IMG/VR virus record: IMGVR_UViG_3300011934_000017
Location: 1 to 64,000 of that record
Reading direction: 5' to 3' (one strand)
Length of the DNA stretch: 64,000 bases
How positions within the stretch are numbered: the first letter of the stretch is position 1; each line of letters begins with the position of its first letter. Shown here piece after piece: positions 1 through 64,000 of the stretch. The position numbers and the translations under genes were made by a program. The notes below the pieces were generated by a model. It had not been told where the DNA came from. It worked only from the letters and a program-made list of their open reading frames with translations, and did not search any database.

Positions 1-1
1 T

Positions 2-2650
2 GGTTCTCCGACAATGGGCGAAGGGCAGAGTCAAGACCTTGTACTTGAAGTTACCTATCAAGACGGTACTACTGAGCCACGCACTGCTTTCGAGTGGGCA
101 AGCTCTAACACCGCCGTAGCTACTGTGAATGCTTCCGGCAAAGTGCAGGCAGTTAACAATCTGCTGTCCAATCGTACTCTTATCATTTCAGCCGAGTACA
201 AAGAAAACGGTAAGACGGTAACTGCCAATCTGTCCCTGACTGTGACTGACGACACGAACTATCCTGTGAGTGCTGCTATCAAAGGTCCTGAAACAGTTAA
301 CGAAGATACTACCGTTACGTACACCCTTGAAGTTACCTTCCAAGATAGCTCTAAGGCCGTGCAGCCTGTATCGTCGTTTACTGTCTCTGACTCAGCGCTT
401 GGTACTATCACAAGCGATGGTCGCCTGACAGCGCCAGCTACAGTTTCTTCCAATGTTACTGGTCAAGTTCTTGCTGACTACACGCTAGATGGCACCACTG
501 TTTCGGCTGTTCTGGATATCACTGTTACAGACATTACGGTTTATCCTGCGTCTGCTAACATCATCGGTCCGTCTAACGTCGATGAAGAGTCTTCAACGAC
601 CTACATGTTAGAAGTCACCTTCAGCGATGCTACCAAGCGTAACGTAACGGTCTCTGATTGGGCAAGCAGCGATAACACAGTCGGTGTTATTGGTGCCTCT
701 ACAGGTGTTCTGAATACCCTGACAATCAGCGACGATTCTGCAATTTCGATTTCTGCAAGCTTCACAGAAAACGGCGTCACGGTGTCCGATAGCAAGAACA
801 TCATTGTTTCGGACACCACGAACTATCCAGTTAGCGCTGTTGTTCAAGGCAACAATGTTCTAACAGAAGGTGGGGGTGCAGTTACCTACAGCTTGAACGT
901 TAGCTTTAGTGACGGGCAGTCTCAGATAATGCCTGCTGCGTGGACTCAGACCAACACAAACGCAGGTACGCTAGACGCTTCGACAGGTTCGTTTATTCCC
1001 GCTTCCAACATTGTAGGCGGCGATAAGACAACCAAGATCGAAGGCACGTATACGCTGAACGGACAGACCGTGAAAGCTTCTGTCAACGTTACTGTTGAAG
1101 ATTTGACAGCTTATCCGACTAGCGCTACAATCGTTGGGCCTACAAGTGTAGATGAAGAAACAACGGTTACATACGAACTGCGTGTGGACTTTGATGATTC
1201 TTCTACATTGACCGTTCCAGCTACCGACTTCACTTCCAGTAATCCTGCTGCGGGTACAATCGACTCTGCTACAGGTGAGTTTGTCGCTGCTGTTAACGAT
1301 ACCGGCAGCAACGTATCGACGACGATTTCCGCATCATGGGAAGTTGATGGTGTTGTTCAGACAGGTACGCTGAACGTTGGTGTTGTTGATACCACAGTGT
1401 ACGTTGCTTCTACTCAGATCATTGGCCCAACAACACTCAATGAAGGTGAGTCAGCTACATACACCTTTGAACTAACCTACGATGATGGTATTTCCGCTAT
1501 TGTTGTAGTTCGTGATTGGGCTGTAGACAACACTACTGCGGCGACCATTACACAAGATGGTGAGCTTACCGTAAATAGCATCACTTCTGATCGTAACGTA
1601 ACGATTACAGCTTCTTATACGGACGATAAGGGTGTGCCGCACGGACAGTCTTTGATCGTTGACCTGAAAGACACGATCCTACGTCCTGTGTCGTTGCAAA
1701 TCAACGGTCCTGCGACTTTGCTTGAAGGTAGTCCAGGCACGTACTCTTCCGTCGTTACTTACGACAACGGAAGCACTGCTGGTGCCACTGTGACAGACTG
1801 GGCAATCACGCCCACAAGTCTGGGCAACTTCATTGGAAATGACCTTACTTCCAACGATATTGATGCAGACGAAAGCGGTACTATCACATGTTCCTATACT
1901 GAAAATGGAAGCACTGTATTTGGAACCAAGCCTATCACCGTGGAGCATATCTATCCCGATGGTGCTACGGTAACAGGCGTTGCTACTGTTAGTTCAGATG
2001 AGGTACAGACTTACAAGCTGTCTGTTTCACGTAGTGACGGTTCTAACACAGATGAAGTCGCCGCTTGGTCTATCAATTCTCAGATCGACGTTGATGGAAA
2101 TCCTGTAGTAGCGCCAGCCACCATTGACAGTGCTGGAGTCTTAACTGTTGGTACCGTTACAGAGGACGTTACGATTACCATCGAAGGCACATACGTTGAG
2201 AACGGTGTTACCGTTTCAAACACTCTTGACGTTGCTTTGGTAGTTAGCTTAGTTTCTGCTACCGCTGTGCCTAAGTGGGGCTTTGCAGGTTATGTGACGC
2301 CTGACTTTAACGTTGGCTTCTCTGGTCCACAAGCTTTCATTGACTCTCTTGTTAATGAAATGCCTGATCGTGAAAGCGGTCACACAATCACCTATCAGCT
2401 TGCTGCTGACGAGTATGCGTATTATGCTTGCCCGAAAGACATGGGTGAACCTACGTTTGTAGACATGGCAAGCAGCTTCAGCGGTGGTTGGGATGGGGCT
2501 TCGTGGTTAGATGATTATTCTAATCTGGATAATAAAGGTCCTGTAGAAGTAATGTACGATGCAGGAAATGGACCCGAACCATGGCTTATTTATCGTACCG
2601 ATTGGACGGGTCCGAATAGCAGTCCCGTCAATTTTCGAATTGACTTTTAA
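2..2650 (+). CDS. Ig-like (Big-type) repeat fibre protein with C-terminal WDGA domain; 5'-truncated by the window edge
   Basis: Eight ~95-aa repeats (YPxSAxIxGPxxVxE...YxLEVTFxD), very Thr/Ser/Val rich. The frame is open to position 2 (GSPTMGEG matches the GPxxVxE repeat start), so the ATG at 14 is probably internal. Confidence 0.8.
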   Translation, partial: GSPTMGEGQSQDLVLEVTYQDGTTEPRTAFEWASSNTAVATVNASGKVQAVNNLLSNRTLIISAEYKENGKTVTANLSLTVTDDTNYPVSAAIKGPETVNEDTTVTYTLEVTFQDSSKAVQPVSSFTVSDSALGTITSDGRLTAPATVSSNVTGQVLADYTLDGTTVSAVLDITVTDITVYPASANIIGPSNVDEESSTTYMLEVTFSDATKRNVTVSDWASSDNTVGVIGASTGVLNTLTISDDSAISISASFTENGVTVSDSKNIIVSDTTNYPVSAVVQGNNVLTEGGGAVTYSLNVSFSDGQSQIMPAAWTQTNTNAGTLDASTGSFIPASNIVGGDKTTKIEGTYTLNGQTVKASVNVTVEDLTAYPTSATIVGPTSVDEETTVTYELRVDFDDSSTLTVPATDFTSSNPAAGTIDSATGEFVAAVNDTGSNVSTTISASWEVDGVVQTGTLNVGVVDTTVYVASTQIIGPTTLNEGESATYTFELTYDDGISAIVVVRDWAVDNTTAATITQDGELTVNSITSDRNVTITASYTDDKGVPHGQSLIVDLKDTILRPVSLQINGPATLLEGSPGTYSSVVTYDNGSTAGATVTDWAITPTSLGNFIGNDLTSNDIDADESGTITCSYTENGSTVFGTKPITVEHIYPDGATVTGVATVSSDEVQTYKLSVSRSDGSNTDEVAAWSINSQIDVDGNPVVAPATIDSAGVLTVGTVTEDVTITIEGTYVENGVTVSNTLDVALVVSLVSATAVPKWGFAGYVTPDFNVGFSGPQAFIDSLVNEMPDRESGHTITYQLAADEYAYYACPKDMGEPTFVDMASSFSGGWDGASWLDDYSNLDNKGPVEVMYDAGNGPEPWLIYRTDWTGPNSSPVNFRIDF

Positions 2651-2660
2651 TCAGTAACCT

Positions 2661-2684
2661 AAGGGCGAGTACGCTCGCCCTTTT
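2661..2684 (+). terminator. Rho-independent terminator
   Basis: aagggcgag-TACG-ctcgccctt followed by tt; UNCG tetraloop. Confidence 0.8.
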
Positions 2685-2704
2685 ATCTCAAATGAGGTGT
2701 TAAA

Positions 2705-3415
2705 ATGGCAGTCCCACTTACGTCGTTTCTTTCGAAAGCTAGTCCGGCAATTCCGTTTCTGTTGAAAGACACAGACTTGCGCGGGGGTTATCGCGTTGTG
2801 TCTACAGAAGCCGATCGTGACGCTATCCCTACAGGTGCGAAAGCTCCAGGTATGTTGGTGTTCGTAACAGAAAACTCTACGTTCTTCCAATGGGATGGTG
2901 CAGCATTCCAACCGTTGGACGTTACGTCTATGGTAAATACCGGTACCGGTCTTACTATGGAAGCTGACGCTATCACTGTTGATACTGCACATCTGGATAC
3001 GTTGTACGCCCCGGTGACACACGATCATGATGCCAAGTATGCTGATATCAACCACGATCATGATACCCAGTATTCGGCGTTGACTCACGACCATGATGGT
3101 GATTATGCTCCGGCGACACACGATCATGATGCCAAGTATGCTGATATCAACCACGATCATGATACCCAGTATGCTGATATCAACCACGATCATGATGGTG
3201 ATTATGCTCCGGTAGTACACACGCATGATACCCAGTATGCTGATATCAACCACGATCATGATTCACAATACGCGGCGCTGACCCACTCTCACGCTTTTGC
3301 GAGTCTAACCGAAGTTCCGAAAGTAACAGCTATGCCCGGTGTTACTATTTCTACTTCTGAGCCTGCTCCTACTGACGGTGAAGACGGCGATCTTTGGTTT
3401 GTTATCGCACCTTAA
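2705..3415 (+). CDS. Fibre protein: N-terminal anchor domain, HxH repeats, C-terminal DGDLW motif
   Basis: RBS gaggtg; N-terminus paralogous to 51267..52067; nine HxH motifs; ends STSEPAPTDGEDGDLWFVIAP, a typical fibre-tip motif. Confidence 0.75.
   Translation: MAVPLTSFLSKASPAIPFLLKDTDLRGGYRVVSTEADRDAIPTGAKAPGMLVFVTENSTFFQWDGAAFQPLDVTSMVNTGTGLTMEADAITVDTAHLDTLYAPVTHDHDAKYADINHDHDTQYSALTHDHDGDYAPATHDHDAKYADINHDHDTQYADINHDHDGDYAPVVHTHDTQYADINHDHDSQYAALTHSHAFASLTEVPKVTAMPGVTISTSEPAPTDGEDGDLWFVIAP
3020..3292 (+). repeat. 33-nt tandem repeat (8 units plus a final HSH) encoding H(D/T)HDxxYAxxx
   Basis: cacgatcatgatgccaagtatgctgatatcaac-type units; contiguous and in frame. Confidence 0.95.
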
Positions 3416-3430
3416 TCGTTAGGAGGTTCC

Positions 3431-3979
3431 ATGGCTATTCTTACAAAACATCAAGGTACCATACGGAGTCTGAGTCGAGAAGATGTAGTCTTTAAACAAG
3501 GCGGTACGACAGTGCCGCCGGAACAAGGACTCATTAAAGTCTCCGATGTTTGGTACCCTCTGTTTCCCGCACTATCTCAAGCACATTGGGGTTATGCTCA
3601 ATACGCCGGACCCGATCTGATTGAAAATGGTTATTTGGGTCCTCAATCGTTCATTGAAGAAAATCTGACTTCACGACTTCCAGTTAAAAGTGGTGAAACT
3701 CTTACGTATAATCTGCCGGACGGTCAAACGTATGCGTACTTTGCCCATCCTGTTTCCTTTGGCGTTGCCTTGTTTACTGATCTAACAAGTAGCTTCCAAG
3801 GTTCGTGGGATGGCGCTAAGTGGTTAGATGACTTTTCTAACTTTGATGAAACTGGTCCTATTGAAGTCACTTTCGACGACGGTACTGGTCCTGCACAATG
3901 GTACGTATATCGTACTGATTGGGCGGGTCCTAGTTCTGATCCTTCACCGTTCCAGATTGATTATCCAAATCAACCTTAA
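3431..3979 (+). CDS. Putative fibre-tip/adhesin protein, WDGA domain
   Basis: RBS aggagg; N-terminal K..G...K.GG...GLIK.S..W.PL motif; C-terminal GSWDGAKW...WYVYRTDW domain shared with 2..2650. Confidence 0.7.
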   Translation: MAILTKHQGTIRSLSREDVVFKQGGTTVPPEQGLIKVSDVWYPLFPALSQAHWGYAQYAGPDLIENGYLGPQSFIEENLTSRLPVKSGETLTYNLPDGQTYAYFAHPVSFGVALFTDLTSSFQGSWDGAKWLDDFSNFDETGPIEVTFDDGTGPAQWYVYRTDWAGPSSDPSPFQIDYPNQP

Positions 3980-3983
3980 CGCT

Positions 3984-4013
3984 CAAAAAGCGGCTCTTTT
4001 GGGCCGCTTTTTG
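3984..4013 (+). terminator. Rho-independent (bidirectional-type) terminator
   Basis: caaaaagcggctc-tttt-gggccgctttttg. Confidence 0.8.
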
Positions 4014-4028
4014 TATCTGGAGATAATA

Positions 4029-4628
4029 ATGTCTGTTATAGTAAAAGACAGCGATGCACTTAAAAACATAACGCCTGCCGAATTTAAAATCAAACACTCT
4101 GGAAATGTAGTATCGCCGTTAAAAGGTTTGCTAAAGCACTCTGGAACGTGGCAACCTCTTTGGGCGGATACGTCTACAGAACCTGACGAACCAGCTACAG
4201 ACTCCCCTCTACCTGCAGGTGTTCCTCGTTGGGGAATTGCGCAATTTGCAGACACAGACTTCACAGGCGGCAAAACTGATCCTAACGCTGACGGTCAGCC
4301 CTATCAGCGCTGGACAGGCCCGCAAGACTTCATTGACACCATGTTGCAGACCTATGATTCGTCTTTGACTGTTACGATGGATGTTCCTTTTCCCGACTAC
4401 GGCTACTTTGCTGTTAAAGCGTCTGATGGTCAAGCTACTTTCTTAGATTCTCAGTACGGCTTTCCAGGTGGTTGGGATGGTGCTCAGTGGGAAGATGGTG
4501 GATTTGGTTCAGAAACTGGGCCTATCACAGTGACTTACGATGACGGTTCCGGACCTGCTCCTTGGCTTGTTTATCGCACAGATTTCTCTGGCATAGGCCA
4601 AATGACGTGGAATGTAACTATTGCATGA
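4029..4628 (+). CDS. Putative fibre-tip/adhesin protein, WDGA domain (paralog of 3431..3979)
   Basis: Start moved from 3828 to ATG 4029 (RBS ggag after the terminator); KHSG...KGLLKHSGTWQPL N-terminus; GGWDGAQW...WLVYRTDF C-terminus. Confidence 0.7.
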   Translation: MSVIVKDSDALKNITPAEFKIKHSGNVVSPLKGLLKHSGTWQPLWADTSTEPDEPATDSPLPAGVPRWGIAQFADTDFTGGKTDPNADGQPYQRWTGPQDFIDTMLQTYDSSLTVTMDVPFPDYGYFAVKASDGQATFLDSQYGFPGGWDGAQWEDGGFGSETGPITVTYDDGSGPAPWLVYRTDFSGIGQMTWNVTIA

Positions 4629-4630
4629 GT

Positions 4631-4638
4631 GTAAATAC
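4631..4638 (+). promoter_or_regulatory. Putative late promoter, TAAATA motif
   Basis: gtaaatac in the intergenic gap; resembles the T4 late consensus TATAAATA; recurs in several other gaps. Confidence 0.4.
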
Positions 4639-4687
4639 TATGTAAATCGCGGTGTCTCAAGCCCGCTACTATACCATAGGAGGTATT

Positions 4688-6157
4688 ATGTTTTTTGTTT
4701 CTATTGCGGCAAAAGGAATCGATCCTGAGGCATTTGCGTGGCTAGTTTTTACTCGTTCCACGAAGATGCAACTCAAAGGGTACAATCAACGCCACACTCT
4801 AGTTCTGTCTAAGGGTGATATATTTGGTGTCCGCAGAACCCGCTCAAACACCTACCAGATGGTAAAATCTGATTCTCTCCATGTCCTGTATCGCAACGTG
4901 CCTGCCGAAACATACAATCGTATTCTGAAAAATTGCATTGCATACAAAGGCACTCCTATTACGGAAGAAGAGGTAGAAGATGGCTTTAGTAGGAGTCGGC
5001 GAGTCTCTACCACAGAATCCACTCAGAAGTCCAACAAGCGAACGGATGACTTTTATAAACCGGGTTCTCGCATAATTGAGAAGTACCAGATTGATCAGAA
5101 TAACTATCAGTGGCGCAAGCTGCGAGAAGCTAATATCAAAGTGCTGTCTAAGAAACAAGGCAAGATTAAAGGGCTACTTAACTCTGGCGATGTTATAGGT
5201 CTTCGATACTCTACACCTGCACGCGGTGGTTACGTTCTTCTTGACGGAAACAAACGAATCAACATATCTCATGAAATGTACTCCGAACTTGTTCATGCTT
5301 CCCGAGTGCTTCCTGATTCTCAGCAAAAAGATGATGTGGTCGATCTTGGAAGTGGTTTGTCTGATTCTGAAATAAAAGAAAAGATGCAGGAAGAGGCCAA
5401 AGTTGCCAAAGAGCGAAAAGCCAAGAATGCTCCTGCGCCGGTAGAGGAAGAGCCTATCGAAAAGCTGTATGATATAGGTGATCTTTCAGACGACGAGCTT
5501 CTGGAACAAAATACATTCAAAAAAGACAAACGCAATCGTAATCTACGGCGAATGGTAAGAAAGCTGTTGGAAGTACCGGAACAAGATGTTTGGGTAGACG
5601 AAGATGAAGCTAAAGAAAAGGACTTCGAGGATGAAGAGCTGGAAGATGTAGATGCTGAGTCGGAAGCTCCAGAAGAGTCTGAAGACTTTGAAGACGAAGA
5701 GGATAACGACGATGGACTGGACGATAATCTTTCCGATGACCTTCCTGATGATTCTGATAACGACGATTCTGACGGTGAGTTTGAAGACGAGGAAGACCTT
5801 GAAGATGAAGAAGACCCAGAAGAAGCCGAACGCAAAGAAAGTCGAGTAGTTGAAGAGCTGCAACCTGGAAACATTGTTCAAATCAAGAAAGGAACTAAGC
5901 GGAAGCTTGTTGTTATTGACGCTTCTCCTATGGAAAGGAATGAGAATTTAATAGAGTATATCCTGCATGATCCAACAGCCGACGAAGACGACCAAGACTT
6001 TAGCTTATATAGGCTGCGTCTGAACGTTAATACCACTTTTGCTAAGTTCGAAGAAAGTGCGGACCTTTTGGATGAAACATTCGATGACAAACAGTTAAAA
6101 GCAATACAGGACTCTATGGAATATGCTGACATTAAATCTATCTCTTTCGTCAAATAG
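4688..6157 (+). CDS. Hypothetical (likely virion) protein with beta-barrel-like segments and a long acidic linker
   Basis: Start moved to ATG 4688 (RBS aggagg); long D/E tract. Confidence 0.75.
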   Translation: MFFVSIAAKGIDPEAFAWLVFTRSTKMQLKGYNQRHTLVLSKGDIFGVRRTRSNTYQMVKSDSLHVLYRNVPAETYNRILKNCIAYKGTPITEEEVEDGFSRSRRVSTTESTQKSNKRTDDFYKPGSRIIEKYQIDQNNYQWRKLREANIKVLSKKQGKIKGLLNSGDVIGLRYSTPARGGYVLLDGNKRINISHEMYSELVHASRVLPDSQQKDDVVDLGSGLSDSEIKEKMQEEAKVAKERKAKNAPAPVEEEPIEKLYDIGDLSDDELLEQNTFKKDKRNRNLRRMVRKLLEVPEQDVWVDEDEAKEKDFEDEELEDVDAESEAPEESEDFEDEEDNDDGLDDNLSDDLPDDSDNDDSDGEFEDEEDLEDEEDPEEAERKESRVVEELQPGNIVQIKKGTKRKLVVIDASPMERNENLIEYILHDPTADEDDQDFSLYRLRLNVNTTFAKFEESADLLDETFDDKQLKAIQDSMEYADIKSISFVK

Positions 6158-6167
6158 GAGCGTTGTC

Positions 6168-8144
6168 GTGCCTCCTCGTCCTTCTTGGTTCAATCTACGT
6201 GCGATTAAAAAGAATCCGGCTGACTATGTGCAAGACCTAAATAAAAAAGAGTCGGTTGATCTTGCACAATATATGGATTATCGGTATCATGAAAAGAATA
6301 AGCCTGTCGTCGATGATGAAGTATACGACCTTCTTATCGATCATATCAAAGACAAGTATCCGAAGGCTGCTTACCTAAAGAAAGTCGGACACAAAGTAAC
6401 GACAAAAGGACGCAAAGAGGTCCAGCTTCCTGTTCACATGTCCTCACTGAGTAAGATTAAACCTTCTTCTACAGGGATTGAAAGTCATATACAAGGAAGC
6501 TTGGTCGTATCTGAAAAGCTGGACGGAATTAGTCTGCTGCTTGAATACAAGAACGGTGTTCCTTACGCTTGCTATACGCGGGGAAATGGCGTTCGAGGAC
6601 AAGATGTTTCTGGTGTGCTGTCTGCGCTAGACATTCCAAAACGTGTATCTGTCAAAGCGGAATTTTACGTTCGATGCGAGTTTATTATCAAGCGTAAATC
6701 GTTCACGGACAAACATGCCAGCTCTTCTGGAAAAGGTACGTACAAGACAAGTCGAAACATGGGTGGTGGTCTACTGACACGTAACGAACCTTCTTCTGCC
6801 GTTCGTGACTTTGATGTTGTAGCTTACGAAATACCTAAAGGCAAAGGTGCTGGTAAGCCTATTTCACAACAGCTTGCTGAACTGAAGCGCATGGGCTTTA
6901 GTGTTGTTCGACATAAGAAATATTCTGGTCTTACCGTAGATCGCCTGACTAAGATTCATGACAACGTTCGAGCCAAGTCTCCTTACGATGTTGATGGAAT
7001 TGTGGTAGCTCAAGATAAAGCGTATCGTGTATCGTCCAGTAATCCAAAACACGCGAAAGCATTCAAGGTCAATTCTCTTGAGGCAACCAAAATCGTCAAA
7101 GTGAAAGACATTGTTTGGAAGCGTTCTCGCCACGGCAAATGGATTCCTCGTGTTGTTGTTGATCCTGTTCAACTTGGTGGTGTTTCTGTGACGTCCTTTA
7201 CAGGGCATAGCTACTACTACATTCAAAACGGTTTCCGGTACCAAGATCGTAACAAGCAACTTCCTGTACGCCCGTTAAACGTAGGTGCAGAGATTCGCGT
7301 AGTGAGAAGTGGTGACGTTATTCCGTACATCATGGAAGTCGTTAAACCTGCGCGTAAACCCGCACAGCCTGATGTTGCATTCACGTTAGACAATACAGGC
7401 GTTCACGCTTTAGATATCGTAGAAAAAGGCGCCAAGCTCGACGACACTCAGAAAGTCCAGCGTATTGTCCACTTCTTTAGCGCTATGCAAATGAAAGGTA
7501 TTAAAAGCGGTATTGTGGAAAAGCTTTATGCTTCAGGCTTTAAAACCCTGCGTTCGATTCTACATGCTCCACCAGAAAAGCTTATGAAAGCTGAAGGTAT
7601 CCAACAAAAGACAGCCGAGAACATCGTTAAGACCGTTCAACTAGGTCTTGCTAAGAATGCGACGTTTGCCAATCTGGGTTATGCAAGTTCAATCTTCGGT
7701 GACAAGATAGGTAGAACGAAGCTTCAGGCCACAATCGACGAAATTCCGGATATTGTTCAACTGTCTACGACGCTCAGCCCTCTTCAGCTTCGAGATAGAA
7801 TAGCGGAAGTAGAAGGCATTAAAACTCAGGCTACCATCATTGCGAAACGATTGCCTAAGTTCATTCGCTTCTTGGAGCTTAATCGAATCAAGATCGGAAG
7901 TGAAGTTAAGCAGAAGAAACAAAGCAGCCGACTGGAAGGCATGAAGGTGCTGTTTACTTCCGTTCGTGATGACGACCTGCTTACCGCTATTCAGGCTAAC
8001 GGTGGTCAGAAAGCTAGTTCTGTTAAGTCTGCTACCCATCTTGTTATCAAGCCCGGTGCCTCTAACAAGAAGACAGATGAGGCTGAAGAGCTAGGAATCC
8101 CTATGCTCACCGTCGATGAATTCCGTAAGAAATTTAAACTTTAA
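6168..8144 (+). CDS. ligA: NAD-dependent DNA ligase
   Basis: SEKLDG adenylation motif, TRGNG, DGIVV, AFK, RSGDVIP, HhH repeats, C-terminal BRCT-like domain; GTG start at 6168 with RBS aggag. Confidence 0.93.
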   Translation: MPPRPSWFNLRAIKKNPADYVQDLNKKESVDLAQYMDYRYHEKNKPVVDDEVYDLLIDHIKDKYPKAAYLKKVGHKVTTKGRKEVQLPVHMSSLSKIKPSSTGIESHIQGSLVVSEKLDGISLLLEYKNGVPYACYTRGNGVRGQDVSGVLSALDIPKRVSVKAEFYVRCEFIIKRKSFTDKHASSSGKGTYKTSRNMGGGLLTRNEPSSAVRDFDVVAYEIPKGKGAGKPISQQLAELKRMGFSVVRHKKYSGLTVDRLTKIHDNVRAKSPYDVDGIVVAQDKAYRVSSSNPKHAKAFKVNSLEATKIVKVKDIVWKRSRHGKWIPRVVVDPVQLGGVSVTSFTGHSYYYIQNGFRYQDRNKQLPVRPLNVGAEIRVVRSGDVIPYIMEVVKPARKPAQPDVAFTLDNTGVHALDIVEKGAKLDDTQKVQRIVHFFSAMQMKGIKSGIVEKLYASGFKTLRSILHAPPEKLMKAEGIQQKTAENIVKTVQLGLAKNATFANLGYASSIFGDKIGRTKLQATIDEIPDIVQLSTTLSPLQLRDRIAEVEGIKTQATIIAKRLPKFIRFLELNRIKIGSEVKQKKQSSRLEGMKVLFTSVRDDDLLTAIQANGGQKASSVKSATHLVIKPGASNKKTDEAEELGIPMLTVDEFRKKFKL

Positions 8145-8153
8145 GGAACAATC

Positions 8154-9242
8154 ATGCAACGAATCGCCGTATACGCAATCGCAAAGAACGAAGAAGAACA
8201 TGTGGATCGCTGGATGGAGTCTGCTCGATATGCTGATGGAATCTTCGTTTTAGATACAGGCAGTACCGACTTTACTAACACTTTCTTGCGCCAGCACGGT
8301 GTGAAGGTAATAGAGGCTCTTATTGAGCCTTTTCGCTTTGATGTAGCCCGTAACATGATTCTCAATCAAATAGATTCGGACAAATACGATTATGCTTTGT
8401 TTCTGGACATGGACGAAGTGTTGGAAGAAAACTGGTATTCGAATCTTCAGGAGATACTGCTAGAGCATCCTCACGCTACAGGACTCCACACACGTATGAT
8501 TTACACGGAGAACAGTGACGGTACTCCTGCTGTCACGTACAATCGTCTCATGTGTACCAAGGTAGGCGATTATGAATGGAAATATCCTGTACATGAGGTA
8601 CTTGTAGCGAAAGACGAAGAAAAGGCTAACGAAATTTACTCGGATATTCTGGTCTATCATTATCCCGATGAAGAAAAAAGCCGTTCAAGTTACCTGAATT
8701 TGTTGAAGCTAGGCGCTCGTGAAGAACCTAACGATCCTCGTTGTTCTCAGTATCTAGCACGGGAATACTTTTCTTTAGGTCAACACGAACACGCTATTCA
8801 AGAATATTCGAACCACCTAGCGCTCGAAAGTAACCCTTGGTTTCGATCAGAAAGCTATCGTAATATGGCGCACTGTTACGAACACCTTGGCCACACGTTA
8901 GAATCTAGGAACTGCCATTTGTTTTCTTGCGCCGAAGCTCCTGATATACGCGAGTCCTGGGGAGAAGCCTGTGCGTTCTACTATCGTATGGATAGAATAC
9001 ACTCGGCTTTGAGCTGTATTGAAAACATGTTAGATGTTCAAGAACCTCCTACACACTCCATTATCAGGAATGACGCTTATTACAACTCTTGGCCTCATCA
9101 CATGGCTGCCATTTGTTACGACAGACTAGGAGACGAAGAGAAAGCAAGACAGCATATCCAACTTGCTTTTCAGTTATCTCCAGGGGATCCTGCTATTGCT
9201 TCGGACCTGATGACCATCTGCGATATTCAGGTTCAACCCTAG
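8154..9242 (+). CDS. Family 2 glycosyltransferase with C-terminal TPR repeats
   Basis: IAKNEE...DTGSTD...FDVARN...LDMDE (DxD)...VHE; helical TPR-like C-terminal half. Confidence 0.85.
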   Translation: MQRIAVYAIAKNEEEHVDRWMESARYADGIFVLDTGSTDFTNTFLRQHGVKVIEALIEPFRFDVARNMILNQIDSDKYDYALFLDMDEVLEENWYSNLQEILLEHPHATGLHTRMIYTENSDGTPAVTYNRLMCTKVGDYEWKYPVHEVLVAKDEEKANEIYSDILVYHYPDEEKSRSSYLNLLKLGAREEPNDPRCSQYLAREYFSLGQHEHAIQEYSNHLALESNPWFRSESYRNMAHCYEHLGHTLESRNCHLFSCAEAPDIRESWGEACAFYYRMDRIHSALSCIENMLDVQEPPTHSIIRNDAYYNSWPHHMAAICYDRLGDEEKARQHIQLAFQLSPGDPAIASDLMTICDIQVQP

Positions 9243-9270
9243 TTAAACCATCCTCTCACTAATTTTCATA

Positions 9271-9278
9271 CTAAATAG
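9271..9278 (+). promoter_or_regulatory. Putative late promoter, TAAATA motif
   Basis: ctaaatag just upstream of the RBS of 9291. Confidence 0.45.
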
Positions 9279-9290
9279 AGAGGTAATTAT

Positions 9291-10868
9291 ATGGCCCACG
9301 TTACTTTAAGGCTGTTTGAATCGACAGCCATTTCTAAACCCAGTAGGATGCATTCAGACAAGAAAGCCAAGTCTAAAAAGCATATTGGTAATCGGTTTAA
9401 ACGATTGACCAAAGCTCAGTTTCTTGATCTGGCTACAAAAGAGCAGGCTCGATACCTTGATCACTTTCCTAAGTCTAGTCATAGAAAGCTAGTAGGTTCA
9501 AAAGGTAAGAAAGGTAAAGAACAGCCTGCGGTACAACGACGCAAAAACGCTAAGAAGGCCGAACCTGCAAAGCCGAAAGAGAAAGAAAAGCCTAAGAAAG
9601 AACGCATTAAAAAGCTTTCCCGCGAAGACTTTGATAGGCTTTCTAATAAGGAACAGAAGGCATACAAAAAGGCGTTTCCCAAGAACTCCTTTAAGGGAAA
9701 AAAGCATCACGTTGCCAAAAAGAAAAGCATAGTAGAGAAGAATAAGACGGGTGATTCAGGAGAGACCGTACTCACCGGTTCTCCAGATGCGAAGAAAAAG
9801 AAGAAAGCTGAAAAGAAAATACTAAAAGCAGGACGCGATAAAGCCAAGAGTGAACTTCGCCACAGTGTTACTCAAGAATCCGTAGATGCTATCAAAAGAA
9901 CCTCTCCCGGCGATCTTAGGGAAGCAAGCGAGAATCTTAAACGCAATAGAAACGCTAACGTCAAAGCAATAGAAGAAACCTTAAAAGGTGGTTCCGACTT
10001 TGATTCTTTTTCTTCTCAAGAGATAGATAAAATTCAAAGGAACTTGAAACAAGAGTCTGAGAAAGAAGACCCCGATCTTCCCGAAGAAACTATAAAGAAA
10101 GGAAAGAAACTGGCCGATCGATTGAAGCCGGATGCGCCTCAAGAGTTAACAGAAGATGAACTTCGCGTTATATCTGATATTCACCCTAAGCGCAAAAAGA
10201 AAGAGCGCTTCTGGCAGAAAGACTTGAAGGTACTCAAGGGTCTTGTCACAGGCGAGAAAGTAGAACCAGAAGGTAGAAGTAATGCGATGTTGGCGCTGGG
10301 TGTTGTAGCTCGCTATGCTTTAATTGCTGGTGCTGTTACGGCTGTTTCTATGGGCGCAGCGCCTGCCGCTTTGCATATAGCACAATCGCTGTTTGAACAG
10401 TGGGATTCCTTTAATGTTTCTGCTTCTACTGATCTTTTATCGGATGATGAAGAGAACGAGGAAGACGAAGAAACACGGAATACCATAGGTCTTGCTTATG
10501 ATGCTGTAGCCGACTATCTACAAAACGTGGATCATGAAGAGTTTGTACAGTCCATTGATAGCACGTTCCTTGAGTTTCGCGCAAAAGCTTCTAGCGATCC
10601 ATACCTAATGTCACTTTTGTTAAAAGACTTGTCGTTGGTTGAAGACTGTTGCGAGCTAAACGATGCGGGTGCTTTGGTGTTAGCTGAAGCTGACATAGTT
10701 ATGCAAAAGCTCCAACCTCTTTTGGAGGAAGCTGGCTTCAATCGCGTCAACGATATCTTCTATCGTGGAAATGACGCTGTTGGTGTTTATGCGTCTGGAC
10801 ACAGAAGTAAAATCCTTTCTCTTCCTTCTCCTTCCACTATTGTTGACGATATAATGGAGACACAATGA
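9291..10868 (+). CDS. Lys-rich putative internal head / DNA-binding protein with a hydrophobic segment
   Basis: Very basic N-terminal third; duplicated F..L...EQ..Y...FP motif; hydrophobic LALGVVARYALIAGAVTAV stretch. Confidence 0.65.
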   Translation: MAHVTLRLFESTAISKPSRMHSDKKAKSKKHIGNRFKRLTKAQFLDLATKEQARYLDHFPKSSHRKLVGSKGKKGKEQPAVQRRKNAKKAEPAKPKEKEKPKKERIKKLSREDFDRLSNKEQKAYKKAFPKNSFKGKKHHVAKKKSIVEKNKTGDSGETVLTGSPDAKKKKKAEKKILKAGRDKAKSELRHSVTQESVDAIKRTSPGDLREASENLKRNRNANVKAIEETLKGGSDFDSFSSQEIDKIQRNLKQESEKEDPDLPEETIKKGKKLADRLKPDAPQELTEDELRVISDIHPKRKKKERFWQKDLKVLKGLVTGEKVEPEGRSNAMLALGVVARYALIAGAVTAVSMGAAPAALHIAQSLFEQWDSFNVSASTDLLSDDEENEEDEETRNTIGLAYDAVADYLQNVDHEEFVQSIDSTFLEFRAKASSDPYLMSLLLKDLSLVEDCCELNDAGALVLAEADIVMQKLQPLLEEAGFNRVNDIFYRGNDAVGVYASGHRSKILSLPSPSTIVDDIMETQ

Positions 10869-11209
10869 GTAGAATATCCTATCGCTGTCTTCCTGAAGAA
10901 CGTGGAACCCCAATCTCAGAGAAGTCTTTTTGGCATGTTTATAAAGACGGAACTTGTATTGGCAAAATAGATACAGAAGGTGCTTCAACGATAAGCCCTA
11001 ATCTACGTATTTGGAATCCCGTTCTATTCGAGTCTGAGTTTGATCCGTTTGAGTTTCCTCATGCGGATAGTCGTGAAGGTATGACTGAAGCATTTGTAAC
11101 GACCAACGATGAACCTGAGTATGATCACCAGTTAGAGCTTCAACCTAACACGCTAATGACTCTTCATGAATCCAGAATGTGGATTCGAAATATAACTAGG
11201 AGTGAGTAA
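10865..11209 (+). CDS. Hypothetical protein
   Basis: ATGA overlap with the upstream gene; RBS ggag. Confidence 0.75.
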   Translation: MSRISYRCLPEERGTPISEKSFWHVYKDGTCIGKIDTEGASTISPNLRIWNPVLFESEFDPFEFPHADSREGMTEAFVTTNDEPEYDHQLELQPNTLMTLHESRMWIRNITRSE

Positions 11210-11242
11210 TGTTTCACTCTACCTGTTTAAAGGACACTTCGT

Positions 11243-11986
11243 ATGGCTCTCATGCAATCAATCAGTTTTAGTATCGGTTCGAAGCCTACGGAGCTTCACG
11301 GTATAAGCAATAAGCGACGTGAGGTACGTCTAGGTAAGCAAGCTATAGGTGAAGAGCGCACTATCGACGCTAACCTATGGCTTCCCCGCGCTGCCGAGCA
11401 TTATCACATTAGTCCTAAGCTGAGTGACTATATTCTGGTGCCAGTACCTTCGCTTATTTCAGAGCTTCCCAATACCAATGGTGATGCTGTTACGAAAGAA
11501 GAGTTGATGCGTTTTCATCCAGACGTAGGTATGCTTGCTTATCAAACGTGGCGTGGAAAGCCTACGCATATTGAACATGCTAACAAGGATATCACACAGG
11601 CTAAAGGCATTATCTTTGATGTATTTTTGCGTCGTGTTGCTCCTCAGTACATGGGAGGTCACGTTAAAGTCGTTAAACTCTTGGGCTTTGATCGTACAAA
11701 AGACCCTGTACTGTGCCAAGCTATTCTGGATCGAAAGATCAATACCTACTCGCTTGGTATGTATTTCAAGTCTTATCAGTGTTCCCTCTGTGGAAATGTT
11801 GTTTCGCAAAATGGTGGTCATGCTTGTCAGCACACGCGCCCACGTCGAAAGACATACAAGGCCGCAGACGGTCGTTTAGTCTATCGTCAATGTCAGTCCA
11901 TTATGGGCTTCGAGACAAGCGCTGTTGCCGATCCCGCCTTCGTCTCGGCTAACAGCGATATCATTCTTAATCCTTCTGACCTGTAG
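11243..11986 (+). CDS. Prohead maturation protease (HK97/assemblin-like) with Zn-ribbon insert
   Basis: NxNGD, GKPTHIEH, YSLG (catalytic Ser candidate), CSLCG...CQH, FETSAVADPAF; sits upstream of scaffold and capsid genes. Confidence 0.75.
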   Translation: MALMQSISFSIGSKPTELHGISNKRREVRLGKQAIGEERTIDANLWLPRAAEHYHISPKLSDYILVPVPSLISELPNTNGDAVTKEELMRFHPDVGMLAYQTWRGKPTHIEHANKDITQAKGIIFDVFLRRVAPQYMGGHVKVVKLLGFDRTKDPVLCQAILDRKINTYSLGMYFKSYQCSLCGNVVSQNGGHACQHTRPRRKTYKAADGRLVYRQCQSIMGFETSAVADPAFVSANSDIILNPSDL

Positions 11987-11993
11987 GTGATCT

Positions 11994-12500
11994 ATGCGCC
12001 ACATGATAGCACTAGCTGATGCCAAGTGGGAAATCGGGCCGTACACAGGAAAGAATGGTATGTACTGTGCTGTTCAGCCTGATACGTTGTCTCTCCTCAC
12101 TCTGGTAGAACTGTGTAACGATCTAGGTGTTGTGTCTGATCCACGCAAGTTTCATTGCACGGTCATGTATAGCAAAGAACTTGCACCGGAACTTCCAAAA
12201 GGTTTAGACTTGACAGCAAAAGGCTACATTAATCATATTGAATGGTGGGCAGGGCATGATGAAAAAGGCTATTTAACTGCCTCTATTCGAAGCCCTGAGC
12301 TAGAGTCGCATCATGCTGTTCTAAAAGAGTTAGGTGCTAAACATTCCTACGATTCGTACAGCGCTCACGTAACCTTGACTTCTGGAGTTAAGTTTACAGG
12401 CGCTTTACGAAGGGATGTTATTGGTATCAACAATCAGTTATCTCGGCGTCCTATTCCTGTCGTGTTCGATAGATTCTCGATTAGCGACGTTAAGGACTGA
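11994..12500 (+). CDS. acb1: 2H phosphoesterase, T4 gp57B/Acb1-like anti-CBASS nuclease
   Basis: Two HxT motifs (KFHCTVMYSK, YSAHVTL); GMYCAV, LGAKHSYDSY and IPVVFDR parallel T4 gp57B motifs as I recall them. Confidence 0.75.
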   Translation: MRHMIALADAKWEIGPYTGKNGMYCAVQPDTLSLLTLVELCNDLGVVSDPRKFHCTVMYSKELAPELPKGLDLTAKGYINHIEWWAGHDEKGYLTASIRSPELESHHAVLKELGAKHSYDSYSAHVTLTSGVKFTGALRRDVIGINNQLSRRPIPVVFDRFSISDVKD

Positions 12501-12529
12501 TTTTTTGTATTTTGTAATTTCTTCTCAAC

Positions 12530-12570
12530 GTGACCGGATCGTGTTACGTTACGCGATCTGTGGAGGTCGC
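12530..12570 (+). promoter_or_regulatory. Structured 5' leader of the scaffold gene
   Basis: gtgacc/ggtcgc outer stem, ggatcgtgt/acgcgatct inner stem, 5-nt bulge. Confidence 0.45.
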
Positions 12571-12599
12571 AATCACCAACCTTCATAATAGGAACCGCT

Positions 12600-14618
12600 A
12601 TGAAAAAGTCCAGCGCTACTCTGCGGGGTATCGTGGTCGCAGGTGATTCCCGCGAAGAGGCGGAAAATCACTATCGTGCGGTAGCTACCGGCCTTTCAGT
12701 TCAAGCACTTCAGGACGAGGAACAATCGTTCGTTATCCTGAGCAATGCGGACTCTGAATTGTCGCTCATGAATCCTCTAACGGGGGATATGAGTTTGGTA
12801 GAAGCCAGCGACCTGAATACAGATAGCTTTGAATTCCTTGCCAGTGGCGAAGATGAAAAAGTAAAAGTGTTCTACACCCTGTGCTCTGACGGCTGTGGTA
12901 GTCATATCATTGCCGATGACAGCGAACTCATGGTTCGTTGCCCTGTATGTGCCTCTCAGCTTCAAGACCTGGATGCTGAAGACATTGCAGAATACGAAAA
13001 CGATATTGCCGAATCTTCTGACGATTCTGAATTGGATTATGATGAAGAAGATGATGCCGATGATACCGTCGAATCTTCCTCCGCAATGATCGTTGCCGCC
13101 GATTCCAAAGAAGCTGCTGTTGAAGCGTTTCGTAAGTTGGCTGAAGGCGAAGACTCTCCTTCTGTTTATAACTGCGAATCTTCTCTGGTTGCTACGGCAT
13201 CTGATTCCGACTTCCAATTCAGCCCGTTTACAGGCGAAGCGGCCGAGGAAGAAGACAGCGTAGAGTCATTCGAAGTAGAAGCAAGTTCGGAAGAAGGGTA
13301 CGATGCTCACTACTACGTGTGTGCTTCTGAAGAATGTGGTTCTCATGTTATCGCTTCTAACGAAGATCCTGTATTCTGTCCTGTTTGTGCTTCCGGTCTG
13401 ATTGAGCCTGAAAATCTTTTTGACGCTCAAGCTTCAGATGACGACGAGGAAGATGACGACGAGGAAGATGACGACGATCTTCTGGATGGTCTTGATGACG
13501 AAGATGACGGTCTCGATGATGACGATGAAGCCACCGCTTCTGACGACGACGATCCTTGTTGGGAAGGCTACGAACAACGCGGTATGAAGATGAAAAATGG
13601 GAAGCAAGTTCCCAACTGCGTTGAATCGGGTGGCGACGAGGAAGACGAGGACGAAGACGAAGACCTCGATGACGATGAAGACCTCGACGAACTGGAAGAA
13701 GATGAAGACGACGAGGATGAGGATTTTGACGATAAAAATTCCATGTCCGTTTCGTCTGTACGTATCTTCGATGAAGGTGAGCTAGAGTCCGTATCTACCG
13801 ATCTTCTGTCGTTGGCGAGCGCCTCTTCTGGCGGTCTGGAAGACTCTTATCTGTCTGTTGCATTCGCAGGTGAGCTTGCTGGTACCCCAACCTGGCTTGC
13901 ACTGTACAACGGTCAAATCGTTGCTACCTCTACACCTGAAACAGCGAAAGGTGTTGAGCACAACGTATTCAATTCCGACGTGTACGCTAACCTGGTTCAT
14001 GCTTCTGCCAAAGAAAATGGCGTGAAAGAGGCTCTTGATGAACTCGGATTCAAACCGATTCAAGCTTCTGTGGACGTCGATTCTTATATCCAGGAAGAAG
14101 TCGCTTCTCGCGTAGAAGCGGGCGTTTCTTCTGTTCGTGATAATTTCGAACAGTCCAGCAGCGATTATGCTGCTCGCTTTGAGGCGGCCCTTGCTACCGC
14201 AGCTACTGGTGTAAACAAGAACTTCTTTGACGATGTTAAAAACCCTGTCAAATCGGCTCTTGCCTCTGCCATGAATAGCGTAGGTGTTCGGAACGCAGAT
14301 CGGCTTGTAGCTCAAGCTTTTGCCAAGCACAACGATGAATATCTGAAAGGCTTGGTCGCCAAGGCTTGTGAAATCATGGAATACGATGTATCTGTCCAGA
14401 ATCAACTGACTAAGGCAGTAGCATCTACTTCTCATGAACAGTCGGTAACCGCTTCTTCTGATTCCAGTGATTTGGCTATCGGTCGTCCTGTTCACTCAGA
14501 GCAGCCGTCAGATCAAAGTCAGAATGTGCGTCAAGAAGCCGTTGCGTCTGCGGACTCGAAGCCCAAGGTAAATTTGGACACTGTTCTTTCAACACTCGGC
14601 CGCCGGGGCCGCAACTGA
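12600..14618 (+). CDS. Prohead core/scaffold protein with two Zn-ribbon modules and acidic linkers
   Basis: Two C..C-GSH...CPVC modules; long D/E tracts; helical C-terminus; lies between protease and capsid genes. Confidence 0.7.
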   Translation: MKKSSATLRGIVVAGDSREEAENHYRAVATGLSVQALQDEEQSFVILSNADSELSLMNPLTGDMSLVEASDLNTDSFEFLASGEDEKVKVFYTLCSDGCGSHIIADDSELMVRCPVCASQLQDLDAEDIAEYENDIAESSDDSELDYDEEDDADDTVESSSAMIVAADSKEAAVEAFRKLAEGEDSPSVYNCESSLVATASDSDFQFSPFTGEAAEEEDSVESFEVEASSEEGYDAHYYVCASEECGSHVIASNEDPVFCPVCASGLIEPENLFDAQASDDDEEDDDEEDDDDLLDGLDDEDDGLDDDDEATASDDDDPCWEGYEQRGMKMKNGKQVPNCVESGGDEEDEDEDEDLDDDEDLDELEEDEDDEDEDFDDKNSMSVSSVRIFDEGELESVSTDLLSLASASSGGLEDSYLSVAFAGELAGTPTWLALYNGQIVATSTPETAKGVEHNVFNSDVYANLVHASAKENGVKEALDELGFKPIQASVDVDSYIQEEVASRVEAGVSSVRDNFEQSSSDYAARFEAALATAATGVNKNFFDDVKNPVKSALASAMNSVGVRNADRLVAQAFAKHNDEYLKGLVAKACEIMEYDVSVQNQLTKAVASTSHEQSVTASSDSSDLAIGRPVHSEQPSDQSQNVRQEAVASADSKPKVNLDTVLSTLGRRGRN

Positions 14619-14638
14619 AATCTTTGGAGATTTAAGAA

Positions 14639-15325
14639 ATGATCCAGCAAAAATACACTCGTGTTTTTAGCACTGAGCACCGCCCTGTCGAAACGGGCGT
14701 TATTATTGAAGACGAGGGTATGGCTCTTGTTTTCGTTCGTGAAGGTGATCGTACTGTTGTTCGTCCTTCTACTGGTGCATCCGGTGAAAAACTTGCAGGC
14801 TTCTCGCTTGCTCGTAACTGCCCACCGCAATTCCTTCCGTTCGTTCAAGAAGGTATCGTTGAAGGCGCAGAGCTTGAACTGCCGCGTACTCCGATCGCCG
14901 GTCAAATCCTGGTTCGCATTGACGGTGAAGCTGTCACCGTAGCTGCTTCTGCTGACGCTCCTTCAGCCGCTGATACCGTCAGCCTCGAAGACAACGTTAT
15001 TCGTTTCCACGGCTCACACGCCGGTAAAGAAATGATCGTGCAAATGATGTTCGAGCCGACTGTTACTGAAGCTCGCCAGTATAACGGTGACGCACCTGTT
15101 GGTGGCCTACCGTCTTCTGCACAAGGTGTTATCGGTGTCATTCGTAAGGGTGACATTGCGACTACCTACTACGACGCATCTGCTGATTGGTCAAGCGCCC
15201 TTTCGTGCAAACTTGGTCCGGATGGTATCCTGACTACTGAAGGTCCTGGTACAACTCCGAGCGATATCACTATTCTCTCGACGCCTACTGCGGCAAATCC
15301 TTTGCTAGTTATCAACATCGACTAA
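14639..15325 (+). CDS. Head structural/decoration protein
   Basis: Immediately upstream of the MCP; beta-rich; RBS ggag. Confidence 0.6.
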   Translation: MIQQKYTRVFSTEHRPVETGVIIEDEGMALVFVREGDRTVVRPSTGASGEKLAGFSLARNCPPQFLPFVQEGIVEGAELELPRTPIAGQILVRIDGEAVTVAASADAPSAADTVSLEDNVIRFHGSHAGKEMIVQMMFEPTVTEARQYNGDAPVGGLPSSAQGVIGVIRKGDIATTYYDASADWSSALSCKLGPDGILTTEGPGTTPSDITILSTPTAANPLLVINID

Positions 15326-15326
15326 T

Positions 15327-15357
15327 CAATCTACTCTAAACAAAGAGTAGTTGTTTT
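15327..15357 (+). promoter_or_regulatory. Hairpin upstream of the MCP (attenuator or mRNA-stabilising stem)
   Basis: caatctactct-aaacaa-agagtagttg followed by tttt. Confidence 0.45.
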
Positions 15358-15380
15358 CTGACATAACGGAGATATTATCC

Positions 15381-16481
15381 ATGACAAGTCCGTACAAAGG
15401 CGCCAAGATGGTATTGGCCAACGGAAACCCGATCGAAGACATTCGTTTTGGCAACTCTAACCAACGCGCTCTCGACGGTAAAACTGGTGAGTTTAACGCT
15501 AACGACAAAGGCGAATTGACCCGCGCAATTTCACAGCTAATGGAAGCCGCAGCTTCTGGCCAAATCGTTGAATCCAACGAAGCGACCATGTCTGCTTCTG
15601 AAGAACGTGAAATGCGTCGTGAAGTTCTGGCCTCTGCTCTTAACGATGCTTCCGGTCAAGAATGGGCAGCACTGGGCTCCGGCCTTGCTCGCCAGATCAG
15701 TGAAGAAACTTCGCGTCAAGGCTTCCTGCGTCGTATCTCGCAAGGCCAAACGCTGCGCCAGGGTGAAGTACCGCGTGTTCCGATGCCCGCACACGACAGC
15801 ATTGCAATCGTCGCTACTTCAGCTTCCTCTGTCGGCTACCAGACTATTCGCCAGCGCGTATTTACTCCTGACGAATTTGAAATTCAGTCCAACGTTCGTG
15901 TTGAAAACCTGGATATCGAGCAAGTTAACGGTGACCTACTTGAGCACGCCTATAACGACGGCCTGCAAGCAGTAATGGTTGCTGAAGATAAGCTCTGGAA
16001 AAATGCTGCCGATAAGACTGTCGGTGTCGTGAACGACCTGGAATACATCGCTGGTGAACTGACTACCCGTAACCTGGGTAATCTGCGTCAAGCTGTAGCA
16101 CGTTGGAACCTGCCGGTTAACACTGCCATTATCAGTAACGACTACTGGGCAGATATCATTGGTAGCCAAGACTTCGCTACATTCCTGGATCCGATCACCA
16201 AGTATGATCTTGCTCTGAACGGTCAGATCGGTACTCTGGTTGGTATGCAACTGTTGACTGATGCTTTCCGTCAGCCGAACCAGAAAGTTCTGGGCGCTGG
16301 TGAAATCTACGTTGTTGCCAGCCCTGAGAACCACGCTGCTTACTCTACTCGTGGTGGCATTCGTTCTACTCCGACTTCTGGCGCCAACTCTGGTAACAGC
16401 ACACGCGGCTGGTTCCTGACGGAGCCGTTCAGTTTTGTTTTGGCTAACAGCCGTTCTGTTGCTAAAGGCAAGCGGGTATAA
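15381..16481 (+). CDS. Major capsid protein
   Basis: Start moved to ATG 15381 (RBS ggag); HK97-like size and features (RQGFLRR, TPDEFEI, GQIGTLVGMQLLTDAFR); strong codon bias; position after the scaffold. Confidence 0.85.
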   Translation: MTSPYKGAKMVLANGNPIEDIRFGNSNQRALDGKTGEFNANDKGELTRAISQLMEAAASGQIVESNEATMSASEEREMRREVLASALNDASGQEWAALGSGLARQISEETSRQGFLRRISQGQTLRQGEVPRVPMPAHDSIAIVATSASSVGYQTIRQRVFTPDEFEIQSNVRVENLDIEQVNGDLLEHAYNDGLQAVMVAEDKLWKNAADKTVGVVNDLEYIAGELTTRNLGNLRQAVARWNLPVNTAIISNDYWADIIGSQDFATFLDPITKYDLALNGQIGTLVGMQLLTDAFRQPNQKVLGAGEIYVVASPENHAAYSTRGGIRSTPTSGANSGNSTRGWFLTEPFSFVLANSRSVAKGKRV

Positions 16482-16510
16482 CGCTCCTAACCAAATAGGT
16501 GTTGCAGTGT

Positions 16511-16612
16511 AAAGAGTAAAACGATTCTGTAGAGACAAGGCCGGCCAGCCCTGTTAGTGCCCCTAGCGCTGACTAACCTACAGAGTCGTTCTTTTGTTCT
16601 AGGGGAACTCAC
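16511..16612 (+). ncRNA. Structured RNA leader with a possible loop-RBS kissing interaction
   Basis: 13-bp stem aacgattctgtag/ctacagagtcgtt enclosing a gttagt/actaac hairpin whose loop (cccctag) complements ctagggg at the RBS. Confidence 0.5.
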
Positions 16613-17656
16613 ATGCGAAGCGATTTTTATGTCTATGCACTCCTCGATCCGAGGAAACCCGGTAAGTATCGTTACGGTAAACTAAAGCTTGATTACGAAC
16701 CGTTCTACGTTGGTAAAGGCTGTAAGAAACGAAGCCACTCCCACACTTCGTCTATTAAGAAATCTATTGTTAGAGGAGTTTTAAAGCATTCCTATAATAA
16801 ATGGAAAGAAGGTAAGATTAGAAAGATTTTAGAATCTGGTGAAACTCCTATTGTGCGAATAATTAAGCGGAATCAGATCGAGTCCGAAGCTTTTAGACTA
16901 GAGACTAAAGCAATCCGTCTCATAGGCCGTAAAGGCAAAGGTCCTCTTACTAATCTTACAGACGGCGGTGAAGGTACTTCTGGTAGAATTGCCTCCAAAG
17001 AGACAAGAAGCAAACATACGGCTAATAACATTAAAATGTGGGCTGATTTATCCGAGGCCGATTATATCGCTAGATGTTTGTCTATTTCAAAAGGACATTC
17101 GCGTAGAACGCCTGAAGAACGTGAGGCTCTTCGCGCAAGGTACCGAGAGATTCAAACGAACCTGCCTGAAGAGATAGCGACCAAACGTAGTAAGCGTATT
17201 CGTAAAGCACTTAGAAAATACCGTAAGAGTATGACCGAAGAACAACGTTTAGCCGAATCCGCAACACTGTCTCGCGTCCAGAAAGCAATACGCGCACGGG
17301 AAACGGATGAAGCTAAAGTTGCCAGAAGCGCCGCTATCAAACGCGGATATGCTTCAAAGGATCGAAAGCAGATAGAGCAAAAGAACAGCAAAATAGCTGC
17401 CAAGATTCGCCAACAACACGCAACGGCTTCAGAGTATGATAAGCGTATGCGAAGCTTTAGTGTAATGGTAGGTGTTATGCTTAGGAACTACACGGATAAA
17501 GGCTTGATAGAACAGTCTAATGTTGATCAGATTAAACAACGCCTGCGTAGTTCCGCACAAAAGTTTTATTCTGCTGAATGTAATTTAACTCGCAAGCCCA
17601 ATGTTCTCCGTGAGAAAGCAAGGGTTGTTATTTTACAGTATGGAAGTGCAGCGTAG
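16613..17656 (+). mobile_element. Free-standing GIY-YIG (COG3680/LEM-3-like) homing endonuclease
   Basis: YVYALLDPR...PFYVGKG..R...H, E..LE...I, LTNLTDGGEGTSG, then basic helical repeats; inserted between the MCP and the next head gene. Confidence 0.8.
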
Positions 17657-17658
17657 CC

Positions 17659-17800
17659 ATAAATATCGCTTTGCACGTTGAGTTATTCCCTGAACAGGAG
17701 AAACTTTATGACCTGTTAATACTTAGATTTATGATAGCCTACACTCGCTTACTGTCACGCCCGGGAGTCTAGCAGTGTAGGCATTAGGGGGTTATGCCAC
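17659..17800 (+). promoter_or_regulatory. TAAATA motif plus structured leader for the gene at 17801
   Basis: ataaatat at 17659; aacagg/cctgtt, gcctacact/agtgtaggc and ggcat/atgcc stems. Confidence 0.45.
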
Positions 17801-18256
17801 ATGAACAAAGCGCGTGATTTGCTCGCACTGGCTATCGAATCTTTCCGAAGTGGAGAGTACGATGCTGCGGCCAAATTTTTCGCCTCTGCTGTTGGCTCTG
17901 AAGACCTTGATAGTTTCGTTAGCGATATCACGAAGAACGTACCTCGCTCTGCTCTGACTGGTCCAGTTCCCTTTGGGGAAAACACACTCAATCCTTCTCT
18001 TGCATCTGGTTCAGACTTAGATGATATTGTAGAACGGGTAGAAGCGCGATTCCGTGCTGAATGTGCTTTACTGGACGACGATGAATCGGAAACCGAGCTA
18101 CGTGCTTCTGAAGATGACGATGAGGTCTACGAGGACGATGAAGAGGACAATCTTCTTGATGAAGAAGATTATGAAGAGGATGATGATGGTGTTATTGAAT
18201 CCTCTTCTGCTCGAAAATTTAAGTCCGTAGTCGGCCCTGTGCGACTCAAGAACTAA
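17801..18256 (+). CDS. Acidic head-associated protein
   Basis: RBS aggggg; helical N-terminus, D/E tract, AS-type motifs like those in the scaffold. Confidence 0.7.
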   Translation: MNKARDLLALAIESFRSGEYDAAAKFFASAVGSEDLDSFVSDITKNVPRSALTGPVPFGENTLNPSLASGSDLDDIVERVEARFRAECALLDDDESETELRASEDDDEVYEDDEEDNLLDEEDYEEDDDGVIESSSARKFKSVVGPVRLKN

Positions 18257-18259
18257 TAG

Positions 18260-18296
18260 AATCCCCCTATGGCCACTTGTCCTAGGGGGATTTTTT
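18260..18296 (+). terminator. Rho-independent terminator
   Basis: aatcccccta...tagggggatt followed by tttt. Confidence 0.8.
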
Positions 18297-18313
18297 ATGT
18301 CTAAGGAGTATTT

Positions 18314-18955
18314 ATGTCAGCAAAGGGTCAAGGCTTCGATTTGTTAGCGTCTGTCAAGAACGCACAGACACCACTGTTTCTAACGTTGTTGGGCTTTCGT
18401 AAAACGATATCCCGTCACTTAGGCTTAAAGACGTTACCATTTATCTTGCACGATAACCCTAAATCCATTCTGCGTAGGGAACAGCAACAAGAATACCCTT
18501 ACGGCTTCTTTCGTCTCAATTCTTTTGAGATTCTGAAAGACGGGCAAGCCAATAAAACATTGCGCAGGCACGGTTCGACTCTCACACTAGACGACGTTAC
18601 AAACGCTGCTATCAGCAAGGGTTACTTGTTTCCGTGTAATCTAGTGGTCGAGCTTCATTTTATCCATAATGATCCGCAAGAAGTTCTCAATTTAATCGAG
18701 AAGTCTGCTATTCTAGGTGCCGTCGATGGACTTTCATTTAAAGTAGGTATGCCGGGGTCTTCCGATTGGGTTGTAGGCGTCCAAATGTCGGACGGCCCTG
18801 TTGATATTCCACAAGTAGAGCTTGAGAACGAAGCTGATGCAGCGGCATTTGATATTTCCTTGAACTTTACGTTAAGAACGCGAGTAGGTGTAGTTAAAGA
18901 CGTTCCTAAGATAAACAATCAAGGGACTGTTACTCAAGGTCTTCATTCAAAGTAG
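18314..18955 (+). CDS. Putative tail terminator / neck protein
   Basis: Size and position between head and sheath genes; PYGFF motif. Confidence 0.5.
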   Translation: MSAKGQGFDLLASVKNAQTPLFLTLLGFRKTISRHLGLKTLPFILHDNPKSILRREQQQEYPYGFFRLNSFEILKDGQANKTLRRHGSTLTLDDVTNAAISKGYLFPCNLVVELHFIHNDPQEVLNLIEKSAILGAVDGLSFKVGMPGSSDWVVGVQMSDGPVDIPQVELENEADAAAFDISLNFTLRTRVGVVKDVPKINNQGTVTQGLHSK

Positions 18956-18966
18956 AAAGGTGCTGT

Positions 18967-20391
18967 ATGTCTAAATTTCGTTCTGCTCCTCGAACAATCG
19001 TTACGGAAATCAAGTCGTTTGTAGTGGATTCTGTTTCACGTTCGGGAGTGTTTCGCCAGTCTGTAAGTGCCCGTGTAGCGGATTCTGAACCGCTTAATAG
19101 GCAAGACGTTAACATTACGTCGGAGCGTTTTTATGAGGTCGATGACGTGTCTTCTGTTATGGGCATTATGTCGCCTGAAGATGTACGTGTTGAACTCATT
19201 CAAATTTCTACCAGTATTCCACCAGAAGAGCCGGAAGCTCCTATTCCTGATCCTGTGTTCGTTGTTAACAGCGATATCTTTATTGGTGAAACGTTTAACA
19301 TTCGACTGGTAGACCACAATGTCGAATCAATTCATCGTGTCATGATCACTGTCATGTGTATGGACACAGGTGAGACGGAAGATGTTCAACTAGACCGTGT
19401 TGAAAGCGGTGTCTTTGAAGGCTCCATTCCGACTAATCGAAGCACAGGGCTAGCGTCTAACTTCGACAATGTGCTTTCTTTGAACAATGGAAGTCAAGTG
19501 TTGCTGCAATACTTGGGCGCAGACGATGAAACGTATTCTGGCTATACGAATGCAGTCTCTCCGTATGTTGACTCCAAGGTATCCAGTATACCTATTGTGT
19601 TTATCGGCAATCCGCTGCCCGTCGTAGTAGAAGACGCAGATTTGGCAGGTGAAAGCAAAGTGTCTGTTCAGATAATGAATACGACAACAGGTATGACCTC
19701 GATCGTGGATCTATTAGAGTTTGAACTAGGCTCGTTTCATGGATTGTTTGACACCGCCGACTCGTTGGAGACTGGAAAGATTTCAGTTTCACCAGGTCAA
19801 AGTCTTTCTGTGATGTTCACGTCGTCCAAATATGCTGATTCTCCTAACGTTGAGTTCATCGTTCAAGCTAAAGAGGAGCAGATTGTTCCTGTTACGTTGG
19901 ACTCTGATGATACAGTAGAAGTAGGCCGGCCTTTAGTAGTATCGTTGAATGACTACAACCGAGCAGGTGTGGGTGCAATCGATATCATCGTTTCTAAGCT
20001 TGGAACCCGTGAGTATGTTGTGTTGCGCTGTGAAGAGGTGATGCCTAGTAGTGGTCTGTTTTATGGAGAGCTTGAAACGTCTAAGATTCCTATGACAGGT
20101 GCTTTGAAGGTAACTGCTGGTGATGTGTTGGAGTCTGTTTATGTTGAAACGTCCAGTGCAGAGCCTGTACGCATGACCTCTACCTCTACTGTTGTCTCTA
20201 CTATTCAACCGGAACCTGCTGGCGCTAAGTTAGATCGAAAAGGTGAAACAGAGGAACCGAGTATTCTTGTAGAAAACAAGGTAGACTTTTTAGTGAACGG
20301 TCTCTACTTCTTTAACGGAGAGTTTAACGGTAAAGTACGTATTTACGGTCTTAGCTCTGAGCCTGTTCGCTGTTCCATACTTCACTCTTGA
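18967..20391 (+). CDS. Virion protein with three Ig-like repeats
   Basis: Three ~110-aa units (IG.P..V.L.D.N...G.F.G...T). Confidence 0.6.
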   Translation: MSKFRSAPRTIVTEIKSFVVDSVSRSGVFRQSVSARVADSEPLNRQDVNITSERFYEVDDVSSVMGIMSPEDVRVELIQISTSIPPEEPEAPIPDPVFVVNSDIFIGETFNIRLVDHNVESIHRVMITVMCMDTGETEDVQLDRVESGVFEGSIPTNRSTGLASNFDNVLSLNNGSQVLLQYLGADDETYSGYTNAVSPYVDSKVSSIPIVFIGNPLPVVVEDADLAGESKVSVQIMNTTTGMTSIVDLLEFELGSFHGLFDTADSLETGKISVSPGQSLSVMFTSSKYADSPNVEFIVQAKEEQIVPVTLDSDDTVEVGRPLVVSLNDYNRAGVGAIDIIVSKLGTREYVVLRCEEVMPSSGLFYGELETSKIPMTGALKVTAGDVLESVYVETSSAEPVRMTSTSTVVSTIQPEPAGAKLDRKGETEEPSILVENKVDFLVNGLYFFNGEFNGKVRIYGLSSEPVRCSILHS

Positions 20392-20439
20392 TATAATTTG
20401 AAGAGTGGTATAGTTTAAACGTTCAAGGAGATTGCAGAA

Positions 20440-22029
20440 ATGCCAATCAATAGTGGTTCCAGCACAAGTGCTGGTGTTTATACAGGAGAACGTAACAATA
20501 GTGTCCGAGCAACCGCTGTCTCTACATCGATCGGTGCTATTGTTGGTCCTTCTCACAAGGGTCCCGTAGGGGAACCTACTCTTGTGGTAGATGAAGACGA
20601 ATTTGTTTCGATGTTCGGTGAATCCGACGAAGCTCTCACCTACATGCACTACTGCGCCCGTGCTTTCCTTCAAGAAAGCAGCCGTCTATACGTGGTACGT
20701 GTTGCAGACAACACGCTTCTAGGCGGTGTACGTGTCGCTACCGAAAACAACTTCAGCCAGTGCGTTCCGTTAAATCGCGGATACGATGCTCCTGAAGAAT
20801 ATCGTATGCAGCGTAACGATATTCTTGCGGTCTTCGGTCGTAATCCTGGTGACTGGAATAACGATCTTCGTGTTCTTTTTCATCCTGATACTGATGATCG
20901 GACAGAAGAAGGTTTCGTTCTCAGTGTGTATGAAGGGGCTTCTCAGATTCCTGTTGAAGTCTATCATGCTACACTGCGTGAAACACTTGACGGGTATGGG
21001 CGCCAGCGCGGAATTGAAACGCAAGTCGAAGAAAATCCACGTTCACGCATTCAGGTAATGGTCAATCATGATCATCCTGGGCGTATGGGTAACGATAGCG
21101 CTCGACTTGTTAACGCATTGACTGTAGGTGAACTTACATTCGGCTCCAGCGGCGACCCTGTTAATGTTTCGCACATCATCAACGGTTGGAATCTGTTCGA
21201 AGACAAGGAAGAAGTGTCAGTAAATATCCTCATTAATGCGGGGTATACCGATCCTTCTACTCAGCTTCGTATGATTGAAATCGCGGAAGACCGTGATGAC
21301 TGCTTTGCTGTTCTGGATCTACCGTACAACAAACAGTTAACTCAAGATGCGGTTAACTACCGTCGTAACGTGCTTAATGCCAACACCAGCTACGGTGCGA
21401 TGTACGGTCCTGATCTTCTGGTACGCGATACCCGCGAAGCTCGCAACCTGTTCGTTCCTCCGAGCGGTCACGTAGCCGGTGTGTATGCGCGTACCGACCG
21501 TGTAGCAGAATCTTGGTTTGCGCCAGCAGGTGTTAATCGTGGCCAGCTTAATGTGAACGGTGTTCGTCACATCTACAAGCAGGGTCATCGAGATGTTTTC
21601 GCTGAGAACCAAATCAATCCTGTACGCTTCATGAGTGGTCAAGGCATTGTTGTTTGGGGTGCGGAAACTCTATCTGCTATTCCAAGTGCTTTGTCTAATA
21701 TCAACGTGCGCCGGTTGCTTCTACTTCTCAAGAATAGCATTGCGGAAGTTGCGCTGTCTGGTGTGTACGAGCCGAACGATTCTTTCCTGCAAGTCCAACT
21801 TCGTTCTATTGCAGAAAACATCTTGAACCCAATCAAGCGCGGTCGTGGTTTGTATGGTTTCGAAGTTATTTGTGATGAACGTAACAATACGCCGGATATC
21901 GTTGCTAACGGTGATGTTATTCTCGATGTTTACGTCGATCCTGTCATTCCTGCAAAACGAATCCACCTAAACGCGATCATTCCAAAAACTGGTCAGATCA
22001 AGTTTGCCCAAGAACTCATGGGCCTCTAA
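20440..22029 (+). CDS. Tail sheath protein
   Basis: AGVYTGE N-terminus; PPSGHVAG, WFAPAG.NRG, NQINP, G.VVWG..T, NVRRLL. Confidence 0.93.
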   Translation: MPINSGSSTSAGVYTGERNNSVRATAVSTSIGAIVGPSHKGPVGEPTLVVDEDEFVSMFGESDEALTYMHYCARAFLQESSRLYVVRVADNTLLGGVRVATENNFSQCVPLNRGYDAPEEYRMQRNDILAVFGRNPGDWNNDLRVLFHPDTDDRTEEGFVLSVYEGASQIPVEVYHATLRETLDGYGRQRGIETQVEENPRSRIQVMVNHDHPGRMGNDSARLVNALTVGELTFGSSGDPVNVSHIINGWNLFEDKEEVSVNILINAGYTDPSTQLRMIEIAEDRDDCFAVLDLPYNKQLTQDAVNYRRNVLNANTSYGAMYGPDLLVRDTREARNLFVPPSGHVAGVYARTDRVAESWFAPAGVNRGQLNVNGVRHIYKQGHRDVFAENQINPVRFMSGQGIVVWGAETLSAIPSALSNINVRRLLLLLKNSIAEVALSGVYEPNDSFLQVQLRSIAENILNPIKRGRGLYGFEVICDERNNTPDIVANGDVILDVYVDPVIPAKRIHLNAIIPKTGQIKFAQELMGL

Positions 22030-22041
22030 AGGAGTATTATC

Positions 22042-22551
22042 ATGCCTAAGCCGAGTCTTAGCGACGTTCTCAACGTTCAAGATCCGATGTTGTCCGATAA
22101 CTTTGACCTCACCTTCTCCAGTGTTCCTGGCGGTGGTGACAATCGACAGCTTACCATTCAATGTAAAACAGCTATCAAGCCAGGTACGACTCTGACTGAG
22201 GTCGAAGTTGAACTGTTTGGTCATAAAGTGATGCACGCCGCTAAGCGCGAATGGTCTCACGATATGTCCATTGAGTTTATCGAAGATCACAAAGGTAGCA
22301 TTACCCGTCAGTTGGAAGATTGGGCGCAAGAAATCCGCGCTACTCAGACACAGCACGGTAACTTCAAGCGTGACTATGCCGTAGATGCCGTGTTCAAGAT
22401 TTACGATCAGACCGGTGCTACTGCAATGGAGTACAAGATCACTTCTTGCTGGCCGAGTGAAGTACCAGAGCTATCTTTCGACGGTTCTGGTGGTACTGCC
22501 ATGACTCTGAGCGCAACTTTTAAATTCGACCACGTGAGTCGGGTGAGGTGA
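22042..22551 (+). CDS. Tail tube protein
   Basis: Directly after the sheath; T4 gp19-like size with F.E, W and CWP motifs. Confidence 0.85.
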   Translation: MPKPSLSDVLNVQDPMLSDNFDLTFSSVPGGGDNRQLTIQCKTAIKPGTTLTEVEVELFGHKVMHAAKREWSHDMSIEFIEDHKGSITRQLEDWAQEIRATQTQHGNFKRDYAVDAVFKIYDQTGATAMEYKITSCWPSEVPELSFDGSGGTAMTLSATFKFDHVSRVR

Positions 22552-22625
22552 GAACCTAAATAGATAAATTCTACTAAGGGGCTGTTATGCGCAGCCCCCA
22601 TTTGTGTAAATATAGGGAGAGCGCT

Positions 22626-23189
22626 ATGCCAGATGTTAGCTTAGGTGTTTTGAAAAGACGGGAAGACGCTAAGCTCGATCCTCTTCTTGATTTTAAATGG
22701 GCATGTACTTCGCTTCCTCTTGGTCATGATCCATCTTATGTAGAAGAAGTCGATCTTCCGTTTCAACAGATAAGTCCAAAAGAAGGCTTGTTTGGTGCGG
22801 GCCAATATTCGTTTCATCCCGCTTTCCAAGACATTAGCGCTTTTGATATCACTTTCTACGAGGATAGCCAGTTAAATACCTCGAAGTGGTTACAAACTTG
22901 GTTTGAGCGTATTCGTCGTCCAAGTGACGGTGGTTACTATCTACCAACAAACTACAAGTTCGACATTCAACTTGTACTGATGGACACTACAGGTGCTACT
23001 GTCGGCGAAGTCACACTGATTAATGTTTGGCCTACAGCACGAGGAAACTGGCCTCTTAGCTACAGTGGAAACGACAGACTGAAAGTTCAACAAAACTTCA
23101 GCGTAGACCGCATGGTGTTCAATACAGACATGAATAGTGGAGGCATAATTAATGCTATCGTTCGACTCGCAAGTCCTTACATTACCTAG
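22626..23189 (+). CDS. Tail tube-like / baseplate tube-initiator protein
   Basis: Start moved to 22626 (RBS ggga; TAAATA at 22556 and 22606); tube-like ITFYED..W, NVWP. Confidence 0.65.
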   Translation: MPDVSLGVLKRREDAKLDPLLDFKWACTSLPLGHDPSYVEEVDLPFQQISPKEGLFGAGQYSFHPAFQDISAFDITFYEDSQLNTSKWLQTWFERIRRPSDGGYYLPTNYKFDIQLVLMDTTGATVGEVTLINVWPTARGNWPLSYSGNDRLKVQQNFSVDRMVFNTDMNSGGIINAIVRLASPYIT

Positions 23190-23946
23190 CAACATGATTC
23201 CTTATCAGTTTGAGCAGATCACCATGAAAAACTTTGGTGTGAAGCAACTGATGTTAATGTCAAAAGCTGTTTCTACAGGATCGTGGGCACCTGTTGTAGA
23301 GGCCATTGATTCTGTCATTGATGTGGACGTTAACGTTCTTACAGACGGTGACTTCTACTATCTGCTGGCGTGTCAACGTATTGCTGGGTACAAGATTAGT
23401 CCTCTTCAGGCTGCTTGGACTTGTGAAGGTGTTGTCTTCCAAGAAAACGGTAACTTAGAGCGTGTCTTTACTCGTGAGCAAGTAATACAACTGGTAGCGG
23501 ACTACGATGCTGCCAGCCTTGAAGAAAGAGAAGAAATGGAAGACCCAGAAACTCTTTCTCTTACTTCTAAATCGTGTGGTCATAAAAACGCACACACCCT
23601 AACACTAGATAGCTTGTACATCGTTCCGCTTGAAACAAAGAAGCTTCCGAACGGCCTGGACTTTCCTCGCGTTAACACGTTAGTTGATGCCATTGTAGCG
23701 CGTGAAGAGCCAGAAAAGGAACGCATTGTACAGGCTGCACGATGGGTTGCTCAAGGCGATATCATCGAAGACAAGATTGCCATTCTCTCTGACCAAAATG
23801 ATCTGGAGCTTTTTGAGTCTGCCCTTCAGTCTGATCTTACTATTCGCCACGGTGTTTCTCAAGTATTGATCACCGAATGCGAGAAGTGTGGACAACCAAT
23901 GGAACACACGTTCAATATTGGTCCTGAAACATTCTTTGACGTTTAA
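23152..23946 (+). CDS. Baseplate hub assembly protein (T4 gp26-like)
   Basis: LPS...PY, LTDGDFYYL, DFPRV, C..CG. Confidence 0.6.
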   Translation: MLSFDSQVLTLPSNMIPYQFEQITMKNFGVKQLMLMSKAVSTGSWAPVVEAIDSVIDVDVNVLTDGDFYYLLACQRIAGYKISPLQAAWTCEGVVFQENGNLERVFTREQVIQLVADYDAASLEEREEMEDPETLSLTSKSCGHKNAHTLTLDSLYIVPLETKKLPNGLDFPRVNTLVDAIVAREEPEKERIVQAARWVAQGDIIEDKIAILSDQNDLELFESALQSDLTIRHGVSQVLITECEKCGQPMEHTFNIGPETFFDV

Positions 23947-23955
23947 GGAAGCTTT

Positions 23956-24942
23956 ATGTCAGAAGCGTATGGTGTTCCAGCCGACGTTTACAACGACTAT
24001 CGCTACATCGACATGGGTGACCTTCCCACGGGTTTCGGTCCCTATGAAGAACATGGTATAAAGAAGATTTACATTCGTCCGTTCTGTGTGCGAGAGCTTT
24101 CTTTACTTACTATGGGTTCCAGTCTAGGTGCTCGCGGTGTAGGACACATCTTACGCGCTGTCGATATGGCGATTTCTTGTGACGTTAATATTTTGACTGA
24201 CGGTGACTATGAATATGTAATGGCGTGGTTACGTCTCAACTCTTATCCGAAAGCTCCTTCATTAGTAAAGTGGAAGTGCAAAAAGCTTAACGTCATTGAG
24301 TCGAAAGGCCGAGCTTTTTACACGAAGCCTGACGCTTTCCAAATGACCGAGAAAGAATTAAAAGCAAGAGGTCTTGAATACGAGGTGTGCAATGCTGATA
24401 ATAACGAGATTGTACACAACGTTAAGACCGATATTATGACGTTTGACGATGATGATTTGGTCATGCCTTACGATGACCTTGATTTTCCTCGAATCAATAC
24501 GATGGTAGAACTACTCCAACTTCTGGAAGACCATCCCGAGTTAGAGCACCACGCACGTATAGCGCGTTGGGTGAAAGAAGGAATTACGCTGAAAGAAAAG
24601 ATGCGTATCATCGAAGACCAAGAAGACTTTGAAATGTATTCCCGTATTCAAGAATGTATTAAGAGATTCAAGCATGGCATTCAGGAAGATATGCATCTGC
24701 GTTGCAGAACGTGTGGAAATGAAATTGACTACAAAGCCAAACCTAATTTGTTGACGTTCTTTGCGAACAACAGCGAGAAGGATATTTTGGATATTCAATA
24801 CACGTTGCTTTCCGAATTAAAGCTACAACCCAACGACGATATGCCTGCAAAGACTTTACTCTACCATCATTCATGCTTAGCAAAAGACAAGCAAGCTGAG
24901 GAGGAGCGTAAACGCCTTCAAAACGCCGTTAAGAAGAGGTAA
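23956..24942 (+). CDS. Baseplate hub assembly protein, paralog of 23152..23946
   Basis: LPT, LTDGDYEY, DFPRI, CRTCG shared with the upstream gene. Confidence 0.6.
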   Translation: MSEAYGVPADVYNDYRYIDMGDLPTGFGPYEEHGIKKIYIRPFCVRELSLLTMGSSLGARGVGHILRAVDMAISCDVNILTDGDYEYVMAWLRLNSYPKAPSLVKWKCKKLNVIESKGRAFYTKPDAFQMTEKELKARGLEYEVCNADNNEIVHNVKTDIMTFDDDDLVMPYDDLDFPRINTMVELLQLLEDHPELEHHARIARWVKEGITLKEKMRIIEDQEDFEMYSRIQECIKRFKHGIQEDMHLRCRTCGNEIDYKAKPNLLTFFANNSEKDILDIQYTLLSELKLQPNDDMPAKTLLYHHSCLAKDKQAEEERKRLQNAVKKR

Positions 24943-24948
24943 GCCGAC

Positions 24949-27900
24949 ATGGCCGAAGATAGAATCACAAGCGACATGAAAAGCATGGCCAGCTCTTACG
25001 ATACTCCTAGAGCCGTGTCGCTTCTTCAGGATAAAGCGAGAGACGCAAGCGCTTATGTAAAAGACAAGATTGGTAAAGTACAAAACGCTAGGGAAGCAGC
25101 CTCTGACGAATCGAAGTCGTCTTCGGGGAATCAAGTAAAAGGCGCTACGGCTGCGGCGCAATCTATTCAAGAAGGCTTTTCTGGACTAAAAGACAGAAAT
25201 ACAAATCGGCATCGAGAAGTCATAGGCTCGATGCGTGAACAGACAAGCCAGCTAAAAGGAATATCTAACTCGGTAAGCGGCGTGTATAACATGCTGTTTA
25301 AAGAGAAGTATGGTCCTGATGTAGAGCCTTACTCCAGAGAAGAAGAAGGCATAAGCGGTCTGTCCGATCAGCTTCGTCGTCAACACGAAGAGGTAATGGA
25401 CGAGCTTAAAAAGATTCGAAAAGCTGTAGTGATGGGAGGAAGTGGAGGTGGTGGCTTCTTTGGAGCTTTTGGTGGACGCCCAGGTTCTAGGGGACGACGT
25501 ACTTCTCGCAGTAGAACACCACCTCCCAGTTCGCGTTCTGGTACACGATCAGGTACACCACCTCCCAGTTCTCGTTCTGGTACACCACCACCTACGCCTA
25601 ATCAGAATCGTAGTTCTTCTAGCTGGGGAAGGGCTGCTGCTAATGGTGGTGGCGGACCGCCCCCTCCACCTTCTGGTGGGAATAGTTGGTTAAATCGTGC
25701 GCAAAACTTAGGCAATTCCAAGTACGCTAGAATTATAAGCGGTGTAGTTACAGGAGCTACAGCAGCGTATACTGGCATAAAGATGCTAGGAGGTAATGAC
25801 TCTCCAGACATATCTGAGCTTGGGTCTAGTGGAACACCTTCTTCGTCTCCCGCTTCTTCGCCTGCCGCGCAAAGCACTGGAAGTTCTTATAGTGGACTAG
25901 GCAGTGTAAGTGCTGGAGAAGAGTCGCGCCAAGGTGTACACACAATAAGTACAGGTGTAGGCGATCACGGCGGTGTCAGTTATGGTACTCATCAGTTAGC
26001 TACTGAAAATGGAAGTATGGCTGCTTTTCTTCGATCAGAAGAAGGCCAACCCTATGCTCCTGCTTTTCAGGGTATGCAGCCCGGTACTAATGCATTTAAC
26101 GCACGTTATTCCGAAGTAGCAAAGGCGCATGAGAAAGACTTTGCTGCCGCGCAAAAGAATTACATTTTCCGAACTCACTACGCACCTATGCTTAACAACG
26201 TTAAGCGTGGTTCTGGGTTCGATGCAACAAATCGTGGGCCTGCTGTTCACGAAATGCTTTATTCTACTGGCGTACAATATGGTGGAGGTACGTCTGTAAT
26301 CAATAATGCGTTAAAAGGGTATGACCCTAACAACATGACGGATGCCGATATCATTCGTCGTGTGCAAGAATACAAAGGGCAAACAGTAGGTCAATACTTC
26401 AGATCGTCTGCTCCTGATACGCAAAGGTCTGTGTATAGAAGAACGTTCCGAGAGCGTGATACGCTTTTGGCAATGGATGCAGAGTATCAACAGCAACTGG
26501 CTGCTGGTGGACAACCGGCTTCCCAAGAAAATACTGCTCAGGTAGCCTCAACGCAAACAGGTAACAGTCCTGTATCTGCTAACACTGTAGCTCAAGAAGA
26601 ACCCGTATCTTTAGGTTCACCACCGCAGCAACAACCAGAACAGGTGGCAAGCAACAATTCAAATACGGCTATTGATGCTGCAACTGTCGCACTAACAGCA
26701 GGTGCTGCGGGAAGTGCCGCGCTTTCGTTAGTTCCTGCTAGATCGACACCGACACCTGCTGTTCCACCTTCTGTGACGCCTGCTGCCGCATCTGGAGCAA
26801 ACGCAAACAGGGTTATATCTGCAACACCGGCAACACCCCGATCAATCACAGCGACTCCTCCACCTTCAATAGCTGCGCCGACTCCGACTCCAACTCCTCC
26901 GTCTACTGGTGCAGCACCTAGATCGGGAGCGCCAGCAGCACCTCCACCTACTGGAGGCGGTTCTACATCTATAGCAGGAAAAGCAGTACAAGGGCTTAAA
27001 AAGGCTCCAGTTCTTTCGTTAGGCTTCGCTGCGCTCGATACTGCCACAGTGCTATCTAACGAAGAACTAAGTACAGGTGAAAAAGCAGGCGAGATAACAG
27101 ATATAGCCGGAGCTACGACTGGAGGTATAGTAGGCGCTAAGGTTGGTGCTTCTTTTGGATTACTTGGTGGACCGCTTGCTCCTGTAACTGTACCTCTAGG
27201 CGGCTTAGTAGGCGGCTTCTTAGGTTACATGGGAGGCAAAAAAGCAACAAACTCTGCGCGAAACTTCGCAGGGGAAATGCTTACAGATGAAGAAGGTGAA
27301 GTAGAAGAAAACGTACCCATAACAGGCGCTGAAGTAGCAGCTAGTTCACCTTCTACTGAAGAAGATGGTTTGCCTTCTAATCATCCTATGATGGTAGCGC
27401 AAAGGAATATCCAGCGCGAAGCTGAAAACAGTGCGGATACCTTAGAAGATGCGCAGACAGGAAATTCCGTTCAAGTAGGAACAACATCTTCTGCTTCTGA
27501 AACTGCGCAAACATTGGCTGCGGCAGAGTCTAGTCAGCTAATAACGAAGGATGCGTTTGATGCTGCTGTCGCTGTTGGAAGTCAAGACTCTACTTCACCT
27601 ACAGTAGTGAATAATTTTCCTGTACAAGGAGAATCAGCTACCCCTCAAAACGAACCTTCGACTGGCACACCGACTCCTGCACAGACGAATGCTCCTCAAG
27701 TTTCTCAAGCTCCAAGTGCTCCACGCCCTGAAGTATCGGCTAGACCTATTCAAGATACTGTGGGCTTACGCGATGATATGGAGAGACCGAGTTTAGTTGC
27801 GGATGCTGCGTTCACTGCAATGTCAGGTATTCTTTCTACTGTAGGTATTGATACAGACGCTTTACGCAATGCCAGTACGCGACGTGAAGCGCCGGAACAC

Positions 27901-28686
27901 ATGCGAAAGAATCTTCATGGGTATGCGGAATCTACGGCACCTGCTGTTACGTCTCGCACTCAAAATAGGCAAACGCCCGACGTTTATTCGCCTACGGTAA
28001 GTACATCACAGTCAGATGATCAACCTGCCCGTGTACAGGAAGAAGAAGAAGAAGCGGCTGCACCTACACGTCCTACTACAGTACGTGAAGGCAACAGAGT
28101 ATCCCATGACTTTACGCAGAATATACCTACGACTTCAACGCCTTCTACGGGTTCTGAAATAACAGATGAAGACTTAACAACACGCCCTGTAGGCAGTTCG
28201 AACGCCCCTTCATTTAGACCTCAAGACCAGATAAACCTTGATATAAATGAAGCCCATGCTCGAATGAATATTCGACCTATGGGTGCAAGGCAAGCAGCAT
28301 CGACACCTAAGTTTACACCTCAAAGAGGACAGACTGCGCCTGCAGAAGGTACTGCACCTGACTTCATGAGTTCGGTAGGTTACAATGGAAGTTCAATGGT
28401 GTCTAGCGTAGCTGGTCAGAATCAAAGTAACGCCAGTCCTTCTTCCGATGTTTCTACGCAGACTGTTAGCGATGTTCCTGCCCAGCGCCAGCAGTTTGAT
28501 AGTGTTCAGAAAGTCATGATGATGGAGCCTCCTACACAAGCGAGAGAAAAGCCCGATAACGCGCCGCAAGGTAGAACACCTTCTACAGGCACTTACGAGC
28601 CTCGCAACCATCAACCCTCTATCGATGAAACGCCAGCACTTGTAAGCGACTTCGGTCTAACCCTCCTTAACACAGGATTTATATAA
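24949..28686 (+). CDS. Tape-measure-like protein with an internal peptidoglycan hydrolase domain
   Basis: GDHGGVSYGTHQL...HEMLYSTGVQYG lysozyme-like (VgrG3 C-terminal-type) segment; GAxxG glycine zipper; long P/S/T-rich regions. Confidence 0.65.
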   Translation: MAEDRITSDMKSMASSYDTPRAVSLLQDKARDASAYVKDKIGKVQNAREAASDESKSSSGNQVKGATAAAQSIQEGFSGLKDRNTNRHREVIGSMREQTSQLKGISNSVSGVYNMLFKEKYGPDVEPYSREEEGISGLSDQLRRQHEEVMDELKKIRKAVVMGGSGGGGFFGAFGGRPGSRGRRTSRSRTPPPSSRSGTRSGTPPPSSRSGTPPPTPNQNRSSSSWGRAAANGGGGPPPPPSGGNSWLNRAQNLGNSKYARIISGVVTGATAAYTGIKMLGGNDSPDISELGSSGTPSSSPASSPAAQSTGSSYSGLGSVSAGEESRQGVHTISTGVGDHGGVSYGTHQLATENGSMAAFLRSEEGQPYAPAFQGMQPGTNAFNARYSEVAKAHEKDFAAAQKNYIFRTHYAPMLNNVKRGSGFDATNRGPAVHEMLYSTGVQYGGGTSVINNALKGYDPNNMTDADIIRRVQEYKGQTVGQYFRSSAPDTQRSVYRRTFRERDTLLAMDAEYQQQLAAGGQPASQENTAQVASTQTGNSPVSANTVAQEEPVSLGSPPQQQPEQVASNNSNTAIDAATVALTAGAAGSAALSLVPARSTPTPAVPPSVTPAAASGANANRVISATPATPRSITATPPPSIAAPTPTPTPPSTGAAPRSGAPAAPPPTGGGSTSIAGKAVQGLKKAPVLSLGFAALDTATVLSNEELSTGEKAGEITDIAGATTGGIVGAKVGASFGLLGGPLAPVTVPLGGLVGGFLGYMGGKKATNSARNFAGEMLTDEEGEVEENVPITGAEVAASSPSTEEDGLPSNHPMMVAQRNIQREAENSADTLEDAQTGNSVQVGTTSSASETAQTLAAAESSQLITKDAFDAAVAVGSQDSTSPTVVNNFPVQGESATPQNEPSTGTPTPAQTNAPQVSQAPSAPRPEVSARPIQDTVGLRDDMERPSLVADAAFTAMSGILSTVGIDTDALRNASTRREAPEHMRKNLHGYAESTAPAVTSRTQNRQTPDVYSPTVSTSQSDDQPARVQEEEEEAAAPTRPTTVREGNRVSHDFTQNIPTTSTPSTGSEITDEDLTTRPVGSSNAPSFRPQDQINLDINEAHARMNIRPMGARQAASTPKFTPQRGQTAPAEGTAPDFMSSVGYNGSSMVSSVAGQNQSNASPSSDVSTQTVSDVPAQRQQFDSVQKVMMMEPPTQAREKPDNAPQGRTPSTGTYEPRNHQPSIDETPALVSDFGLTLLNTGFI
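25506..25595 (+). repeat. Imperfect tandem repeat encoding TPPPSSRSG
   Basis: acaccacctcccagttc(g/t)cgttctggtacac present twice, plus partial copies. Confidence 0.7.
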
Positions 28687-29402
28687 TGCCTATTGGAAAT
28701 ATTGGTTCAGCGCTAATGCCTACAAAGTCCGTTTCTGAAGTAGCTCCTTTTGGAGGCATTGGAAATGGCTTTCCTGAAATGTACACTGCTGAATTAGATG
28801 CAGTTCTTCGAAACGGGGAACGTATCAACATTAAAGCACCGCTTCCTGAAAACTATCAGTTTCAGCTTTCTACTTCGTTCGATAATCCGTTTAACCAACC
28901 TCTATCTAATCTAGCTTCCCAGTTTGGTGGTAATATTGGACAATCTGTAGATTCATTGTCTTCAGGTACGTTGATGGCTACAGGTAAATCCACTATCAAC
29001 AAATGGTTTACAGGCGCTGTCTGGACAGGCGGTAGTTTGTTCCAGATTACCGTACCTTTTGTTATTCGTGCTTACCAAGACACAAAGAAAGAAGTGGTAG
29101 AAGTAATGCGCGATATGCTAAAGCTGGTTGCACCGTCTGAAATGATAGGTGGCTTTCTAGCAGCACCTGGTCCTACAATGTCAAAAGCCTTTAGTGACGG
29201 TGAAAACGCAGGTGACGATATCACAATTCGTATTGGTAAGTTCTTTATGATGCGTCCCTGCGTTATAGATTCCGTAACCTGTGATTTTGATACTCAGATG
29301 GACGTAGAAGGTCAATCACCTTTGAGCGCTACAATTACCGTGAACGCTATGTCTTACTGGGCTGTTACCAAAGAAGACCTCGATCACTACTTCCGAGTAT
29401 AA
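28686..29402 (+). CDS. Baseplate protein (tube-initiator-like)
   Basis: Follows the tape measure; PCVI.SV..DF...P.SA.I motif. Confidence 0.55.
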   Translation: MPIGNIGSALMPTKSVSEVAPFGGIGNGFPEMYTAELDAVLRNGERINIKAPLPENYQFQLSTSFDNPFNQPLSNLASQFGGNIGQSVDSLSSGTLMATGKSTINKWFTGAVWTGGSLFQITVPFVIRAYQDTKKEVVEVMRDMLKLVAPSEMIGGFLAAPGPTMSKAFSDGENAGDDITIRIGKFFMMRPCVIDSVTCDFDTQMDVEGQSPLSATITVNAMSYWAVTKEDLDHYFRV

Positions 29403-29405
29403 ATC

Positions 29406-29738
29406 ATGCCTTCAATAATGCTAAGAGCAGAACATGTTGTTGTAGATCAGCTAGGCATGGATCCTCTAAGAGACCGTTCTTACGAGAATATTCTTAGCGT
29501 ACCTAGCTGGACTTACTACACTGTTTCCGATGCTGACAAGTACAATGCACCACTTATATCGTTTAATCTTTACGATACGCCCGATCTTTGGTGGGCTATA
29601 ATGGTATTCAATGGAATATCAGACGCATTTACTTTAACTCCAGGAACGCGATTGAAGATTCCCGATCAGAACGCTGTGATATCTGCTTTGGCACGAGAGC
29701 AAGAGCGTCAGCCAAAGAACCGCATCTTGGAGATTTAA
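29406..29738 (+). CDS. Baseplate wedge protein (gp53/LysM-like)
   Basis: LISFNLY..PDLWWAIM.FNGI.D...L.PG..LKIP. Confidence 0.75.
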   Translation: MPSIMLRAEHVVVDQLGMDPLRDRSYENILSVPSWTYYTVSDADKYNAPLISFNLYDTPDLWWAIMVFNGISDAFTLTPGTRLKIPDQNAVISALAREQERQPKNRILEI

Positions 29739-29739
29739 T

Positions 29740-32424
29740 ATGGAAGCAGTTCTAAATGTCAAAGGCATTGCATATTGCAAGATAGAAATTGAAGACGCGA
29801 ATATGCCAGCTTCTTTCAACTTGATCGATCATATCATGATTCAAGAAGGGTTTGGCATAGCGGTTCCCACGCTTACGCTTTATCTGTTCGACCAGACAGG
29901 TACGCTTCAGACAGATATGAACCTTGTCGAAGGAACCAAGTGCTCCATATCTATCACTCGTGACAGCCAGAGCGATACGATTGAAAAGCGGACGTTCAGC
30001 TTGTGGGGCATGAAGCGTGGCGTAACGAGCGAAGGTCCGCACCTTCAAGCCACGTTTATTCTTGACGTACCAAAGTGGAGCGCGGGCGTTTATTGTGAAA
30101 ACTTTCGCACTACCAGTGCTGGCGCAATGTCTCAAATAGCGTCAAGAGCTGGCTTAGGATATGACGGGCCTTCAGGTACTGATGACAATATGAACTGGCT
30201 TAATATCAACGCTACGCGTTCTTCATTTAGCGAAGACGTGGCAATGCGTGGATATGCTGGAACAAGTAGTTGCATGGCGCGTGTTATCACGATGGATAGT
30301 CAGCTTCGATATAAAGACCTATTTGAAGTTCTCAAAGGCCAAGAAGATGCTACCTTACTTCTTAACGCAGATGAAGAAGGTATCAATCCGTATCCCGTTA
30401 AAGAGACGCAAGAAAGCTCGCTGAGCGGAGTTATGGCGCACTGGTTCAACTACGGTCAGATTCAACACGAACATTCGTTGAACGATAGCGGACAACAAAA
30501 GACAGATAGAATAGCAGCACCTGTGTTAGGCGATGCGCTTCCTATCAGTGACAGGATCAAAGGACTCATATCGGATTCTGTTGCAGGGCGTGTGACGTAT
30601 ACAGGTATGGATACTGGTACTGAACCTAAACCACAATCTAATCATCATCAATATTATGAAAAAGCGCTTTATCAGAATCTTAGAAGTTTAGGTCTTTTCT
30701 CTGAGAAGGTACGGGTATTGCTTACCGTACCTACAGACATTTTTAGCTTCGATTGTGTTAAGTATAATCAACGCGATCCTATTGGTCATCATCTGGAGCC
30801 TTCAAAAGCGTTGAACGGTAAATGGTTGATTGCAGGAAAGACTATACGTATTAAGAACGGGCATACGTATAGTGAAGTGTTAGACCTATTGCGCCCTTAC
30901 ATATCGAATACCGGAAGCACGAAAGCTGCGGGTGATGCTGATGTAGGACGTATGGAACAAGCCAATGAAGGTCCGTTCGATCTAACAGAGGGAATGAACG
31001 AAGAGCTTACAGAACAACCCAACACTTCTGTTATTGATCCTGTTGTAGACAACGCTCCTGTACCTGAAGTAGATCAAGCACAGACGTTAATGGACAATCT
31101 GGAGCTTTACGATCAAGTTAATCCTGCAATTCCAAACGTACCTCTTCCTGCTGCTGGTGGTACAAGTCGAGGCTCACAAGGTGCCTTAGCTCAAATAAAC
31201 TTGCGGGACACGTTGAATGAGATTCAGCGCGTAGATAACGAGCTTTCCAATATAGTAGAACAGTCAAAAGCTGGCTTCACACCTGAAGACCTGATGACCG
31301 TGAAGCGCATAGCTGATTCTGCTGTTAAGACTTCGGCAAACTCTACGATAGGTGCACTTAAAGAACACCTTTCGTCTACAGGAAGTCCAGCATCTGGAAT
31401 AGCAGGACTTGCTGCTGATGTTCAAAAAGGCATTTCGGTAGCATTGGATCGACCTATACTTGACAGGTTTACGGCGAATGTCTCTGAAATAAAAGATCAA
31501 GTGTTTGAGTCTGTTGTTTCTTCTGTGTCGGGTGCTAATACTGCTGTCGGTGATGTGATTGGTGATATTCAGAAAGGTGGTATATTCTCTGAAGACTTCA
31601 ATATCAATGGTTTAACGGCTCCCGTAGATGCCGCAAGAAATGTAGTCGATGCTATAGAACAAGCTGCAAATAAAGGCGCTAATTTTGTATTTCCGGCTTC
31701 ACAGTTTGGACTCGAAGCGAGTGCTGTTGCCATAAATCCTAAAAAAGTGGCAGAGTTCTTGGTAGACTACGCGGACAGCAAAAAGAATCCTCAAGAGTTT
31801 CTGAAAGAAAAAGGTGCAGATGCGTACCAAGAAGTCTTCGGCACCAAGCCTCCAGGCGATGCGCGTGAAGCTATGGAGCAGCTAAAGAAGTCTGCGGATA
31901 AAGTGGCTAAACTATTCGGTGCTGACGAAGTATTGGTAGATGGAATAAAAGAGATTGCTAACAACAGGAATGTCCAAACGTTAGTAGATTCAGATTCCTC
32001 TGCGAAGGATCGTCTAAATGCAGCTAAAGATGCCCTGTTGTCTGACAATCCTGGACTTACCGTTAAGATTCCAGGCATCGATGCCTCTGCAAACGTTAAT
32101 GTAAATAACGCAGTAGAAAAAGCAATAAATAAAGGTACTGATTATTCTGAAGTATTAGATTTTCAGTTCGGTGAAAACGGCGTGGCTCCGCTGGTAGAGA
32201 CAGTAACAGATAAAATAAGGGAAGGGTCTGATGCTGATGTTATTCAAACTGTTCGGGAAGCAATTTCTTGGGCAGAGTATACTCGCATCGGCAGTAACGA
32301 AGCTAAGAAGACAGGAGTAGATGACGATATCTTTTGGGAGTTTCCGCACAGTGTTCCTTACACTGTTCTTGAAGAAGGTGAAGGTGAGTCTCACAGCCTA
32401 AGTGATATACTTCCTGGGTTTTAA
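29740..32424 (+). CDS. Baseplate hub (gp27/VgrG-like) with long C-terminal extension
   Basis: Position after the wedge gene; I.EG...PT..L..D N-terminus; G.WLI..KTI.. Confidence 0.6.
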   Translation: MEAVLNVKGIAYCKIEIEDANMPASFNLIDHIMIQEGFGIAVPTLTLYLFDQTGTLQTDMNLVEGTKCSISITRDSQSDTIEKRTFSLWGMKRGVTSEGPHLQATFILDVPKWSAGVYCENFRTTSAGAMSQIASRAGLGYDGPSGTDDNMNWLNINATRSSFSEDVAMRGYAGTSSCMARVITMDSQLRYKDLFEVLKGQEDATLLLNADEEGINPYPVKETQESSLSGVMAHWFNYGQIQHEHSLNDSGQQKTDRIAAPVLGDALPISDRIKGLISDSVAGRVTYTGMDTGTEPKPQSNHHQYYEKALYQNLRSLGLFSEKVRVLLTVPTDIFSFDCVKYNQRDPIGHHLEPSKALNGKWLIAGKTIRIKNGHTYSEVLDLLRPYISNTGSTKAAGDADVGRMEQANEGPFDLTEGMNEELTEQPNTSVIDPVVDNAPVPEVDQAQTLMDNLELYDQVNPAIPNVPLPAAGGTSRGSQGALAQINLRDTLNEIQRVDNELSNIVEQSKAGFTPEDLMTVKRIADSAVKTSANSTIGALKEHLSSTGSPASGIAGLAADVQKGISVALDRPILDRFTANVSEIKDQVFESVVSSVSGANTAVGDVIGDIQKGGIFSEDFNINGLTAPVDAARNVVDAIEQAANKGANFVFPASQFGLEASAVAINPKKVAEFLVDYADSKKNPQEFLKEKGADAYQEVFGTKPPGDAREAMEQLKKSADKVAKLFGADEVLVDGIKEIANNRNVQTLVDSDSSAKDRLNAAKDALLSDNPGLTVKIPGIDASANVNVNNAVEKAINKGTDYSEVLDFQFGENGVAPLVETVTDKIREGSDADVIQTVREAISWAEYTRIGSNEAKKTGVDDDIFWEFPHSVPYTVLEEGEGESHSLSDILPGF

Positions 32425-32455
32425 CGTAACATAAACCAATCAAAGAGAAATACAC

Positions 32456-34222
32456 ATGACAGAACTGCAAAAAACTTACGGTCCTACTCTTCCTATTTCA
32501 GAAGAGATTCATGCCACAAAGTACCGTCAAGACGGCGAAACGTTCCGCGAAGCCATGGGGCGAATTGCTAATGTTCTGAGTGATGATTCCGATCATTTCT
32601 CCAAGTTTCGAAATATCTTGCTTGATCAGCGATTCATGCCTGCGGGTCGCGTTCAAAGTTCTATTGGTAGTCCACGTCGCACTACTGCCTACAACTGCTT
32701 TGTGAGTCCTCCCATTCCCGACAGTATGGATGGAATCATGGAAGCTGCAAAGAAAGCAGCCAAGACATTACGTATGGGCGGCGGTATCGGCTATGACTTC
32801 TCTACTCTACGTCCTAAAGGCGACCTGATTGTCAGCCTTGACAGTAGCAGTAGCGGTCCTGTAAGCTTTATGGGTATCTTCGACGCTGTTTGCCGTACAA
32901 TCAGTAGTTCTGGTCATCGTCGTGGTGCGCAGATGGGTGTAATGCGTGTTGATCATCCCGATATTGAGGAGTTTGTTGAAGCAAAAACCAATAGCGACAA
33001 GCTAACCAACTTCAATATCAGTGTTGGTGTTACCGACGAGTTTATGGAAGCGGTACGTGCTAACAAACAGTTCGATCTACGCTTTGAAGGTCGTGTACAT
33101 AAGCGTATTGACGCTGTATCATTGTGGGAAAAGATTATGCGAGCGACATGGGACTGGGCAGAACCTGGTATTCTGTACATCGACCGCATTAATGAAATGA
33201 ACAATTTATGGTACGGCGAAGAGATTGCAGCTACTAATCCCTGCGGTGAGCAGCCCCTACCTCCGTACGGCGCCTGTCTGCTGGGTTCATACAATCTAGT
33301 CAAGTACCTGATGCCCAACACCCAAGAAGGCGGGCCGCAGTACGACTTTGATTGGGATATGTTCATCGGTGACATTCCTCTTGTTGTTCGTGCTATGGAC
33401 AATGTGGTAGATAACACAATCTACCCGCTCGAAGAGCAAGAGCAAGAAGCTCAGAACAAACGCCGTATGGGCTTAGGCATTACAGGTTTTGCAAACGCAA
33501 GTGAAGCACTGGATTACTCCTATGGTTCAAAAGAGTGCCTAGAGTTCGAAGAGCGTCTGTTAGAGATTCTGGCGAATGCTACTTACCAAGCTTCAGCGCA
33601 TCTTGCCGCAGAGAAAGGCAGCTTTCCACTGTATGATGAAGAACGCTACGCACAAGGCAAGTTTATCCAACGCCTTAATGCCAACACTCGGGAACTCATT
33701 CGGCAACTGGGTCTGCGAAACAGTCACCTACTTTCGATTGCTCCGACCGGCACAATTAGTCTGAGCGCTGATAACGTAAGCAGCGGTATCGAACCGCCGT
33801 TCTCCCACTACTATGATCGTACTGTTATCATGGAAAGTGGAAAGAAGCGTACCGAGCGTGTAGAAGACTATGCTTACCGTGTCTTAGGCATCAAAGGTGT
33901 CACAGCCGACGAGTGTACTGTTCAACAGCACCTCGACGTACTGGTTGTTGCTTCCAAGTGGGTAGACAGCGCTGTGTCCAAGACACTTAACGTCGGTGAC
34001 CAAGTGACGTGGAGCGATTTCAAAGATATCTACATGAATGCGTGGCTCGAAGGCTGTAAAGGTTGTACTACATTCCGAGCATCGGGCAAGCGCTTTGGTA
34101 TTCTGAATAAAGTGGATGATTCGAAAGAAGCACCTGAAGAACCTAAGGATGAACTTGCAGTTATGGCAGAAGGCGAAGCTTGCACTTTCGACCCTGCTAC
34201 AGGACGTAAAACATGCGAGTAG
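32456..34222 (+). CDS. nrdJ: Class II (adenosylcobalamin-dependent) ribonucleotide reductase
   Basis: PAGRVQ, NCFV, GGGIG.DFS.LRP, TNPCGEQPL...ACLLGS, APTGTIS, C-terminal Cys pair; no nrdB next to it. Confidence 0.88.
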   Translation: MTELQKTYGPTLPISEEIHATKYRQDGETFREAMGRIANVLSDDSDHFSKFRNILLDQRFMPAGRVQSSIGSPRRTTAYNCFVSPPIPDSMDGIMEAAKKAAKTLRMGGGIGYDFSTLRPKGDLIVSLDSSSSGPVSFMGIFDAVCRTISSSGHRRGAQMGVMRVDHPDIEEFVEAKTNSDKLTNFNISVGVTDEFMEAVRANKQFDLRFEGRVHKRIDAVSLWEKIMRATWDWAEPGILYIDRINEMNNLWYGEEIAATNPCGEQPLPPYGACLLGSYNLVKYLMPNTQEGGPQYDFDWDMFIGDIPLVVRAMDNVVDNTIYPLEEQEQEAQNKRRMGLGITGFANASEALDYSYGSKECLEFEERLLEILANATYQASAHLAAEKGSFPLYDEERYAQGKFIQRLNANTRELIRQLGLRNSHLLSIAPTGTISLSADNVSSGIEPPFSHYYDRTVIMESGKKRTERVEDYAYRVLGIKGVTADECTVQQHLDVLVVASKWVDSAVSKTLNVGDQVTWSDFKDIYMNAWLEGCKGCTTFRASGKRFGILNKVDDSKEAPEEPKDELAVMAEGEACTFDPATGRKTCE

Positions 34223-34530
34223 ACAGTCCTTGCATAAACGTTTGTAAGATACAAGGCGGTATATGTTCTGGCTGTGATCGAACCCTTTCAGAAGTAGCAA
34301 TGTGGAGCAGGCTTGATATGAGTGAGCGTATGGAACTTATGCGTCAAATTTCAGGCCAAGCCTCTACGCATACTTGTCCGAAATGCAAAGGGCCTTCGTA
34401 CTGTGCCATTGAAGCAGGCAAAAGCGCTTCAACTTGCTGGTGCATGACTTTAGCTTTAGCTAAGGATGAAACGGTCTCTGAGGAAGATATCTGCCTATGT
34501 CGTTCTTGTGTTCGAAGTTTGTTTGAATAA
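34213..34530 (+). CDS. DUF1289-like plus cysteine-rich CWC-like fusion protein
   Basis: SPCINVC...CSGCDRTLSEV..W, then CPKC...C......CWCM...CLCRSC; overlaps the nrdJ stop. Confidence 0.7.
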   Translation: MRVDSPCINVCKIQGGICSGCDRTLSEVAMWSRLDMSERMELMRQISGQASTHTCPKCKGPSYCAIEAGKSASTCWCMTLALAKDETVSEEDICLCRSCVRSLFE

Positions 34531-34542
34531 GTAACTGTAAAT

Positions 34543-34579
34543 AAAGGGTAGTCAGTCTAAACGCTGTCTGCCCTTTTTT
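34543..34579 (+). terminator. Rho-independent terminator
   Basis: aaagggtagtcag...ctgtctgccc followed by tttttt. Confidence 0.7.
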
Positions 34580-34596
34580 ATGCTTGAGGAATAAAA

Positions 34597-35418
34597 ATGG
34601 AAACTAAGCAACCAAGACAGGAACATTTAATATTTGATTGCCTAGAGCGCATTCAAAAGTTAGACAACGAACCTAACAGACCTATTAGCGAATATAGTCT
34701 GTCACATTCCGTTCAAACCAAAAAGAAGATAGCAGACCTGTTAAAAGAATGCCTTAAAGACCTTTTTCAGATAAGTGTTCGGGATGCTGAATTTTATGCG
34801 TATGCCAAAATGTTGTTGTCTATGTTCTTTAAGCAGCAAGAGGACAAAATTTACGACTTCGATGTTAGAATAAGTCCTAGAAGTGATACTATTGATATGC
34901 TTTTCGAACAAGAGGATACGCCTACCGTTTCGTTTGAGTATGACAAACCGTTAAGACGTCCTCGTACCAACTGGCATACGTTTTTTATGGATCAAGCATT
35001 TCAAGCGGCTGAGCGATCTTCTTGTGCTTCAGGACGAAGAGTAGGTGCTACGTTCGTAAAAAACAAAGCACCTCTAGTAACATCTTACAATGGAGTGCCT
35101 TCTAAATACCCACACCCTGTTGAATGTCCTCGTTTGGTAGCAGGATGCGTCAGCGGAGAAGGACTAGATATGTGTCCTTGTAACCACGCAGAAATGAATG
35201 GGCTTGCTATTGCTGCGAACAAAGGCATTTCTTTAGCTGGAAGTATTTTGTATTGTACTTCAAAGCCGTGCGCTGGTTGCATGGGTATTCTCGCAAACGT
35301 AGGTCTGGATTCTATCGTGTATCACGACGACTATCCTCATCCACTTTCAAAGAAAATTTCAGATTACGCTAAACTCAAAGTGTTTAGTATTCACGAACTG
35401 TTAGGAGTTAAAGAATGA
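34597..35418 (+). CDS. dCMP deaminase with an N-terminal extension
   Basis: RSSC...VGA, YNG.P, HAEMN, T.KPCAGC. Confidence 0.88.
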   Translation: METKQPRQEHLIFDCLERIQKLDNEPNRPISEYSLSHSVQTKKKIADLLKECLKDLFQISVRDAEFYAYAKMLLSMFFKQQEDKIYDFDVRISPRSDTIDMLFEQEDTPTVSFEYDKPLRRPRTNWHTFFMDQAFQAAERSSCASGRRVGATFVKNKAPLVTSYNGVPSKYPHPVECPRLVAGCVSGEGLDMCPCNHAEMNGLAIAANKGISLAGSILYCTSKPCAGCMGILANVGLDSIVYHDDYPHPLSKKISDYAKLKVFSIHELLGVKE

Positions 35419-35744
35419 ACTACGATCCTAATCTAACCAACAGTGGTCGTATGGCTACTCAAACAGTCAAATTGGAATTTCAATTATGGGAAAGCAAAGC
35501 ATATTATGAAATAAAAGTAGGCGGCAACTGTACGGGACTTACTGTGATTGATTGTGCTGTAAGCAACCTTTACGATAAGCTTCCTTCTCTCTATGAGAAT
35601 GCCGATCTGCCTTACATCTTACTTGAAGATGAAAAAGGCAATACCTTAGAAACAGCAGACGAAGATGAAAAAGGCGAAGACTGGTTGAAAGATATGCTAG
35701 TGAAAGCCGAAATCGTTAAAATTGAACCCGATACCCGAGATTGA
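35415..35744 (+). CDS. Conserved phage protein (DUF5406-like)
   Basis: NYDPNLT.SGRMA.QTV...VGGNC.G...EDWLKDMLV; family recognised from memory. Confidence 0.6.
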   Translation: MNYDPNLTNSGRMATQTVKLEFQLWESKAYYEIKVGGNCTGLTVIDCAVSNLYDKLPSLYENADLPYILLEDEKGNTLETADEDEKGEDWLKDMLVKAEIVKIEPDTRD

Positions 35745-35747
35745 ATC

Positions 35748-36530
35748 ATGAACAAAGAAACACTTGCTTTATATCCTTCCAGCTTTGAACTATCCTACGA
35801 ACAGCTAGAAGAAATGCTGAAGCTACAGCAGCAGGCTAACGCTGTAATGATAAAAGGCGATGAAGATACGCCTTACTACAGGGCTTCTGTTGTTGAAAGC
35901 GTGGAAGCTATTCAGCACTTTGGTTACAAGTGGTGGAAAGCAACAGAATCCGATATCGGTCAGACTAAGATGGAGTTGATTGATATTCTCCACTTCGCGC
36001 TGTCTGACTTCCTTAAAGAACCATCGAACAACGATCTTGTCTACGATGCTTTAGAGCTTGCACGTAGTCTGGCAGAGCCTGTTGTTATCTATCCTATCGG
36101 CTCGTTGTTGCATGATAAAACTTACCTAGACAACAGATCAACACTTGCCGCCATGCGAGTAGGTGATTGCATTATTCACCAACTATATTCTTTGGATTTG
36201 CTTACTTTCAATGATCTGGTCGAGCAGCTAATCTTTGTAAGCCTGAAAGACGGTAAGACCAGCTTTCCACATCTGTATCTTCTGTTTGAAAAGCTCGATA
36301 TGGTGCCTATTGAAGTGCATGGTCTATACGTCGGTAAAAACACGTTGAATAAGTTTCGTATGGCTAACGGACAGAAGGAAAACACGTATTACAAAACGTG
36401 GGACGGAAGAGAAGACAACGAGCATCTAACAGACTTCATTTTGCAGAGCGCTGATAAGGGAGAAAAACTTACGGCAAAAACCGTGTATAATTTCTTAGCA
36501 GCTACCTACTCGAACTGCGAACTATCTTAA
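35748..36530 (+). CDS. dut: Dimeric (all-alpha) dUTPase
   Basis: ESVE...GYKWWK, MELIDILHF, Y.GKN.LN.FR..NG, W.GREDNEHL. Confidence 0.85.
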   Translation: MNKETLALYPSSFELSYEQLEEMLKLQQQANAVMIKGDEDTPYYRASVVESVEAIQHFGYKWWKATESDIGQTKMELIDILHFALSDFLKEPSNNDLVYDALELARSLAEPVVIYPIGSLLHDKTYLDNRSTLAAMRVGDCIIHQLYSLDLLTFNDLVEQLIFVSLKDGKTSFPHLYLLFEKLDMVPIEVHGLYVGKNTLNKFRMANGQKENTYYKTWDGREDNEHLTDFILQSADKGEKLTAKTVYNFLAATYSNCELS

Positions 36531-36576
36531 ACCTTTAACCCACCTTGGAAGGTAGCAAAATAAAAAGGATACTAAA

Positions 36577-36774
36577 ATGTATAACAGCCGCGCTTGTCAT
36601 ATTCTAGGCCGTAGAGACCTAATTTCATCCGCTCGCTTTTTGCCTCTGTCTGACTTGAGGCTACATCATATACTGCCTTCCTCTATGAGTAGAAGAGCGA
36701 AAGAAAACGCACAACTGATCGTGGTAAAAGTTTCTTCCGTTCAAAGCGTCACTCTGAAAGATGTGAACCCCTAA
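36577..36774 (+). CDS. Possible small hypothetical protein
   Basis: RBS-like aagga; fills the gap; no motif recognised. Confidence 0.35.
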   Translation: MYNSRACHILGRRDLISSARFLPLSDLRLHHILPSSMSRRAKENAQLIVVKVSSVQSVTLKDVNP

Positions 36775-36787
36775 ATAAGGAAGCATA

Positions 36788-37162
36788 ATGTATTTGAAAA
36801 TAAGAGATTCGGTTAAAGATGTCTGGATCTATATTGATGACTTTAATAGGCTAGAAGCTTCGCCCTCTAAGAAATTTAATCCGGATAAAAACACTGAAAT
36901 CGAAACCGTAAACGATCTTAAACCTATTCTGATGCGGGCCGACGAGGAAGTGGCCCACGCAGCTATAACTGTTTTTGATCCAAAGTTGATGCTTAAAAAT
37001 CTTCAAGATGCTAGACCTATAGAGTACCAAGTCATTCGTTGCATTAAAGATATTTCGGATGACGAGGAAACCTATTTTGATATAGCTTTCAACACTGTTG
37101 CTTTTGTGTGCAGCGATAGAGGACACACTATGGATAGATTTATCATACATAAGGTGTTTTAA
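36788..37162 (+). CDS. Hypothetical protein
   Basis: RBS aagga; TAAATA at 36771. Confidence 0.7.
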   Translation: MYLKIRDSVKDVWIYIDDFNRLEASPSKKFNPDKNTEIETVNDLKPILMRADEEVAHAAITVFDPKLMLKNLQDARPIEYQVIRCIKDISDDEETYFDIAFNTVAFVCSDRGHTMDRFIIHKVF

Positions 37163-37350
37163 TGCGCAAGACTACCTTCAAATATGACATTCCTAAATGT
37201 CCTAGATGTGGACGCTCTCACATTGGATACAGAGGAAAGCTGGACGAAGACGATGAAGAATACGTCGTTTGTGGTAATACTCACAAGAAGATGTTGCGTC
37301 GCGTTCATACTGATTGGACCCTACGCGTAGCTCCTTTGTCGAAGGAGTAA
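37162..37350 (+). CDS. Small Zn-finger-like protein
   Basis: CPRCGRSH...VVCG; translational coupling. Confidence 0.65.
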   Translation: MRKTTFKYDIPKCPRCGRSHIGYRGKLDEDDEEYVVCGNTHKKMLRRVHTDWTLRVAPLSKE

Positions 37351-37353
37351 CCT

Positions 37354-37584
37354 ATGCTTATACGTCCAGAAAGTCATGGAATACAAATCATTCGTAAAAT
37401 CTTTCAGGTTAAACAGGCAGTGCTTTTGGACGCAAGATATTCAGGAAAGAGCGTAGTGGTCTATCGCTCTTTTATAGGGCGTCTATTCAAACCTCAACGA
37501 TACGCTACTTTGAAGGAGATAATGAAGTATGAGGATTCGAGGTATTCGAAAAACACTAAGAAAGCTGTTTCGCGTGAGACCTGA
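37354..37584 (+). CDS. Small hypothetical protein (paralog of the next ORF)
   Basis: VYRSFIGRLFK shared with 37529..37774. Confidence 0.65.
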   Translation: MLIRPESHGIQIIRKIFQVKQAVLLDARYSGKSVVVYRSFIGRLFKPQRYATLKEIMKYEDSRYSKNTKKAVSRET

Positions 37585-37774
37585 AGTGTTGTGGTGTCCT
37601 GAAAGTCCTGGAATGCGCGTCATGGTATATCGTTCTTTTATAGGACGTCTGTTCAAATCCAAACACTTTGCAACCTTAGGGGAATCAATAAAACACTCTA
37701 ATACAAAAATCGGTGCCCTACATCTAAAAAAGGATATGGAAAATGAAAAACAGAAACATAAGCCTTGCAGATAA
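37529..37774 (+). CDS. Small hypothetical protein (paralog of the previous ORF)
   Basis: VYRSFIGRLFK; RBS aaggag. Confidence 0.6.
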   Translation: MRIRGIRKTLRKLFRVRPEVLWCPESPGMRVMVYRSFIGRLFKSKHFATLGESIKHSNTKIGALHLKKDMENEKQKHKPCR

Positions 37775-38213
37775 GAGTCGTTACTCAGACGAAGAAGCCG
37801 AAGCTCAAAGAAAAGCTAAGGTATATCCTTCGCTAAGCCGAGAATACGCGGAAAGCATTATTGACGCTATCCATTATGACATTCTCAGTGATGGCAAAAC
37901 CACTGCCTGCACCTTAGAGATTTTCAACAATAGCTTTTCCGTTCAAGGTCATAGCAGTTGCCTAGATGCTCGAAACTTTGATGCTAAGCTCGGACGTACT
38001 TATTCGTACAAACGGGCCTTTGACAGGCTGATGTTAATTGTGGCCGCAACTGTTGCAGCCTTCGATAAAGACTGGAAAGAGAATCGTAGACTAGAAAATT
38101 TAGCACAGGAACTGGAGTCTGATATACAACACTATACAGACAACTACCTGACTGATGCCGACGGTGAAATGTTGAACCTGCTAGTCAAATACAAGAAAAT
38201 GCTCGAAGTGTAA
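37743..38213 (+). CDS. Phage gp49/66-family protein (Acb4-like nucleotide sponge candidate)
   Basis: ESII..IHY...TT.CTL...NSFSV.G.SSC.D..NFD..LG... Confidence 0.7.
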   Translation: MKNRNISLADKSRYSDEEAEAQRKAKVYPSLSREYAESIIDAIHYDILSDGKTTACTLEIFNNSFSVQGHSSCLDARNFDAKLGRTYSYKRAFDRLMLIVAATVAAFDKDWKENRRLENLAQELESDIQHYTDNYLTDADGEMLNLLVKYKKMLEV

Positions 38214-38259
38214 ATAAACAGTGCTATACAAAAACATCATTTAACTAAAGGAAGTAATC

Positions 38260-38676
38260 ATGAAAGGCAATGCAAAGAACGATCCAAAGACCAAGACAAT
38301 ACCACCGAAAACTGGTTCTACAAAAGCAAAAGAAACTCCTGGAACCCAAACAACTTCTGGTATCGCTTTGGAAGCAGGCTTCAAAGAAGCTAAGATTTTT
38401 GAAGTAGAGTATCACCTGACCTGCAAGTGCGACACATTCAACGCTTTTGAAGGCCACCGCAGCTACGTGGAAGACCTTGGAAATCGCCGAGCCATGTTCG
38501 CCGTAAGTAAAGAAAACCTGACAGTTGATGGATCATTCGATACTTCGAAGGTACTTCAGGTTGTACGTGATCAAATTCTGATTCCTGAGTTTGAAGGCCA
38601 TGAAGCAATCAACATTCAGATCGTCAATGTGGTAAACCGAAGTGAAGTAGGTATGCCGACTTTCACTATGTTGTGA
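38260..38676 (+). CDS. Hypothetical protein
   Basis: RBS aagga; TAAATA at 38210. Confidence 0.7.
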   Translation: MKGNAKNDPKTKTIPPKTGSTKAKETPGTQTTSGIALEAGFKEAKIFEVEYHLTCKCDTFNAFEGHRSYVEDLGNRRAMFAVSKENLTVDGSFDTSKVLQVVRDQILIPEFEGHEAINIQIVNVVNRSEVGMPTFTML

Positions 38677-38683
38677 GCTTCCA

Positions 38684-38872
38684 ATGTCGATAATCCGCGA
38701 TAACTTGATGAAGGAAAAGAACTACACCCCGTATTGCGGAAATACAAGTTGCTCAGTCATGCCACGATCATTCTTTAACGGTTCTCAGTTTCAGTGCTCG
38801 TGGTGTGGTTGGCAATCAAAATTCGATGACGAATTTATTTCGCAATACAAAGCAAAGTGGGGCAAGCAATGA
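38684..38872 (+). CDS. Small conserved Zn-binding phage protein
   Basis: YTPYCG...C..MPR..F.G.QF.C..CGW.S.F. Confidence 0.7.
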   Translation: MSIIRDNLMKEKNYTPYCGNTSCSVMPRSFFNGSQFQCSWCGWQSKFDDEFISQYKAKWGKQ

Positions 38873-39129
38873 ACAGACCTAAGCGAGACTCAAAAGAATT
38901 TTGGGTAGCTTTAGACGGTGTTGTATCTTGTCAGACAGTGCTGGCTACAAACAGTCCTTCTATGTGGTACGCACCTGAAGAGAAGTCTACACTCACTGTG
39001 GACGTGCACCTATTTGAACGACGTAACGATGCTAATGAAAAGGCACACAAGTATCTGGATCGCTTTGAGCAGATGATTTACGAAAAGCGAAAAGCATTGG
39101 TACCTCGCGCCATTCCCATTGAATATTAA
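38869..39129 (+). CDS. Hypothetical protein
   Basis: ATGA overlap with the upstream stop. Confidence 0.65.
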   Translation: MNRPKRDSKEFWVALDGVVSCQTVLATNSPSMWYAPEEKSTLTVDVHLFERRNDANEKAHKYLDRFEQMIYEKRKALVPRAIPIEY

Positions 39130-39138
39130 GGCTTTGCT

Positions 39139-39318
39139 ATGAAACCTATAGAAATGTCTTTGGAAGAGAGGCTTCAAAAGCTGAACAAAGGCTCCGCTAC
39201 CGATTTTCGTGCTATGCTTGTGCGTATGAAAAAGGACGATAAGTCAGAGCAAGAAATTTCAGAAGCGTCCGATGCTTACTTAAAAAAGCGCGGTATCGGT
39301 AAATACAAGATACGGTGA
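39139..39318 (+). CDS. Small hypothetical protein (59 aa; not in the ORF track)
   Basis: Read by hand: MKPIEMSLEERLQKLNKG...KKRGIGKYKIR*; fills the gap exactly. Confidence 0.65.
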   Translation: MKPIEMSLEERLQKLNKGSATDFRAMLVRMKKDDKSEQEISEASDAYLKKRGIGKYKIR

Positions 39319-39328
39319 GGAGCAGTAA

Positions 39329-39709
39329 ATGGCAAATGAAACTGAAGTTACTGTTTGGGGTATCGGTCTTGAGCAAGAAGAAATTCAAACGTTCTCTGAT
39401 GCTCTTGTGTCTCTAGGTTTTCCACACTTATGCTCTATCGTGGACGAGAATCAGACTGGAGGCACAAGAACTGGAAATTTTAAAGCGTATGGTGCCTGCT
39501 TTCGATGCTTTAACGAAATGGGTAATCTGTTTCCGGTAGAACATGTCATATCGCTGTTTTCCGGCCTTGCAATAGACAGCAATTTTGAAGGTGGAATCAT
39601 TGTCGATGACGATCATACAGGTGAAACGCATAACCTTCTATTCTCTCCGAAGGGTGCCAAAGTACACAGCAAATCCTTAGAGTACGGCGTTATACACGTT
39701 AGAAGCTAA
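39329..39709 (+). CDS. Hypothetical protein
   Basis: RBS aggag. Confidence 0.7.
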   Translation: MANETEVTVWGIGLEQEEIQTFSDALVSLGFPHLCSIVDENQTGGTRTGNFKAYGACFRCFNEMGNLFPVEHVISLFSGLAIDSNFEGGIIVDDDHTGETHNLLFSPKGAKVHSKSLEYGVIHVRS

Positions 39710-39737
39710 GCAAGCAATCTTAAATAGGAATTCAACT

Positions 39738-40091
39738 ATGGGCAATCAATACGCTGACCGTGATATAATGGGTTTAGACGATAAAGGTGGTCACTACTTT
39801 CGTCATGTAAACGCGATGACAGCCGAAGACTTGCATTCTAAAAGTGATATTGCGGCTGAATTGGCTTACAGGGACTACCAGATTGACCAGCTTGAAAAGC
39901 GCTTGAAAAACTCTTTGGAAGCATTGAAGTACATTGACTCACCTATAAAGTATCTTCGAGAAGAGGCAGAACAAGAAGGTTCTGTATTGAATGCCTTTGC
40001 CTCGACAATAGTTGACGATCCGCACTTCCTTCGAGACATTGCACGAAAAGCCCTAGATAAGGAAGTTGAATTTCATCAGGAGCGATTATGA
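39738..40091 (+). CDS. Conserved phage protein (YAxRD...HVxAMTAExLHSKSDIAAELA family)
   Basis: Motif recognised from many proteobacterial phages; TAAATA at 39720. Confidence 0.7.
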   Translation: MGNQYADRDIMGLDDKGGHYFRHVNAMTAEDLHSKSDIAAELAYRDYQIDQLEKRLKNSLEALKYIDSPIKYLREEAEQEGSVLNAFASTIVDDPHFLRDIARKALDKEVEFHQERL

Positions 40092-40516
40092 AACGTGCGC
40101 ATTTTGACACGGTACTGATGATAGTTACAGGACGTGTCGTACCTTATTTAGAACTAGAAACGAACAAAGTACAGACTATAGGAAACAAGGCTAGTTCGTT
40201 AGACAATCTGTATGAAACGCTGGCTAAAACTATGGGAAGCCCTGTAAACACTCACGACATTCCCGGAGTTCTTTGGGTAGTAGCTGCTTACTTTAAAAAA
40301 GAGTATCCTGAAATCCGCGAAGATACTGACTTTCCTCTTATTTGGGAACTGTATGAAAGCTGGCGAGGTTCGTTTTTAACCAAGCATGACCTTCCTGATT
40401 GGTACGATGTGCCTGTTCTCAATACAGAAAAAGTAAAAAACGGAAGAGTATCTAGAGGAACCAGGGTAGAGTTCATTTTACCTGAAGATAGAAGAGTATC
40501 TGTCTTTATTCCATAG
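40088..40516 (+). CDS. Hypothetical protein
   Basis: ATGA coupling. Confidence 0.7.
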   Translation: MKRAHFDTVLMIVTGRVVPYLELETNKVQTIGNKASSLDNLYETLAKTMGSPVNTHDIPGVLWVVAAYFKKEYPEIREDTDFPLIWELYESWRGSFLTKHDLPDWYDVPVLNTEKVKNGRVSRGTRVEFILPEDRRVSVFIP

Positions 40517-40546
40517 ACGCAGCATCAAAATACGACAGGACAATTT

Positions 40547-40978
40547 ATGGCAAAAAACGCATACATGGCATCCGATAGTTTTGGAGTCGCGTTAGATTAT
40601 GCCGTTGCGTATTCTATAAATCGTGACTATTCCACAGCACCGGAGTTTCTTGAGTCTTTTAAACTAGATATTAAGAAAGGCAAAGTTCTTAATCATTTCG
40701 GCAAAATCTTCAATCCTACTGAAAACTCCGATCTTGCTCTTTCCTTGTTTTCTAATTTTGCGGTTAGCGTATTTCCGTTATCGGACGCGACATGGGGAGC
40801 AAGAGAATACATCACCGAAGCCGTAGGCCTATGTGTTGAAAGTGAATCTATGGATATCCCTACTGCTTATCGCACTGCTGGTCTTCGAGCATTAGCTGTG
40901 ACAAACACTGACGGCAAAATAGTCGTCTCCTCCAAAATGTGGGAATATCTCTCACAGTACGTCCACAAGAAGGTATAA
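40547..40978 (+). CDS. Hypothetical protein, weakly NinX/DUF2591-like
   Basis: LDYAVA...FNPTEN pattern. Confidence 0.55.
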   Translation: MAKNAYMASDSFGVALDYAVAYSINRDYSTAPEFLESFKLDIKKGKVLNHFGKIFNPTENSDLALSLFSNFAVSVFPLSDATWGAREYITEAVGLCVESESMDIPTAYRTAGLRALAVTNTDGKIVVSSKMWEYLSQYVHKKV

Positions 40979-40982
40979 GACA

Positions 40983-41294
40983 ATGGAACTTGCAAACAGA
41001 ATTTCATTGGATCACATTGAATCCTGCATCCACGCTGTAGAGTACACGACTCTTCGCAATACGGCTTCTGAAGTGGCAGCACCTGTTACAATCTGCCACG
41101 TTATGCTGAAAAACGGAAAGAATGTCATTGGCATTAACTACGGCGCCATTGATCCAGAACAGCACAGCGCTGAAATGGGTAAGAAGGAAGCTTACAAGCA
41201 AGCTATCGATAAACTGTTTGAGCTTGAAGGTTATGCTTTAATCAACAGGCACTTCGAAACAGGTTCGGGCCTTCTGATCGAAAATAAGGAGTAA
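40983..41294 (+). CDS. Phage gp49/66-family protein (second Acb4-like sponge candidate)
   Basis: ISLDHIES.I...Y...VTIC...LKNG..V.G...IDPE..SAEMG...A...AIDKLFELEGYAL. Confidence 0.75.
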   Translation: MELANRISLDHIESCIHAVEYTTLRNTASEVAAPVTICHVMLKNGKNVIGINYGAIDPEQHSAEMGKKEAYKQAIDKLFELEGYALINRHFETGSGLLIENKE

Positions 41295-41297
41295 TAT

Positions 41298-41723
41298 ATG
41301 CAAGCGCTGTACAAGTATCCGCTAGAACCGCTTAATCACGAGGGTGTTTCTATCGTCACAAAAGTGGGAATGATGGAAGCAGATGAACATGACTTCAACG
41401 AAAGCGAAGCTGGCGCTATGTATCAGATAATCAAGAAGCGTCTGGCTTACCACAGTGTTCCCTGCACCAAACATCTGATCCTGTATCTTTGCACGTTGGT
41501 TACCAATCCTGGTGCCGCAGTTCTTTTCGCGCATACAGTAGGCTGTATCTATGCGACTGTGGAAAGAGAAGTGACGGTACTTGACTTCTATGAGCGCTTT
41601 GCAGAAGGTATGCCTAGTGCATATACCCTGAGTAAAGCATGGGATGACCAAAAAGACGAAGGTGCGAATCACGTAGACTATGAAGATACGTGGACGATTG
41701 AAAACCTGAAGGCGGCTGCATAA
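41298..41723 (+). CDS. Hypothetical protein
   Basis: RBS aaggag. Confidence 0.7.
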   Translation: MQALYKYPLEPLNHEGVSIVTKVGMMEADEHDFNESEAGAMYQIIKKRLAYHSVPCTKHLILYLCTLVTNPGAAVLFAHTVGCIYATVEREVTVLDFYERFAEGMPSAYTLSKAWDDQKDEGANHVDYEDTWTIENLKAAA

Positions 41724-41726
41724 ACA

Positions 41727-42179
41727 ATGGAAACAGTCACAGTCTACACAGACGGTTCTTGCAGAAAGAATCCAGGTGCAGGCGGCTGGGCTGCTGTTCT
41801 ACGTAAAGGAAGTAAGAAGAGAATTCTACAAGGCGCAGATGCAGAAACCACCAATAACAGAATGGAAATGAAAGCTGTTATTGGTGCTCTGCGCTTCTTG
41901 GAGAATAAAGGGCCTTACAACGTAGAAGTATTCAGCGACTCTCAGTACGTCATAAAAGGCATATCACAATGGGTTCCTAACTGGCGTAGAATGGGCTGGA
42001 AAACGTCAGCAGGAGCAGACGTTAAGAACGGCGATCTTTGGAAGGAGATAGATTCTTTGCGAGGGTTCCATAATATCAACTGGAACTGGGTGCGGGGTCA
42101 CAATGGTGATGAATACAACGAATTGGCAGATAGACTAGCAAACGATGCCGCAGTCCAAGCGGGATACTATGAAAGCTGA
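41727..42179 (+). CDS. rnhA: Ribonuclease HI
   Basis: YTDGSC..NPG.GGW, TTNNRME, SDSQYV, VKN.DLW, WVRGH.G...NE.AD.LA. Confidence 0.95.
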   Translation: METVTVYTDGSCRKNPGAGGWAAVLRKGSKKRILQGADAETTNNRMEMKAVIGALRFLENKGPYNVEVFSDSQYVIKGISQWVPNWRRMGWKTSAGADVKNGDLWKEIDSLRGFHNINWNWVRGHNGDEYNELADRLANDAAVQAGYYES

Positions 42180-43038
42180 GGAAGGAAAAATGGACGATAA
42201 GCAAGCAAGTGTACAAAAGATGAATCGAACGACCGATCTGCGGTTTGAGCGTGACGTGGAGCTAAACAAGTGGGAAAAGTTTTGTACCTCAAACGGGCTG
42301 TCTTTCGCCCCTAACATCGGGCAAAATTTTAACGTGTTCGTAGGTCGTAACATTGAAATATCTTTGAATAAAGCGGGTGACACAACAGAAGGGTATCCAC
42401 CATTATACTTTGATGGTATGGATATAGTGTACACGAACGATCCTGACACTGTGCGACTCATTAGAAAGATTGCCGAAACCTTCGACTCTGAAGTTTACGG
42501 TCTGGTGTCAGATCAAGAAACAAAACAGGAAGTAGAAAATCTTAAAGAGAGAATAAGATCGGATCTAAGTAGATTCGTCTTTGAAAAAGTTTCACCTTCT
42601 TCGGAAAGTGAAATAAGAAAAGCGCTAAACGATTCGTTACGCGAAACTCCAGGCATCCATCACTACAATGTAAGCCATGTTAAGTCCATAATAGTCACTT
42701 GGGAAGACTTGTATCCGCGACGATGGTGTAGACTTAAAGCGAAGTTTGCTCGCAACGTTTTAAGGGCACCTACTTTGTTTACATGCCGACCGTCTAGGCT
42801 GATGCGATGGTTTGGCTATAAGTCAGACCAGATTGTCAGTGTACGCAGCGACACTTTTTATTCTACATTGTTTGAAACGGAAGATATCGTTAAGGGCATT
42901 GAAAACGCTTTAGCGGAAGGCTCTCTCAGAATAAAAACCGTTTCAAGATTACCAGTCCCTTATTCTAAGTTAGCTGCTGATGTTTCTTTTACACCGATTT
43001 TACCTGTAGACTCAATAGATATAAAGATAAACATTTGA
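42169..43038 (+). CDS. Hypothetical protein
   Basis: Long ORF; start at 42169 or 42145. Confidence 0.7.
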   Translation: MKAEEGKMDDKQASVQKMNRTTDLRFERDVELNKWEKFCTSNGLSFAPNIGQNFNVFVGRNIEISLNKAGDTTEGYPPLYFDGMDIVYTNDPDTVRLIRKIAETFDSEVYGLVSDQETKQEVENLKERIRSDLSRFVFEKVSPSSESEIRKALNDSLRETPGIHHYNVSHVKSIIVTWEDLYPRRWCRLKAKFARNVLRAPTLFTCRPSRLMRWFGYKSDQIVSVRSDTFYSTLFETEDIVKGIENALAEGSLRIKTVSRLPVPYSKLAADVSFTPILPVDSIDIKINI

Positions 43039-43054
43039 ACCGCGTGTACAAAAG

Positions 43055-43091
43055 AAAAGGGAGTTCCTAAATCACTAGGAACTCCCTTTTT
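43055..43091. terminator. Bidirectional terminator between convergent blocks
   Basis: aaaagggagttccta-aatcac-taggaactccctttt(t). Confidence 0.9.
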
Positions 43092-43094
43092 GCG

Positions 43095-43544
43095 TTAAAA
43101 CAGAAAGCTAGACGATAAAATGGAAGCTTGATAAGCAAGTCTTTCGACTTTGAGTAGTACCGCTTGTCGAGCTTCTGCCTTTTCTCCCTCATACGCCTCC
43201 GTTAAGAGTGTGTTGATTGCTTCTTCCATAAGCCTAAGCATTTCAACCAAGTTGTTACGCTCGTCTATCAGCGCGTTTGTAGCCAATACCATCTGCTCTA
43301 ACTTGGCCGTATTTTCCCTTGCTACTTGTCGAAGCTTAATAAGACGATCCAGCCCTTCTTTATTAAAGCCTCCGTACACTTGTTCATCCTGCACAATGCG
43401 ATAAGCAGTAGGTGATTCAGGTACAAGCTGAAAGTCTAGTTCAACAGGCGCCATTTTGTTAATACCACCAACTGCTTTGAACTCTTCTTTTGGTTCTACC
43501 GTTGCACAACCTACAAGCAATAAACATAGAAGAAAAGCCCTCAT
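43095..43544 (-). CDS. Putative o-spanin (outer-membrane lipoprotein)
   Basis: Signal peptide with lipobox LVG-C; coiled-coil body. Confidence 0.65.
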   Translation of the reverse strand: MRAFLLCLLLVGCATVEPKEEFKAVGGINKMAPVELDFQLVPESPTAYRIVQDEQVYGGFNKEGLDRLIKLRQVARENTAKLEQMVLATNALIDERNNLVEMLRLMEEAINTLLTEAYEGEKAEARQAVLLKVERLAYQASILSSSFLF

Positions 43545-43837
43545 AGTTTACCTCGCACTCTTTTGTAGTCGTCTACCTCTGCGTAAGTAGGAGTTTTGTT
43601 CACAAGGCTATCACTCATGTAGCCCAGAGCAAAGAACTCCATAGCCGAAGCGTCTGGATTCATCAAGTAAAGTGACACAAAAGCAGCAATCGAGGCACTT
43701 ACGGCTGTGTACGTCCTGCCTTTGTGAATGTTCAGATACTCAATGATATCGATCTTTTCCATACCTGCTTTCTTCAGAATGTGGGCTATGAAGCCAGATA
43801 CAGCAAAGGCGATAGCGATTAAAAGTGTGGTTTCCAT
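43541..43837 (-). CDS. Putative holin
   Basis: 98 aa, two to three hydrophobic segments, basic C-terminus; between spanin-like genes. Confidence 0.55.
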   Translation of the reverse strand: METTLLIAIAFAVSGFIAHILKKAGMEKIDIIEYLNIHKGRTYTAVSASIAAFVSLYLMNPDASAMEFFALGYMSDSLVNKTPTYAEVDDYKRVRGKL

Positions 43838-43845
43838 AATAGCTC

Positions 43846-44124
43846 CTAAATTTCGTCGTCATTCCAACGCATGATAGCCTCATCCTCATCTGCTGAGGAT
43901 TCTACTTCACGCTTAACTTGGATTGCTTTTGCTTTTTGAATGTGGTCTTGGGCCTTTTCGAAATTAACTGCTGCTGCTTTCTTATGTAGATTGGCTTCCT
44001 TGTCTTTTACCTTGTTCCGGTAATTGCTGGCAGTCTTACTTTGATTGCCTAACGCACCTAAAATCAAGGCAATAAATGCTAAAACAGCAACACCTATTGC
44101 TATGAACTTCCCGCCTAGTTTCAT
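43846..44124 (-). CDS. Putative i-spanin
   Basis: N-terminal TM helix followed by a charged coiled coil. Confidence 0.55.
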   Translation of the reverse strand: MKLGGKFIAIGVAVLAFIALILGALGNQSKTASNYRNKVKDKEANLHKKAAAVNFEKAQDHIQKAKAIQVKREVESSADEDEAIMRWNDDEI

Positions 44125-44753
44125 TAGAAATCTCCTTTTATTCCAAAGTTATCCATGCGCTTCCTGCGTATCTTTCGCATTTTAATCTTGGCTTTCTCGT
44201 TGATTTTGTTTCCGAATATCTGCCCTTCATCCTCTTCATCGTCTTCATCTTCTTTGTCTTTACTTTCTGAAGTAACAGAAGACACTTTGGTTTGAAGAAC
44301 AGCAATGAGACGGACAGAACTGCTGGTGATATGATGGGAAGCGGATCTATCTGCGTTTTCTGAGCTACCCTTCTGCAAAACAGAAGGGCTACCGGCCAGT
44401 ATAGCTTGTGTGTCTTCTAACACGCAGATAGGTGCAGGATCACCGTGTCGTGGATAGCTTCTATGCCCACGTGTGAACATAAGAGCTATCTTTGGAGACA
44501 CCGCACAGAACTGTTTGGCAGGAAACGAACCGTTCTGGACCTGCTCTATTACTTGCTTCCGCGAAGGGCTTAACACTGAGAAGTATAGATGCCGATTGGA
44601 CCTCAATTCTTTCAGAACAGAAGAAATATCCTGAGTAGAGAACATCGACTCCACTTTGAAGTCAATCATAGGATCGAAAGGCTTACAATGCGCAGCTTCA
44701 CATATCGCGTGAATGGCCTTTCGCTGCGCATCTGTTAAGGCGATTTGTTTCAT
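44124..44753 (-). CDS. Hypothetical protein with an acidic/basic C-terminus
   Basis: Coupled ORF. Confidence 0.65.
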   Translation of the reverse strand: MKQIALTDAQRKAIHAICEAAHCKPFDPMIDFKVESMFSTQDISSVLKELRSNRHLYFSVLSPSRKQVIEQVQNGSFPAKQFCAVSPKIALMFTRGHRSYPRHGDPAPICVLEDTQAILAGSPSVLQKGSSENADRSASHHITSSSVRLIAVLQTKVSSVTSESKDKEDEDDEEDEGQIFGNKINEKAKIKMRKIRRKRMDNFGIKGDF

Positions 44754-44757
44754 TTAA

Positions 44758-44964
44758 TCACCGTTTTGTTTTGATGCCTGTGGCTTTCTTGTGCTTGTCC
44801 CAGTCTTCTGAAATTTCAGCCAAGAAATTGGCAATCTCGTCGTCAGAACCTTCGAACGGATGATCTTTGCCTCGTTCTTCCAGACGTCCTTTCAGAAATG
44901 CGCGGTATTCACGCTGAGCTTCAGACAGTTCGGAATCGGCACTAAGGGAAATGTTAATCTGCAT
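44758..44964 (-). CDS. Small acidic (likely virion) protein
   Basis: Start moved to ATG 44964 (RBS gagg): MQINISLSADSE... Confidence 0.65.
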   Translation of the reverse strand: MQINISLSADSELSEAQREYRAFLKGRLEERGKDHPFEGSDDEIANFLAEISEDWDKHKKATGIKTKR

Positions 44965-45007
44965 GATATACCTCGAAGTTTTTGTGAATGCTACGTAAAT
45001 TACTTTA

Positions 45008-46042
45008 TCATACACCGACAGGAACGAAATCGCCAGGGCTTTGAGCACTGTAAAGAGGATCGTGAATGTTGATAACGTTACCTGAACGCCACCAGTCGTT
45101 TCCGTAAAGCGTTCTCACGTCAACCTCAATATCTTCCGTATGTTCCCAGCTTGCGTAGTATCGTGTCCTTCTCCTGTATCCGTATCTTGCTAAACGGCTT
45201 GTTACTTTTTGTCTGCGGAATGAGATTTTCACAGACACAGGGTACGGACCGTTAGGTTGTACGTAAGGAACTAGCGAAGCTTCGTCCGTCGTACCGTTTA
45301 ACAGAGGATCAGGCCAATTTTGAACGTGAAAGCTTCCGTCAAACGGCCACTTGTACCGCTGATCTACGTATCGATATCCCGCAGAGCTTAGAGTGTTAAC
45401 AGTCAATGTGGTAGAACCTAATACTTCTTTGACTTGTCTTACGTATACTCTTCCATTCTTTGTAATACGCTTCGGTACGTGCTGGTACCAGGTTGTAACA
45501 ACGTGAGAGAACGAACCAAAGCCCGGTGGAATGTACCATTGTGCAATGTATCGGAATGCTCGACGTGTAGCCGTTCGCTGTGTTGTGTCTTCCTCTACTA
45601 CGATGCGACCTTCCATGTAGTTGAGAACGTTCAACACAATCTGACCGGGTTCGCTGTTTTGAAAACCGTTGTTCATAACGTAAGAGAAACAGTCTTGACC
45701 AATAAAGTTAGGCCGAGACACGTACTGAAACCCGTCGCCGTAGGTAGATTTAGTGATTCTTCCGTGCTCAGGACGAGACGTGTTAAAGAAATTGCAGGCC
45801 CATCCTCGTCGCGCACCGTGTTCTTCAATCAGGTCTTTATTGCGAACACCTGCTTCTTCCCTAGCATCTTCTTTTTCATCGTCGGTGAAAGTAGATTCAA
45901 TGATATCCATATCACGAGCACCTTGAACAAGATACTCGGTGAGTGGAATGTCGATTGGCTTTCCTCGATAAACATCAACTTCGATGTACGGTGCGATTGG
46001 CTTCTCGTTCCGCCACACACTCTCTGTAACTGCTCTGGACAT
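45008..46042 (-). CDS. Putative virion/fibre-associated protein
   Basis: RBS aggagg; aromatic and Arg-rich beta protein within the structural cluster. Confidence 0.6.
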   Translation of the reverse strand: MSRAVTESVWRNEKPIAPYIEVDVYRGKPIDIPLTEYLVQGARDMDIIESTFTDDEKEDAREEAGVRNKDLIEEHGARRGWACNFFNTSRPEHGRITKSTYGDGFQYVSRPNFIGQDCFSYVMNNGFQNSEPGQIVLNVLNYMEGRIVVEEDTTQRTATRRAFRYIAQWYIPPGFGSFSHVVTTWYQHVPKRITKNGRVYVRQVKEVLGSTTLTVNTLSSAGYRYVDQRYKWPFDGSFHVQNWPDPLLNGTTDEASLVPYVQPNGPYPVSVKISFRRQKVTSRLARYGYRRRTRYYASWEHTEDIEVDVRTLYGNDWWRSGNVINIHDPLYSAQSPGDFVPVGV

Positions 46043-46043
46043 T

Positions 46044-49000
46044 TTAACCTCCTTTTACCCAGCCGCTATCTATCAGGCTATCGTCTATATCTTCACACCA
46101 GTTAGGCTGATCAAGAACTTCTGCCCATACCCAAGAACCGGGATGTAGCTCGTAGGTCTGAATGCGTGATTCGTCTACACCTGCATCAACCGCCCATTGA
46201 TAAGCCTGCTCTTGGCTAGAGGCATAGTTCATCATTTCGGACGTCAGGATAGTTCGATCCTCATCTTCAAACGTCTCATTGCTGTTACGCTCTACCTCTC
46301 TTGGAGGTATTATATCCATAGAGGTAAACGAGCGTTGGATGTTTCCAACAGGACCCATTGTAAACTTATCGGTAGGTTTGAGTTCAGGTTCTTTTTCTTC
46401 TAATAAGACATAAGACCAAAGTAGCTTTAACGCTTCTGCACTGAAAGTAGAGTAGTGATTATCCAACTTGGCAGCAAAAGGCCCATCAAACGTGTTGAGC
46501 GCACCTGCGCTTATTTTCCAAGGTTGCAGATTGAATTGGGACACTGCTGAGGAGCTGTGGAGTATTTGGAAGTCTTGATTTAGGAATACGTAAGCTTGAG
46601 CCGCAGTATTTTTAGGTTGAAAGACTTGATTTAAAAACACGTAGGATTGCGCTGCCGTATTTTGTTGCTCAAAAACCTGATCAATGTAGACCCAGCCTAA
46701 ATGATAAGAGCTATTTTGGGCTTCAAGCGAATCGAATTCCACAAAAGGAACGGGATTATAAATAGGAGCCAGCGCATCGTATTCAGTGTGAGGAAACGGA
46801 TTGTATTGCGCATACATGCTTTCAAACAATTCGGTATGATGACGTTTTACTTCCTCATAGCTCATTCCCAACGTTAGAAAATTCAAAACGGTTCGCATTC
46901 TAAACTGCGCTTCTTCCGACAGCAAATGATCTGTCACGACGCGCGGCTTATACGACTGATAAACGTCATGATCCAGATGGACGTAAGGATTTTCCCAAGA
47001 CGTTTCATTGTATTCTACATGCGTAGGATGAGGTCGATCAACGCCGGGCATGTCCTGTTTCAAAGAACGAAAATAATAGCGAATCGAGTCAGGTTGGTCG
47101 AAAAACTTCCGTTTAATGAAGTTTCTAACAGTGTCTGGTTGATCAAAGTATTTTCTGTTTAGAATGTTGCGTATGGATTCAGACTGGTCAAAATACTTTC
47201 TATTCTTTAGCTGTATAATAGAGTCAGGCATTTCGGCAGTTTCTGACTTCAAACGGCGTATTTCCGACGTACCTAGATCGCCTGTTCTTGTAGTCTTTTC
47301 TTGGGCAATCGTTATCATTCCTTCAAAGTCCAAGCTTCTTAACACTCGACTTTCAAAACTATACGAATCACCTAGAGTGATAATAGGTCTTCTGGCTTCA
47401 GCATTTAAAGATGTTTCGCTTTCTGCACGAGTACCGTAATTGTGAGTTTTAGGTGTTACAGCGTCGAACTCACGTCCAACTGTTTCGGATCTAGGCGATG
47501 CTGTATATTGTTCTACGTTGGATTTAGATGTGCCGGTTTTAGCAGTGGCAATTCCCATAGCCACTTCTATCAAGAAGATGTTGTTTGGTCTTTCGTAAGC
47601 TCCGTCAATAGGTCGAGAACGTACGGAGTACGTAGTTACCATGTTGCCTATAGTCAGTGTATATTTTCTTTCCGTTCCAAACGGAGAACCTGCACGTCCA
47701 GCTATTTGAATTGTATCACCTAGTTGAACAGGGAAAGTAAGTACAGCTTCAGGATCGTAATCAAGTAACGTGTTTATTCTGATTCCATTTACCAAAACAT
47801 CAGCTTCAGGATAAATTTCTGCCATTACCGATATGGAAGAATCAATGCCTACTATTGTACGTACTTCTGACAACACCTCTTCGTTAGCATCTTTGTCTCT
47901 TACATTGTTAAACGAAAAGAACTCTGGAGTTCGATCGGGTTCTGTCTTAGCGTGCCACGTGTAGTTTTTACCGCAGGAATGTATAACGACTTCGTGATCT
48001 AAACTGTGAGCAGCCGTTACTTCCATTCTTAACTGAAGCTGTTGTCCGTAGCTAAGGACAGTGCTTGTACCTACGTCAACTTCATCTACAATCATTGTGG
48101 CATTGTAAGAGGAAGATATTTCTACAGGTTCAGGATTTACGTTTGTTGCGGTGTAGATCGAAGACTCGACTTTTGTGCGAATGCCTACATCTGTTATATA
48201 CGGAAATATAGGTGAAATAGAAGCAGTGCAGGTGTTGTCTACGCTTTTTTCTGAAGCAACGGCAAAAGTGGCGCTAATAGGACCAATGCGTAAGACAGCA
48301 CTACGCCATTGGTCCAAATCTCCGCTAGTAAGCTTTAGTGCGACGGTGTCACCTGTCTCAATCAGGACAGTGCCCGTTACAATGACTTCATTATGAATTA
48401 GCTGACCATCAATAGCAGAAGCCTCGATAGACAGACCGGTCGGAATGCCCGAAATAGTGACTGTGTTTGAAACGTATTCTGTTAGAGGTGTTGCATCGTC
48501 TACGGGTGTGAATAAAACGGAATCTGGAATTGCTTTTTGTTCGACCGTAGTAGTGATGAACTGAGTTGATTCCCCTCCAAGACTTACAAGAACAGCAGAG
48601 CGAACACCGTATCTGTCTGAAGAGACTGTTTGAATTTGAACGGTATCTCCGTTTTCTACCCAAGTGTCCGATGAAGGTTGACCGTTAACAATGAGTGAAG
48701 CAACACTAGAATGGACAGACAGGTAAGCAGCCGTGTTTAATCCGCTAACTGTGTAGGTGCCGGATACTACCGTTTCTTCCAAGTCGTGACCAAATGATGG
48801 GTCGAACTCAAAGTTTTCAGGGTAGAAGTCAGCAGATACTCTCTGGCTGTGCGCGTTGAATGCACCAACAAACAGATAAACGCTTCCATCATAAGAAATT
48901 GTTTCCACAGGACTAGAAGCGTTGAAGGTACGTACAGAACTGTAAGTTGCGTCCAGATAGTGTGACTTCTTTTGCTCCACATCAAGAACAACAAAGCCGT

Positions 49001-50090
49001 TAGCAGTGCTCTGAATAGAGACAGGTGCGGCTGTTTGATCTAGTACCGCCACTTCCTGCGCGTCTGTCACGTTCCAGATAGACTTGTCTTGCTGACACAA
49101 AGCAAACACAGCAGAACCGTTTGAAGTTATACCGAACGGACGGCGACCTACTTCAATAATCTCCACTGCGGAAGAAGTCATATTGATTTTAGCCACAGCG
49201 TCACGTTGAAAAAGTGTGACGTAAACATGGCTGCCCATCTGAACAATTCGAGCAGGCTTACAACTTGGAGGAAGTGCAATTTCCTCTACCGAAGTAGTTA
49301 GATCATTTGCAACATTGATCTTGGTTACAGAATCACTTCCACTGTTAGCTATCCACAATGTATTTCCAACGCTAAGCAAGTCAGAAGGCTGAGAACCTAC
49401 AACAATAGTGTCTGACGGACTGCTATACCCGTTATCTGGAGACAGACGAACCACTTCTCCGCGCTCTAGCGCTACAAAGAAATGGTAAATGTCAGGTTCT
49501 TCACCGCTTACTGCTACTCTTCCTACCGCTACCGGACGCTCTAGCTCGATGCGCTGTTCTAAATCCAAAGAAAGTGGATCGACACGCAACACGCTGTTTG
49601 ACCATCTGTTAGTGATAAACAAATAGTCTTGTTGCAACACCCGATTCTTAGGATTTATTAAGTCAGACGATTGTTGCCAGACAAAAGAAGAGGACATTTT
49701 GTGGAGAGCAACTTCAGAATCGGCTGTCCATGCGTTGTCTCCGATGTGAGACGCATAACCATAAAAATCCAGTGGAAGTATTGGATTGTTCTCGTCAAAT
49801 ACAAGTTGTCCTTGTACTGAAGAAACCACTTCAAAAATAGCCCAACGATTTTCAATCGTAAGGAGAGAATAAACTGACTTACCGATTTCAGGTGCGGTTA
49901 GGCGGACTGCAACGTAGCTGTCGGCTGCTACTGTCGCGCTGTTCTCCACAGAATCTACACCGTTTAGTATCAAGGTGCCTGCTGAAGCTTCTACATAAAC
50001 AAAATCTTCGCTGCTTACGACCTTGATATCATTTGATCTGTACTTGGAACCCGCTGTTCCAATCTTTTTACCTAAAGTAAAAGGTACCAT
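46044..50090 (-). CDS. Large virion protein: YVTN-like beta-propeller, Ig-like repeats, short tandem repeats
   Basis: Start moved to 50090 (the track start lies inside the terminator); VG..P......LW.AN.GS..V..I repeats; F.P...A....Y.S...TISG repeats. Confidence 0.7.
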   Translation of the reverse strand: MVPFTLGKKIGTAGSKYRSNDIKVVSSEDFVYVEASAGTLILNGVDSVENSATVAADSYVAVRLTAPEIGKSVYSLLTIENRWAIFEVVSSVQGQLVFDENNPILPLDFYGYASHIGDNAWTADSEVALHKMSSSFVWQQSSDLINPKNRVLQQDYLFITNRWSNSVLRVDPLSLDLEQRIELERPVAVGRVAVSGEEPDIYHFFVALERGEVVRLSPDNGYSSPSDTIVVGSQPSDLLSVGNTLWIANSGSDSVTKINVANDLTTSVEEIALPPSCKPARIVQMGSHVYVTLFQRDAVAKINMTSSAVEIIEVGRRPFGITSNGSAVFALCQQDKSIWNVTDAQEVAVLDQTAAPVSIQSTANGFVVLDVEQKKSHYLDATYSSVRTFNASSPVETISYDGSVYLFVGAFNAHSQRVSADFYPENFEFDPSFGHDLEETVVSGTYTVSGLNTAAYLSVHSSVASLIVNGQPSSDTWVENGDTVQIQTVSSDRYGVRSAVLVSLGGESTQFITTTVEQKAIPDSVLFTPVDDATPLTEYVSNTVTISGIPTGLSIEASAIDGQLIHNEVIVTGTVLIETGDTVALKLTSGDLDQWRSAVLRIGPISATFAVASEKSVDNTCTASISPIFPYITDVGIRTKVESSIYTATNVNPEPVEISSSYNATMIVDEVDVGTSTVLSYGQQLQLRMEVTAAHSLDHEVVIHSCGKNYTWHAKTEPDRTPEFFSFNNVRDKDANEEVLSEVRTIVGIDSSISVMAEIYPEADVLVNGIRINTLLDYDPEAVLTFPVQLGDTIQIAGRAGSPFGTERKYTLTIGNMVTTYSVRSRPIDGAYERPNNIFLIEVAMGIATAKTGTSKSNVEQYTASPRSETVGREFDAVTPKTHNYGTRAESETSLNAEARRPIITLGDSYSFESRVLRSLDFEGMITIAQEKTTRTGDLGTSEIRRLKSETAEMPDSIIQLKNRKYFDQSESIRNILNRKYFDQPDTVRNFIKRKFFDQPDSIRYYFRSLKQDMPGVDRPHPTHVEYNETSWENPYVHLDHDVYQSYKPRVVTDHLLSEEAQFRMRTVLNFLTLGMSYEEVKRHHTELFESMYAQYNPFPHTEYDALAPIYNPVPFVEFDSLEAQNSSYHLGWVYIDQVFEQQNTAAQSYVFLNQVFQPKNTAAQAYVFLNQDFQILHSSSAVSQFNLQPWKISAGALNTFDGPFAAKLDNHYSTFSAEALKLLWSYVLLEEKEPELKPTDKFTMGPVGNIQRSFTSMDIIPPREVERNSNETFEDEDRTILTSEMMNYASSQEQAYQWAVDAGVDESRIQTYELHPGSWVWAEVLDQPNWCEDIDDSLIDSGWVKGG

Positions 50091-50104
50091 ATCGTCACCA
50101 TAAG

Positions 50105-50133
50105 AAAAAAGGGGATGACTAAGCACCCCCTTT
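50105..50133 (-). terminator. Rho-independent terminator
   Basis: aaagggggtg-cttagt-catcccctttttt on the minus strand. Confidence 0.75.
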
Positions 50134-50166
50134 AGGATTGGAACCCTGTATAATGCTAGATGCTTA

Positions 50167-51255
50167 TTACGGAGCAGGTGTTGGAGCAGGAATGCCTGCG
50201 CCTTGAATCAACAGCAGAATACGCATACCGGTGTTGTACTCACCGTTAGCTTGCATTGCTTTATAGGTACGTGGCTCTGATTCGCCGAACACCGTTACGT
50301 TAACGTCAGAGTCTTGCGAGATAACGTCGGCGCTGGTGTAAGCAAGCATATCCAGTTCATGCTTGTATGCACGGCGCTGGGTATTCAAACCACTTGGGAA
50401 GGTGATAATGTACTTGTTATCTACCGATATGGATACTTGCTCTGCAGGATTGATAATCGGATTGATATCACGCTGCGGAACAATGGCAGAAGCAGACTTG
50501 GTAGGTGCGTGAACATCAGTCTCACGCACAACAAAGCGCTGAATACCTTCGGGGTCGATTATGATGCCAGGACTATACTTGCTTGTGGATACTGTGGGGC
50601 CACCACCACCTACAGAATATACGCAGAATACAGGCGCATAGTAATCAGAAAGAATAGTACCGTCAGTAGGATCAACAGGACGCTGAACAACGAACCATGC
50701 AAACTTATCACCAGCGTTGTCGTAAGCGTTACGCCATGCGCAGAACGCAATACCGTGATTCGAAACAGACATACGATAAGACAGAGGCGAAGCACCTTGG
50801 TCTGTACCGTCTTCGGAGTAAAAGTATTCTTCTGACAAGAAAACATTCTCTCGTGCAGAGCTACCACCGTCGAAGTAATCTCCTTTCGGACCAGCAAGAT
50901 TGCCAGAAGTTTTATTTTCAGACTCTGCGGTCACACCACCTCCATCAGAAGGAATCTGGTGCTCAGTACCCATATTGATGCGAATATATCCCTTACCTGC
51001 TAATGCGGAACCATCGGTTTCAATGCGAACGCGCCATTTCTCACCACGGTCTGCAAGCGGATCCATATCCATGTTGGATTCGTAGACAGCCACGTTGGTA
51101 GATGACATAATGCCACCTGTCGGATATAGCAAAGTCATACCACCATCAGCGCCTAGGTCTTCCATAAGCGCTTGCGCCATACCTTGCGCAGAGCCTGTCA
51201 TTGTAGAGCTATTAGTGATACGCGAAAATTCGTGACGTTCTAAAGTAAAGGCCAT
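50167..51255 (-). CDS. Virion structural (fibre/whisker subunit-like) protein
   Basis: Strong codon bias; RBS aaggag; followed by a terminator. Confidence 0.65.
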   Translation of the reverse strand: MAFTLERHEFSRITNSSTMTGSAQGMAQALMEDLGADGGMTLLYPTGGIMSSTNVAVYESNMDMDPLADRGEKWRVRIETDGSALAGKGYIRINMGTEHQIPSDGGGVTAESENKTSGNLAGPKGDYFDGGSSARENVFLSEEYFYSEDGTDQGASPLSYRMSVSNHGIAFCAWRNAYDNAGDKFAWFVVQRPVDPTDGTILSDYYAPVFCVYSVGGGGPTVSTSKYSPGIIIDPEGIQRFVVRETDVHAPTKSASAIVPQRDINPIINPAEQVSISVDNKYIITFPSGLNTQRRAYKHELDMLAYTSADVISQDSDVNVTVFGESEPRTYKAMQANGEYNTGMRILLLIQGAGIPAPTPAP

Positions 51256-51266
51256 GTTTAGGCTCC

Positions 51267-52067
51267 TTATTCAATTACAGTGAATACTACGGTTAGTGTG
51301 GGCTGCACGGGTAAATTGCTATGATTCAGAAATCGCCAGTAGATTTTATCGTTTACAGGGTCTTCCGTGTTAGAGACGACGCTGTATCTTCGATAGTATC
51401 GAATAGTTCCGTCCGAAAGCAGAGTGGAACCGTCATCCGATAAATGCCCAGCTCTTGATTTAAACGTATAGGGATTAGATTCGCCTAAAGACGGATCACC
51501 ATACGCTTCAACTTGGATCTGAGGAACGTCCACCGTCACATTCACCATAAGACACGATCTACCCATAGGTAATAGGAAGTCTTGGTGCGTTCCGGGTGGA
51601 ATTAAAGCAGTCGCAGTATGCGACATAGTGTTTCGAGTCCCAGCACCAGGACTAACATCGTTAGGTGCCCAGATAGGATTTCTAGCTGAGTCTAATCGAA
51701 GAAGATCACCAGGATTACCGTCTGCAGGTAATGTATGTGCTGGGTCTATTGATAGGTTACCGTCAGAGTCGATGAAGAGAGGTGCTGATATATTCGTTAT
51801 AGCAGAACCGCTTCCTCCTCCTAAAACACCTCTATCAATGAATATGCCGTCAGAATCTAACTGGTGAACATGCATATTATCACTGGTTACTACTAGCATT
51901 CCTGTAATACGAGCACCTGGCGAAATAGCACTTGGATTATCTGCAAGTGATCCTAGAAAGGTACTGTCTGCAACCACACGTAAACCACCCTGAAGATCCG
52001 AATCTCGCAAAAGAAACGGAATAACGGGATTAGCTTTTACGAAAAAGCTGGTTACTGCTACAGGCAT
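51267..52067 (-). CDS. Fibre-associated protein with the N-terminal anchor domain shared with 2705..3415
   Basis: MPVAVTSFFVKANPVIPFLLRDSDLQGG.RVV...GMLV versus MAVPLTSFLSKASPAIPFLLKDTDLRGG.RVV...GMLV. Confidence 0.7.
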   Translation of the reverse strand: MPVAVTSFFVKANPVIPFLLRDSDLQGGLRVVADSTFLGSLADNPSAISPGARITGMLVVTSDNMHVHQLDSDGIFIDRGVLGGGSGSAITNISAPLFIDSDGNLSIDPAHTLPADGNPGDLLRLDSARNPIWAPNDVSPGAGTRNTMSHTATALIPPGTHQDFLLPMGRSCLMVNVTVDVPQIQVEAYGDPSLGESNPYTFKSRAGHLSDDGSTLLSDGTIRYYRRYSVVSNTEDPVNDKIYWRFLNHSNLPVQPTLTVVFTVIE

Positions 52068-52119
52068 TTGTAACTACTCCTTTACTGCGTCAACATCTGT
52101 GCTAACGCTTGTTACAAAT
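52066..52119 (-). promoter_or_regulatory. Nested hairpin enclosing the RBS and start of the gene at 52067
   Basis: Perfect 9-bp atttgtaac/gttacaaat outer stem; 9-bp inner stem gcgttagca/tgttgacgc. Confidence 0.5.
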
Positions 52120-52122
52120 TAC

Positions 52123-53202
52123 TCAAAACTGAGTAGACGTGGGAGAAACTGCGTCAGTGGTTGTGGAATCACCAACTTGTCCTAAGTTATTTCTTCCACA
52201 TCCGTAAGTGACAAACTCCGGCAGACAGAACATTGTATTATTCGGACCACAATCTACCCTATCAACACCTGATAGAGAAATAGCAGAAAAAGTGTTTCTA
52301 CTGCTTTTGTCTCCAAGTCCTAACTGTCCGAAAGTGTTAGCGCCAGAAGCAAAAGGAGTGCCTGAAGACTTTAGCAGAACAGAATGATTACCGGATGCTG
52401 CTACTTGCTTAACTCCAGACATAGGAATTGTTGTGATTGTGGAAATCGACATTGTGTTATTTTCAAGACCTAACTGACCTTGAGAATTGAAGCCTGCGCC
52501 TACCAATGTTCCGTCATTCAATAAACAAATCGTATGGGAAGAACCGCAAGCAATCTGTTTTACGTTAGAGAATAAAGAGCTTGTGATAGAGCTTTGGTTG
52601 CTTGTGTTTCCATTTCCTAGCTGACCGAAGTAGTTGTATCCAGCACATTTAACAGAACCGTCAGCCAGCAAGAACATCGTGTAAGAAGCACCTGCTGAAA
52701 TAGCAGCTACATTGGAAATAGGAACATCAACAAGATTAGGTCGATCAGAAACAGAGCCGTCACCTAGTTGTCCGAAGAAGTTTGCACCGCAAGATTTCAC
52801 TGTTCCGTTTTCGAATAAAAACAGCGAATGGTTGCTTCCACACTCTACTTGAACAACGTTTTCTATAGGAAGAATAACAGGTGTTTCTTTGTTAATCTGC
52901 GAACCGTCACCTAATTGACCGGACTGATTTCTACCTACAGTCCGTACAGTTCCATCTTCATAAAGAAAAATCGTGTGATCAGAACCACTAGCAACCTGTT
53001 TGACATTCTGCGAGCGAAGACCGGTCAACGATGTAGGGGACATTACATTCACAAAAGAATCATCGCCTAGCTGACCGTACTCGTTAAAGCCTGCTGCTCT
53101 GGTCGTTGTTTCATCCTTTAGATAGATAGAGTGTTGGCTCCCTATAGCAAACATACTTCTCACAGGAGCTTCTTGTAACGGAGAAACGATCATCATAGGC
53201 AT
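52123..53202 (-). CDS. RCC1/BLIP-II repeat beta-propeller protein
   Basis: Seven repeats of G.N..GQLG.G......P......V.QV..G..HT..L..DG; start moved to 53202. Confidence 0.85.
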   Translation of the reverse strand: MPMMIVSPLQEAPVRSMFAIGSQHSIYLKDETTTRAAGFNEYGQLGDDSFVNVMSPTSLTGLRSQNVKQVASGSDHTIFLYEDGTVRTVGRNQSGQLGDGSQINKETPVILPIENVVQVECGSNHSLFLFENGTVKSCGANFFGQLGDGSVSDRPNLVDVPISNVAAISAGASYTMFLLADGSVKCAGYNYFGQLGNGNTSNQSSITSSLFSNVKQIACGSSHTICLLNDGTLVGAGFNSQGQLGLENNTMSISTITTIPMSGVKQVAASGNHSVLLKSSGTPFASGANTFGQLGLGDKSSRNTFSAISLSGVDRVDCGPNNTMFCLPEFVTYGCGRNNLGQVGDSTTTDAVSPTSTQF

Positions 53203-53203
53203 G

Positions 53204-53629
53204 TTATCTTTCCCACTCCGCAGAAGACCAAGAAGCATCCAAATCAGTATCGTCCACGTTCATACTCGAAGGTTCTTCTTCAACAGGAAATTCTTCTACA
53301 GTCTCTTCCTCTGACTCTTCTGACTCTTCTGACTCTTCTGACTCTTCTGACTCTTCGGGTTCTTCAGTAGATTCCTCTTCTTCATCAGGATCTTCAATAA
53401 AATGCTCTTCACCTATTTGCTTAGGAGGACGCGCGTACTCAGGAACTTCGAGCTTTTTAAGCCCTACGATTCCAGTCACGTCTTCATCTAAAGCGACGAC
53501 TTTTCTACCGTCGTTTAACGTTGCCATATAGTAGTCTTTAGGTAAAGAAGGATTAGCACCTTCAAGAACCTCGAAGTAGAATAACCCAGGATCAAAAAAC
53601 TTATAGATATTTTGAGTTTCCATTATCAT
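53204..53629 (-). CDS. Acidic hypothetical protein with EES repeats
   Basis: ATGA coupling; RBS ggag. Confidence 0.65.
   Translation of the reverse strand: MIMETQNIYKFFDPGLFYFEVLEGANPSLPKDYYMATLNDGRKVVALDEDVTGIVGLKKLEVPEYARPPKQIGEEHFIEDPDEEEESTEEPEESEESEESEESEESEEETVEEFPVEEEPSSMNVDDTDLDASWSSAEWER
53311..53355 (-). repeat. 9-bp tandem repeat x5 (EES)
   Basis: ctgactctt x5. Confidence 0.9.
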
Positions 53630-54099
53630 TCACTCCAAGTATAAAGGCTAGTGTTTTCATTTTCGCGTATAAAGTTTCTATCGAATGCTGTTAAATGATG
53701 TTCAGCGTTTACTGTTTCCACATCTTCGACTTTGTTCATTTCTAAGATACCTGCCATGTCACTTCCATCGGTAGAAGCGTGGGTATCGCCAGCATAAACA
53801 AAAACGTCTCGGTTCAAGAACTTCGGATTAGGATCAACAGAACCGTTTGAGTTTTGACCTACGTCTGCGCTTGTTGCATATAGCATACCCGCAGACGTGA
53901 AAGAAGCCGTTGTAAAGCTTGAATAGAATACGTTAGCATCATTATACAACAAGGTCGATTCGATGGGGCCTATAGCTGAACCTAAATCTACCGGACTCAG
54001 ATTCACAGGCGCAGGCTCTAAATCTTCTAACGGAATTTCTGGTTCCGTCTCTTCAGGTGGTGTCTCTTCCGGCGGCGTCTCTTCAGTTGTTTCAGACAT
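53626..54099 (-). CDS. Hypothetical virion-associated protein
   Basis: RBS ggag; EETPP repeats at the N-terminus. Confidence 0.65.
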   Translation of the reverse strand: MSETTEETPPEETPPEETEPEIPLEDLEPAPVNLSPVDLGSAIGPIESTLLYNDANVFYSSFTTASFTSAGMLYATSADVGQNSNGSVDPNPKFLNRDVFVYAGDTHASTDGSDMAGILEMNKVEDVETVNAEHHLTAFDRNFIRENENTSLYTWSE

Positions 54100-54104
54100 A
54101 GTGC

Positions 54105-55028
54105 TTACTCCGGAATTGCGAATCTACAGTCGGCAGAACCTGTAGTTAAAACGTGGTGATCGCGTGTCGTGGCACCGTTAGCATCGTAGAATTTCTCACC
54201 ATCTACACGAATGTTTATCTTATCCATAACACTACCTATAGCGCGAGGAAGAATCTTCAATCCGTACACACGGCCTCGAACCCAACCATGACGACGATCT
54301 ACTTGGTACGGTGTGTACACTTGAGTTGCAGCAGTAGGTGACATAGGATTAGAGCCTGTAGGAAGCACAGTGTACAGTCTTCCCGCGTTATCATGCGTTG
54401 AACCTACTGCGGTAGCAAGAGCTTGATATTCCCAAGCATTACTACTTATTTGTCCGAAAGAGTCTCTCGGATAAGCACAACACCGCGCACGGTTTGAAGA
54501 TGTAGCGTGAGCCCCGATAGCTCCTTCACCTGTCATCCAAACGTAAAGCGGAAACTCCCCTGCAATCTCTTCAGGATTATCACGCGCAATTTCAAATACG
54601 CCTGTCCACGTGTTGTTGTTTGTGCATCCCCATACGTCACCGGCAATACGGGACAGCAACACGATATAACGAGCAGAGGCAAATATAAACAAGTTGCCTC
54701 CGTTAGCGAAATCGTACCTCTGGTGGTGCGTAGCAGACCCGGAGTAGTACGTTACATTGGTCCCTTCTGTTGTTTCAGGATTCCAAAACTCCCAAGCAGA
54801 AAGATAGATGTACTCCGAACGCATATCGATCTGGATATACTTTTGACTGATGCCGTCGCGCATTGGAGCGCGATAGATAATGTTGGTATCAGAAATCTTT
54901 TGCATGGTTTGCCAACCAAGGCTGCTAAGAGAAACCCGAAGCACTTCAGAAAGATTGGCTTCAGTCTCTCTAGGAGAGTACGAAAGAGAAATCGAGTTCT
55001 CTCCTAATGTACCTACAGTAATAGCCAT
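54105..55028 (-). CDS. Fibre-family paralog (G.NS...Y / KY..ID / RG..YG.K.L family)
   Basis: Aligns end to end with 55631..56563 and 62241..63242. Confidence 0.7.
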   Translation of the reverse strand: MAITVGTLGENSISLSYSPRETEANLSEVLRVSLSSLGWQTMQKISDTNIIYRAPMRDGISQKYIQIDMRSEYIYLSAWEFWNPETTEGTNVTYYSGSATHHQRYDFANGGNLFIFASARYIVLLSRIAGDVWGCTNNNTWTGVFEIARDNPEEIAGEFPLYVWMTGEGAIGAHATSSNRARCCAYPRDSFGQISSNAWEYQALATAVGSTHDNAGRLYTVLPTGSNPMSPTAATQVYTPYQVDRRHGWVRGRVYGLKILPRAIGSVMDKINIRVDGEKFYDANGATTRDHHVLTTGSADCRFAIPE

Positions 55029-55040
55029 AAAAAACTCCTG

Positions 55041-55622
55041 TTAGAAAGACCCGCCTGTCCATAAATAGTTCGGTCGAGCTTTCTGCTGTGTGAATGTGTC
55101 AAAAGAAATATAATCAAGCAACACGTTACTGTTTATCGGTACGTTGTAGTACACAACATCGGAATAGTGTTCGCCAAACTTGTGGATATCAGAGCTACCT
55201 CCGAACACACTATGTTCAACGTTTGAATAATCGGTGCCGATAGAATAGTTTGCTAGAACAGTGTAGTGGAAGCCAAGAATGTGATTCAAATCCACTTTCA
55301 TGGAAGCTAACATGGATATGTTACTGAAAAACGTATTTTCAGAAAAACCTATAGCCGACGTATGTATTAGACCTTCTAGGGGAAGATCAAAGACGTCCAT
55401 GAAATAGACGGAATGTGACGTGTTTTGGTATACTGTACCAGGAGAAAACGTGAAGTCATTCGAATAGAAACCATAAAGAGAAGGGTACTGCTCAAACAAG
55501 TGTTGCCAAGTTTGAGACAGTACGACCCCTGTTATGATATTCACATTCAAAAAAGACTCTGATTCTAAAGGAGAGTCTCCTTCATCGTTCAGCCCTCCTG
55601 TACCAGGAGCAAGCTGAGCCAT
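55041..55622 (-). CDS. Hypothetical virion-associated protein
   Basis: RBS gaggtg; aromatic-rich. Confidence 0.65.
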   Translation of the reverse strand: MAQLAPGTGGLNDEGDSPLESESFLNVNIITGVVLSQTWQHLFEQYPSLYGFYSNDFTFSPGTVYQNTSHSVYFMDVFDLPLEGLIHTSAIGFSENTFFSNISMLASMKVDLNHILGFHYTVLANYSIGTDYSNVEHSVFGGSSDIHKFGEHYSDVVYYNVPINSNVLLDYISFDTFTQQKARPNYLWTGGSF

Positions 55623-55630
55623 TTTTCACC

Positions 55631-56563
55631 TCAAGAAGGAATTGCGAAACGAACGTTGTTGGCACAGGTTAGAATGTGGTGATCAACAGCTTCTCCGTCA
55701 GGGGAGTAGAACGCATCAGTATCACAATTAATGCTGATCTTATCTAAGAATGAACCCATATTTCGGCTCAAGAACTTCATGCCGTAGAAGCGCCCACGCA
55801 GATTGAATGTACCGTTATACTGGGTTGTTTCATAGGCAAAAGGCGTCAGTACAAAAATGTTGTTGTTAGCACCTAACGGATTGGTACCTTGAGGTAACAT
55901 TTCATATAGACGTGCGTTTGAACTCCAAGTAAGTCCAGCTACGGTGCTGATCGTCATTGGACGGTGTGCGTTATAACCTGTAGCGTCAAAGGGTGTGCGC
56001 GGCACAGAGAATGCAGTAGGGTAACTAGAGGACGCATGAAAGCCTACTGCACCATGGCCGTGAACCCATCCGTAGATAGGAAACTCACCGGCTACTTCGT
56101 CTTTGTTGTCCCGCGCAATCTCAATGCAGCCGTTCCAAGACTCGCCGTTAGTAGAACCAAGAGAACCGTCGTTGATGCGTGACTGTGAAATTAACCAACG
56201 TGCTGTTGCGAAGATGTATAGGTAGCCGCTATACTCAAGACTGAGGCGTTGAGAATATGTGTGTGTAACTCCATACTCAGCTTCATTTGTTCCGCTGTGT
56301 GTTTCTGCGTCCCAAGATTCGTACACACGAATGCTAAAGTAAGAAGCGTGGTTAGTATCCAACATAACGTACTTGTAGGAAGAAGCATCCGCATTTAGAG
56401 CACGATACACGCGCATGTGGGTTCCAGCTTCCTTGTCAAAGGCTTCCCAACCTTTGGTAATGATAAACGCTTCAACGCCGTCCAGAATTTCTTCTTGTGT
56501 TGCGTTGATGGAATAGTTAAGTGCAATAGAGTTAGGACCGATTGCAGTTGTCTTAGTTGACAT
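55631..56563 (-). CDS. Fibre-family paralog
   Basis: EIARDN..E.AGEFP.Y.W and DKI.I..D...FY...G...DHH.LT...RFAIP shared with 54105..55028. Confidence 0.7.
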   Translation of the reverse strand: MSTKTTAIGPNSIALNYSINATQEEILDGVEAFIITKGWEAFDKEAGTHMRVYRALNADASSYKYVMLDTNHASYFSIRVYESWDAETHSGTNEAEYGVTHTYSQRLSLEYSGYLYIFATARWLISQSRINDGSLGSTNGESWNGCIEIARDNKDEVAGEFPIYGWVHGHGAVGFHASSSYPTAFSVPRTPFDATGYNAHRPMTISTVAGLTWSSNARLYEMLPQGTNPLGANNNIFVLTPFAYETTQYNGTFNLRGRFYGMKFLSRNMGSFLDKISINCDTDAFYSPDGEAVDHHILTCANNVRFAIPS

Positions 56564-56578
56564 AAGGTAGTTCCTCTT

Positions 56579-59500
56579 TTATAAAGGTAGGGCCATGCAG
56601 CCACCGCGTGAGTTTCGAACAACAAAGTGTTGTGTTAAATCTAAAGAGCTTAGATCATAAAATCCATCTTCATCCACAGGAATTTCGATTGTGTCCCTGC
56701 TATATCCAATTTTGTTTTCTAGCAGCTTCAGTCCAAAGAAGCGTCCTCTTACGTGTGCATTTTCCGGATCGCTGCATACAGCAGTAGGTGAAATAGCGAA
56801 AGTACCTCCGTTTCCTTTTGGAATAAAGTCGTCTAGGTAAAGACGCCATTCTCCAGAATACGATTGGTGATTAACAGCGTAGTAGTAGTAATAACCGCCA
56901 CCATAACTTCTTCTGCGGCGCCTTCTTATACACCCAATGTAGGCATAGGCCACTGTGTTAAAAGTAGGCGCTTGGAAGTGAGACATAACAGCAAAGGAAG
57001 AAGCATTCTGTCCAACCGCATTTCTCAAGTCCCGAGGCAGAGAATAAGCGTATATTTCGTTTCGACTCATATCCCCTATGCGCTTAGGTTGAAGCGTTCC
57101 ATAACAAACGTCTCCTTGTACCCAAGCAAACAACGGAAACTCTCCAGGATATTCCATCTCCATCAGCTTTTCTATTTCGAAACAGCCAACGAAGGATGGT
57201 TTTAACTCTGAAGACAAGTCTGAAAAGAACGCTAACCAACGAGGATTAACAAACATCATCAACGAGTCTTCACCAGAAGAACGTAGACGTTGTGTATAAC
57301 CTAGATCGTCCGACATGTACGCTAGATTGGTTCCTACATGGAATCTAGGATCCCAGTATTCGAACACTTTGAACTCAAGGTAGTTGTTTCGAATATCAAG
57401 CAACACGTACTTGTAACCACCGTATTCACAAGGAGCGCGAAAGCAAGAGCGTGGTCTTCCATCCATTGAAAGTCCGACCGGTATAACATCTGATTCCCAT
57501 TCTTTTTCGACTTCTGTTAAGAAATTAGAGTGAATGGGCGTACTGGTTACTTGACTGTCTTCGTCTCTTCCCCAAGTAACAAGTTTTCCTGAAGCGTTCA
57601 TTACGATGAAATGCCCTACACCTGCTTCAATGTAATCGAACGGACCTTGCGGAATTAGACCGCGGTCAAAGGACAGATCGCCCCAGACTGCAATAGTCCC
57701 ATCGTCACGAAGCGCACCACAGAAATTGGTACCGGCTGCTATCGCTTTAAACGTACCTGTTGGTGTGTCGGACACCTCACCGTTAGAGTCTTCACCCCAA
57801 ACAACTAGCGTACCGTCGGTGCGTAGTGCTATGGTGTGCTTCTCTCCGCAGTCAACGTCGAGAAAGTATCCAGAAGGTGCCTTAGAAACGTGCCCGTCAC
57901 CGTCAAATCCCCATACGTATAGCTCATTCTGATAGGTAATTGCGGCGCTTTGATAACGAGAAGCTGCAATTTTCACAAACGGATTTAGAACAGCAGTTGC
58001 TTCGTCTGGAGAACCACCAATCTGTTTGAATGTGTTATCACCCCACACGCGAATGACACCATTACTATCGAGCGCCATGCTGTGTGCGCTGCCTGCCGCT
58101 ACTTGAACGTACCCCTCACCCAAAGGTTTATTGGTTATCTGATTCTGACCATCATTTCCCCAACCTACGATAGAGCCAGAGTCTGTCAGAGCTAGAGCAT
58201 GAAACTGACCAGAAGCTACAGCTTTGAACCTACCTGTCGGAACGTTTCCTACTTCTCCGTACAAGTCTCGACCCCAAGCTTCGATTTCAAAAGCACTATT
58301 GATCGCTAGATTATGCCAAGAAGCAGAAATAGGTTGTTCAGGCTTAACGATATCTGGGAACGTGATCGGATATTCGTAGTTATTTCCTTCTACAGTAGAC
58401 GTAGTTACTTCCCCCACTTCCACGTAGCTGTGCTCAGGCAGAGCTATGGAGAGCTTGTTCATTTGCTCGCCTACCACAGGTACTTGAACAGTTACTTCAC
58501 GCCATATCAGATCTGGTGGAATGCACGTTAAGTCAGGAAAAACACCTAGCAGCATTTCAATTTCAGGGACTGAAGAGTAAGAGCCTGGAGCAGGTGCACC
58601 GGGAACATCAGACGATACAGCATCCTCTAAGACAATATTGCCACCGTTCTTAAACGCAATTTCTATATTTAGAAATGTTTTGTCCAAAAATAAGGAAGCG
58701 TAAGGAGTGCTCGACAGTGTGACGTTTACGCTAGACACTCGAAGAGCTAAGCGTTCTGGATTGTCAACGCCCGAGAATTGGAAAGCATCTACAAACTCTC
58801 CGCCTAGCGTGACACCGTAGACGGTGAACACTCGACTGTCTAGGGAATCGACTTCGAACGTGTTGTTACCGGAAAATGAAAGCGTTAGAGGATCAAATAA
58901 AGCTAACTCAGTCTTTATGATTCCGTCTTGAAAAGCACCGCTCGTATTCTTTAGGACAAAGACATTCTCAGAAGCTAAGTCATCCACAAGTGCCGGTAAA
59001 AAGTGAGAAGACGTACCAATCGCAATGTAACGTAGAGGTAGCCCTGATTTTACTTCAATGGAAGAACCAGGATTAGAAGCTTCAGTTGCCGCAAATAAGC
59101 TACCATCTATCTGACCTATAAGCGAAACTTCGTTAGGTGTCTGCCCCGCAGAATGAACGTCAACAAGATTGATTGTTTCATCGACGATTGCTTCGGTTCC
59201 TTCTTGTGAAGCACTAACGATGGTGCCGAACTCATTAACATTGATCGTAATAGGTCCTGAAGTATTGCCGCCAAAGCTAAGCTTGTTATCGATCAGGCCA
59301 ATAATGAACTCTGGTGGTGGAACGAACTCAAGGTTAGGTGAAAGCAGTGGAATTAAAGCTTGTGCTTGTTGCGCATCGTAAACACCTGCAGATGGAACAC
59401 CTTCAACGTCATCTGAAATCACGTCGTGAAGAGTTACCGTCTTGTCCGCTCCTTCAAGTGCTTGGAACGAAAAGCTCAGGTCGATGAAGGTCTTATCAAC

Positions 59501-61702
59501 AAAGACAGAACTATAGTTACTGGCGCTTTGAACAACAGTTGCACCTGTAAGACGATTAGCTAGATTATCTTCCGCTACGTTCAAAAGGCGCAGTATGTCG
59601 GAACCTTCACCAATACCTAAAGTGATGCCGTACACGTTCAGAGAAGAATCATTTTCTCCGTCAATTTTCACCGTGGTCTGTGAAGTTATTTCGTTTAAGC
59701 TTTCTACGGTATAGAAGGAAAAGCCGGACTTGCGCACACCACTACTAAAAGCATCAGTCCCATTCTTTAAGACAAATACATTGGGTTCAGAAATTTCAGT
59801 AATAGAAGACGGTAAGTAAATGGCTTGATTGCCAAACAACACTTCTCGAAATGTCTTTCCGGCACTTTTTATACCGACGACAGAATCCGCGTCAAACAAG
59901 GAAAGATCGACTGTACCAGAAAACGAAAATGTTGGTGATCCTGAAACAGATACGCTGTGAATGTCAGTCAAAGGAATTGGTGTAGACAGTTCAACTGAAA
60001 TCAGTTCCCTTTCTGCTCCTACAACTCCTGCGTCTGTGACTGAAAGTTCAATATCTCCGATTGCAGTGCCTTCGATTCTTAACTCGTTATCTACCAGAGT
60101 TAAATACAGCGAAGGTGGTGGAGTATAGACGATATTGTTAGACAACATGGTCACAAAATCGTCGGTAACAGGAGGTTCGTACAAACCTGCAGGAGGCACT
60201 CCTGGTACATCATCTGAAATGATGTTTACCAAACGTACTTTCTTTGTGTGTCCCAAGAAAGAGGTAATAGATATATCGAGAGTAATGTAGCTTTTATCTA
60301 AAAATAAGCCAGAGTACGCTTCAGTCCCTTCTTCGATTAGGACTTGCTCAATTCTGTCAGCAAGTCCCGACTCTTCCACATATATGAAGTCGAGTAGGTC
60401 AGCCCCTGCTCCGGTTCCCAACGTTGTGCCGTATATCGTGAGGTCTGAGTTGTTTCGTGTATCTATATCAACGGTGAGACCAGACGTAACAACATCAATA
60501 GAGCTACGTGTATAAATGGAGAAACCTTGCTTTAGAGCGTTATTTTCTAAAGCGTCTGTTCCATTCTTTATGGCAAATACGCCAGGTGTTCCCAACATAT
60601 CAACTGTAGCTGGTGCGTAAAGCTCGATAGATTCTGCCGCGATCTTTCGGAATACTTTGCCCAGCACAGCAGTTCCAGGTGCAGTACCTTGATCAAACAG
60701 GGAAGCATCCGTAACACCGGAAGCATTGAGCGTTATGCCTGTATCTACAAAGCTGCGAATGTCATTTAGATTGTATTGTCCAGAGTTTGATGCTTCAACG
60801 CCTTCGCGTGTAGCGAACAACTGTCCAGAAACGTCGAAGTATAAATTTACAGGACCAGTAGCAGTGCCGGAAAAACTAATTGCTCCTGCATTCAGATCAG
60901 CCTCAAAGGTAGGTGGCGGAACATCGTAAATAACGTTCTGCTCCACCATAGGAACAAATGACGTAGCCTGCTGACCTGTGTATGTTCCTACAGGAGGAGC
61001 ACCTGTGGCATCACTCGCTATAGTAGCATACAATGTAATGTAGGTCTGCGTTGCTTCTTTTACAAACGTTAGCGTTATATCAAGGAAGGTCTTAGCTAAA
61101 AAGATGTCCTTGTATTTGCTTGTGTTTTCCGCAACAACGACCTTTGTCAAAAGATTTTCAAGATCACCTGCGTATACGTTCTTGAAAAACAAAGAGTCAG
61201 CGCTAGTGCCTGTTCCAAAGTTGAAGCCGTGAAACTCGTAGTCGGATCCATTTAGGACAACTTCACGCTCACTTTGAACAGCCAAAGTCTGCAAGGAAGT
61301 TGAGGTATAGATCGAAAACCCTTGCTTAGTGTCGCCTTCAATTTGTGTATCCGAAAACGTCTTCACAACGAATACGGACACATCTTGAGTGGGGTCACTA
61401 TTAGCGGGTAGATAGTACGTGTCTTGTCCAAAAACTACTGGACGAAACGCTTTACCCAGAATAGAGAAAGAAGGTTGCCAAGTAAATTCAACAGAGCCTG
61501 AGACAGTCAGATCAAGTTCTGAAGGAAACGTGACTGATCGAATATCCTCAATTCGAATATTGGTTACTTCAGTTCGTGTTCCTTGTGTGACGGTCAACAA
61601 GCCTGTAGTTTCAAAGACTACGCTTACGGCTTCAGTATTGTAATCGGAGAACGAAAGATTGCCCGTTCCGTCCAATGTTGCTTTTATTTGACTATCAGCC
61701 AT
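56579..61702 (-). CDS. 1707-aa fibre protein: four ~265-aa repeats, RCC1 propeller, C-terminal fibre-family domain
   Basis: Repeats K.GFSIYT...YG.TLG.G...LFLDKTF...SDDV.G.P; G..H.LAL...G....WG RCC1 units; C-terminal YKYVLLD...RGRFFGLKLL. Confidence 0.8.
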   Translation of the reverse strand: MADSQIKATLDGTGNLSFSDYNTEAVSVVFETTGLLTVTQGTRTEVTNIRIEDIRSVTFPSELDLTVSGSVEFTWQPSFSILGKAFRPVVFGQDTYYLPANSDPTQDVSVFVVKTFSDTQIEGDTKQGFSIYTSTSLQTLAVQSEREVVLNGSDYEFHGFNFGTGTSADSLFFKNVYAGDLENLLTKVVVAENTSKYKDIFLAKTFLDITLTFVKEATQTYITLYATIASDATGAPPVGTYTGQQATSFVPMVEQNVIYDVPPPTFEADLNAGAISFSGTATGPVNLYFDVSGQLFATREGVEASNSGQYNLNDIRSFVDTGITLNASGVTDASLFDQGTAPGTAVLGKVFRKIAAESIELYAPATVDMLGTPGVFAIKNGTDALENNALKQGFSIYTRSSIDVVTSGLTVDIDTRNNSDLTIYGTTLGTGAGADLLDFIYVEESGLADRIEQVLIEEGTEAYSGLFLDKSYITLDISITSFLGHTKKVRLVNIISDDVPGVPPAGLYEPPVTDDFVTMLSNNIVYTPPPSLYLTLVDNELRIEGTAIGDIELSVTDAGVVGAERELISVELSTPIPLTDIHSVSVSGSPTFSFSGTVDLSLFDADSVVGIKSAGKTFREVLFGNQAIYLPSSITEISEPNVFVLKNGTDAFSSGVRKSGFSFYTVESLNEITSQTTVKIDGENDSSLNVYGITLGIGEGSDILRLLNVAEDNLANRLTGATVVQSASNYSSVFVDKTFIDLSFSFQALEGADKTVTLHDVISDDVEGVPSAGVYDAQQAQALIPLLSPNLEFVPPPEFIIGLIDNKLSFGGNTSGPITINVNEFGTIVSASQEGTEAIVDETINLVDVHSAGQTPNEVSLIGQIDGSLFAATEASNPGSSIEVKSGLPLRYIAIGTSSHFLPALVDDLASENVFVLKNTSGAFQDGIIKTELALFDPLTLSFSGNNTFEVDSLDSRVFTVYGVTLGGEFVDAFQFSGVDNPERLALRVSSVNVTLSSTPYASLFLDKTFLNIEIAFKNGGNIVLEDAVSSDVPGAPAPGSYSSVPEIEMLLGVFPDLTCIPPDLIWREVTVQVPVVGEQMNKLSIALPEHSYVEVGEVTTSTVEGNNYEYPITFPDIVKPEQPISASWHNLAINSAFEIEAWGRDLYGEVGNVPTGRFKAVASGQFHALALTDSGSIVGWGNDGQNQITNKPLGEGYVQVAAGSAHSMALDSNGVIRVWGDNTFKQIGGSPDEATAVLNPFVKIAASRYQSAAITYQNELYVWGFDGDGHVSKAPSGYFLDVDCGEKHTIALRTDGTLVVWGEDSNGEVSDTPTGTFKAIAAGTNFCGALRDDGTIAVWGDLSFDRGLIPQGPFDYIEAGVGHFIVMNASGKLVTWGRDEDSQVTSTPIHSNFLTEVEKEWESDVIPVGLSMDGRPRSCFRAPCEYGGYKYVLLDIRNNYLEFKVFEYWDPRFHVGTNLAYMSDDLGYTQRLRSSGEDSLMMFVNPRWLAFFSDLSSELKPSFVGCFEIEKLMEMEYPGEFPLFAWVQGDVCYGTLQPKRIGDMSRNEIYAYSLPRDLRNAVGQNASSFAVMSHFQAPTFNTVAYAYIGCIRRRRRRSYGGGYYYYYAVNHQSYSGEWRLYLDDFIPKGNGGTFAISPTAVCSDPENAHVRGRFFGLKLLENKIGYSRDTIEIPVDEDGFYDLSSLDLTQHFVVRNSRGGCMALPL

Positions 61703-62231
61703 TTGTTGTGTCTCCTGTTGTATCAGGGTCTGGCTCAGGTGCAGGGTCTGGCTCAGGTGCAGGGTCTGGCTCAGGTGGCGGTGGCGGTGGCGGTGGCGGT
61801 AACGGTGTGCTGTCTAAGAGAACAGATACAGACGATCCATCGTTAGTTGAGACTTCCAAAGCGTAGTCAGAACCTTCTGGGACACCGTATCGAATAGTGA
61901 CCTCTATCATACCGCTAACGTCTGATTCAATAGACTTGTCGATAGAAGATCCTTCGTTTTCGAAAAGCACGGTGTCTACTTTTTTCCAGGGCGTTCCAAC
62001 AACGTTAAAGGTTGTCGAATCTAGCACATAGTTAGGAGCACTAAACAACGAGTCTTCGGGAACAGGAGCGTTGATCACTTCGATGGTTTCAAGAACACCG
62101 TCCCATAAACGCCAACCGCGTTGTATTAACTCCTTATACATTTCCAAAAACAAAGCACTGTGAGAGTCTTCCCCAGCTATATACGAAAACTTTAAAGAGT
62201 TCTCGCCTTGCGGTTCAATTTCAATGGCCAT
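61695..62231 (-). CDS. Protein with a fibre-family N-terminal segment and a Pro-rich tail
   Basis: QGENSLKFSY...RGW matches the paralog N-termini; ends in poly-P and PEPDPA repeats. Confidence 0.7.
   Translation of the reverse strand: MAIEIEPQGENSLKFSYIAGEDSHSALFLEMYKELIQRGWRLWDGVLETIEVINAPVPEDSLFSAPNYVLDSTTFNVVGTPWKKVDTVLFENEGSSIDKSIESDVSGMIEVTIRYGVPEGSDYALEVSTNDGSSVSVLLDSTPLPPPPPPPPPEPDPAPEPDPAPEPDPDTTGDTTNG
61724..61800 (-). repeat. 18-bp x3 (PEPDPA) plus poly-Pro microsatellite
   Basis: cagggtctggctcaggtg x3 followed by (gcggtg)n. Confidence 0.9.
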
Positions 62232-62240
62232 ATTCTATCC

Positions 62241-63242
62241 TCACACAGGGATTAAAAAGCGGTCAGAAGTGGAGCCGACAAACATGTGATCTTTGTATTC
62301 TCCCTTCTTAGAAGGAAAATAATCATCTTTTGTTTTATATGGAATTATAGACGTTACAACACCATATCGAGACTGTACGCTTTTTATTCCATATACATTA
62401 CCCACTAAGTCTATACCGTTGTTTATTTCAATCAAAGAAATAGGTGACACCATAGGTGCTCGGGACAATCGATTTCGAGACTCGAAGAAACGAATAGGTC
62501 CTCCATACCAGAATGAACGGTATCTTGTAGTATAGCGAGAACTATTCCAGTTACAAGATGTGATTCTTTCTACTTGATACCAGTGAGGTTGTGCCATAGG
62601 GTCATTAACACTGACATAATAATATCTATAACTGGAGTTGGTAGACCCTGATAGCGACAGCGGAAAAGAGGCGCTTTGCGTCTTATTTATATCGATATCG
62701 TTTCCAGTCATTCTACCTGACAAATGATGACCGTCTGTCCAACAAAACTTGGAAGTGCCTCGCGTCTGAAGCTCGAAGCAACCGCTCCATGTGCTTCTGC
62801 GATTACCGTACGTTTGGTAGCCAGAATCATTCGATATGTCGGAGAACATTGCTAGCCAACGAGAATGCACGAAAACAAACATCGCACCACCGTAACCAGA
62901 AGTGTCTATAACTTGCTGATGGTAGTTCCAACTGTCTAAAGCACAGACGTTTTGAAGTGACGTGGAACCTTCTGCTGCACCGTCTCCTACTTCCAAGCGT
63001 AACATATTAGCACCGCTATTAACGACGCTTAGCCTTACATATTTATAGGTTTCACCGTCGGCGCAAAGAGCTTTTAGAATTTTGGGATTGTTATTGCCCG
63101 GAGAGCTATCGTGATGCATGACCCAACCGTGTTCACCTTCAATAATAACACGACATATCTCAGGTAAAAGTAAATCATTTCCCTCTTGTGGATCAGCGTA
63201 TTCGAAGCGATACGAATTAGGACCGTAGGGAATTACTTTCAT
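62241..63242 (-). CDS. Fibre-family paralog
   Basis: YGPNSY.F.Y, YKYVRL, FV.SRWL, WSGCFE, VYGIK. Confidence 0.7.
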   Translation of the reverse strand: MKVIPYGPNSYRFEYADPQEGNDLLLPEICRVIIEGEHGWVMHHDSSPGNNNPKILKALCADGETYKYVRLSVVNSGANMLRLEVGDGAAEGSTSLQNVCALDSWNYHQQVIDTSGYGGAMFVFVHSRWLAMFSDISNDSGYQTYGNRRSTWSGCFELQTRGTSKFCWTDGHHLSGRMTGNDIDINKTQSASFPLSLSGSTNSSYRYYYVSVNDPMAQPHWYQVERITSCNWNSSRYTTRYRSFWYGGPIRFFESRNRLSRAPMVSPISLIEINNGIDLVGNVYGIKSVQSRYGVVTSIIPYKTKDDYFPSKKGEYKDHMFVGSTSDRFLIPV

Positions 63243-64000
63243 GTGCCGTCTCCTAGAATCTGCTCACGGTCTGCGATGTAATCGATACGCACACTAAGAT
63301 CGCTTCCACCGCCTGAAAGAACGCTAAGTGTTATAAAGTCGGACGTATCTAACTTCACACCAATAACATTGTTTCCACTATCGTGTTCTTGAATGGGAAT
63401 GGTAGGCTTTGGGTCTTCTCCAAACAAACTGGTCGTATTGTTCAACAGAACGTCGATGACAATGGGTTGAACGTCAGACGGAGTGTTTACGAAGCAGCGA
63501 ACGTTCGTGAACTCAACAGGGAAAGGAGGATACCAACGAACACCTCCGCTGAACGTGACGATCTGCCCAGGTACACTAGAGAAGATACTGCGAGGCATAG
63601 GTGCTACCATAGACACCTGTTCATCAACATATTTTCTATTTACAATATCAGTAGGTGTAGTAGGTGCATTAGGCTGTTGTACACTACCTGTTAACTCACC
63701 ACCTGATTTGTCTAGTTTCTCATTTAACTGATCTTGAGCGTTAGACGTAAGCCCTGAAATATTACCCAGATCATCAACATTCGCTTCAGATGCTGCCAGC
63801 TTGCCTAAATCTGTTGATACGACTACTTTATTGCCTGTAAGGTTAGCATTAGTTACGGTACTTGCTGCACCTGTAATAGCGTCTTGTTTAGCGGCCAGAG
63901 CCGTGTCGAAGTTACTGATAGCGCTGTTTATTTCATTCAGACGCTCCGTAGTGATATCGCTTTCCCGAATTTTCCCCTGCGTATCGGAAATAACAAGACG
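63239..64000 (-). CDS. Tail-fibre-like protein, 5'-truncated by the window edge
   Basis: Translated by hand: the frame is open from 64000 to the track ORF (…KLDKSGGELTG…NRKYVDEQVSMVAP…), with typical fibre motifs. Confidence 0.8.
   Translation of the reverse strand, partial: RLVISDTQGKIRESDITTERLNEINSAISNFDTALAAKQDAITGAASTVTNANLTGNKVVVSTDLGKLAASEANVDDLGNISGLTSNAQDQLNEKLDKSGGELTGSVQQPNAPTTPTDIVNRKYVDEQVSMVAPMPRSIFSSVPGQIVTFSGGVRWYPPFPVEFTNVRCFVNTPSDVQPIVIDVLLNNTTSLFGEDPKPTIPIQEHDSGNNVIGVKLDTSDFITLSVLSGGGSDLSVRIDYIADREQILGDGT

What the first reader, a model, noticed from the sequence alone, without database searches (positions are those of the whole stretch)
2..4628. Modular fibre system: one WDGA tip domain fused to an Ig fibre and also encoded twice as stand-alone tips
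Seen: the last ~130 aa of the Ig-repeat fibre and the C-termini of 3431..3979 and 4029..4628 share one domain (WG.A...GPQ.FI...Y.YFA...G.WDGA.W...GPI.V..D.G.G...W.VYRTD). The two small proteins also share an N-terminal K..G...GL.K.S..W.PL motif. The HxH fibre between them ends in a DGDLW motif and has no head domain of its own. Known: T2/S16-type fibres carry separately encoded gp38 adhesins docked by Trp-containing N-termini. Inference: the HxH fibre is capped by either of two interchangeable tips, so one unnamed binding fold is shown on at least three appendage types.
Basis: partly seen in the sequence, partly recalled or inferred. Interest (0 to 1): 0.7.

Follow-up and report, generated by a model that had tools for sequence, protein, structure and literature searches.

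The report
Headless phage fibre with plug-in tips
An uncultured jumbo phage from a stromatolite sample puts one uncharacterised ~125-residue domain on a long fibre, its baseplate and two small separate proteins, and structure modelling suggests these dock on a short fibre with no head of its own, much as gp38 adhesins cap T-even phage fibres.

Summary
The last ~127 aa of the Ig-repeat protein (2..2650), most of 3431..3979 (small A) and most of 4029..4628 (small B) share one domain, at 40-51% identity. A and B also share a ~45-aa N-terminus. The HxH fibre (2705..3415) ends 40 aa after its last HxH, with no globular head.

- The domain occurs 11 times in 5 proteins of this 217-kb PaBG-like jumbo myophage, including 7 copies in a baseplate-module protein.
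- The family is small: 325 clusters in 1.84 billion proteins, mostly at the extreme C-terminus. It has no Pfam match and no convincing PDB match.
- The gene order sheath, 212 aa, giant, fibre, A, B is kept in four relatives. The fibre shafts differ, but the last 40 aa are nearly invariant.
- A and B are each modelled as three beta-hairpins followed by a beta-sandwich.
- A model of three fibre C-termini with one A scored ipSAE 0.74 against 0.00 for the best control. All three fibre chains touch the three hairpins.

This is a gp38-like cap built from unrelated folds. Binding, presence in virions, the ligand, and whether A and B are alternatives are all untested.

The parts
2..2650 (+). C-terminal 882 aa of a 1501-aa giant Ig-repeat fibre. 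The gene starts at G000 215210, before the window. Layout: N-terminal anchor (~220 aa), 12 Ig-like repeats of ~94 aa, then a terminal WDGA domain.
   Evidence: ORF list and whole-genome frame. Pfam Big_2, E 2e-07. PHROG 14098 'tail protein', E 2.4e-110. Twelve repeats by self-HMM. In the same position as the PaBG 1524-aa tail protein. The PaBG 159.7-kDa 'long tail fibre' gp215 was found in virions by MS (PMC7412058, Table 1); equating the two rests on gene order and size.
2267..2647 (+). WDGA domain copy at the very end of the giant fibre.
   Evidence: Alignments A1 and A2. HMM hit, E 2.7e-70.
2661..2686 (+). GC-rich hairpin followed by a T-run (terminator-like) between the giant gene and the fibre gene.
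   Evidence: A comparable hairpin is present at this place in all four relatives examined (L012, L018, L019, L024).
2705..3415 (+). Short HxH fibre, 236 aa, with no head of its own.
   Evidence: Orthologues P0159-P0163 and those in L012, L018, L019, L021 and L024.
2705..2989 (+). Conserved N-terminal anchor domain of the fibre (aa 1-95).
   Evidence: 44% identity over 80 aa to the N-terminus of PaBG O152_gp270, which sits at the same genomic position. PHROG 23630. Conserved in all orthologues.
3011..3295 (+). Shaft of nine 11-residue H-D/T/S-H-D..Y.... units. It is variable in length and type among orthologues.
   Evidence: Tandem repeat, periods 33 and 99 bp. Orthologues have 2 or more HxH units or PTR-type repeats (PF12789) instead. 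Unitigs break here.
3293..3412 (+). Conserved 40-aa C-terminal 'socket' (H.H.FASL..VPKVTAMPGVT.ST.EP..DG.DGDLWFV..).
   Evidence: 17 invariant columns in 8 orthologues. Motif unique in the genome. Residues 208, 215 and 219-235 of all three modelled chains touch small A.
3431..3979 (+). Small A, 182 aa: a stand-alone WDGA protein.
   Evidence: Orthologues at 52-80% identity. AF2 model pLDDT 93.4, pTM 0.83.
3431..3562 (+). Three-hairpin 'plug' of small A (aa 1-44): three internal repeats of about 15 aa (hydrophobics, K, G, then W or a hydrophobic).
   Evidence: Strands 4-7/10-13, 21-23/26-28 and 34-37/40-43. Interface residues 1-44 in the complex model. Alignment A6.
3578..3976 (+). WDGA beta-sandwich of small A (aa 50-182).
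   Evidence: The most conserved segment is the long irregular loop at aa 123-143 (G-x-W-D-G-A-x-W ... G-P).
3984..4013 (+). Terminator-like hairpin between small A and small B.
   Evidence: A hairpin of different sequence sits at the same place in 3 of the 4 relatives examined (L012, L019, L024, not L018).
4029..4628 (+). Small B, 199 aa: a second stand-alone WDGA protein. Layout: hairpin plug (aa 1-44, nt 4029-4160), floppy acidic/Pro linker (aa 45-63), then WDGA sandwich (aa 64-199, nt 4218-4625) with a 13-aa insert absent from small A and the giant tip in the alignments, present in all six type-B sequences recovered.
   Evidence: AF2 model pLDDT 89.2 with the same three hairpins and low confidence at 55-57. 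The type-B sequences are consistent with a lineage of their own, though its branch is weakly supported.

Best explanation
The region is the distal part of a tail-appendage gene cluster of an uncultured PaBG-like jumbo myophage. It uses one autonomous ~125-residue beta-sandwich (the 'WDGA' domain) as a common surface-adhesion module and mounts it in several ways.

1. It is fused covalently to the end of a 1501-aa fibre made of an anchor plus 12 Ig-like repeats.
2. It is repeated seven times in a baseplate-module protein, and it occurs once inside a 719-aa reading frame (~684-aa protein). Both lie outside the reported region.
3. It is carried on two small separate proteins, A and B.

The short HxH fibre is a trimer with three parts: a conserved N-terminal anchor, a shaft of variable length, and a conserved 40-aa C-terminal socket but no head. 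Small A is monomeric. Its N-terminal 44 residues fold into three consecutive beta-hairpins, a pseudo-threefold plug. The three hairpins engage the three symmetry-related C-terminal segments of the fibre trimer (residues 208, 215 and 219-235, including DGDLWFV). This hangs one WDGA domain on the tip. Small B has the same plug and a longer flexible linker, and it is inferred to use the same socket. A virion could then carry fibres tipped with A or with B.

The WDGA domain most likely binds a common cell-surface component, probably a glycan, through its highly conserved Trp/Asp-rich loop. That would give multivalent, low-specificity first contact.

Shown here: domain sharing, copy number, synteny, conservation patterns and confident monomer models. 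Modelled with controls only: docking of A on the fibre. Inferred: trimer state, B docking, A and B as alternatives, presence in virions and ligand binding.
For: **Domain sharing and copy number.**
-.

**The family.**
- It has 325 representative clusters at E<=1e-3.
- Of 154 hit proteins examined, 135 end with the domain within 8 aa of the C-terminus, 30 have several copies and 42 are 230 aa or shorter.
- BFVD, AFDB and Atlas fold matches are almost all C-termini of phage tail-fibre, tail or baseplate proteins. These include PaBG, Lu11, Erwinia phage Y3 and Dickeya phage JA11.

**Structural context.**
- The gene order sheath, 212 aa, giant, fibre, A, B, KMPT-N protein, NAD ligase is seen here and in relatives.
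- PaBG has the same frame. Its proteome lists a sheath (gp213), a 20.8-kDa tail component (gp214) and a 159.7-kDa long tail fibre (gp215) in virions (PMC7412058, Table 1).
- The 1978-aa protein follows gp25-like and gp6/J-like wedge genes.

**Socket and plug.**
- The fibre ends are conserved while the shaft varies.
- Socket motif and plug are each unique in the genome.
- PaBG's positional counterpart shares only the anchor, has its own 240-aa distal part, and has no A or B beside it.
- Complex model: ipSAE 0.72, 0.74 and 0.75, best of 3 controls 0.00. The mark was reached by 58 of 80 solved complexes and 2 of 110 mismatched pairs. All three fibre chains use the same residues against A residues 1-44.
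- No PDB sequence homologue of socket, plug or domain exists, so the pass is unlikely to come from memory.
- B has the same predicted hairpins.

**Module exchange.**
- In relative L024 the giant's tip and small A are sisters (support 100/98, 77% identity).
- The PaBG giant tip is closest to type B.
Against: - There is no experimental datum for this phage. It is known only from a metagenome.
- The complex test was calibrated on pairs of single chains with other alignments, so its error rates hold only roughly. Only the 3:1 stoichiometry was tried.
- B was not modelled with the fibre.
- The plug is less conserved (21-56% identity to A) than the WDGA domain (60-71% among type-A domains, apart from the divergent L021 copy). 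The most conserved part of the domain is a loop. That is unlike a fast-evolving receptor-binding tip and also fits a purely structural role.
- Fold similarity to carbohydrate-binding sandwiches is weak: best VIA Z 4.8, Atlas TM 0.50 or lower.
- A small protein encoded just after a fibre gene is also the classical position of an assembly chaperone.
Confidence: 0.6

Rival explanations
1. A and B are fibre assembly chaperones, like T4 gp38 or lambda/Mu Tfa. They bind the fibre C-terminus while it folds but are not, or only incidentally, part of the virion, and they do not recognise the host.
For: They are encoded directly downstream of the fibre gene, with a 15-nt gap and a strong ribosome-binding site for A. 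They are predicted to bind the fibre C-terminus. T4 gp38 is such a chaperone (PMC6851490).
Against: Their larger part is the same autonomous domain that ends the giant fibre and is repeated in the baseplate-module protein, and the giant's PaBG counterpart is a virion component (PMC7412058). There is no match to Tfa or GP38 families. A and B are each recognisable in all five genomes where the whole cluster was recovered, which is unexpected for redundant chaperones.
Confidence: 0.12
2. The predicted docking is a false positive. A and B attach elsewhere on the tail (for example the sheath, the 212-aa protein or the baseplate), or they are free proteins, and the fibre's conserved C-terminus serves another purpose.
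For: Only one in-silico test was run, with user-supplied alignments and a multi-copy set-up outside the calibration. Beta-strand addition is easy for a model to propose. The plug is only moderately conserved.
Against: All three controls scored 0.00, and the three runs agree on 97-99% of contacts. Socket and plug co-occur strictly and are adjacent in the eight places examined here and in relatives. Each is unique in the genome. PaBG's counterpart of the fibre has its own distal part instead of this ending, and no A or B lies beside it.
Confidence: 0.12
3. Docking is real, but the WDGA domain is not a host-receptor binder. It is a structural or decoration module (stabilising, spacing, or sticking to environmental polymers such as mat exopolysaccharide, as proposed for Ig-like phage decorations). 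Host recognition then lies with the other tail fibres of the baseplate cluster.
For: It occurs as seven tandem copies inside a baseplate-module protein and once inside a 719-aa reading frame. The domain and its Trp/Asp loop are highly conserved across phages. There are three further tail-fibre genes (252, 602 and 920 aa) in the baseplate cluster. The source is a stromatolite or microbial mat.
Against: 135 of 154 family members examined carry it at the extreme C-terminus, the usual place of the binding end of fibres. Two type-specific lineages (A/G and B), one with a conserved extra loop, suggest different ligands.
Confidence: 0.2
4. A and B are not alternatives. Either three small proteins bind per trimer (3:3), or A and B bind together, giving a fixed hetero-oligomeric tip.
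For: Both genes are kept side by side in the five genomes where the whole cluster was recovered. Only 3:1 with A was modelled.
Against: In the model one A uses all three hairpins and occupies all three fibre chains, leaving no equivalent site. A terminator-like hairpin separates A from B here and in 3 of the 4 relatives examined (L012, L019, L024), which suggests unequal dosage.
Confidence: 0.15

Closest known systems
Salmonella phage S16 / T2-type long tail fibre tip, (gp37)3-gp38 (PDB 6F45; PMC6851490, section 2.7)
   Same: A separately encoded protein, made from the gene just after the fibre gene, caps a homotrimeric fibre as a monomer. Three consecutive elements of its N-terminus make symmetry-equivalent contacts around the threefold axis, and the rest of the protein is the adhesin.
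   Different: There is no sequence or fold relation: no PF05268 hit and Atlas TM 0.32 to GP38 clusters. The plug here is modelled as three beta-hairpins with one invariant Trp, not a three-helix bundle with three Trp. The head is a beta-sandwich, not a polyglycine sandwich. There are two paralogous caps. The same head domain is also fused to other tail proteins.
Pseudomonas phage PaBG (Baikalvirus): sheath, tail component gp214, long tail fibre gp215 cluster (PMC7412058)
   Same: Same gene frame: helicase, polymerase, sheath, ~212-aa protein, ~1500-aa fibre ending in the WDGA domain, short fibre with the same N-anchor, KMPT-N protein, NAD ligase. PaBG also has multi-copy and stand-alone WDGA proteins.
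   Different: PaBG's short fibre has its own 240-aa distal part and lacks the GDLWF socket. It has no A- or B-type capped proteins. Its 139-aa stand-alone protein has a different, short N-terminal peptide and lies elsewhere.
HxH / 'phage tail repeat' fibres (Pfam PF12789 PTR; T4 gp37 needle with His-x-His metal sites, recalled from general knowledge)
   Same: Repeated His-x-His motifs in a thin trimeric shaft. Orthologues of this fibre match PF12789.
   Different: This copy itself does not reach any Pfam threshold. Its units are a very regular 11-residue H-D-H-D..Y.... repeat. Metal binding was not tested.
Tail fibre assembly proteins that stay on the tip (Mu, P2 and lambda Tfa; recalled from general knowledge)
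   Same: A small protein encoded after the fibre gene that binds the fibre's C-terminal end.
   Different: No homology. Here the small proteins carry a domain also used as a covalent fibre tip.

Membership tests
gp38 tail-fibre adhesins (Pfam PF05268 GP38) | Sequence match to the GP38 family | tested here: not met
   No Pfam family for A or B at E<=0.1.
gp38 tail-fibre adhesins (Pfam PF05268 GP38) | Glycine-rich motifs forming a polyglycine sandwich, and a helical N-terminal attachment domain | tested here: not met
   The AF2 models show beta-hairpins followed by a beta-sandwich. TM to a GP38 cluster is 0.32.
gp38 tail-fibre adhesins (Pfam PF05268 GP38) | A monomer caps the C-terminal end of a trimeric fibre encoded just upstream | tested here: inconclusive
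   Gene order is met. The 3:1 model scored ipSAE 0.74 against 0.00 for the best control. There is no experiment.
Tail fibre assembly proteins (Tfa / Caudo_TAP) | Sequence match to the family | tested here: not met
   No Pfam hit. PHROG hits are to 'tail protein' 14098 only.
Phage tail repeat fibres (PF12789 PTR) | Match to the PTR repeat with HxH motifs | tested here: inconclusive
   P0002 itself has no Pfam hit. Its orthologue in L012 hits PF12789 at 1e-10, and P0160-P0163 carry it. HxH motifs are present nine times.
Bacterial Ig-like domain group 2 (PF02368 Big_2) | Match above the gathering score | tested here: met
   31.3 bits against a cut-off of 22.8 for the giant. Twelve ~94-aa repeats.
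PHROG 14098 'tail protein' | Profile match | tested here: met
   Giant 2.4e-110, A 1.4e-16, B 8.9e-18. The 1978-aa protein scores 2.3e-287.
PaBG-like jumbo myophages | Shared gene order and homologous tail proteins | tested here: met
   Genome-wide phylogeny was not done.
Carbohydrate-binding beta-sandwich modules (CBM / galactose-binding-like / 7TMR-DISMED2) | Clear fold match | tested here: inconclusive
   Foldseek against PDB: best E 0.15. VIA wide: best Z 4.8, to C-terminal sandwiches of glycoside hydrolases. Atlas TM 0.41-0.50.
Carbohydrate-binding beta-sandwich modules (CBM / galactose-binding-like / 7TMR-DISMED2) | Demonstrated sugar binding | not testable with these tools
   Needs a glycan array or cell binding.

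The most novel reading that the evidence does not exclude
The 44-residue three-hairpin N-terminus and the 40-residue fibre C-terminus form a previously undescribed, self-contained plug-and-socket pair. It lets a monomeric adhesin sit on a threefold fibre tip. The phage lineage uses it, together with exchange of the WDGA head between the long fibre and the caps, to display two ligand specificities (types A/G and B) in a coordinated way on the long fibres, short fibres and baseplate of one virion.
Probability: 0.35. Interest if true: 0.7.

Novelty: new variant of a known kind. Interest (0 to 1): 0.55.

Why it matters
Separately encoded fibre-tip adhesins are well understood mainly for T-even phages. 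Here the same architectural solution, a monomer on a trimer through three matched contacts, appears to have arisen from unrelated folds in an uncultured jumbo-phage lineage. A single uncharacterised domain is re-used on at least four tail components.

If confirmed, three things follow:
- It would give a function to a small family of phage-tail domains that has no Pfam entry or solved structure.
- It would help explain what the many appendages of PaBG-like 'hairy' jumbo phages are made of. The hair proteins were still reported as unknown (PMC6143709).
- It would show how receptor-binding modules move between fibres within a genome.

Tried and rejected
- **Nucleotide search.** Megablast of the region against cultured phages found nothing, so there is no close cultured relative.
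- **Family searches.** Pfam gave nothing for the fibre, A or B.
- **PDB by sequence.** Searches with the domain profile, the socket profile, the plug profile and the whole fibre gave only chance-level hits: a mosquitocidal toxin fragment at E 0.029, streptogramin lactonase, galectin.
- **PDB by fold.** No convincing match by Foldseek or VIA.
- **Read-through idea.** The 212-aa gene and the giant gene are in the same frame, separated by one stop. I rejected read-through because the relative L012 has them in different frames and the giant has its own ribosome-binding site and ATG.
- **PHROG 'tail sheath' label.** I did not adopt this label for the C-terminus of the 719-aa ORF, because BLASTP against this phage's own sheath shows no similarity.
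- **Recent gene conversion in L024.** The giant tip and small A there are 73% identical in DNA over 373 nt, so any exchange is not recent.
- **Not obtainable.** The Erwinia phage Y3 paper with virion data is not held. Only one complex job was allowed, so B with the fibre, the 3:3 stoichiometry and the partners of the fibre anchor could not be modelled.

Full report
**What is in the sequence**

The window starts inside a gene. The whole record is 220,237 bp, and its first 3172 bp are repeated exactly at its end. The Ig-repeat protein therefore continues upstream. It is 1501 aa long, made of three parts:
- an N-terminal ~220-aa domain;
- twelve contiguous ~94-aa Ig-like repeats (Pfam Big_2);
- a terminal ~127-aa domain.

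Downstream lie these genes:
- the 236-aa HxH fibre (2705..3415);
- small A (3431..3979, 182 aa);
- small B (4029..4628, 199 aa);
- an acidic KMPT-N protein;
- an NAD-dependent ligase.

They are mutually significant, at E 2e-41 and 3e-21.

An HMM of the three copies finds eleven copies in five proteins of this genome:
- the giant;
- small A;
- small B;
- a 1978-aa protein with six tandem copies in its N-terminal half and a seventh at its very end;
- a 719-aa reading frame with one internal copy.

The 1978-aa gene follows gp25-like and gp6/J-like baseplate wedge genes and precedes a set of tail-fibre genes. It therefore belongs to the baseplate module.

A profile of the eleven copies, run against 1.84 billion representative proteins, finds only 325 clusters. 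Of 154 hit proteins examined, 135 carry the domain within 8 residues of the C-terminus, 30 have several copies and 42 are 230 aa or shorter.

Pfam has no model for it. PHROGs knows it only as part of 'tail protein' 14098.

**Fold**

With a 148-sequence alignment, AlphaFold2 models small A at pLDDT 93.4 and pTM 0.83. The model has three short beta-hairpins (residues 4-43) followed by a beta-sandwich (residues 50-177).

Searches with this model gave:
- Foldseek against the PDB: nothing, best E 0.15.
- An exhaustive VIA search: at best Z 4.8, against C-terminal sandwich domains of glycoside hydrolases.
- Atlas shape matches to sensor or carbohydrate-binding sandwiches: TM 0.50 or lower.
- Predicted viral structures: strong matches at the C-termini of tail, tail-fibre and baseplate proteins of PaBG, Lu11, Erwinia phage Y3, Dickeya phage JA11 and many uncultured phages.

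The most conserved stretch of the domain is not a strand. It is a 21-residue irregular loop carrying G-G-W-D-G-A-x-W ... G-P. I read this as a conserved ligand or ion site, but that is inference.

**Who the phage is**

The best protein-level relatives among cultured phages are PaBG, Lu11, phage NCTB and the Dickeya and Erwinia 'hairy' jumbo myophages.

PaBG shares the gene frame: helicase, polymerase, sheath, ~212-aa protein, ~1500-aa protein ending in this domain, short fibre, KMPT-N protein, ligase. The PaBG proteome lists a sheath (gp213), a 20.8-kDa tail component (gp214) and a 159.7-kDa long tail fibre (gp215) in virions (PMC7412058, Table 1). By position and size these correspond to the sheath, the 212-aa protein and the giant here.

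The source of the record is a stromatolite metagenome. Close relatives come from marine metagenomes.

**The fibre and the two small proteins behave as one unit**

The order giant, fibre, A, B is seen here and in four relatives (L012, L018, L019, L024). Short contigs (L014, L015, L021, L022) show fibre, A and B adjacent.

Among the fibre orthologues:
- The first ~95 residues and the last ~40 residues are conserved, with 17 invariant columns in the last 43.
- The shaft ranges from 2 HxH units to long PTR-type repeats, giving proteins of 173 aa to more than 400 aa.
- None has a globular end.

The GDLWF-type ending occurs only in this fibre in the whole genome. The N-terminal ~45 residues shared by A and B occur only in those two proteins.

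PaBG's protein at the same position shares only the N-terminal anchor (44% identity). It has 240 residues of its own beyond that, and it has no A or B next to it. A headless fibre travelling with caps, against a headed fibre without caps, is the pattern expected if A and B supply the head.

**Docking model**

I gave the complex predictor three copies of the last 73 fibre residues (with 8 orthologues) and one copy of small A (with its alignment).
- The three runs scored ipSAE 0.72, 0.74 and 0.75, and the best of three controls scored 0.00.
- The tool's mark was reached by 58 of 80 solved complexes and 2 of 110 mismatched pairs.
- The tool warns that these counts hold only roughly, because my own alignments and several copies were used.
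- Each of the three fibre chains contributes the same residues: fragment 45, 52 and 56-72, which are fibre residues 208, 215 and 219-235. Small A contributes residues 1-44, that is all three hairpins.

The plug is an internal triplication. Each hairpin has hydrophobic residues, a Lys, a Gly and then an aromatic or hydrophobic residue. A single chain with three repeats matching a threefold tip is the principle seen in S16 (gp37)3-gp38. There, three helices each insert a Trp every 120 degrees (PMC6851490). Here it would be realised with hairpins.

There is no solved sequence homologue of socket, plug or head, so the pass is unlikely to be recall.

Small B is modelled at pLDDT 89.2. It has hairpins at the same positions, a low-confidence linker (residues 45-62) and the same sandwich. 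Its docking on the same socket is inferred, not tested.

**Are A and B different?**
- The type-B sequences resemble one another (55-80% identity) more than they resemble type A or the giant tips, consistent with a lineage of their own, although the branch joining them is weakly supported (48/64). All carry a 13-aa insert (G-G-K-x-x-P-N...Y..W). The PaBG giant tip is closest to this type.
- Type-A domains and giant tips are interleaved in the tree. In relative L024 the giant's tip and small A are sisters, with support 100/98 and 77% identity. Their DNA is only 73% identical, so the exchange is not recent.

So the head has moved between the long fibre and the cap at least once. Two head types are kept side by side. 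That argues that both are functional and not redundant.

A terminator-like hairpin lies between A and B here and in 3 of the 4 relatives examined (L012, L019, L024), with different sequences. Another follows the giant gene in all of them. This may set unequal doses of A and B.

**What remains open**

Nothing here shows that A or B is in the virion, that the fibre is a trimer, that A and B compete, or that the domain binds anything.

The plug is less conserved than the head. The head's best-conserved part is a loop. Both facts fit a generic, conserved ligand, or a structural role, better than a fast-evolving specific receptor binder.

The chaperone reading cannot be excluded. It is made less likely because the same domain sits on the giant fibre, whose PaBG counterpart is a virion protein, and on the baseplate-module protein.

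**Verdict**

The capping interpretation gains conservation, co-occurrence and control-tested modelling support for A. The 'interchangeable' and 'binding' parts stay inferred. The system works like a gp38-type adhesin on a fibre tip, but it is not a member of that family. It is a new variant of a known kind, built on a domain family without a solved structure.

Noticed in passing
window 1-3172 (= G000 217066-220237): The record's exact 3172-bp 'direct terminal repeat' ends inside the tandem HxH repeat of the fibre gene, at the end of a 58-bp public unitig (3115-3172). It looks like an assembly overlap of a circular or permuted genome (unique length 217,065 bp), not a packaging terminus. The number of HxH units is therefore uncertain.
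   Followed up: partly
G000 214556-215194 (L011 9557-10195), just upstream of the window: A 212-aa gene between the sheath gene and the giant is a stand-alone paralogue of the giant's own N-terminal ~220 aa (35% identity, E 2e-32). The anchor module, like the head module, therefore exists both free and fused. The PaBG proteome lists a 20.8-kDa tail component (gp214) between its sheath and long tail fibre, which fits this gene by position and size.
   Followed up: partly
G000 87086-93019 (-) and 105528-107684 (-): A 1978-aa baseplate-module protein carries seven WDGA copies plus Ig-like repeats. A 719-aa reading frame near the portal gene carries one internal copy. A PHROG calls its C-terminus 'tail sheath', but it shows no similarity to this phage's own sheath.
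   Followed up: partly
window 2661-2686 and 3984-4013: There are terminator-like hairpins after the giant gene and between small A and small B. The A/B hairpin is kept as a structure with different sequence in 3 of the 4 relatives examined (L012, L019, L024), which may lower the dose of B.
   Followed up: partly
L024 5605-6213: In one relative a 202-aa second short fibre follows small B. It has the same N-terminal anchor as the HxH fibre but its own globular end. The anchor site may therefore accept both headed and headless fibres.
   Followed up: no
proteins P0094, P0102, P0103, P0112, P0117, P0126 and PaBG O152_gp257 (L017 20282-20701): Many stand-alone WDGA proteins of ~130-140 aa from other phages carry a different short N-terminal peptide (M, hydrophobic residues, then Y-K/R-x-P) instead of the three hairpins. 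This may be a second class of docking signal.
   Followed up: no
window 4652-6157, 6123-8144 and 8154-9242: The acidic 501-aa protein has a KMPT-N domain, and its end overlaps the start of the NAD-dependent DNA ligase gene by 35 nt. This pair directly follows the appendage genes in PaBG and in the marine relatives where that flank was recovered (L012, L018, L019). The next ORF corresponds to a glycosyltransferase/TPR protein in relatives; this window's copy was not tested directly.
   Followed up: no

What the first reader, a model, noticed from the sequence alone, without database searches (positions are those of the whole stretch)
11994..12500. Acb1-like anti-CBASS nuclease wedged between the prohead protease and scaffold genes
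Seen: a 168-aa 2H protein with HCT and HVT motifs. Known (recalled): T4 gp57B/Acb1 degrades CBASS cyclic nucleotides, and its GLYV..HSTI.YS..LGA.HDFDDY.PHITL..IPVVLDR pattern is paralleled here throughout. Some CBASS systems are reported to be triggered by late events such as prohead protease activity or capsid proteins. Inference: the counter-defence is co-transcribed with the likely trigger genes, and might be packaged in the head.
Basis: partly seen in the sequence, partly recalled or inferred. Interest (0 to 1): 0.7.

Follow-up and report, generated by a model that had tools for sequence, protein, structure and literature searches.

The report
Acb1-type nuclease beside prohead protease
A 220-kb jumbo phage from a stromatolite metagenome carries a fast-evolving relative of the phage T4 anti-CBASS enzyme Acb1 directly after its head-maturation protease, the kind of enzyme recently shown to trigger CBASS; the enzyme family is known, but this conserved gene placement appears unreported.

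Summary
Window 11994-12500 (+) encodes a 168-aa 2H protein with H54-C-T56 and H125-V-T127.

It is a member of the Acb1 family. Pfam PF23474 scores 59.9 bits (cut-off 27) and no LigT family matches. A high-confidence model (pLDDT 92.9) matches the Burkholderia phage BCSR5 phosphodiesterase "PDE-9" (Z 19.8) and phage FBB1 Acb1 (Z 16.8), well above generic 2H enzymes (Z 11.4 or less).

Like PDE-9, it has a conserved N-terminal extension and lacks the C-terminal tryptophan of T4's lid.

The upstream gene has the T4 gp21 prohead-protease fold (Z 10.3). The nuclease ATG follows its stop codon by 7 nt.

The order protease, nuclease, acidic scaffold-like gene recurs in 10 of 14 sampled genomes of this jumbo-phage lineage. 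That includes 5 of 5 relatives chosen by their protease alone. The nuclease's dN is about four times the protease's.

Co-expression with the protease is plausible but unproven. A strongly conserved spacer separates the nuclease from the scaffold-like gene. Packaging into the head has no support.

Verdict: a new member of a known family, with an interesting lineage-specific gene linkage.

The parts
11994..12500 (+). Acb1-family 2H phosphodiesterase gene (168 aa, 18.8 kDa, pI 6.7)
   Evidence: ORF. Pfam PF23474 59.9 bits against cut-off 27. PDB and fold matches. Single copy in the 220,237-bp genome.
11994..12056 (+). N-terminal extension (residues 1-21, includes W12 and Y17-T18-G19), the predicted lid
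   Evidence: Absent from T4 Acb1 (9 residues before the G-x-Y motif, against 21 here) and present in BCSR5 PDE-9 (16), whose residues 1-15 are the experimentally defined lid. Most of ~150 homologues carry 16-25 residues here. Model residues 14-20 align to the open-lid PDE-9 structure. pLDDT is below 50 for residues 1-8 and about 87 for residues 11-20.
12153..12161 (+). First catalytic HxT motif (H54-C55-T56)
   Evidence: Corresponds to T4 H44/T46. H is present in 149 of 150 and T in 150 of 150 homologues.
12366..12374 (+). Second catalytic HxT motif (H125-V126-T127)
   Evidence: Corresponds to T4 H113/T115. H is present in 149 of 150 and T in 145 of 150 homologues.
11985..11992 (+). Shine-Dalgarno-like AGGTGATC overlapping the protease stop codon (TAG 11984-11986)
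   Evidence: Read directly. A purine-rich equivalent sits at the same place in L003, L008 and L011. Translational coupling is an inference.
11243..11986 (+). Prohead (head-maturation) protease with the T4 gp21 / herpesvirus assemblin fold
   Evidence: PHROG 18299 E 3e-92. Model pLDDT 86.3. In an exhaustive search of 48,161 chains the only match with Z above 8 is T4 gp21 (5JBL, Z 10.3), followed by VZV and HCMV proteases (Z 6.9 and 5.5).
12501..12599 (+). Near-invariant spacer: a T-rich box (12501-12520) followed by a hairpin, GATCGTG-loop-CGCGATC
   Evidence: 91% column identity among window, L003, L008 and L009, although synonymous sites of the flanking genes are saturated. A weaker version lies upstream of the homologous gene in L011, PaBG, JA13 and Yoloswag. 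Unique in the window. No Rfam match.
12600..14618 (+). 672-aa acidic scaffold-like protein (pI 4.05, 25% Asp+Glu, two CPVC motifs)
   Evidence: PHROG 20988 E 1e-120, a family named 'ATPase'; Pfam finds no ATPase domain in it. Composition. The C-terminal ~290 residues are 34% identical to PaBG gp82. gp82 is not among PaBG's virion bands although its neighbours gp80 and gp81 are. The scaffold role is inferred.
14639..15325 (+). Virion structural protein (context)
   Evidence: PHROG 16710 E 6e-81. Its PaBG counterpart gp81 was detected in virions.
15351..16481 (+). Major capsid protein (context)
   Evidence: PHROG 2522 E 6e-104. 67% identical to the PaBG major capsid protein.

Best explanation
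The gene encodes a metal-independent 2H phosphodiesterase of the Acb1 family. Its role is counter-defence. It opens cyclic oligonucleotide alarm signals made by host CBASS-type systems, most likely 3'3'-cGAMP and related adenosine-containing di- and trinucleotides. The chemistry is acid-base catalysis on the H54/T56/H125/T127 tetrad through a 2',3'-cyclic phosphate intermediate.

Aromatic residues Y24, W85 and Y119 are expected to stack on the bases. The conserved 21-residue N-terminal extension is expected to close over the substrate as a lid, as in BCSR5 PDE-9. This replaces the Trp-bearing C-terminal lid of T4 and FBB1 Acb1.

The gene is the last in a tightly packed late run (525-aa gene, 114-aa gene, prohead protease, nuclease). 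The enzyme is therefore probably made together with the gp21-type protease, the class of protein shown to switch on many CBASS cyclases.

Shown here: family membership, fold, motif conservation, conserved gene order and purifying selection. Inferred: substrate range, lid role, co-transcription, and any adaptive value of the linkage.
For: Family and fold:
- Pfam Acb1 is above its cut-off and no LigT family is reported up to E = 1.
- PDB sequence hits with E below 0.01 are Acb1-type enzymes only.
- The model has pLDDT 92.9 and pTM 0.86.
- Foldseek gives E 2e-12 to BCSR5 PDE and 1e-8 to FBB1 Acb1, against 1e-4 or worse for other 2H enzymes.
- VIA gives Z 19.8, 17.9 and 16.8, against 11.4 or less for other 2H enzymes.

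Residue conservation in ~150 homologues:
- The catalytic tetrad is essentially invariant.
- T4 Y12, W74 and F107 correspond to Y24 (140/150), W85 (128/150) and F or Y at 119 (143/150).

Published biochemistry:
- T4 Acb1, PDE-8 and PDE-9 (structural group 3) all degrade 3'3'-cGAMP.
- The founding mechanism is described in PMC9117128.

Selection:
- dN/dS is about 0.06 against the 80%-identical orthologue.
- dN is 0.386 for the nuclease and 0.093 for the protease against the same genome.

Context:
- The gap to the protease is 7-12 nt, with an SD-like sequence at its stop codon, in the four closest genomes.
- The nuclease lies between protease and scaffold-like gene in 10 of 14 lineage genomes sampled, including 5 of 5 chosen by protease alone.
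- The protease has the gp21 fold.
- Prohead proteases activate CBASS cyclases.
- T4 Acb1 activity starts at about 15 min, and gp21-dependent activation appears from 14 min.
Against: - No enzymology exists for this protein or any close relative. The nearest characterised enzyme, PDE-9, is only about 24-28% identical.
- 2H enzymes of similar fold differ in substrate, and some groups cleaved nothing on an 18-compound panel.
- The Pfam match covers model positions 1-111 of 144 only.
- The lid Trp (T4 W147) is absent, and the adenine-contacting residue (T4 E141) could not be mapped unambiguously.
- The host is unknown because the source is a stromatolite metagenome. Whether the host has CBASS is therefore unknown.
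- There are no RNA data, so co-transcription is untested.
Confidence: 0.78

Rival explanations
1. The enzyme is an Acb1-fold phosphodiesterase whose real target is another signal, not CBASS: for example type III CRISPR cyclic oligoadenylates, 2'-5'-linked nucleotides, or a still unknown messenger.
For: Viral 2H enzymes show group-specific substrate ranges. Some broad ones also cut type III CRISPR signals, and some cut nothing on the tested panel. The protein is divergent from every assayed enzyme. Hobbs et al. noted that cAAA cleavage could also serve against type III CRISPR.
Against: Its structural neighbours are exactly the group-3 enzymes, and all three assayed members degrade 3'3'-cGAMP. 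The T4 base-stacking residues are conserved.
Confidence: 0.15
2. It is a housekeeping LigT-like 2',3'-cyclic phosphodiesterase or 2'-5' RNA ligase acting on RNA ends, as many database records annotate its relatives ('RNA ligase').
For: PHROG 755 and many GenBank records are named 'RNA ligase'. The 2H fold is shared with LigT.
Against: No hit to PF02834 or PF13563 is reported up to E = 1. LigT structures score Z about 10.6 against 17-20 for Acb1-type enzymes. T4 57B, which carries the same 'RNA ligase' label, was shown experimentally to be Acb1. No RNA-repair partners such as a kinase-phosphatase or RNA ligase were identified among the neighbouring genes scanned.
Confidence: 0.05
3. The enzyme is packaged into the capsid and injected with the DNA. 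Its N-terminus would act as a capsid-targeting peptide processed by the adjacent protease.
For: The gene sits within the head-morphogenesis genes. T4 57B neighbours the internal-protein gene ipI. Jumbo phages package many proteins (general knowledge).
Against: The N-terminal segment is conserved across the family and corresponds to the functional lid of PDE-9. The only Glu in it (E13) is not conserved in the syntenic orthologues L011 and L027, and it does not fit the I/L-x-E motif of gp21-type proteases. PaBG gp228 is not among the 14 identified virion bands, though that survey is shallow. CBASS signalling starts late, when newly made enzyme is available.
Confidence: 0.06
4. The position next to the protease is only inherited synteny: one old insertion into a permissive gap of the head module, with no functional coupling to the protease.
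For: The adjacency is confined to one lineage. T4, BCSR5, L012 and five IMG/VR loci carry family members elsewhere. The gap also holds unrelated accessory genes: KMPT-N proteins in JA13, Yoloswag and L029, and small ORFs in L026-L029, PaBG and NCTB. T4 achieves matched timing without adjacency.
Against: The nuclease persists in the slot down to 52-56% protease identity while other occupants come and go. In PaBG a rearrangement left it with the protease rather than with the scaffold and capsid genes. The stop-start junction with an SD-like sequence is conserved. None of this proves selection for linkage.
Confidence: 0.55

Closest known systems
2H PDE-9, phosphodiesterase of Burkholderia jumbo phage BCSR5 (PDB 9Q2G / 9Q2Y; Doherty et al., bioRxiv 10.1101/2025.08.21.671373)
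   Same: Best sequence hit in the PDB (E 6e-10) and best structural hit (Z 19.8 and 17.9, TM 0.79). Similar length (165 against 168 aa). Same HxT/HxT tetrad. Both have an N-terminal extension before the G-x-Y strand, and both lack a Trp in the last ten residues. Both come from jumbo phages and sit at the end of a structural-gene block.
   Different: Identity is only about 24-28%. The extension here is 5 residues longer and carries the W12 and Y-T-G motifs that PDE-9 lacks. PDE-9 follows tail genes, not a protease. PDE-9's sparing of 2'3'-c-di-AMP, which lets it evade Panoptes, cannot be assumed here.
T4 gp57B / Acb1 and Erwinia phage FBB1 Acb1 (PDB 7T26 / 7T27; Hobbs et al. 2022, PMC9117128)
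   Same: Same Pfam family, same fold (Z 16.8, rmsd 1.8-1.9 over 132-133 residues), same catalytic tetrad, and conserved counterparts of Y12, W74 and F107. Shares an acidic D-[ILV]-K motif at the C-terminus.
   Different: T4 has only 9 residues before the G-x-Y motif. Its lid is the C-terminal segment 145-152 with W147, and no Trp exists there in this protein. This protein has a helix at residues 136-151 that the compact T4 and FBB1 enzymes appear to lack, judged from about 15 unaligned model residues; this is an inference. The T4 gene lies between 57A and ipI, far from gene 21.
PaBG_00228, annotated 'putative RNA ligase LigT', of Pseudomonas jumbo phage PaBG
   Same: Closest homologue in a cultured phage (34% identity, E 4e-26). 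Also Pfam Acb1. Lies downstream of the orthologous prohead protease in the same ligase, glycosyltransferase, protease module.
   Different: One extra 133-aa ORF separates it from the protease. In PaBG the scaffold-like and capsid genes have moved about 130 kb away. It does not group as the nearest branch in a poorly resolved tree. It has never been assayed.
LigT / 2',3'-cyclic nucleotide phosphodiesterases (E. coli LigT 5LDI, plant CPDase 1JH6)
   Same: The 2H superfamily fold and the HxT/HxT chemistry.
   Different: Much weaker structural match (Z 10-11.4). No Pfam match is reported. Those enzymes are larger, with different substrate-binding elements.

Membership tests
Acb1 (Pfam PF23474, anti-CBASS 2H nuclease) | Scores above the family's curated Pfam cut-off | tested here: met
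   59.9 bits against a cut-off of 27, E 3e-16, residues 21-131 on model positions 1-111 of 144. Same result from the whole-genome scan.
Acb1 (Pfam PF23474, anti-CBASS 2H nuclease) | Compact 2H fold with the HxT/HxT catalytic tetrad (T4 H44, T46, H113, T115) | tested here: met
   H54, T56, H125 and T127 are present and essentially invariant in about 150 homologues. Model pLDDT 92.9.
Acb1 (Pfam PF23474, anti-CBASS 2H nuclease) | Nearest structural relatives are Acb1-type enzymes rather than other 2H branches | tested here: met
   Z 19.8, 17.9 and 16.8 for BCSR5 PDE and FBB1 Acb1, then a drop to 11.4 (plant CPDase) and 10.6 (LigT). Foldseek shows the same ranking.
Acb1 (Pfam PF23474, anti-CBASS 2H nuclease) | Base-stacking aromatic residues in the core (T4 Y12, W74, F107) | tested here: met
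   Y24, W85 and Y119 occupy the aligned columns. Conservation is 140/150, 128/150 and 143/150 (F or Y).
Acb1 (Pfam PF23474, anti-CBASS 2H nuclease) | C-terminal lid (T4 residues 145-152) with stacking W147 | tested here: not met
   There is no Trp in the last ten residues, and only 8 of 150 homologues have one. A D-V-K tail resembling T4's D-L-K remains. PDE-9 also lacks this lid and still degrades 3'3'-cGAMP, so this feature defines the T4 subtype, not the activity.
Acb1 (Pfam PF23474, anti-CBASS 2H nuclease) | Acidic residue contacting adenine N6 (T4 E141) | tested here: inconclusive
   Two alignments place E141 opposite R152 or opposite S164/D165. D165 is conserved in 109 of 150 homologues.
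Acb1 (Pfam PF23474, anti-CBASS 2H nuclease) | [quoted passage not shown] | not testable with these tools
   Needs enzyme assays and plaque assays. The ligand co-folding job was not run by the tool.
N-terminal-lid subtype of Acb1-like enzymes (BCSR5 PDE-9 type) | An N-terminal segment before the first core strand that closes over the active site | tested here: inconclusive
   A conserved 21-residue extension is present, and model residues 14-20 align to the open-lid form 9Q2Y. Its closing over substrate is inferred by analogy. pLDDT is below 50 for residues 1-8.
LigT / 2'-5' RNA ligase families (PF02834, PF13563) | Match to the family profiles | tested here: not met
   Neither family is reported up to E = 1.
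Capsid-packaged internal proteins (T4 IP / Alt type) | N-terminal targeting peptide ending in a conserved prohead-protease cleavage site, and presence in virions | tested here: not met
   No I/L-x-E site in residues 1-21, and E13 is not conserved in L011 and L027. PaBG gp228 is not among 14 virion bands, though that survey is shallow. Deep proteomics could not be done here.
T4 gp21 / herpesvirus assemblin prohead proteases (for the upstream gene 11243-11986) | Assemblin-like fold and a position within the head module | tested here: met
   Z 10.3 to 5JBL over 139 residues, the only Z above 8 among 48,161 chains, then VZV and HCMV proteases. PHROG 18299. Invariant Ser and His residues in 61 homologues. 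The catalytic triad was not mapped.

The most novel reading that the evidence does not exclude
In this clade of jumbo phages the CBASS trigger (a gp21-type prohead protease) and its antidote (the Acb1-type nuclease) form a selected two-gene module. The stop-start junction ties nuclease synthesis in time and amount to protease synthesis. The short variable gap between protease and scaffold-like gene would then be a small anti-defence island, whose other small ORFs of unknown function (PaBG_00227-like proteins, 102-130-aa ORFs, KMPT-N proteins) are further counter-defence genes.
Probability: 0.25. Interest if true: 0.65.

Novelty: new member of a known kind. Interest (0 to 1): 0.45.

Why it matters
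The enzyme family is known, so the protein itself is an addition, not a discovery. Three things give it value.

1. It belongs to a large, mostly metagenomic branch: 461 clusters at 50% identity, most with the N-terminal extension. Only one member of the N-terminal-lid type, PDE-9, has been studied. This protein offers a second, divergent test case for how lid and core set substrate choice, including whether Panoptes is tripped.

2. Its fixed place right behind a gp21-fold prohead protease gives a natural system to test the 2026 finding that phage proteases switch on CBASS. The question is whether phages couple the antidote to the trigger.

3. The same gap holds other unknown small genes in relatives. 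These are reasonable candidates for new counter-defence functions.

Tried and rejected
- Nucleotide search of the 8-kb region against GenBank phages found nothing. Relatives had to be found at protein level.
- A ligand co-fold (protein plus 3'3'-cGAMP) was submitted, but the tool did not fold it and says it must not be used as evidence.
- Model coordinates are not exposed to scripts. Lid and active-site distances, and the E141/W147 correspondence, could not be measured.
It was repeated without them.
- A scan of viral contigs with the 72-sequence alignment failed for lack of conserved words. A 10-sequence alignment returned only 5 loci, none with the protease nearby.
- The family tree of 150 sequences is poorly resolved and its careful search did not finish. 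It was used only to confirm the tight clade around the window protein.
- I tested whether PDE-9's upstream neighbour in BCSR5 is a protease. It is not.
- I tested whether the slot genes of NCTB, JA13 and Yoloswag are hidden 2H enzymes. They are not.
- The sigma-70 promoter and terminator scan showed nothing meaningful at the protease-nuclease junction.
- The spacer has no Rfam match, only a weak folding z-score (-1.84), and no second copy in the window.
- Sequencing-run search found only DNA runs from stromatolite and mat metagenomes, so read-based transcript evidence was impossible.
- dN/dS is only indicative because dS is saturated.
- The protease has no sequence-level match in PDB, Pfam or NCBIfam. 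Only the fold search identified it.

Full report
**Observation.** The two 2H motifs are H54-C55-T56 and H125-V126-T127. The similarity is statistically solid:
- Pfam Acb1 (PF23474): 59.9 bits against a curated cut-off of 27.
- PHROG 755: E 1e-26.
- Solved Acb1-type chains: E 6e-10 and 7e-6.
- T4 57B by tblastn: 31% identity, E 5e-7.

**Source.** The window is the first 64 kb of a complete, terminally repeated virus record of 220,237 bp. It was assembled from a stromatolite metagenome. Its major capsid protein is 67% identical, and its protease 52% identical, to those of Pseudomonas jumbo phage PaBG. Lu11, HRDY3, phage NCTB and the Dickeya and Erwinia jumbo phages are more distant kin. The host is unknown.

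**What the protein is.** Pfam reports no LigT family up to E = 1. A model built from 72 homologues has mean pLDDT 92.9 and pTM 0.86. Two aligners give the same ranking:

| Structure | Foldseek E | VIA Z |
|---|---|---|
| BCSR5 phosphodiesterase, open lid (9Q2Y) | 2e-12 | 19.8 |
| BCSR5 phosphodiesterase, closed lid (9Q2G) | 2.8e-11 | 17.9 |
| FBB1 Acb1 (7T26/7T27) | about 1e-8 | 16.8 |
| Plant CPDase (1JH6) | 5.2e-4 | 11.4 |
| E. coli LigT | 1.4e-2 or worse | 10.6 |

An exhaustive profile-free search found 461 representative clusters at E 1e-3 or better. Across about 150 of them the catalytic tetrad is essentially invariant. The three core base-stacking residues of T4 Acb1 (Y12, W74, F107) correspond to Y24, W85 and Y119, which are conserved in 140, 128 and 143 of 150. 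I therefore file the protein as a member of the Acb1 family.

**Which kind of Acb1.** The 9Q2G/9Q2Y structures are "2H PDE-9" of Doherty et al. (bioRxiv 10.1101/2025.08.21.671373).
- That enzyme degrades 3'3'-cGAMP but only poorly cleaves 2'3'-c-di-AMP, so it does not set off the Panoptes system.
- Its lid is the N-terminal 15 residues, not the C-terminal segment used by T4 and FBB1 Acb1.
- The window protein has 21 residues before the G-x-Y strand. T4 has 9 and PDE-9 has 16. Most family members have 16-25.
- The extension begins with a conserved hydrophobic segment and carries W12 and a Y-T-G motif.
- The protein has no Trp near its C-terminus, and only 8 of 150 homologues do.
- The tail keeps a D-V-K motif like T4's terminal D-L-K. 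One syntenic orthologue (L028) even has a T4-like W..EDLR.

Two alignments of the C-terminal 30 residues to T4 are possible, and I could not read the model coordinates. The counterpart of T4 E141 therefore stays open. My reading is an N-terminal-lid enzyme of the PDE-9 type. That is an inference from architecture, not a demonstrated property.

**The neighbours.**
- *Upstream gene (11243-11986).* It has no sequence match in Pfam, NCBIfam or the PDB. Its model (pLDDT 86.3), compared with all 48,161 representative chains, has one strong match: the T4 capsid assembly protease gp21 (Z 10.3, 139 residues). Herpesvirus assemblins follow.
- *Downstream gene (12600-14618).* It encodes a 672-aa protein with pI 4.05, 25% Asp+Glu and two CPVC motifs. 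Its C-terminal half is homologous to PaBG gp82. gp82 lies next to the capsid gene but is not among the 14 identified PaBG virion bands, while gp80 and gp81 are. This fits a scaffold but does not prove it.

**Linkage to the protease.** The nuclease ATG lies 7 nt after the protease stop codon. An AGGTGATC sequence overlaps that stop, and the scan calls no terminator-like site in the junction. The same tight junction (9-12 nt, purine-rich) occurs in L003, L008 and L011. As an independent test I picked five relatives by their protease alone, at 76, 72, 68, 60 and 56% identity. All five carry a PF23474 gene between the protease and the scaffold-like gene, sometimes with one to three extra small ORFs.

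Tally over the 14 lineage genomes sampled:
- In 10 the nuclease is in the slot: the window, L003, L008, L011, L025, L026, L027, L028, L029 and PaBG.
- JA13 and Yoloswag have a KMPT-N-domain protein there instead.
- NCTB has unrelated small genes there.
- In L012 the nuclease lies about 5 kb upstream of the protease.

Outside the lineage the family sits elsewhere. In T4 it lies between 57A and ipI. In BCSR5 it lies after tail genes. Five IMG/VR loci have no protease nearby. In PaBG a rearrangement has separated protease and nuclease from the scaffold and capsid genes, and the nuclease stayed with the protease.

The nuclease evolves fast but under constraint. dN is 0.386 against 0.093 for the protease versus the same genome. 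dN/dS is about 0.06 against the closest orthologue, with dS saturated.

The premise is now published:
- Hobbs and Kranzusch (PMC12991175) show that T4 gp21 and other proteases activate many CBASS cyclases by cutting an activation loop, from about 14 min of infection.
- Hobbs et al. 2022 saw Acb1 activity from about 15 min.

Co-production of nuclease and protease in this phage is therefore a sensible idea, and the gene junction supports it. There are no RNA data.

Two corrections are needed.
1. The 99-nt spacer after the nuclease is almost identical among genomes whose synonymous sites are saturated. A weaker form of it precedes the scaffold-like gene even in PaBG, JA13 and Yoloswag. It therefore looks like that gene's own control region. 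The nuclease is better described as the last gene of the protease unit than as part of one unit with scaffold and capsid.
2. Nothing supports packaging. The N-terminus is a conserved lid-like segment without a conserved cleavage site. PaBG's limited virion proteome does not list the homologue. A late-acting signal does not require an injected enzyme.

**Verdict.** This is a real gene and a new, divergent member of the known Acb1 family, of the N-terminal-lid type. It most likely degrades CBASS-type cyclic oligonucleotides (confidence about 0.78). The protein is ordinary for a phage specialist in 2026. The conserved placement behind a gp21-fold protease in a whole clade of jumbo phages was not found in the literature I searched. 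It could be adaptive or merely inherited, and I rate adaptive coupling at about 0.25.

Noticed in passing
window 12501-12599: A 99-nt non-coding spacer is about 91-100% identical among window, L003, L008 and L009, although synonymous sites of the flanking genes are saturated. It holds a T-rich box and a hairpin whose stem is kept while the loop differs. A weaker version precedes the homologous scaffold-like gene in L011, PaBG, JA13 and Yoloswag. It is unique in the window and has no Rfam match. Its function (promoter, operator or 5' UTR) is unknown.
   Followed up: partly
L026:5542-5913, L027:4751-5143, L028:4786-5160 / 5692-6078 / 6068-6376, L029:4779-5309 / 5907-6260, L001:6537-6938 (PaBG_00227): The gap between protease and scaffold-like gene behaves as a small variable island. 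Besides the nuclease it holds 102-176-aa ORFs of unknown function that differ between relatives. Only L026_123 and L028_102 are detectably related to each other. They are possible further counter-defence genes.
   Followed up: partly
window 4652-6157; L004:6783-7829; L005:6747-7829; L029:4779-5309: KMPT-N-domain proteins (PF20294) occupy the slot after the protease in Dickeya JA13, Erwinia Yoloswag and L029. In the window a KMPT-N protein lies upstream of the DNA ligase instead. Its role is unknown.
   Followed up: no
window 16613-17656: A 347-aa LEM-3-like GIY-YIG endonuclease gene (PF22945, 39.5 bits) sits directly after the major capsid gene. It is absent at the same place in the 80-93%-identical relative L003. 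This looks like a mobile homing-endonuclease insertion.
   Followed up: partly
window 11243-11986 (residues C180, C183, C195, H197): The gp21-fold protease carries an invariant C-x2-C ... C-x-H cluster in all 61 aligned homologues, which suggests a zinc-binding insert. Several GenBank records label this protein 'endolysin', which the fold search contradicts.
   Followed up: partly
window 12600-14618: The 672-aa acidic protein is annotated 'ATPase' (PHROG 20988, Dickeya and Erwinia phages) or '60S ribosomal-like protein L2-A' (PaBG). Pfam finds no ATPase domain in it. It has a long Asp/Glu-rich middle part, two CPVC motifs and a conserved C-terminal ~290 residues. These annotations look wrong.
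   Followed up: partly
L012:3109-6525; L018, L019, L021: In several more distant phages the Acb1-family gene lies within 1-4 kb of an NAD-dependent DNA ligase gene. In this lineage the ligase is a few kb upstream of the protease anyway, so this may only reflect shared genome layout.
   Followed up: no
window 9291-11209: The two genes that precede the protease in the same tight run are a 525-aa Lys-rich, then acidic protein and a 114-aa protein (PHROG 31356). They are conserved in order across the lineage and have no known function. They may be prohead core components.
   Followed up: no

Follow-up and report, generated by a model that had tools for sequence, protein, structure and literature searches.

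A conserved three-stem leader RNA with a predicted pseudoknot at the ribosome-binding site of selfish nuclease genes in phages

A conserved and apparently undescribed three-stem RNA is found in front of selfish nuclease genes in many phages, and in 22 of 24 copies one of its hairpin loops is an exact complement of 6–9 nt of the Shine-Dalgarno (SD) region of the gene behind it. The copy with which this analysis started lies at positions 16520–16590 of the window, the stretch of 64,000 nucleotides that was analysed (positions 1 to 64,000 of IMG/VR virus record IMGVR_UViG_3300011934_000017, from a stromatolite metagenome), between the gene for the major capsid protein (MCP) and the gene for a GIY-YIG homing endonuclease. 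The most likely function of this RNA is translational attenuation by a loop-SD pseudoknot, a function that is inferred from the anatomy of the RNA in the absence of expression or probing data: in a single search of DNA and RNA runs together, the sequence was found only in two stromatolite DNA runs.

In the window, the RNA (all features are on the plus strand) folds into a three-way junction (3WJ). Stem P1 consists of 13 bp, including one G.U pair, and joins 16520–16532 (AACGAUUCUGUAG) to 16578–16590 (CUACAGAGUCGUU). It encloses junction J1/2 (AGACAA, 16533–16538; family consensus GA(A/C)AA), hairpin hp1 (16539–16550) with a GGC/GCC stem (16539–16541 with 16548–16550) and the hexaloop CGGCCA, hairpin hp2 (16553–16573), and junction J3/1 (UAAC, 16574–16577; family consensus UA, UAC/UAG, UAAC or UUAC). 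P1 is followed by a pyrimidine-rich, G-poor linker (CUUUUGUU, 16591–16598) and by CUAGGGG (16599–16605), which covers the Shine-Dalgarno purines and ends 7 nt before the AUG at 16613. The sequence CCCCUAG in hp2 (16560–16566) is its exact complement. RNAfold reproduces the three-way junction as both the minimum free energy (MFE) and the centroid structure, with an energy of −35.4 kcal/mol for 16511–16612 (z = −3.0, 1 of 200 shuffles as good) and z = −2.75 for 16482–16630. A sequence-only reading of the same region had proposed a multi-stem RNA with a hairpin loop that contacts the endonuclease ribosome-binding site (RBS), and these elements are confirmed. However, that reading had paired gttagt with actaac (16553–16558 with 16572–16577) in the second hairpin, which is off by a few pairs, as homologues support the register GUUAGUGC/GCGCUGAC (16553–16560 with 16566–16573, loop CCCUA), followed by the unpaired UAAC. 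The 7-nt anti-SD therefore spans the apical loop plus its closing pair.

By our estimate, a single 7-mer match at this position would arise by chance at roughly the 1% level, and it is the comparative data that make the case decisive. Searches with two covariance models found about 25 distinct copies of the RNA in viral contigs (individual loci are designated here by L numbers), one metagenome contig and Erwinia phage pEa_SNUABM_22. All three stems covary: 91.8% of cells in the alignment are paired, against 55.6% in shuffled alignments and at most 44.4% when the partners are slid, 215 cells change on both sides against 60.6, and the covariation score is 0.794 against 0.177, values that were reached in 0 of 500 shuffles. 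All 14 P1 pairs and all 8 hp2 pairs show changes on both sides. The alignment used for these counts was fitted to the model and leans towards it, although the slide control agrees with the counts, as do the independent folds, in which each copy forms the 3WJ on its own. In contrast to P1 and hp2, whose sequences are fully scrambled, hp1 is the near-invariant core of the family. Its loop is CGGCCA in 22 of 25 copies, while its stem covaries (GGC/GCC, GCGC/GCGC, AGC/GCU, AGAGC/GCUUU, AAGC/GCUU).

The pairing between the hp2 loop and the SD region is conserved although the sequences differ completely between copies. The exact complement between a loop and its own SD region averages 6.58 nt, and 22 of 24 copies reach 6 or more, whereas swapped partners average 3.78 nt and only 4.9% of them reach 6. 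The observed sum is 158, compared to a maximum of 119 in 100,000 permutations. Examples are CCCCUAG/CUAGGGG in the window, CUCGUAU/AUACGAG in Erwinia phage pEa_SNUABM_22, CCUAUCA/UGAUAGG in L215, CCUGCAU/AUGCAGG in L050, and AUAUUGC/GCAAUAU in L344. Linkers of 4–15 nt, almost free of G, are seen in all copies, and the stretch that pairs with the loop ends 6–14 nt (mode 8) before the start codon and covers the first purines of the SD. In the window, the duplex of the hp2 top and loop with this stretch is predicted at −16.0 kcal/mol, against −2.9 kcal/mol for the local gttc/gaac hairpin (16596–16599 with 16605–16608). The latter is not conserved and leaves the SD core in its loop with an unpaired probability of about 0.8 in the leader alone, that is, free to be taken by the hp2 loop. 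These stabilities are rough because ViennaRNA cannot score pseudoknots. Furthermore, in the window, L004 and L006 the top one or two pairs of hp2 must open for full loop-SD pairing, and in many copies the pseudoknot covers only the 5′ half of the SD (for example, GUGUGG|AG), so repression may be partial.

Searches for a described relative of this RNA gave nothing. A scan against all 4227 Rfam 15 families found no match at E up to 10 in 16300–16800, none at gathering score in the whole window (for the motif) and none on the motif in 7 other loci at E up to 1. Full-text literature searches, including the core sequence as a string, and a term search of a survey of 224 motifs (PMC5737381) found no description. 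The Rfam phage motifs, such as Mu-gpT-DE, include structured RNA next to a phage major head gene, but the link of the present RNA to the capsid gene is due to the insertion site and not to the RNA. A near-identity search of GenBank phages found no match for the MCP-endonuclease region, and blastn with the short core found only pEa_SNUABM_22 as a true copy, the other hits being chance matches in coding regions. Of one set of hits, only L117 (the same contig as L006) and L126 pass the model and the rest is GC-rich chance. Loci L309 and L225 were rejected as GC-rich or weak hits. The 12 weak model hits are mostly coding sequence (the string encodes E-K-A-G-Q-P) and none has the 3WJ or the pseudoknot; no cellular copy was found in these searches.

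The gene behind the RNA in the window (16613–17656) encodes a free-standing GIY-YIG homing endonuclease of 347 aa (Pfam PF22945, LEM-3-like GIY-YIG, E 7.3e-10), in which the motif residues Y6 V7 Y8 ... Y32 G34 are invariant in 5 homologues. It is the only copy of this homing endonuclease gene (HEG) in the 220-kb genome, and the RNA likewise occurs only once in that genome, at this gene. Homologues sit at the same site in L004, L006, L007, L017 and L216. Genes behind other copies of the RNA are of the GIY-YIG, HNH, DUF7487/DUF723-type “homing endonuclease” and ParB-like families. Only about 9 of the 80 GIY-YIG loci examined carry the motif, so it is not required for HEG control.

The leader, the ORF and a 3′ arm form a cassette of about 1.26 kb (16482–17745, with an approximate 3′ boundary at 17720–17745) that is inserted after the MCP gene (15351–16481, stop codon TAA at 16479–16481). 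The MCP was identified by a match to phrog_2522 (major head protein, E 5.5e-104) and is 62–67% identical at the amino acid level to the MCPs of Pseudomonas phages PaBG, HRDY3 and Lu11. These three phages lack the cassette and have only 76–106 nt between the MCP gene and the next gene, which corresponds to 17801–18256 (151 aa) in the window and follows the MCP gene directly in HEG-less relatives. In a blastn comparison with the HEG-less relative L005, homology ends at the MCP stop and resumes at position 17746 of the window. L006, which has the HEG, and L005 are 95.9% identical through the MCP gene, and 1281 nt in L006 replace 91 nt in L005. Among the phage records, which include other Erwinia phages with this type of MCP, a 71-nt leader query matched only pEa_SNUABM_22.

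The position of the RNA, 38 nt after the MCP stop, the CUUUUGUU tract behind P1, and the long hairpin that relatives also carry after the MCP gene could suggest a terminator or 3′-end stabiliser of the MCP gene, with an incidental match to the RBS. This is very unlikely. No terminator was called in 16482–16612, the base of P1 is AU-rich, and the linkers are mixed C/U rather than U tracts, with no U-rich linker in L050 and L126. The ancestral post-MCP hairpin is a different element (GCCUACACU ... AGUGUAGGC, 17737–17782) with the conserved loop CGCUUACUGUCACGCCCGGGAGU, which is homologous to the MCP-downstream hairpin of L005, lies downstream of the insertion and is not part of the cassette. The leader is absent from HEG-less relatives, copies occur away from capsid genes, and the loop-SD match recurs across the family. 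The link to the abundant MCP transcript, which the sequence-only reading had proposed, is incidental.

A candidate phage promoter, TGTAAAGA, is found at 16508–16515, 4 nt before P1. It is a one-mismatch variant of TGTAAATA, an intergenic motif that occurs 34 times in the 220-kb genome (about 7 expected), with 22 copies in the 14% of the genome without long ORFs. Similar TGTAAA(T/G)A strings precede P1 in L004, L006, L215, L216, L367 and L332, and in L126 and L342 a TATAAT-like site precedes the whole motif. RBS sequestration is the documented way in which T4-type phages restrain I-TevI, I-TevII, I-TevIII, segB and Aeh1 mobE (PMC2988022); there, as here, a selfish nuclease gene is embedded in a phage transcription unit, its SD is base-paired in the mRNA so that little protein is made (an inference in the present case), and there are several layers of control. 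However, those structures are idiosyncratic local hairpins with the SD inside the stem, relieved by a late promoter placed inside the hairpin. Here, a conserved three-way junction is shared by unrelated nuclease families, the SD pairs with the loop of a distal hairpin 33 nt upstream, and the only promoter-like site lies upstream of the whole structure.

In the clade of the window (the window, L004, L006 and L017) we identified a second layer, which the sequence-only reading had missed. The linker, SD, AUG and codons 1–8 (16590–16638), extended by 16505–16517 on the other side of the 3WJ, can pair with 17651–17715, which encompasses the last two codons, the stop and about 60 nt downstream and includes a second anti-SD, UUCCCUGAA. 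The resulting interrupted duplex of about 50–60 bp (about −55 kcal/mol) loops out the ORF with the 3WJ as a side branch. RNAduplex gives −54.8 to −56.6 kcal/mol, against −23 to −26 ± 3 for shuffles, and the duplex is present in the global MFE of 16482–17800. In the full-cassette ensemble, most SD positions and the U and G of the AUG have unpaired probability at or near 0. Compensatory changes in L004, L006 and L017 include a UAG-to-UAA stop change matched by C-to-U in codon 7. This duplex is not a family trait, as z is −7.5 to −12.5 in the four clade members and about 0 in 14 other copies.

The inverted repeats at the cassette ends, together with the palindromic GGCCGGCC or GCCGGC, might be taken for a feature of the DNA, such as a protein operator on the GGCCGGCC palindrome, a transposon-like terminal inverted repeat or the endonuclease target. 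This is highly unlikely because G.U pairs are tolerated on the sense strand only: there are 26 G.U against 10 A.C among the non-Watson-Crick cells of the 3WJ, and 6–10 G.U per long duplex, with the antisense strand 10–17 kcal/mol weaker. The hp1 stem also includes G.U variants (L216, L332), the loop pairs with a translation signal, and four nuclease families would not share one DNA target. Likewise, there is no evidence for a guide RNA, which the sequence-only reading had allowed, as the loop matches its own mRNA and not a DNA target.

These observations are best explained, with fairly good confidence, by a cis-acting leader RNA that travels with free-standing homing endonuclease genes in phages. 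In the inferred mechanism, the 3WJ folds first and, as soon as the SD region is transcribed, the pre-formed hp2 loop captures it in a 6–7 bp pseudoknot, so that 30S binding is inefficient and the nuclease is made only at a low level, whichever promoter supplies the transcript. In the clade of the window, the long-range duplex would form once the whole ORF is transcribed and would shut off initiation completely. With 46–49 pairs (−51 to −57 kcal/mol), it is also long enough to be an RNase III substrate, which would cut the cassette out of the MCP late transcript. It may resemble the long-range RNase III processing stems of rRNA operons, T7 early mRNA sites and lambda sib retroregulation, in that sequences on both sides of a roughly 1-kb unit pair into a long duplex and an element downstream of the gene controls it, but this duplex also contains the SD and the AUG and can repress without any cleavage.

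That the family as a whole is an RNA-processing element, either a self-cleaving ribozyme (also among the possibilities raised by the sequence-only reading) or a site for RNase III or RNase E, with SD pairing being secondary, appears unlikely. P1 stacked on hp2 would give about 21 bp of helix, the clade-specific duplex is a plausible RNase III substrate, and the GIR1 lariat-capping ribozyme in front of I-DirI may be a precedent for an HEG-linked ribozyme. Nevertheless, we found no evidence for a ribozyme: no Rfam ribozyme model matches, there are few invariant nucleotides, and, by eye, the defining core sequences of hammerhead, pistol and tRNA-like RNAs are absent. The strongest covariation signal, loop to SD, has no role in cleavage, and in L126 and L342 the motif directly follows the TATAAT-like site, with a divergent or absent upstream gene, so there is nothing to be detached from.

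A plain attenuator does not explain why the hp1 hexaloop and the junction are nearly invariant, a pattern that is more typical of a binding site. A conditional switch, either a riboswitch or the binding site of a protein or other trans factor, therefore remains a tentative alternative, in which occupancy of the junction and hexaloop would stabilise or release the pseudoknot, so that the nuclease is made only at a particular time or in a particular cell state. As in riboswitch aptamers, stems of free sequence surround about 15 nearly invariant unpaired or loop nucleotides (GA(A/C)AA, CGGCCA, CU, UA), and the expression platform overlaps the SD. The same core sits in front of four unrelated nuclease families in phages with 38–66% GC across the motif, which a shared trans partner fits better than gene-specific autoregulation. 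However, no alternative (anti-pseudoknot) structure was found to be conserved, the regulated genes are selfish nucleases and not metabolic or transport genes, so no ligand suggests itself, and the hexaloop is replaced in L017 (UGGCCC), L265 (UUAGCG), L004b (ACCGUA) and L272 (9-nt loop) while the rest of the motif and the pseudoknot persist, so the loop sequence is not strictly required. Translational riboswitches such as SAM-II, preQ1-II/III and SAM/SAH (PMC7367207, PMC9373788) also combine a conserved core and covarying stems with a pseudoknot helix that takes in the SD, but in the present case there is no Rfam match and membership is not established. The protein-controlled mRNA pseudoknots of rpsO/S15, the alpha-operon/S4 and T4 gene 32 (PMC3985624, PMC7038950) similarly limit or trap 30S binding at the translation initiation region, but they regulate the gene of the protein that binds them. 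Here, four unrelated nuclease families follow the same RNA, so autoregulation by the product is unlikely. More speculatively, and with a low probability, the motif could be a new class of sensor RNA dedicated to selfish nuclease genes of phages, through which homing endonucleases of four unrelated families would read the same cellular signal, for example the replication or co-infection state, before cutting DNA.

Homing endonucleases are known to be restrained by mRNA structure, but only through one-off hairpins in T4-type phages. Here, one portable RNA module of about 80 nt, with an addressable loop that is re-tuned to the ribosome-binding site of each gene, precedes GIY-YIG, HNH, DUF7487-type and ParB-like genes in many unrelated phage contigs. 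It provides a recognisable signature for annotating selfish nuclease cassettes and their boundaries in phage genomes and, with one cultured carrier (Erwinia phage pEa_SNUABM_22), offers a directly testable system for how phages tolerate toxic mobile genes inside their most highly expressed operons. It is a natural example of a programmable loop-SD pseudoknot regulator and, if the invariant core binds a factor, it would be a new riboswitch-like class.

All elements proposed for the MCP-endonuclease junction in the sequence-only reading were confirmed in the sequence. The P1 stem joins 16520-16532 to 16578-16590 (13 bp with one G.U), the ggc/gcc hairpin (hp1) spans 16539-16550, a second hairpin (hp2) lies within 16553-16577, and CCCCTAG at 16560-16566 is the exact complement of CTAGGGG at 16599-16605, which ends 7 nt before the ATG at 16613. 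RNAfold returned this three-way junction (3WJ) as both the MFE and the centroid structure, with z = -3.0 for 16511-16612 and z = -2.75 for 16482-16630. A consensus scan called no terminator between the MCP stop codon (16479-16481) and the start codon, and Rfam 15 had no match, even at E up to 10.

The window represents the first 64 kb of a 220,237-bp viral record with direct terminal repeats, whose sequence is present in two stromatolite metagenome runs. Its MCP (15351-16481) is 62-67% identical to those of the jumbo Pseudomonas phages PaBG, HRDY3 and Lu11. In those phages the MCP gene is followed, after 76-106 nt holding one long hairpin, by the homologue of the window gene at 17801-18256. 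The window instead carries a gene for a 347-aa GIY-YIG endonuclease (16613-17656; PF22945), which is the only copy in the genome. The HEG-less relative L005 loses homology to the window exactly at the MCP stop and regains it at 17746. L005 and the HEG-bearing L006 are 95.9% identical through the MCP gene, yet 1281 nt in L006 replace 91 nt in L005. The ancestral post-MCP hairpin is therefore window 17737-17782, and the structure noted in the sequence-only reading belongs to the inserted cassette, not to the capsid gene. The ancestral hairpin (window 17737-17782; L005 about 1180-1225; loci L001 5125-5170, L002 5152-5185 and L003 5113-5153) has a covarying stem and a conserved loop, CACGCCCGGGAG in the window and L005 and GGAGCGCCCC in PaBG, Lu11, HRDY3 and several contigs; it is not a canonical terminator.

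The motif TGTAAATA occurs 34 times in the 220-kb genome (about 7 expected), including window positions 4630, 22605, 32100, 34536 and 38209, and TGTAAAGA is found at 16508 and 45049. Of the 34 copies of TGTAAATA, 22 lie in the 14% of the genome not covered by long ORFs, often 40-70 nt before a start codon. It looks like the promoter of this phage and is close to the T4 late TATAAATA, which itself is not enriched here (8 copies, none intergenic).

Four viral contigs (L004, L006, L007 and L017) carry the same GIY-YIG gene after their MCP gene, and all of them have the same fold in front of it, with different stem sequences. In L004, a second copy of the 3WJ (5379-5469; 72.6 bits) lies downstream of the HEG; its hp1 is changed (AAGC/ACCGUA/GCUU), its hp2 loop is long, and no ORF or SD complement follows. 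It may be the relic of an earlier cassette. A covariance model built from four copies and rebuilt from 25 recovered further copies from loci found through the conserved core string, from loci of GIY-YIG relatives, from whole viral records, and from the GenBank Erwinia phage pEa_SNUABM_22 (locus L216), where the motif lies between gp143 (major head protein) and gp142 (GIY-YIG). About 25 distinct copies resulted. In their alignment, 91.8% of cells form standard pairs, against 55.6% in shuffles and at most 44.4% when partners are slid by 1-3 columns; 215 cells carry changes on both sides, against 60.6; and the covariation score is 0.794 against 0.177. None of 500 shuffles reached any of these values. 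All 14 pairs of P1 and all 8 pairs of hp2 show double changes. Although the alignment was fitted to the model, every copy also folds into the junction on its own. Among non-Watson-Crick cells, G.U outnumbers A.C by 26 to 10, which points to the sense-strand RNA.

The key idea of the sequence-only reading, a contact between a hairpin loop and the endonuclease RBS, holds. For 24 copies with a downstream ORF, we took the top of hp2, as defined by the model columns, and looked for the longest exact Watson-Crick complement in the 50 nt after P1. A copy's own partner gave 6.58 nt on average, with 22 of 24 copies reaching 6 or more, whereas swapped partners gave 3.78 nt, with 4.9% reaching 6. The observed sum is 158, and the highest of 100,000 permutations is 119. 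The sequences are unrelated between copies, for example, CCCCUAG/CUAGGGG in the window, CUCGUAU/AUACGAG in L216, and, in other loci carrying the motif, CCUAUCA/UGAUAGG (L215), CCUGCAU/AUGCAGG (L050), CUCACU/AGUGAG (L126), CCAGUAA/UUACUGG (L264), AUAUUGC/GCAAUAU (L344) and CUAGUAC/GUACUAG (L348). The paired stretch ends 6-14 nt (mode 8) before the AUG and usually takes in the first two purines of the SD (for example GUGUGG|AG). The linker from P1 is 4-15 nt long, pyrimidine-rich and almost free of G.

From 5' to 3', the consensus consists of P1 (6-14 bp of free sequence), GA(A/C)AA, hp1 (3-5 bp, GC-rich and covarying, as in GGC/GCC, GCGC/GCGC, AGC/GCU and AGAGC/GCUUU) with the hexaloop CGGCCA in 22 of 25 copies, CU, hp2 (5-8 bp of free sequence with a 4-7 nt loop), UA(N), and the P1 3' strand. 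Homologues place hp2 of the window in the register GUUAGUGC/GCGCUGAC, followed by an unpaired UAAC, which is also the MFE, and not in the gttagt/actaac register originally proposed. In the window, L004 and L006, full loop-SD pairing therefore needs the top one or two pairs of hp2 to open, while most other copies have a 6-7 nt loop that is complementary throughout. The copies were collected partly through the conserved core string, which biases the apparent invariance of hp1 upward; indeed, copies found through proteins (L264, L222, L272, L265, L007 and L017) show more hp1 variation. Simple SD capture does not explain the near-invariance of hp1 and the junction, and a ligand- or factor-responsive switch accordingly remains possible, although we consider it unlikely.

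The ORFs behind the motif fall into four classes: GIY-YIG (PF22945; 14 loci); HNH (L126, PF01844, and L344, I-HmuI-like); zinc-ribbon/DUF723/DUF4379/DUF7487 proteins that PHROGs label homing endonuclease (L215, L319, L367 and two in L332); and ParB-like proteins (L050 and L302). Eight viral contigs (L302, L304, L310, L322, L323, L347, L349 and L368) carry an identical short-P1 copy (5 bp) in front of a ParB-like gene, and here the loop-SD match is interrupted by one bulged U (CUGCAC against GUGC-U-AG). One 259.6-kb phage genome (G002) carries two copies, 8.5 kb apart, in front of two different nuclease families, DUF7487-type (L215, 99698-99777) and GIY-YIG (L007, 108254-108331), and their hp1 stems differ (GCGC/GCGC against GC/GC). 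Two copies (L317 12369-12485 and L342 2329-2385) keep the motif and a 7-8 nt loop-SD match but the ORF behind them is cut to 39 aa (a GIY-YIG N-terminus) or 19 aa; these are probably decaying endonuclease genes. In locus L222, a complete group I intron core (950-1239; Rfam RF00028, 83.8 bits) lies about 150 nt upstream of the 3WJ (1396-1469) and its GIY-YIG gene; the leader and HEG of that phage may sit in, or next to, an intron. Only about 9 of the 80 GIY-YIG loci fetched carry the motif. In the 80 bacterial stretches examined (of at least 120 core-string hits), the 12 weak model hits are mostly coding sequence and none has the structure. In L126 and L342 a TATAAT-like site directly precedes P1, and in L126 the upstream gene is divergent, so there the motif is a 5' leader with no upstream cistron.

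A second layer, which was missed in the sequence-only reading, is found in the clade formed by the window, L004, L006 and L017. In these sequences the linker, SD, AUG and first eight codons pair with the last two codons, the stop codon and about 45-60 nt beyond. RNAduplex gave -51 to -57 kcal/mol, against -21 to -26 +/- 3 for shuffles (z = -7.5 to -12.5), whereas fourteen other copies gave z of about 0. The sense duplex has 46-49 pairs, including 6-10 G.U, and is 10-17 kcal/mol more stable than the antisense. Changes are compensated: AAG/CUU becomes AAA/UUU, UUU/AAA becomes UUC/GAA, GUC becomes GUU where the stop changes from UAG to UAA, and the spacer AACUCAC/GUUGAGUU becomes AACAGCCAC/GUUGGCUGUU. 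The global MFE of 16482-17800 keeps the 3WJ as a branch on this helix, which extends to 16505-16517 paired with 17703-17715, that is, to the ends of the cassette. Most SD positions and the U and G of the AUG then have unpaired probabilities at or near 0, whereas in the leader alone the SD core is about 0.8 unpaired. In HEG-less relatives, as seen by eye only, an anti-SD directly after the MCP stop (AUCUCC; AACUCC in L021) is complementary to the SD of the next gene (GGAGAU; GGAGUU) across the hairpin (L002 5137-5142 with 5201-5206; L003 5106-5111 with 5169-5174; also L010, L012, L013 and L021). The window keeps CUCCUAA and UUAGGGG (16484-16490 with 17784-17790), now 1.3 kb apart, and the long-range duplex of the cassette would bring them together.

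The data thus show a conserved 3WJ with a covarying loop-SD pseudoknot that is exclusively associated with selfish nuclease genes and is transferred with the cassette. No Rfam family describing this motif was found, nor was any paper in the literature searched, although that coverage was incomplete and prior description elsewhere cannot be excluded. Readings of the element as a terminator, as a ribozyme or processing element, or as a DNA-level feature are weaker. In the absence of expression, probing or RNA-end data for any carrier, its function is inferred. We infer that the junction folds first and that its hp2 loop then captures the SD as it emerges (about -16 kcal/mol for the extended contact, against -2.9 for the local hairpin, although pseudoknot energetics could not be modelled). 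This would lower 30S binding and keep the nuclease scarce on any transcript that contains the leader, including read-through from the capsid gene. In the clade of the window, the completed transcript is inferred to close the long duplex, which would block initiation altogether, and the duplex is a plausible RNase III substrate that would excise the cassette RNA from the late operon. SD-sequestering leaders of homing endonuclease genes are already known, and the inferred mechanism matches the logic documented for T4-type endonucleases (RBS sequestration, terminators, processing; PMC2988022), but the architecture is different and shared.
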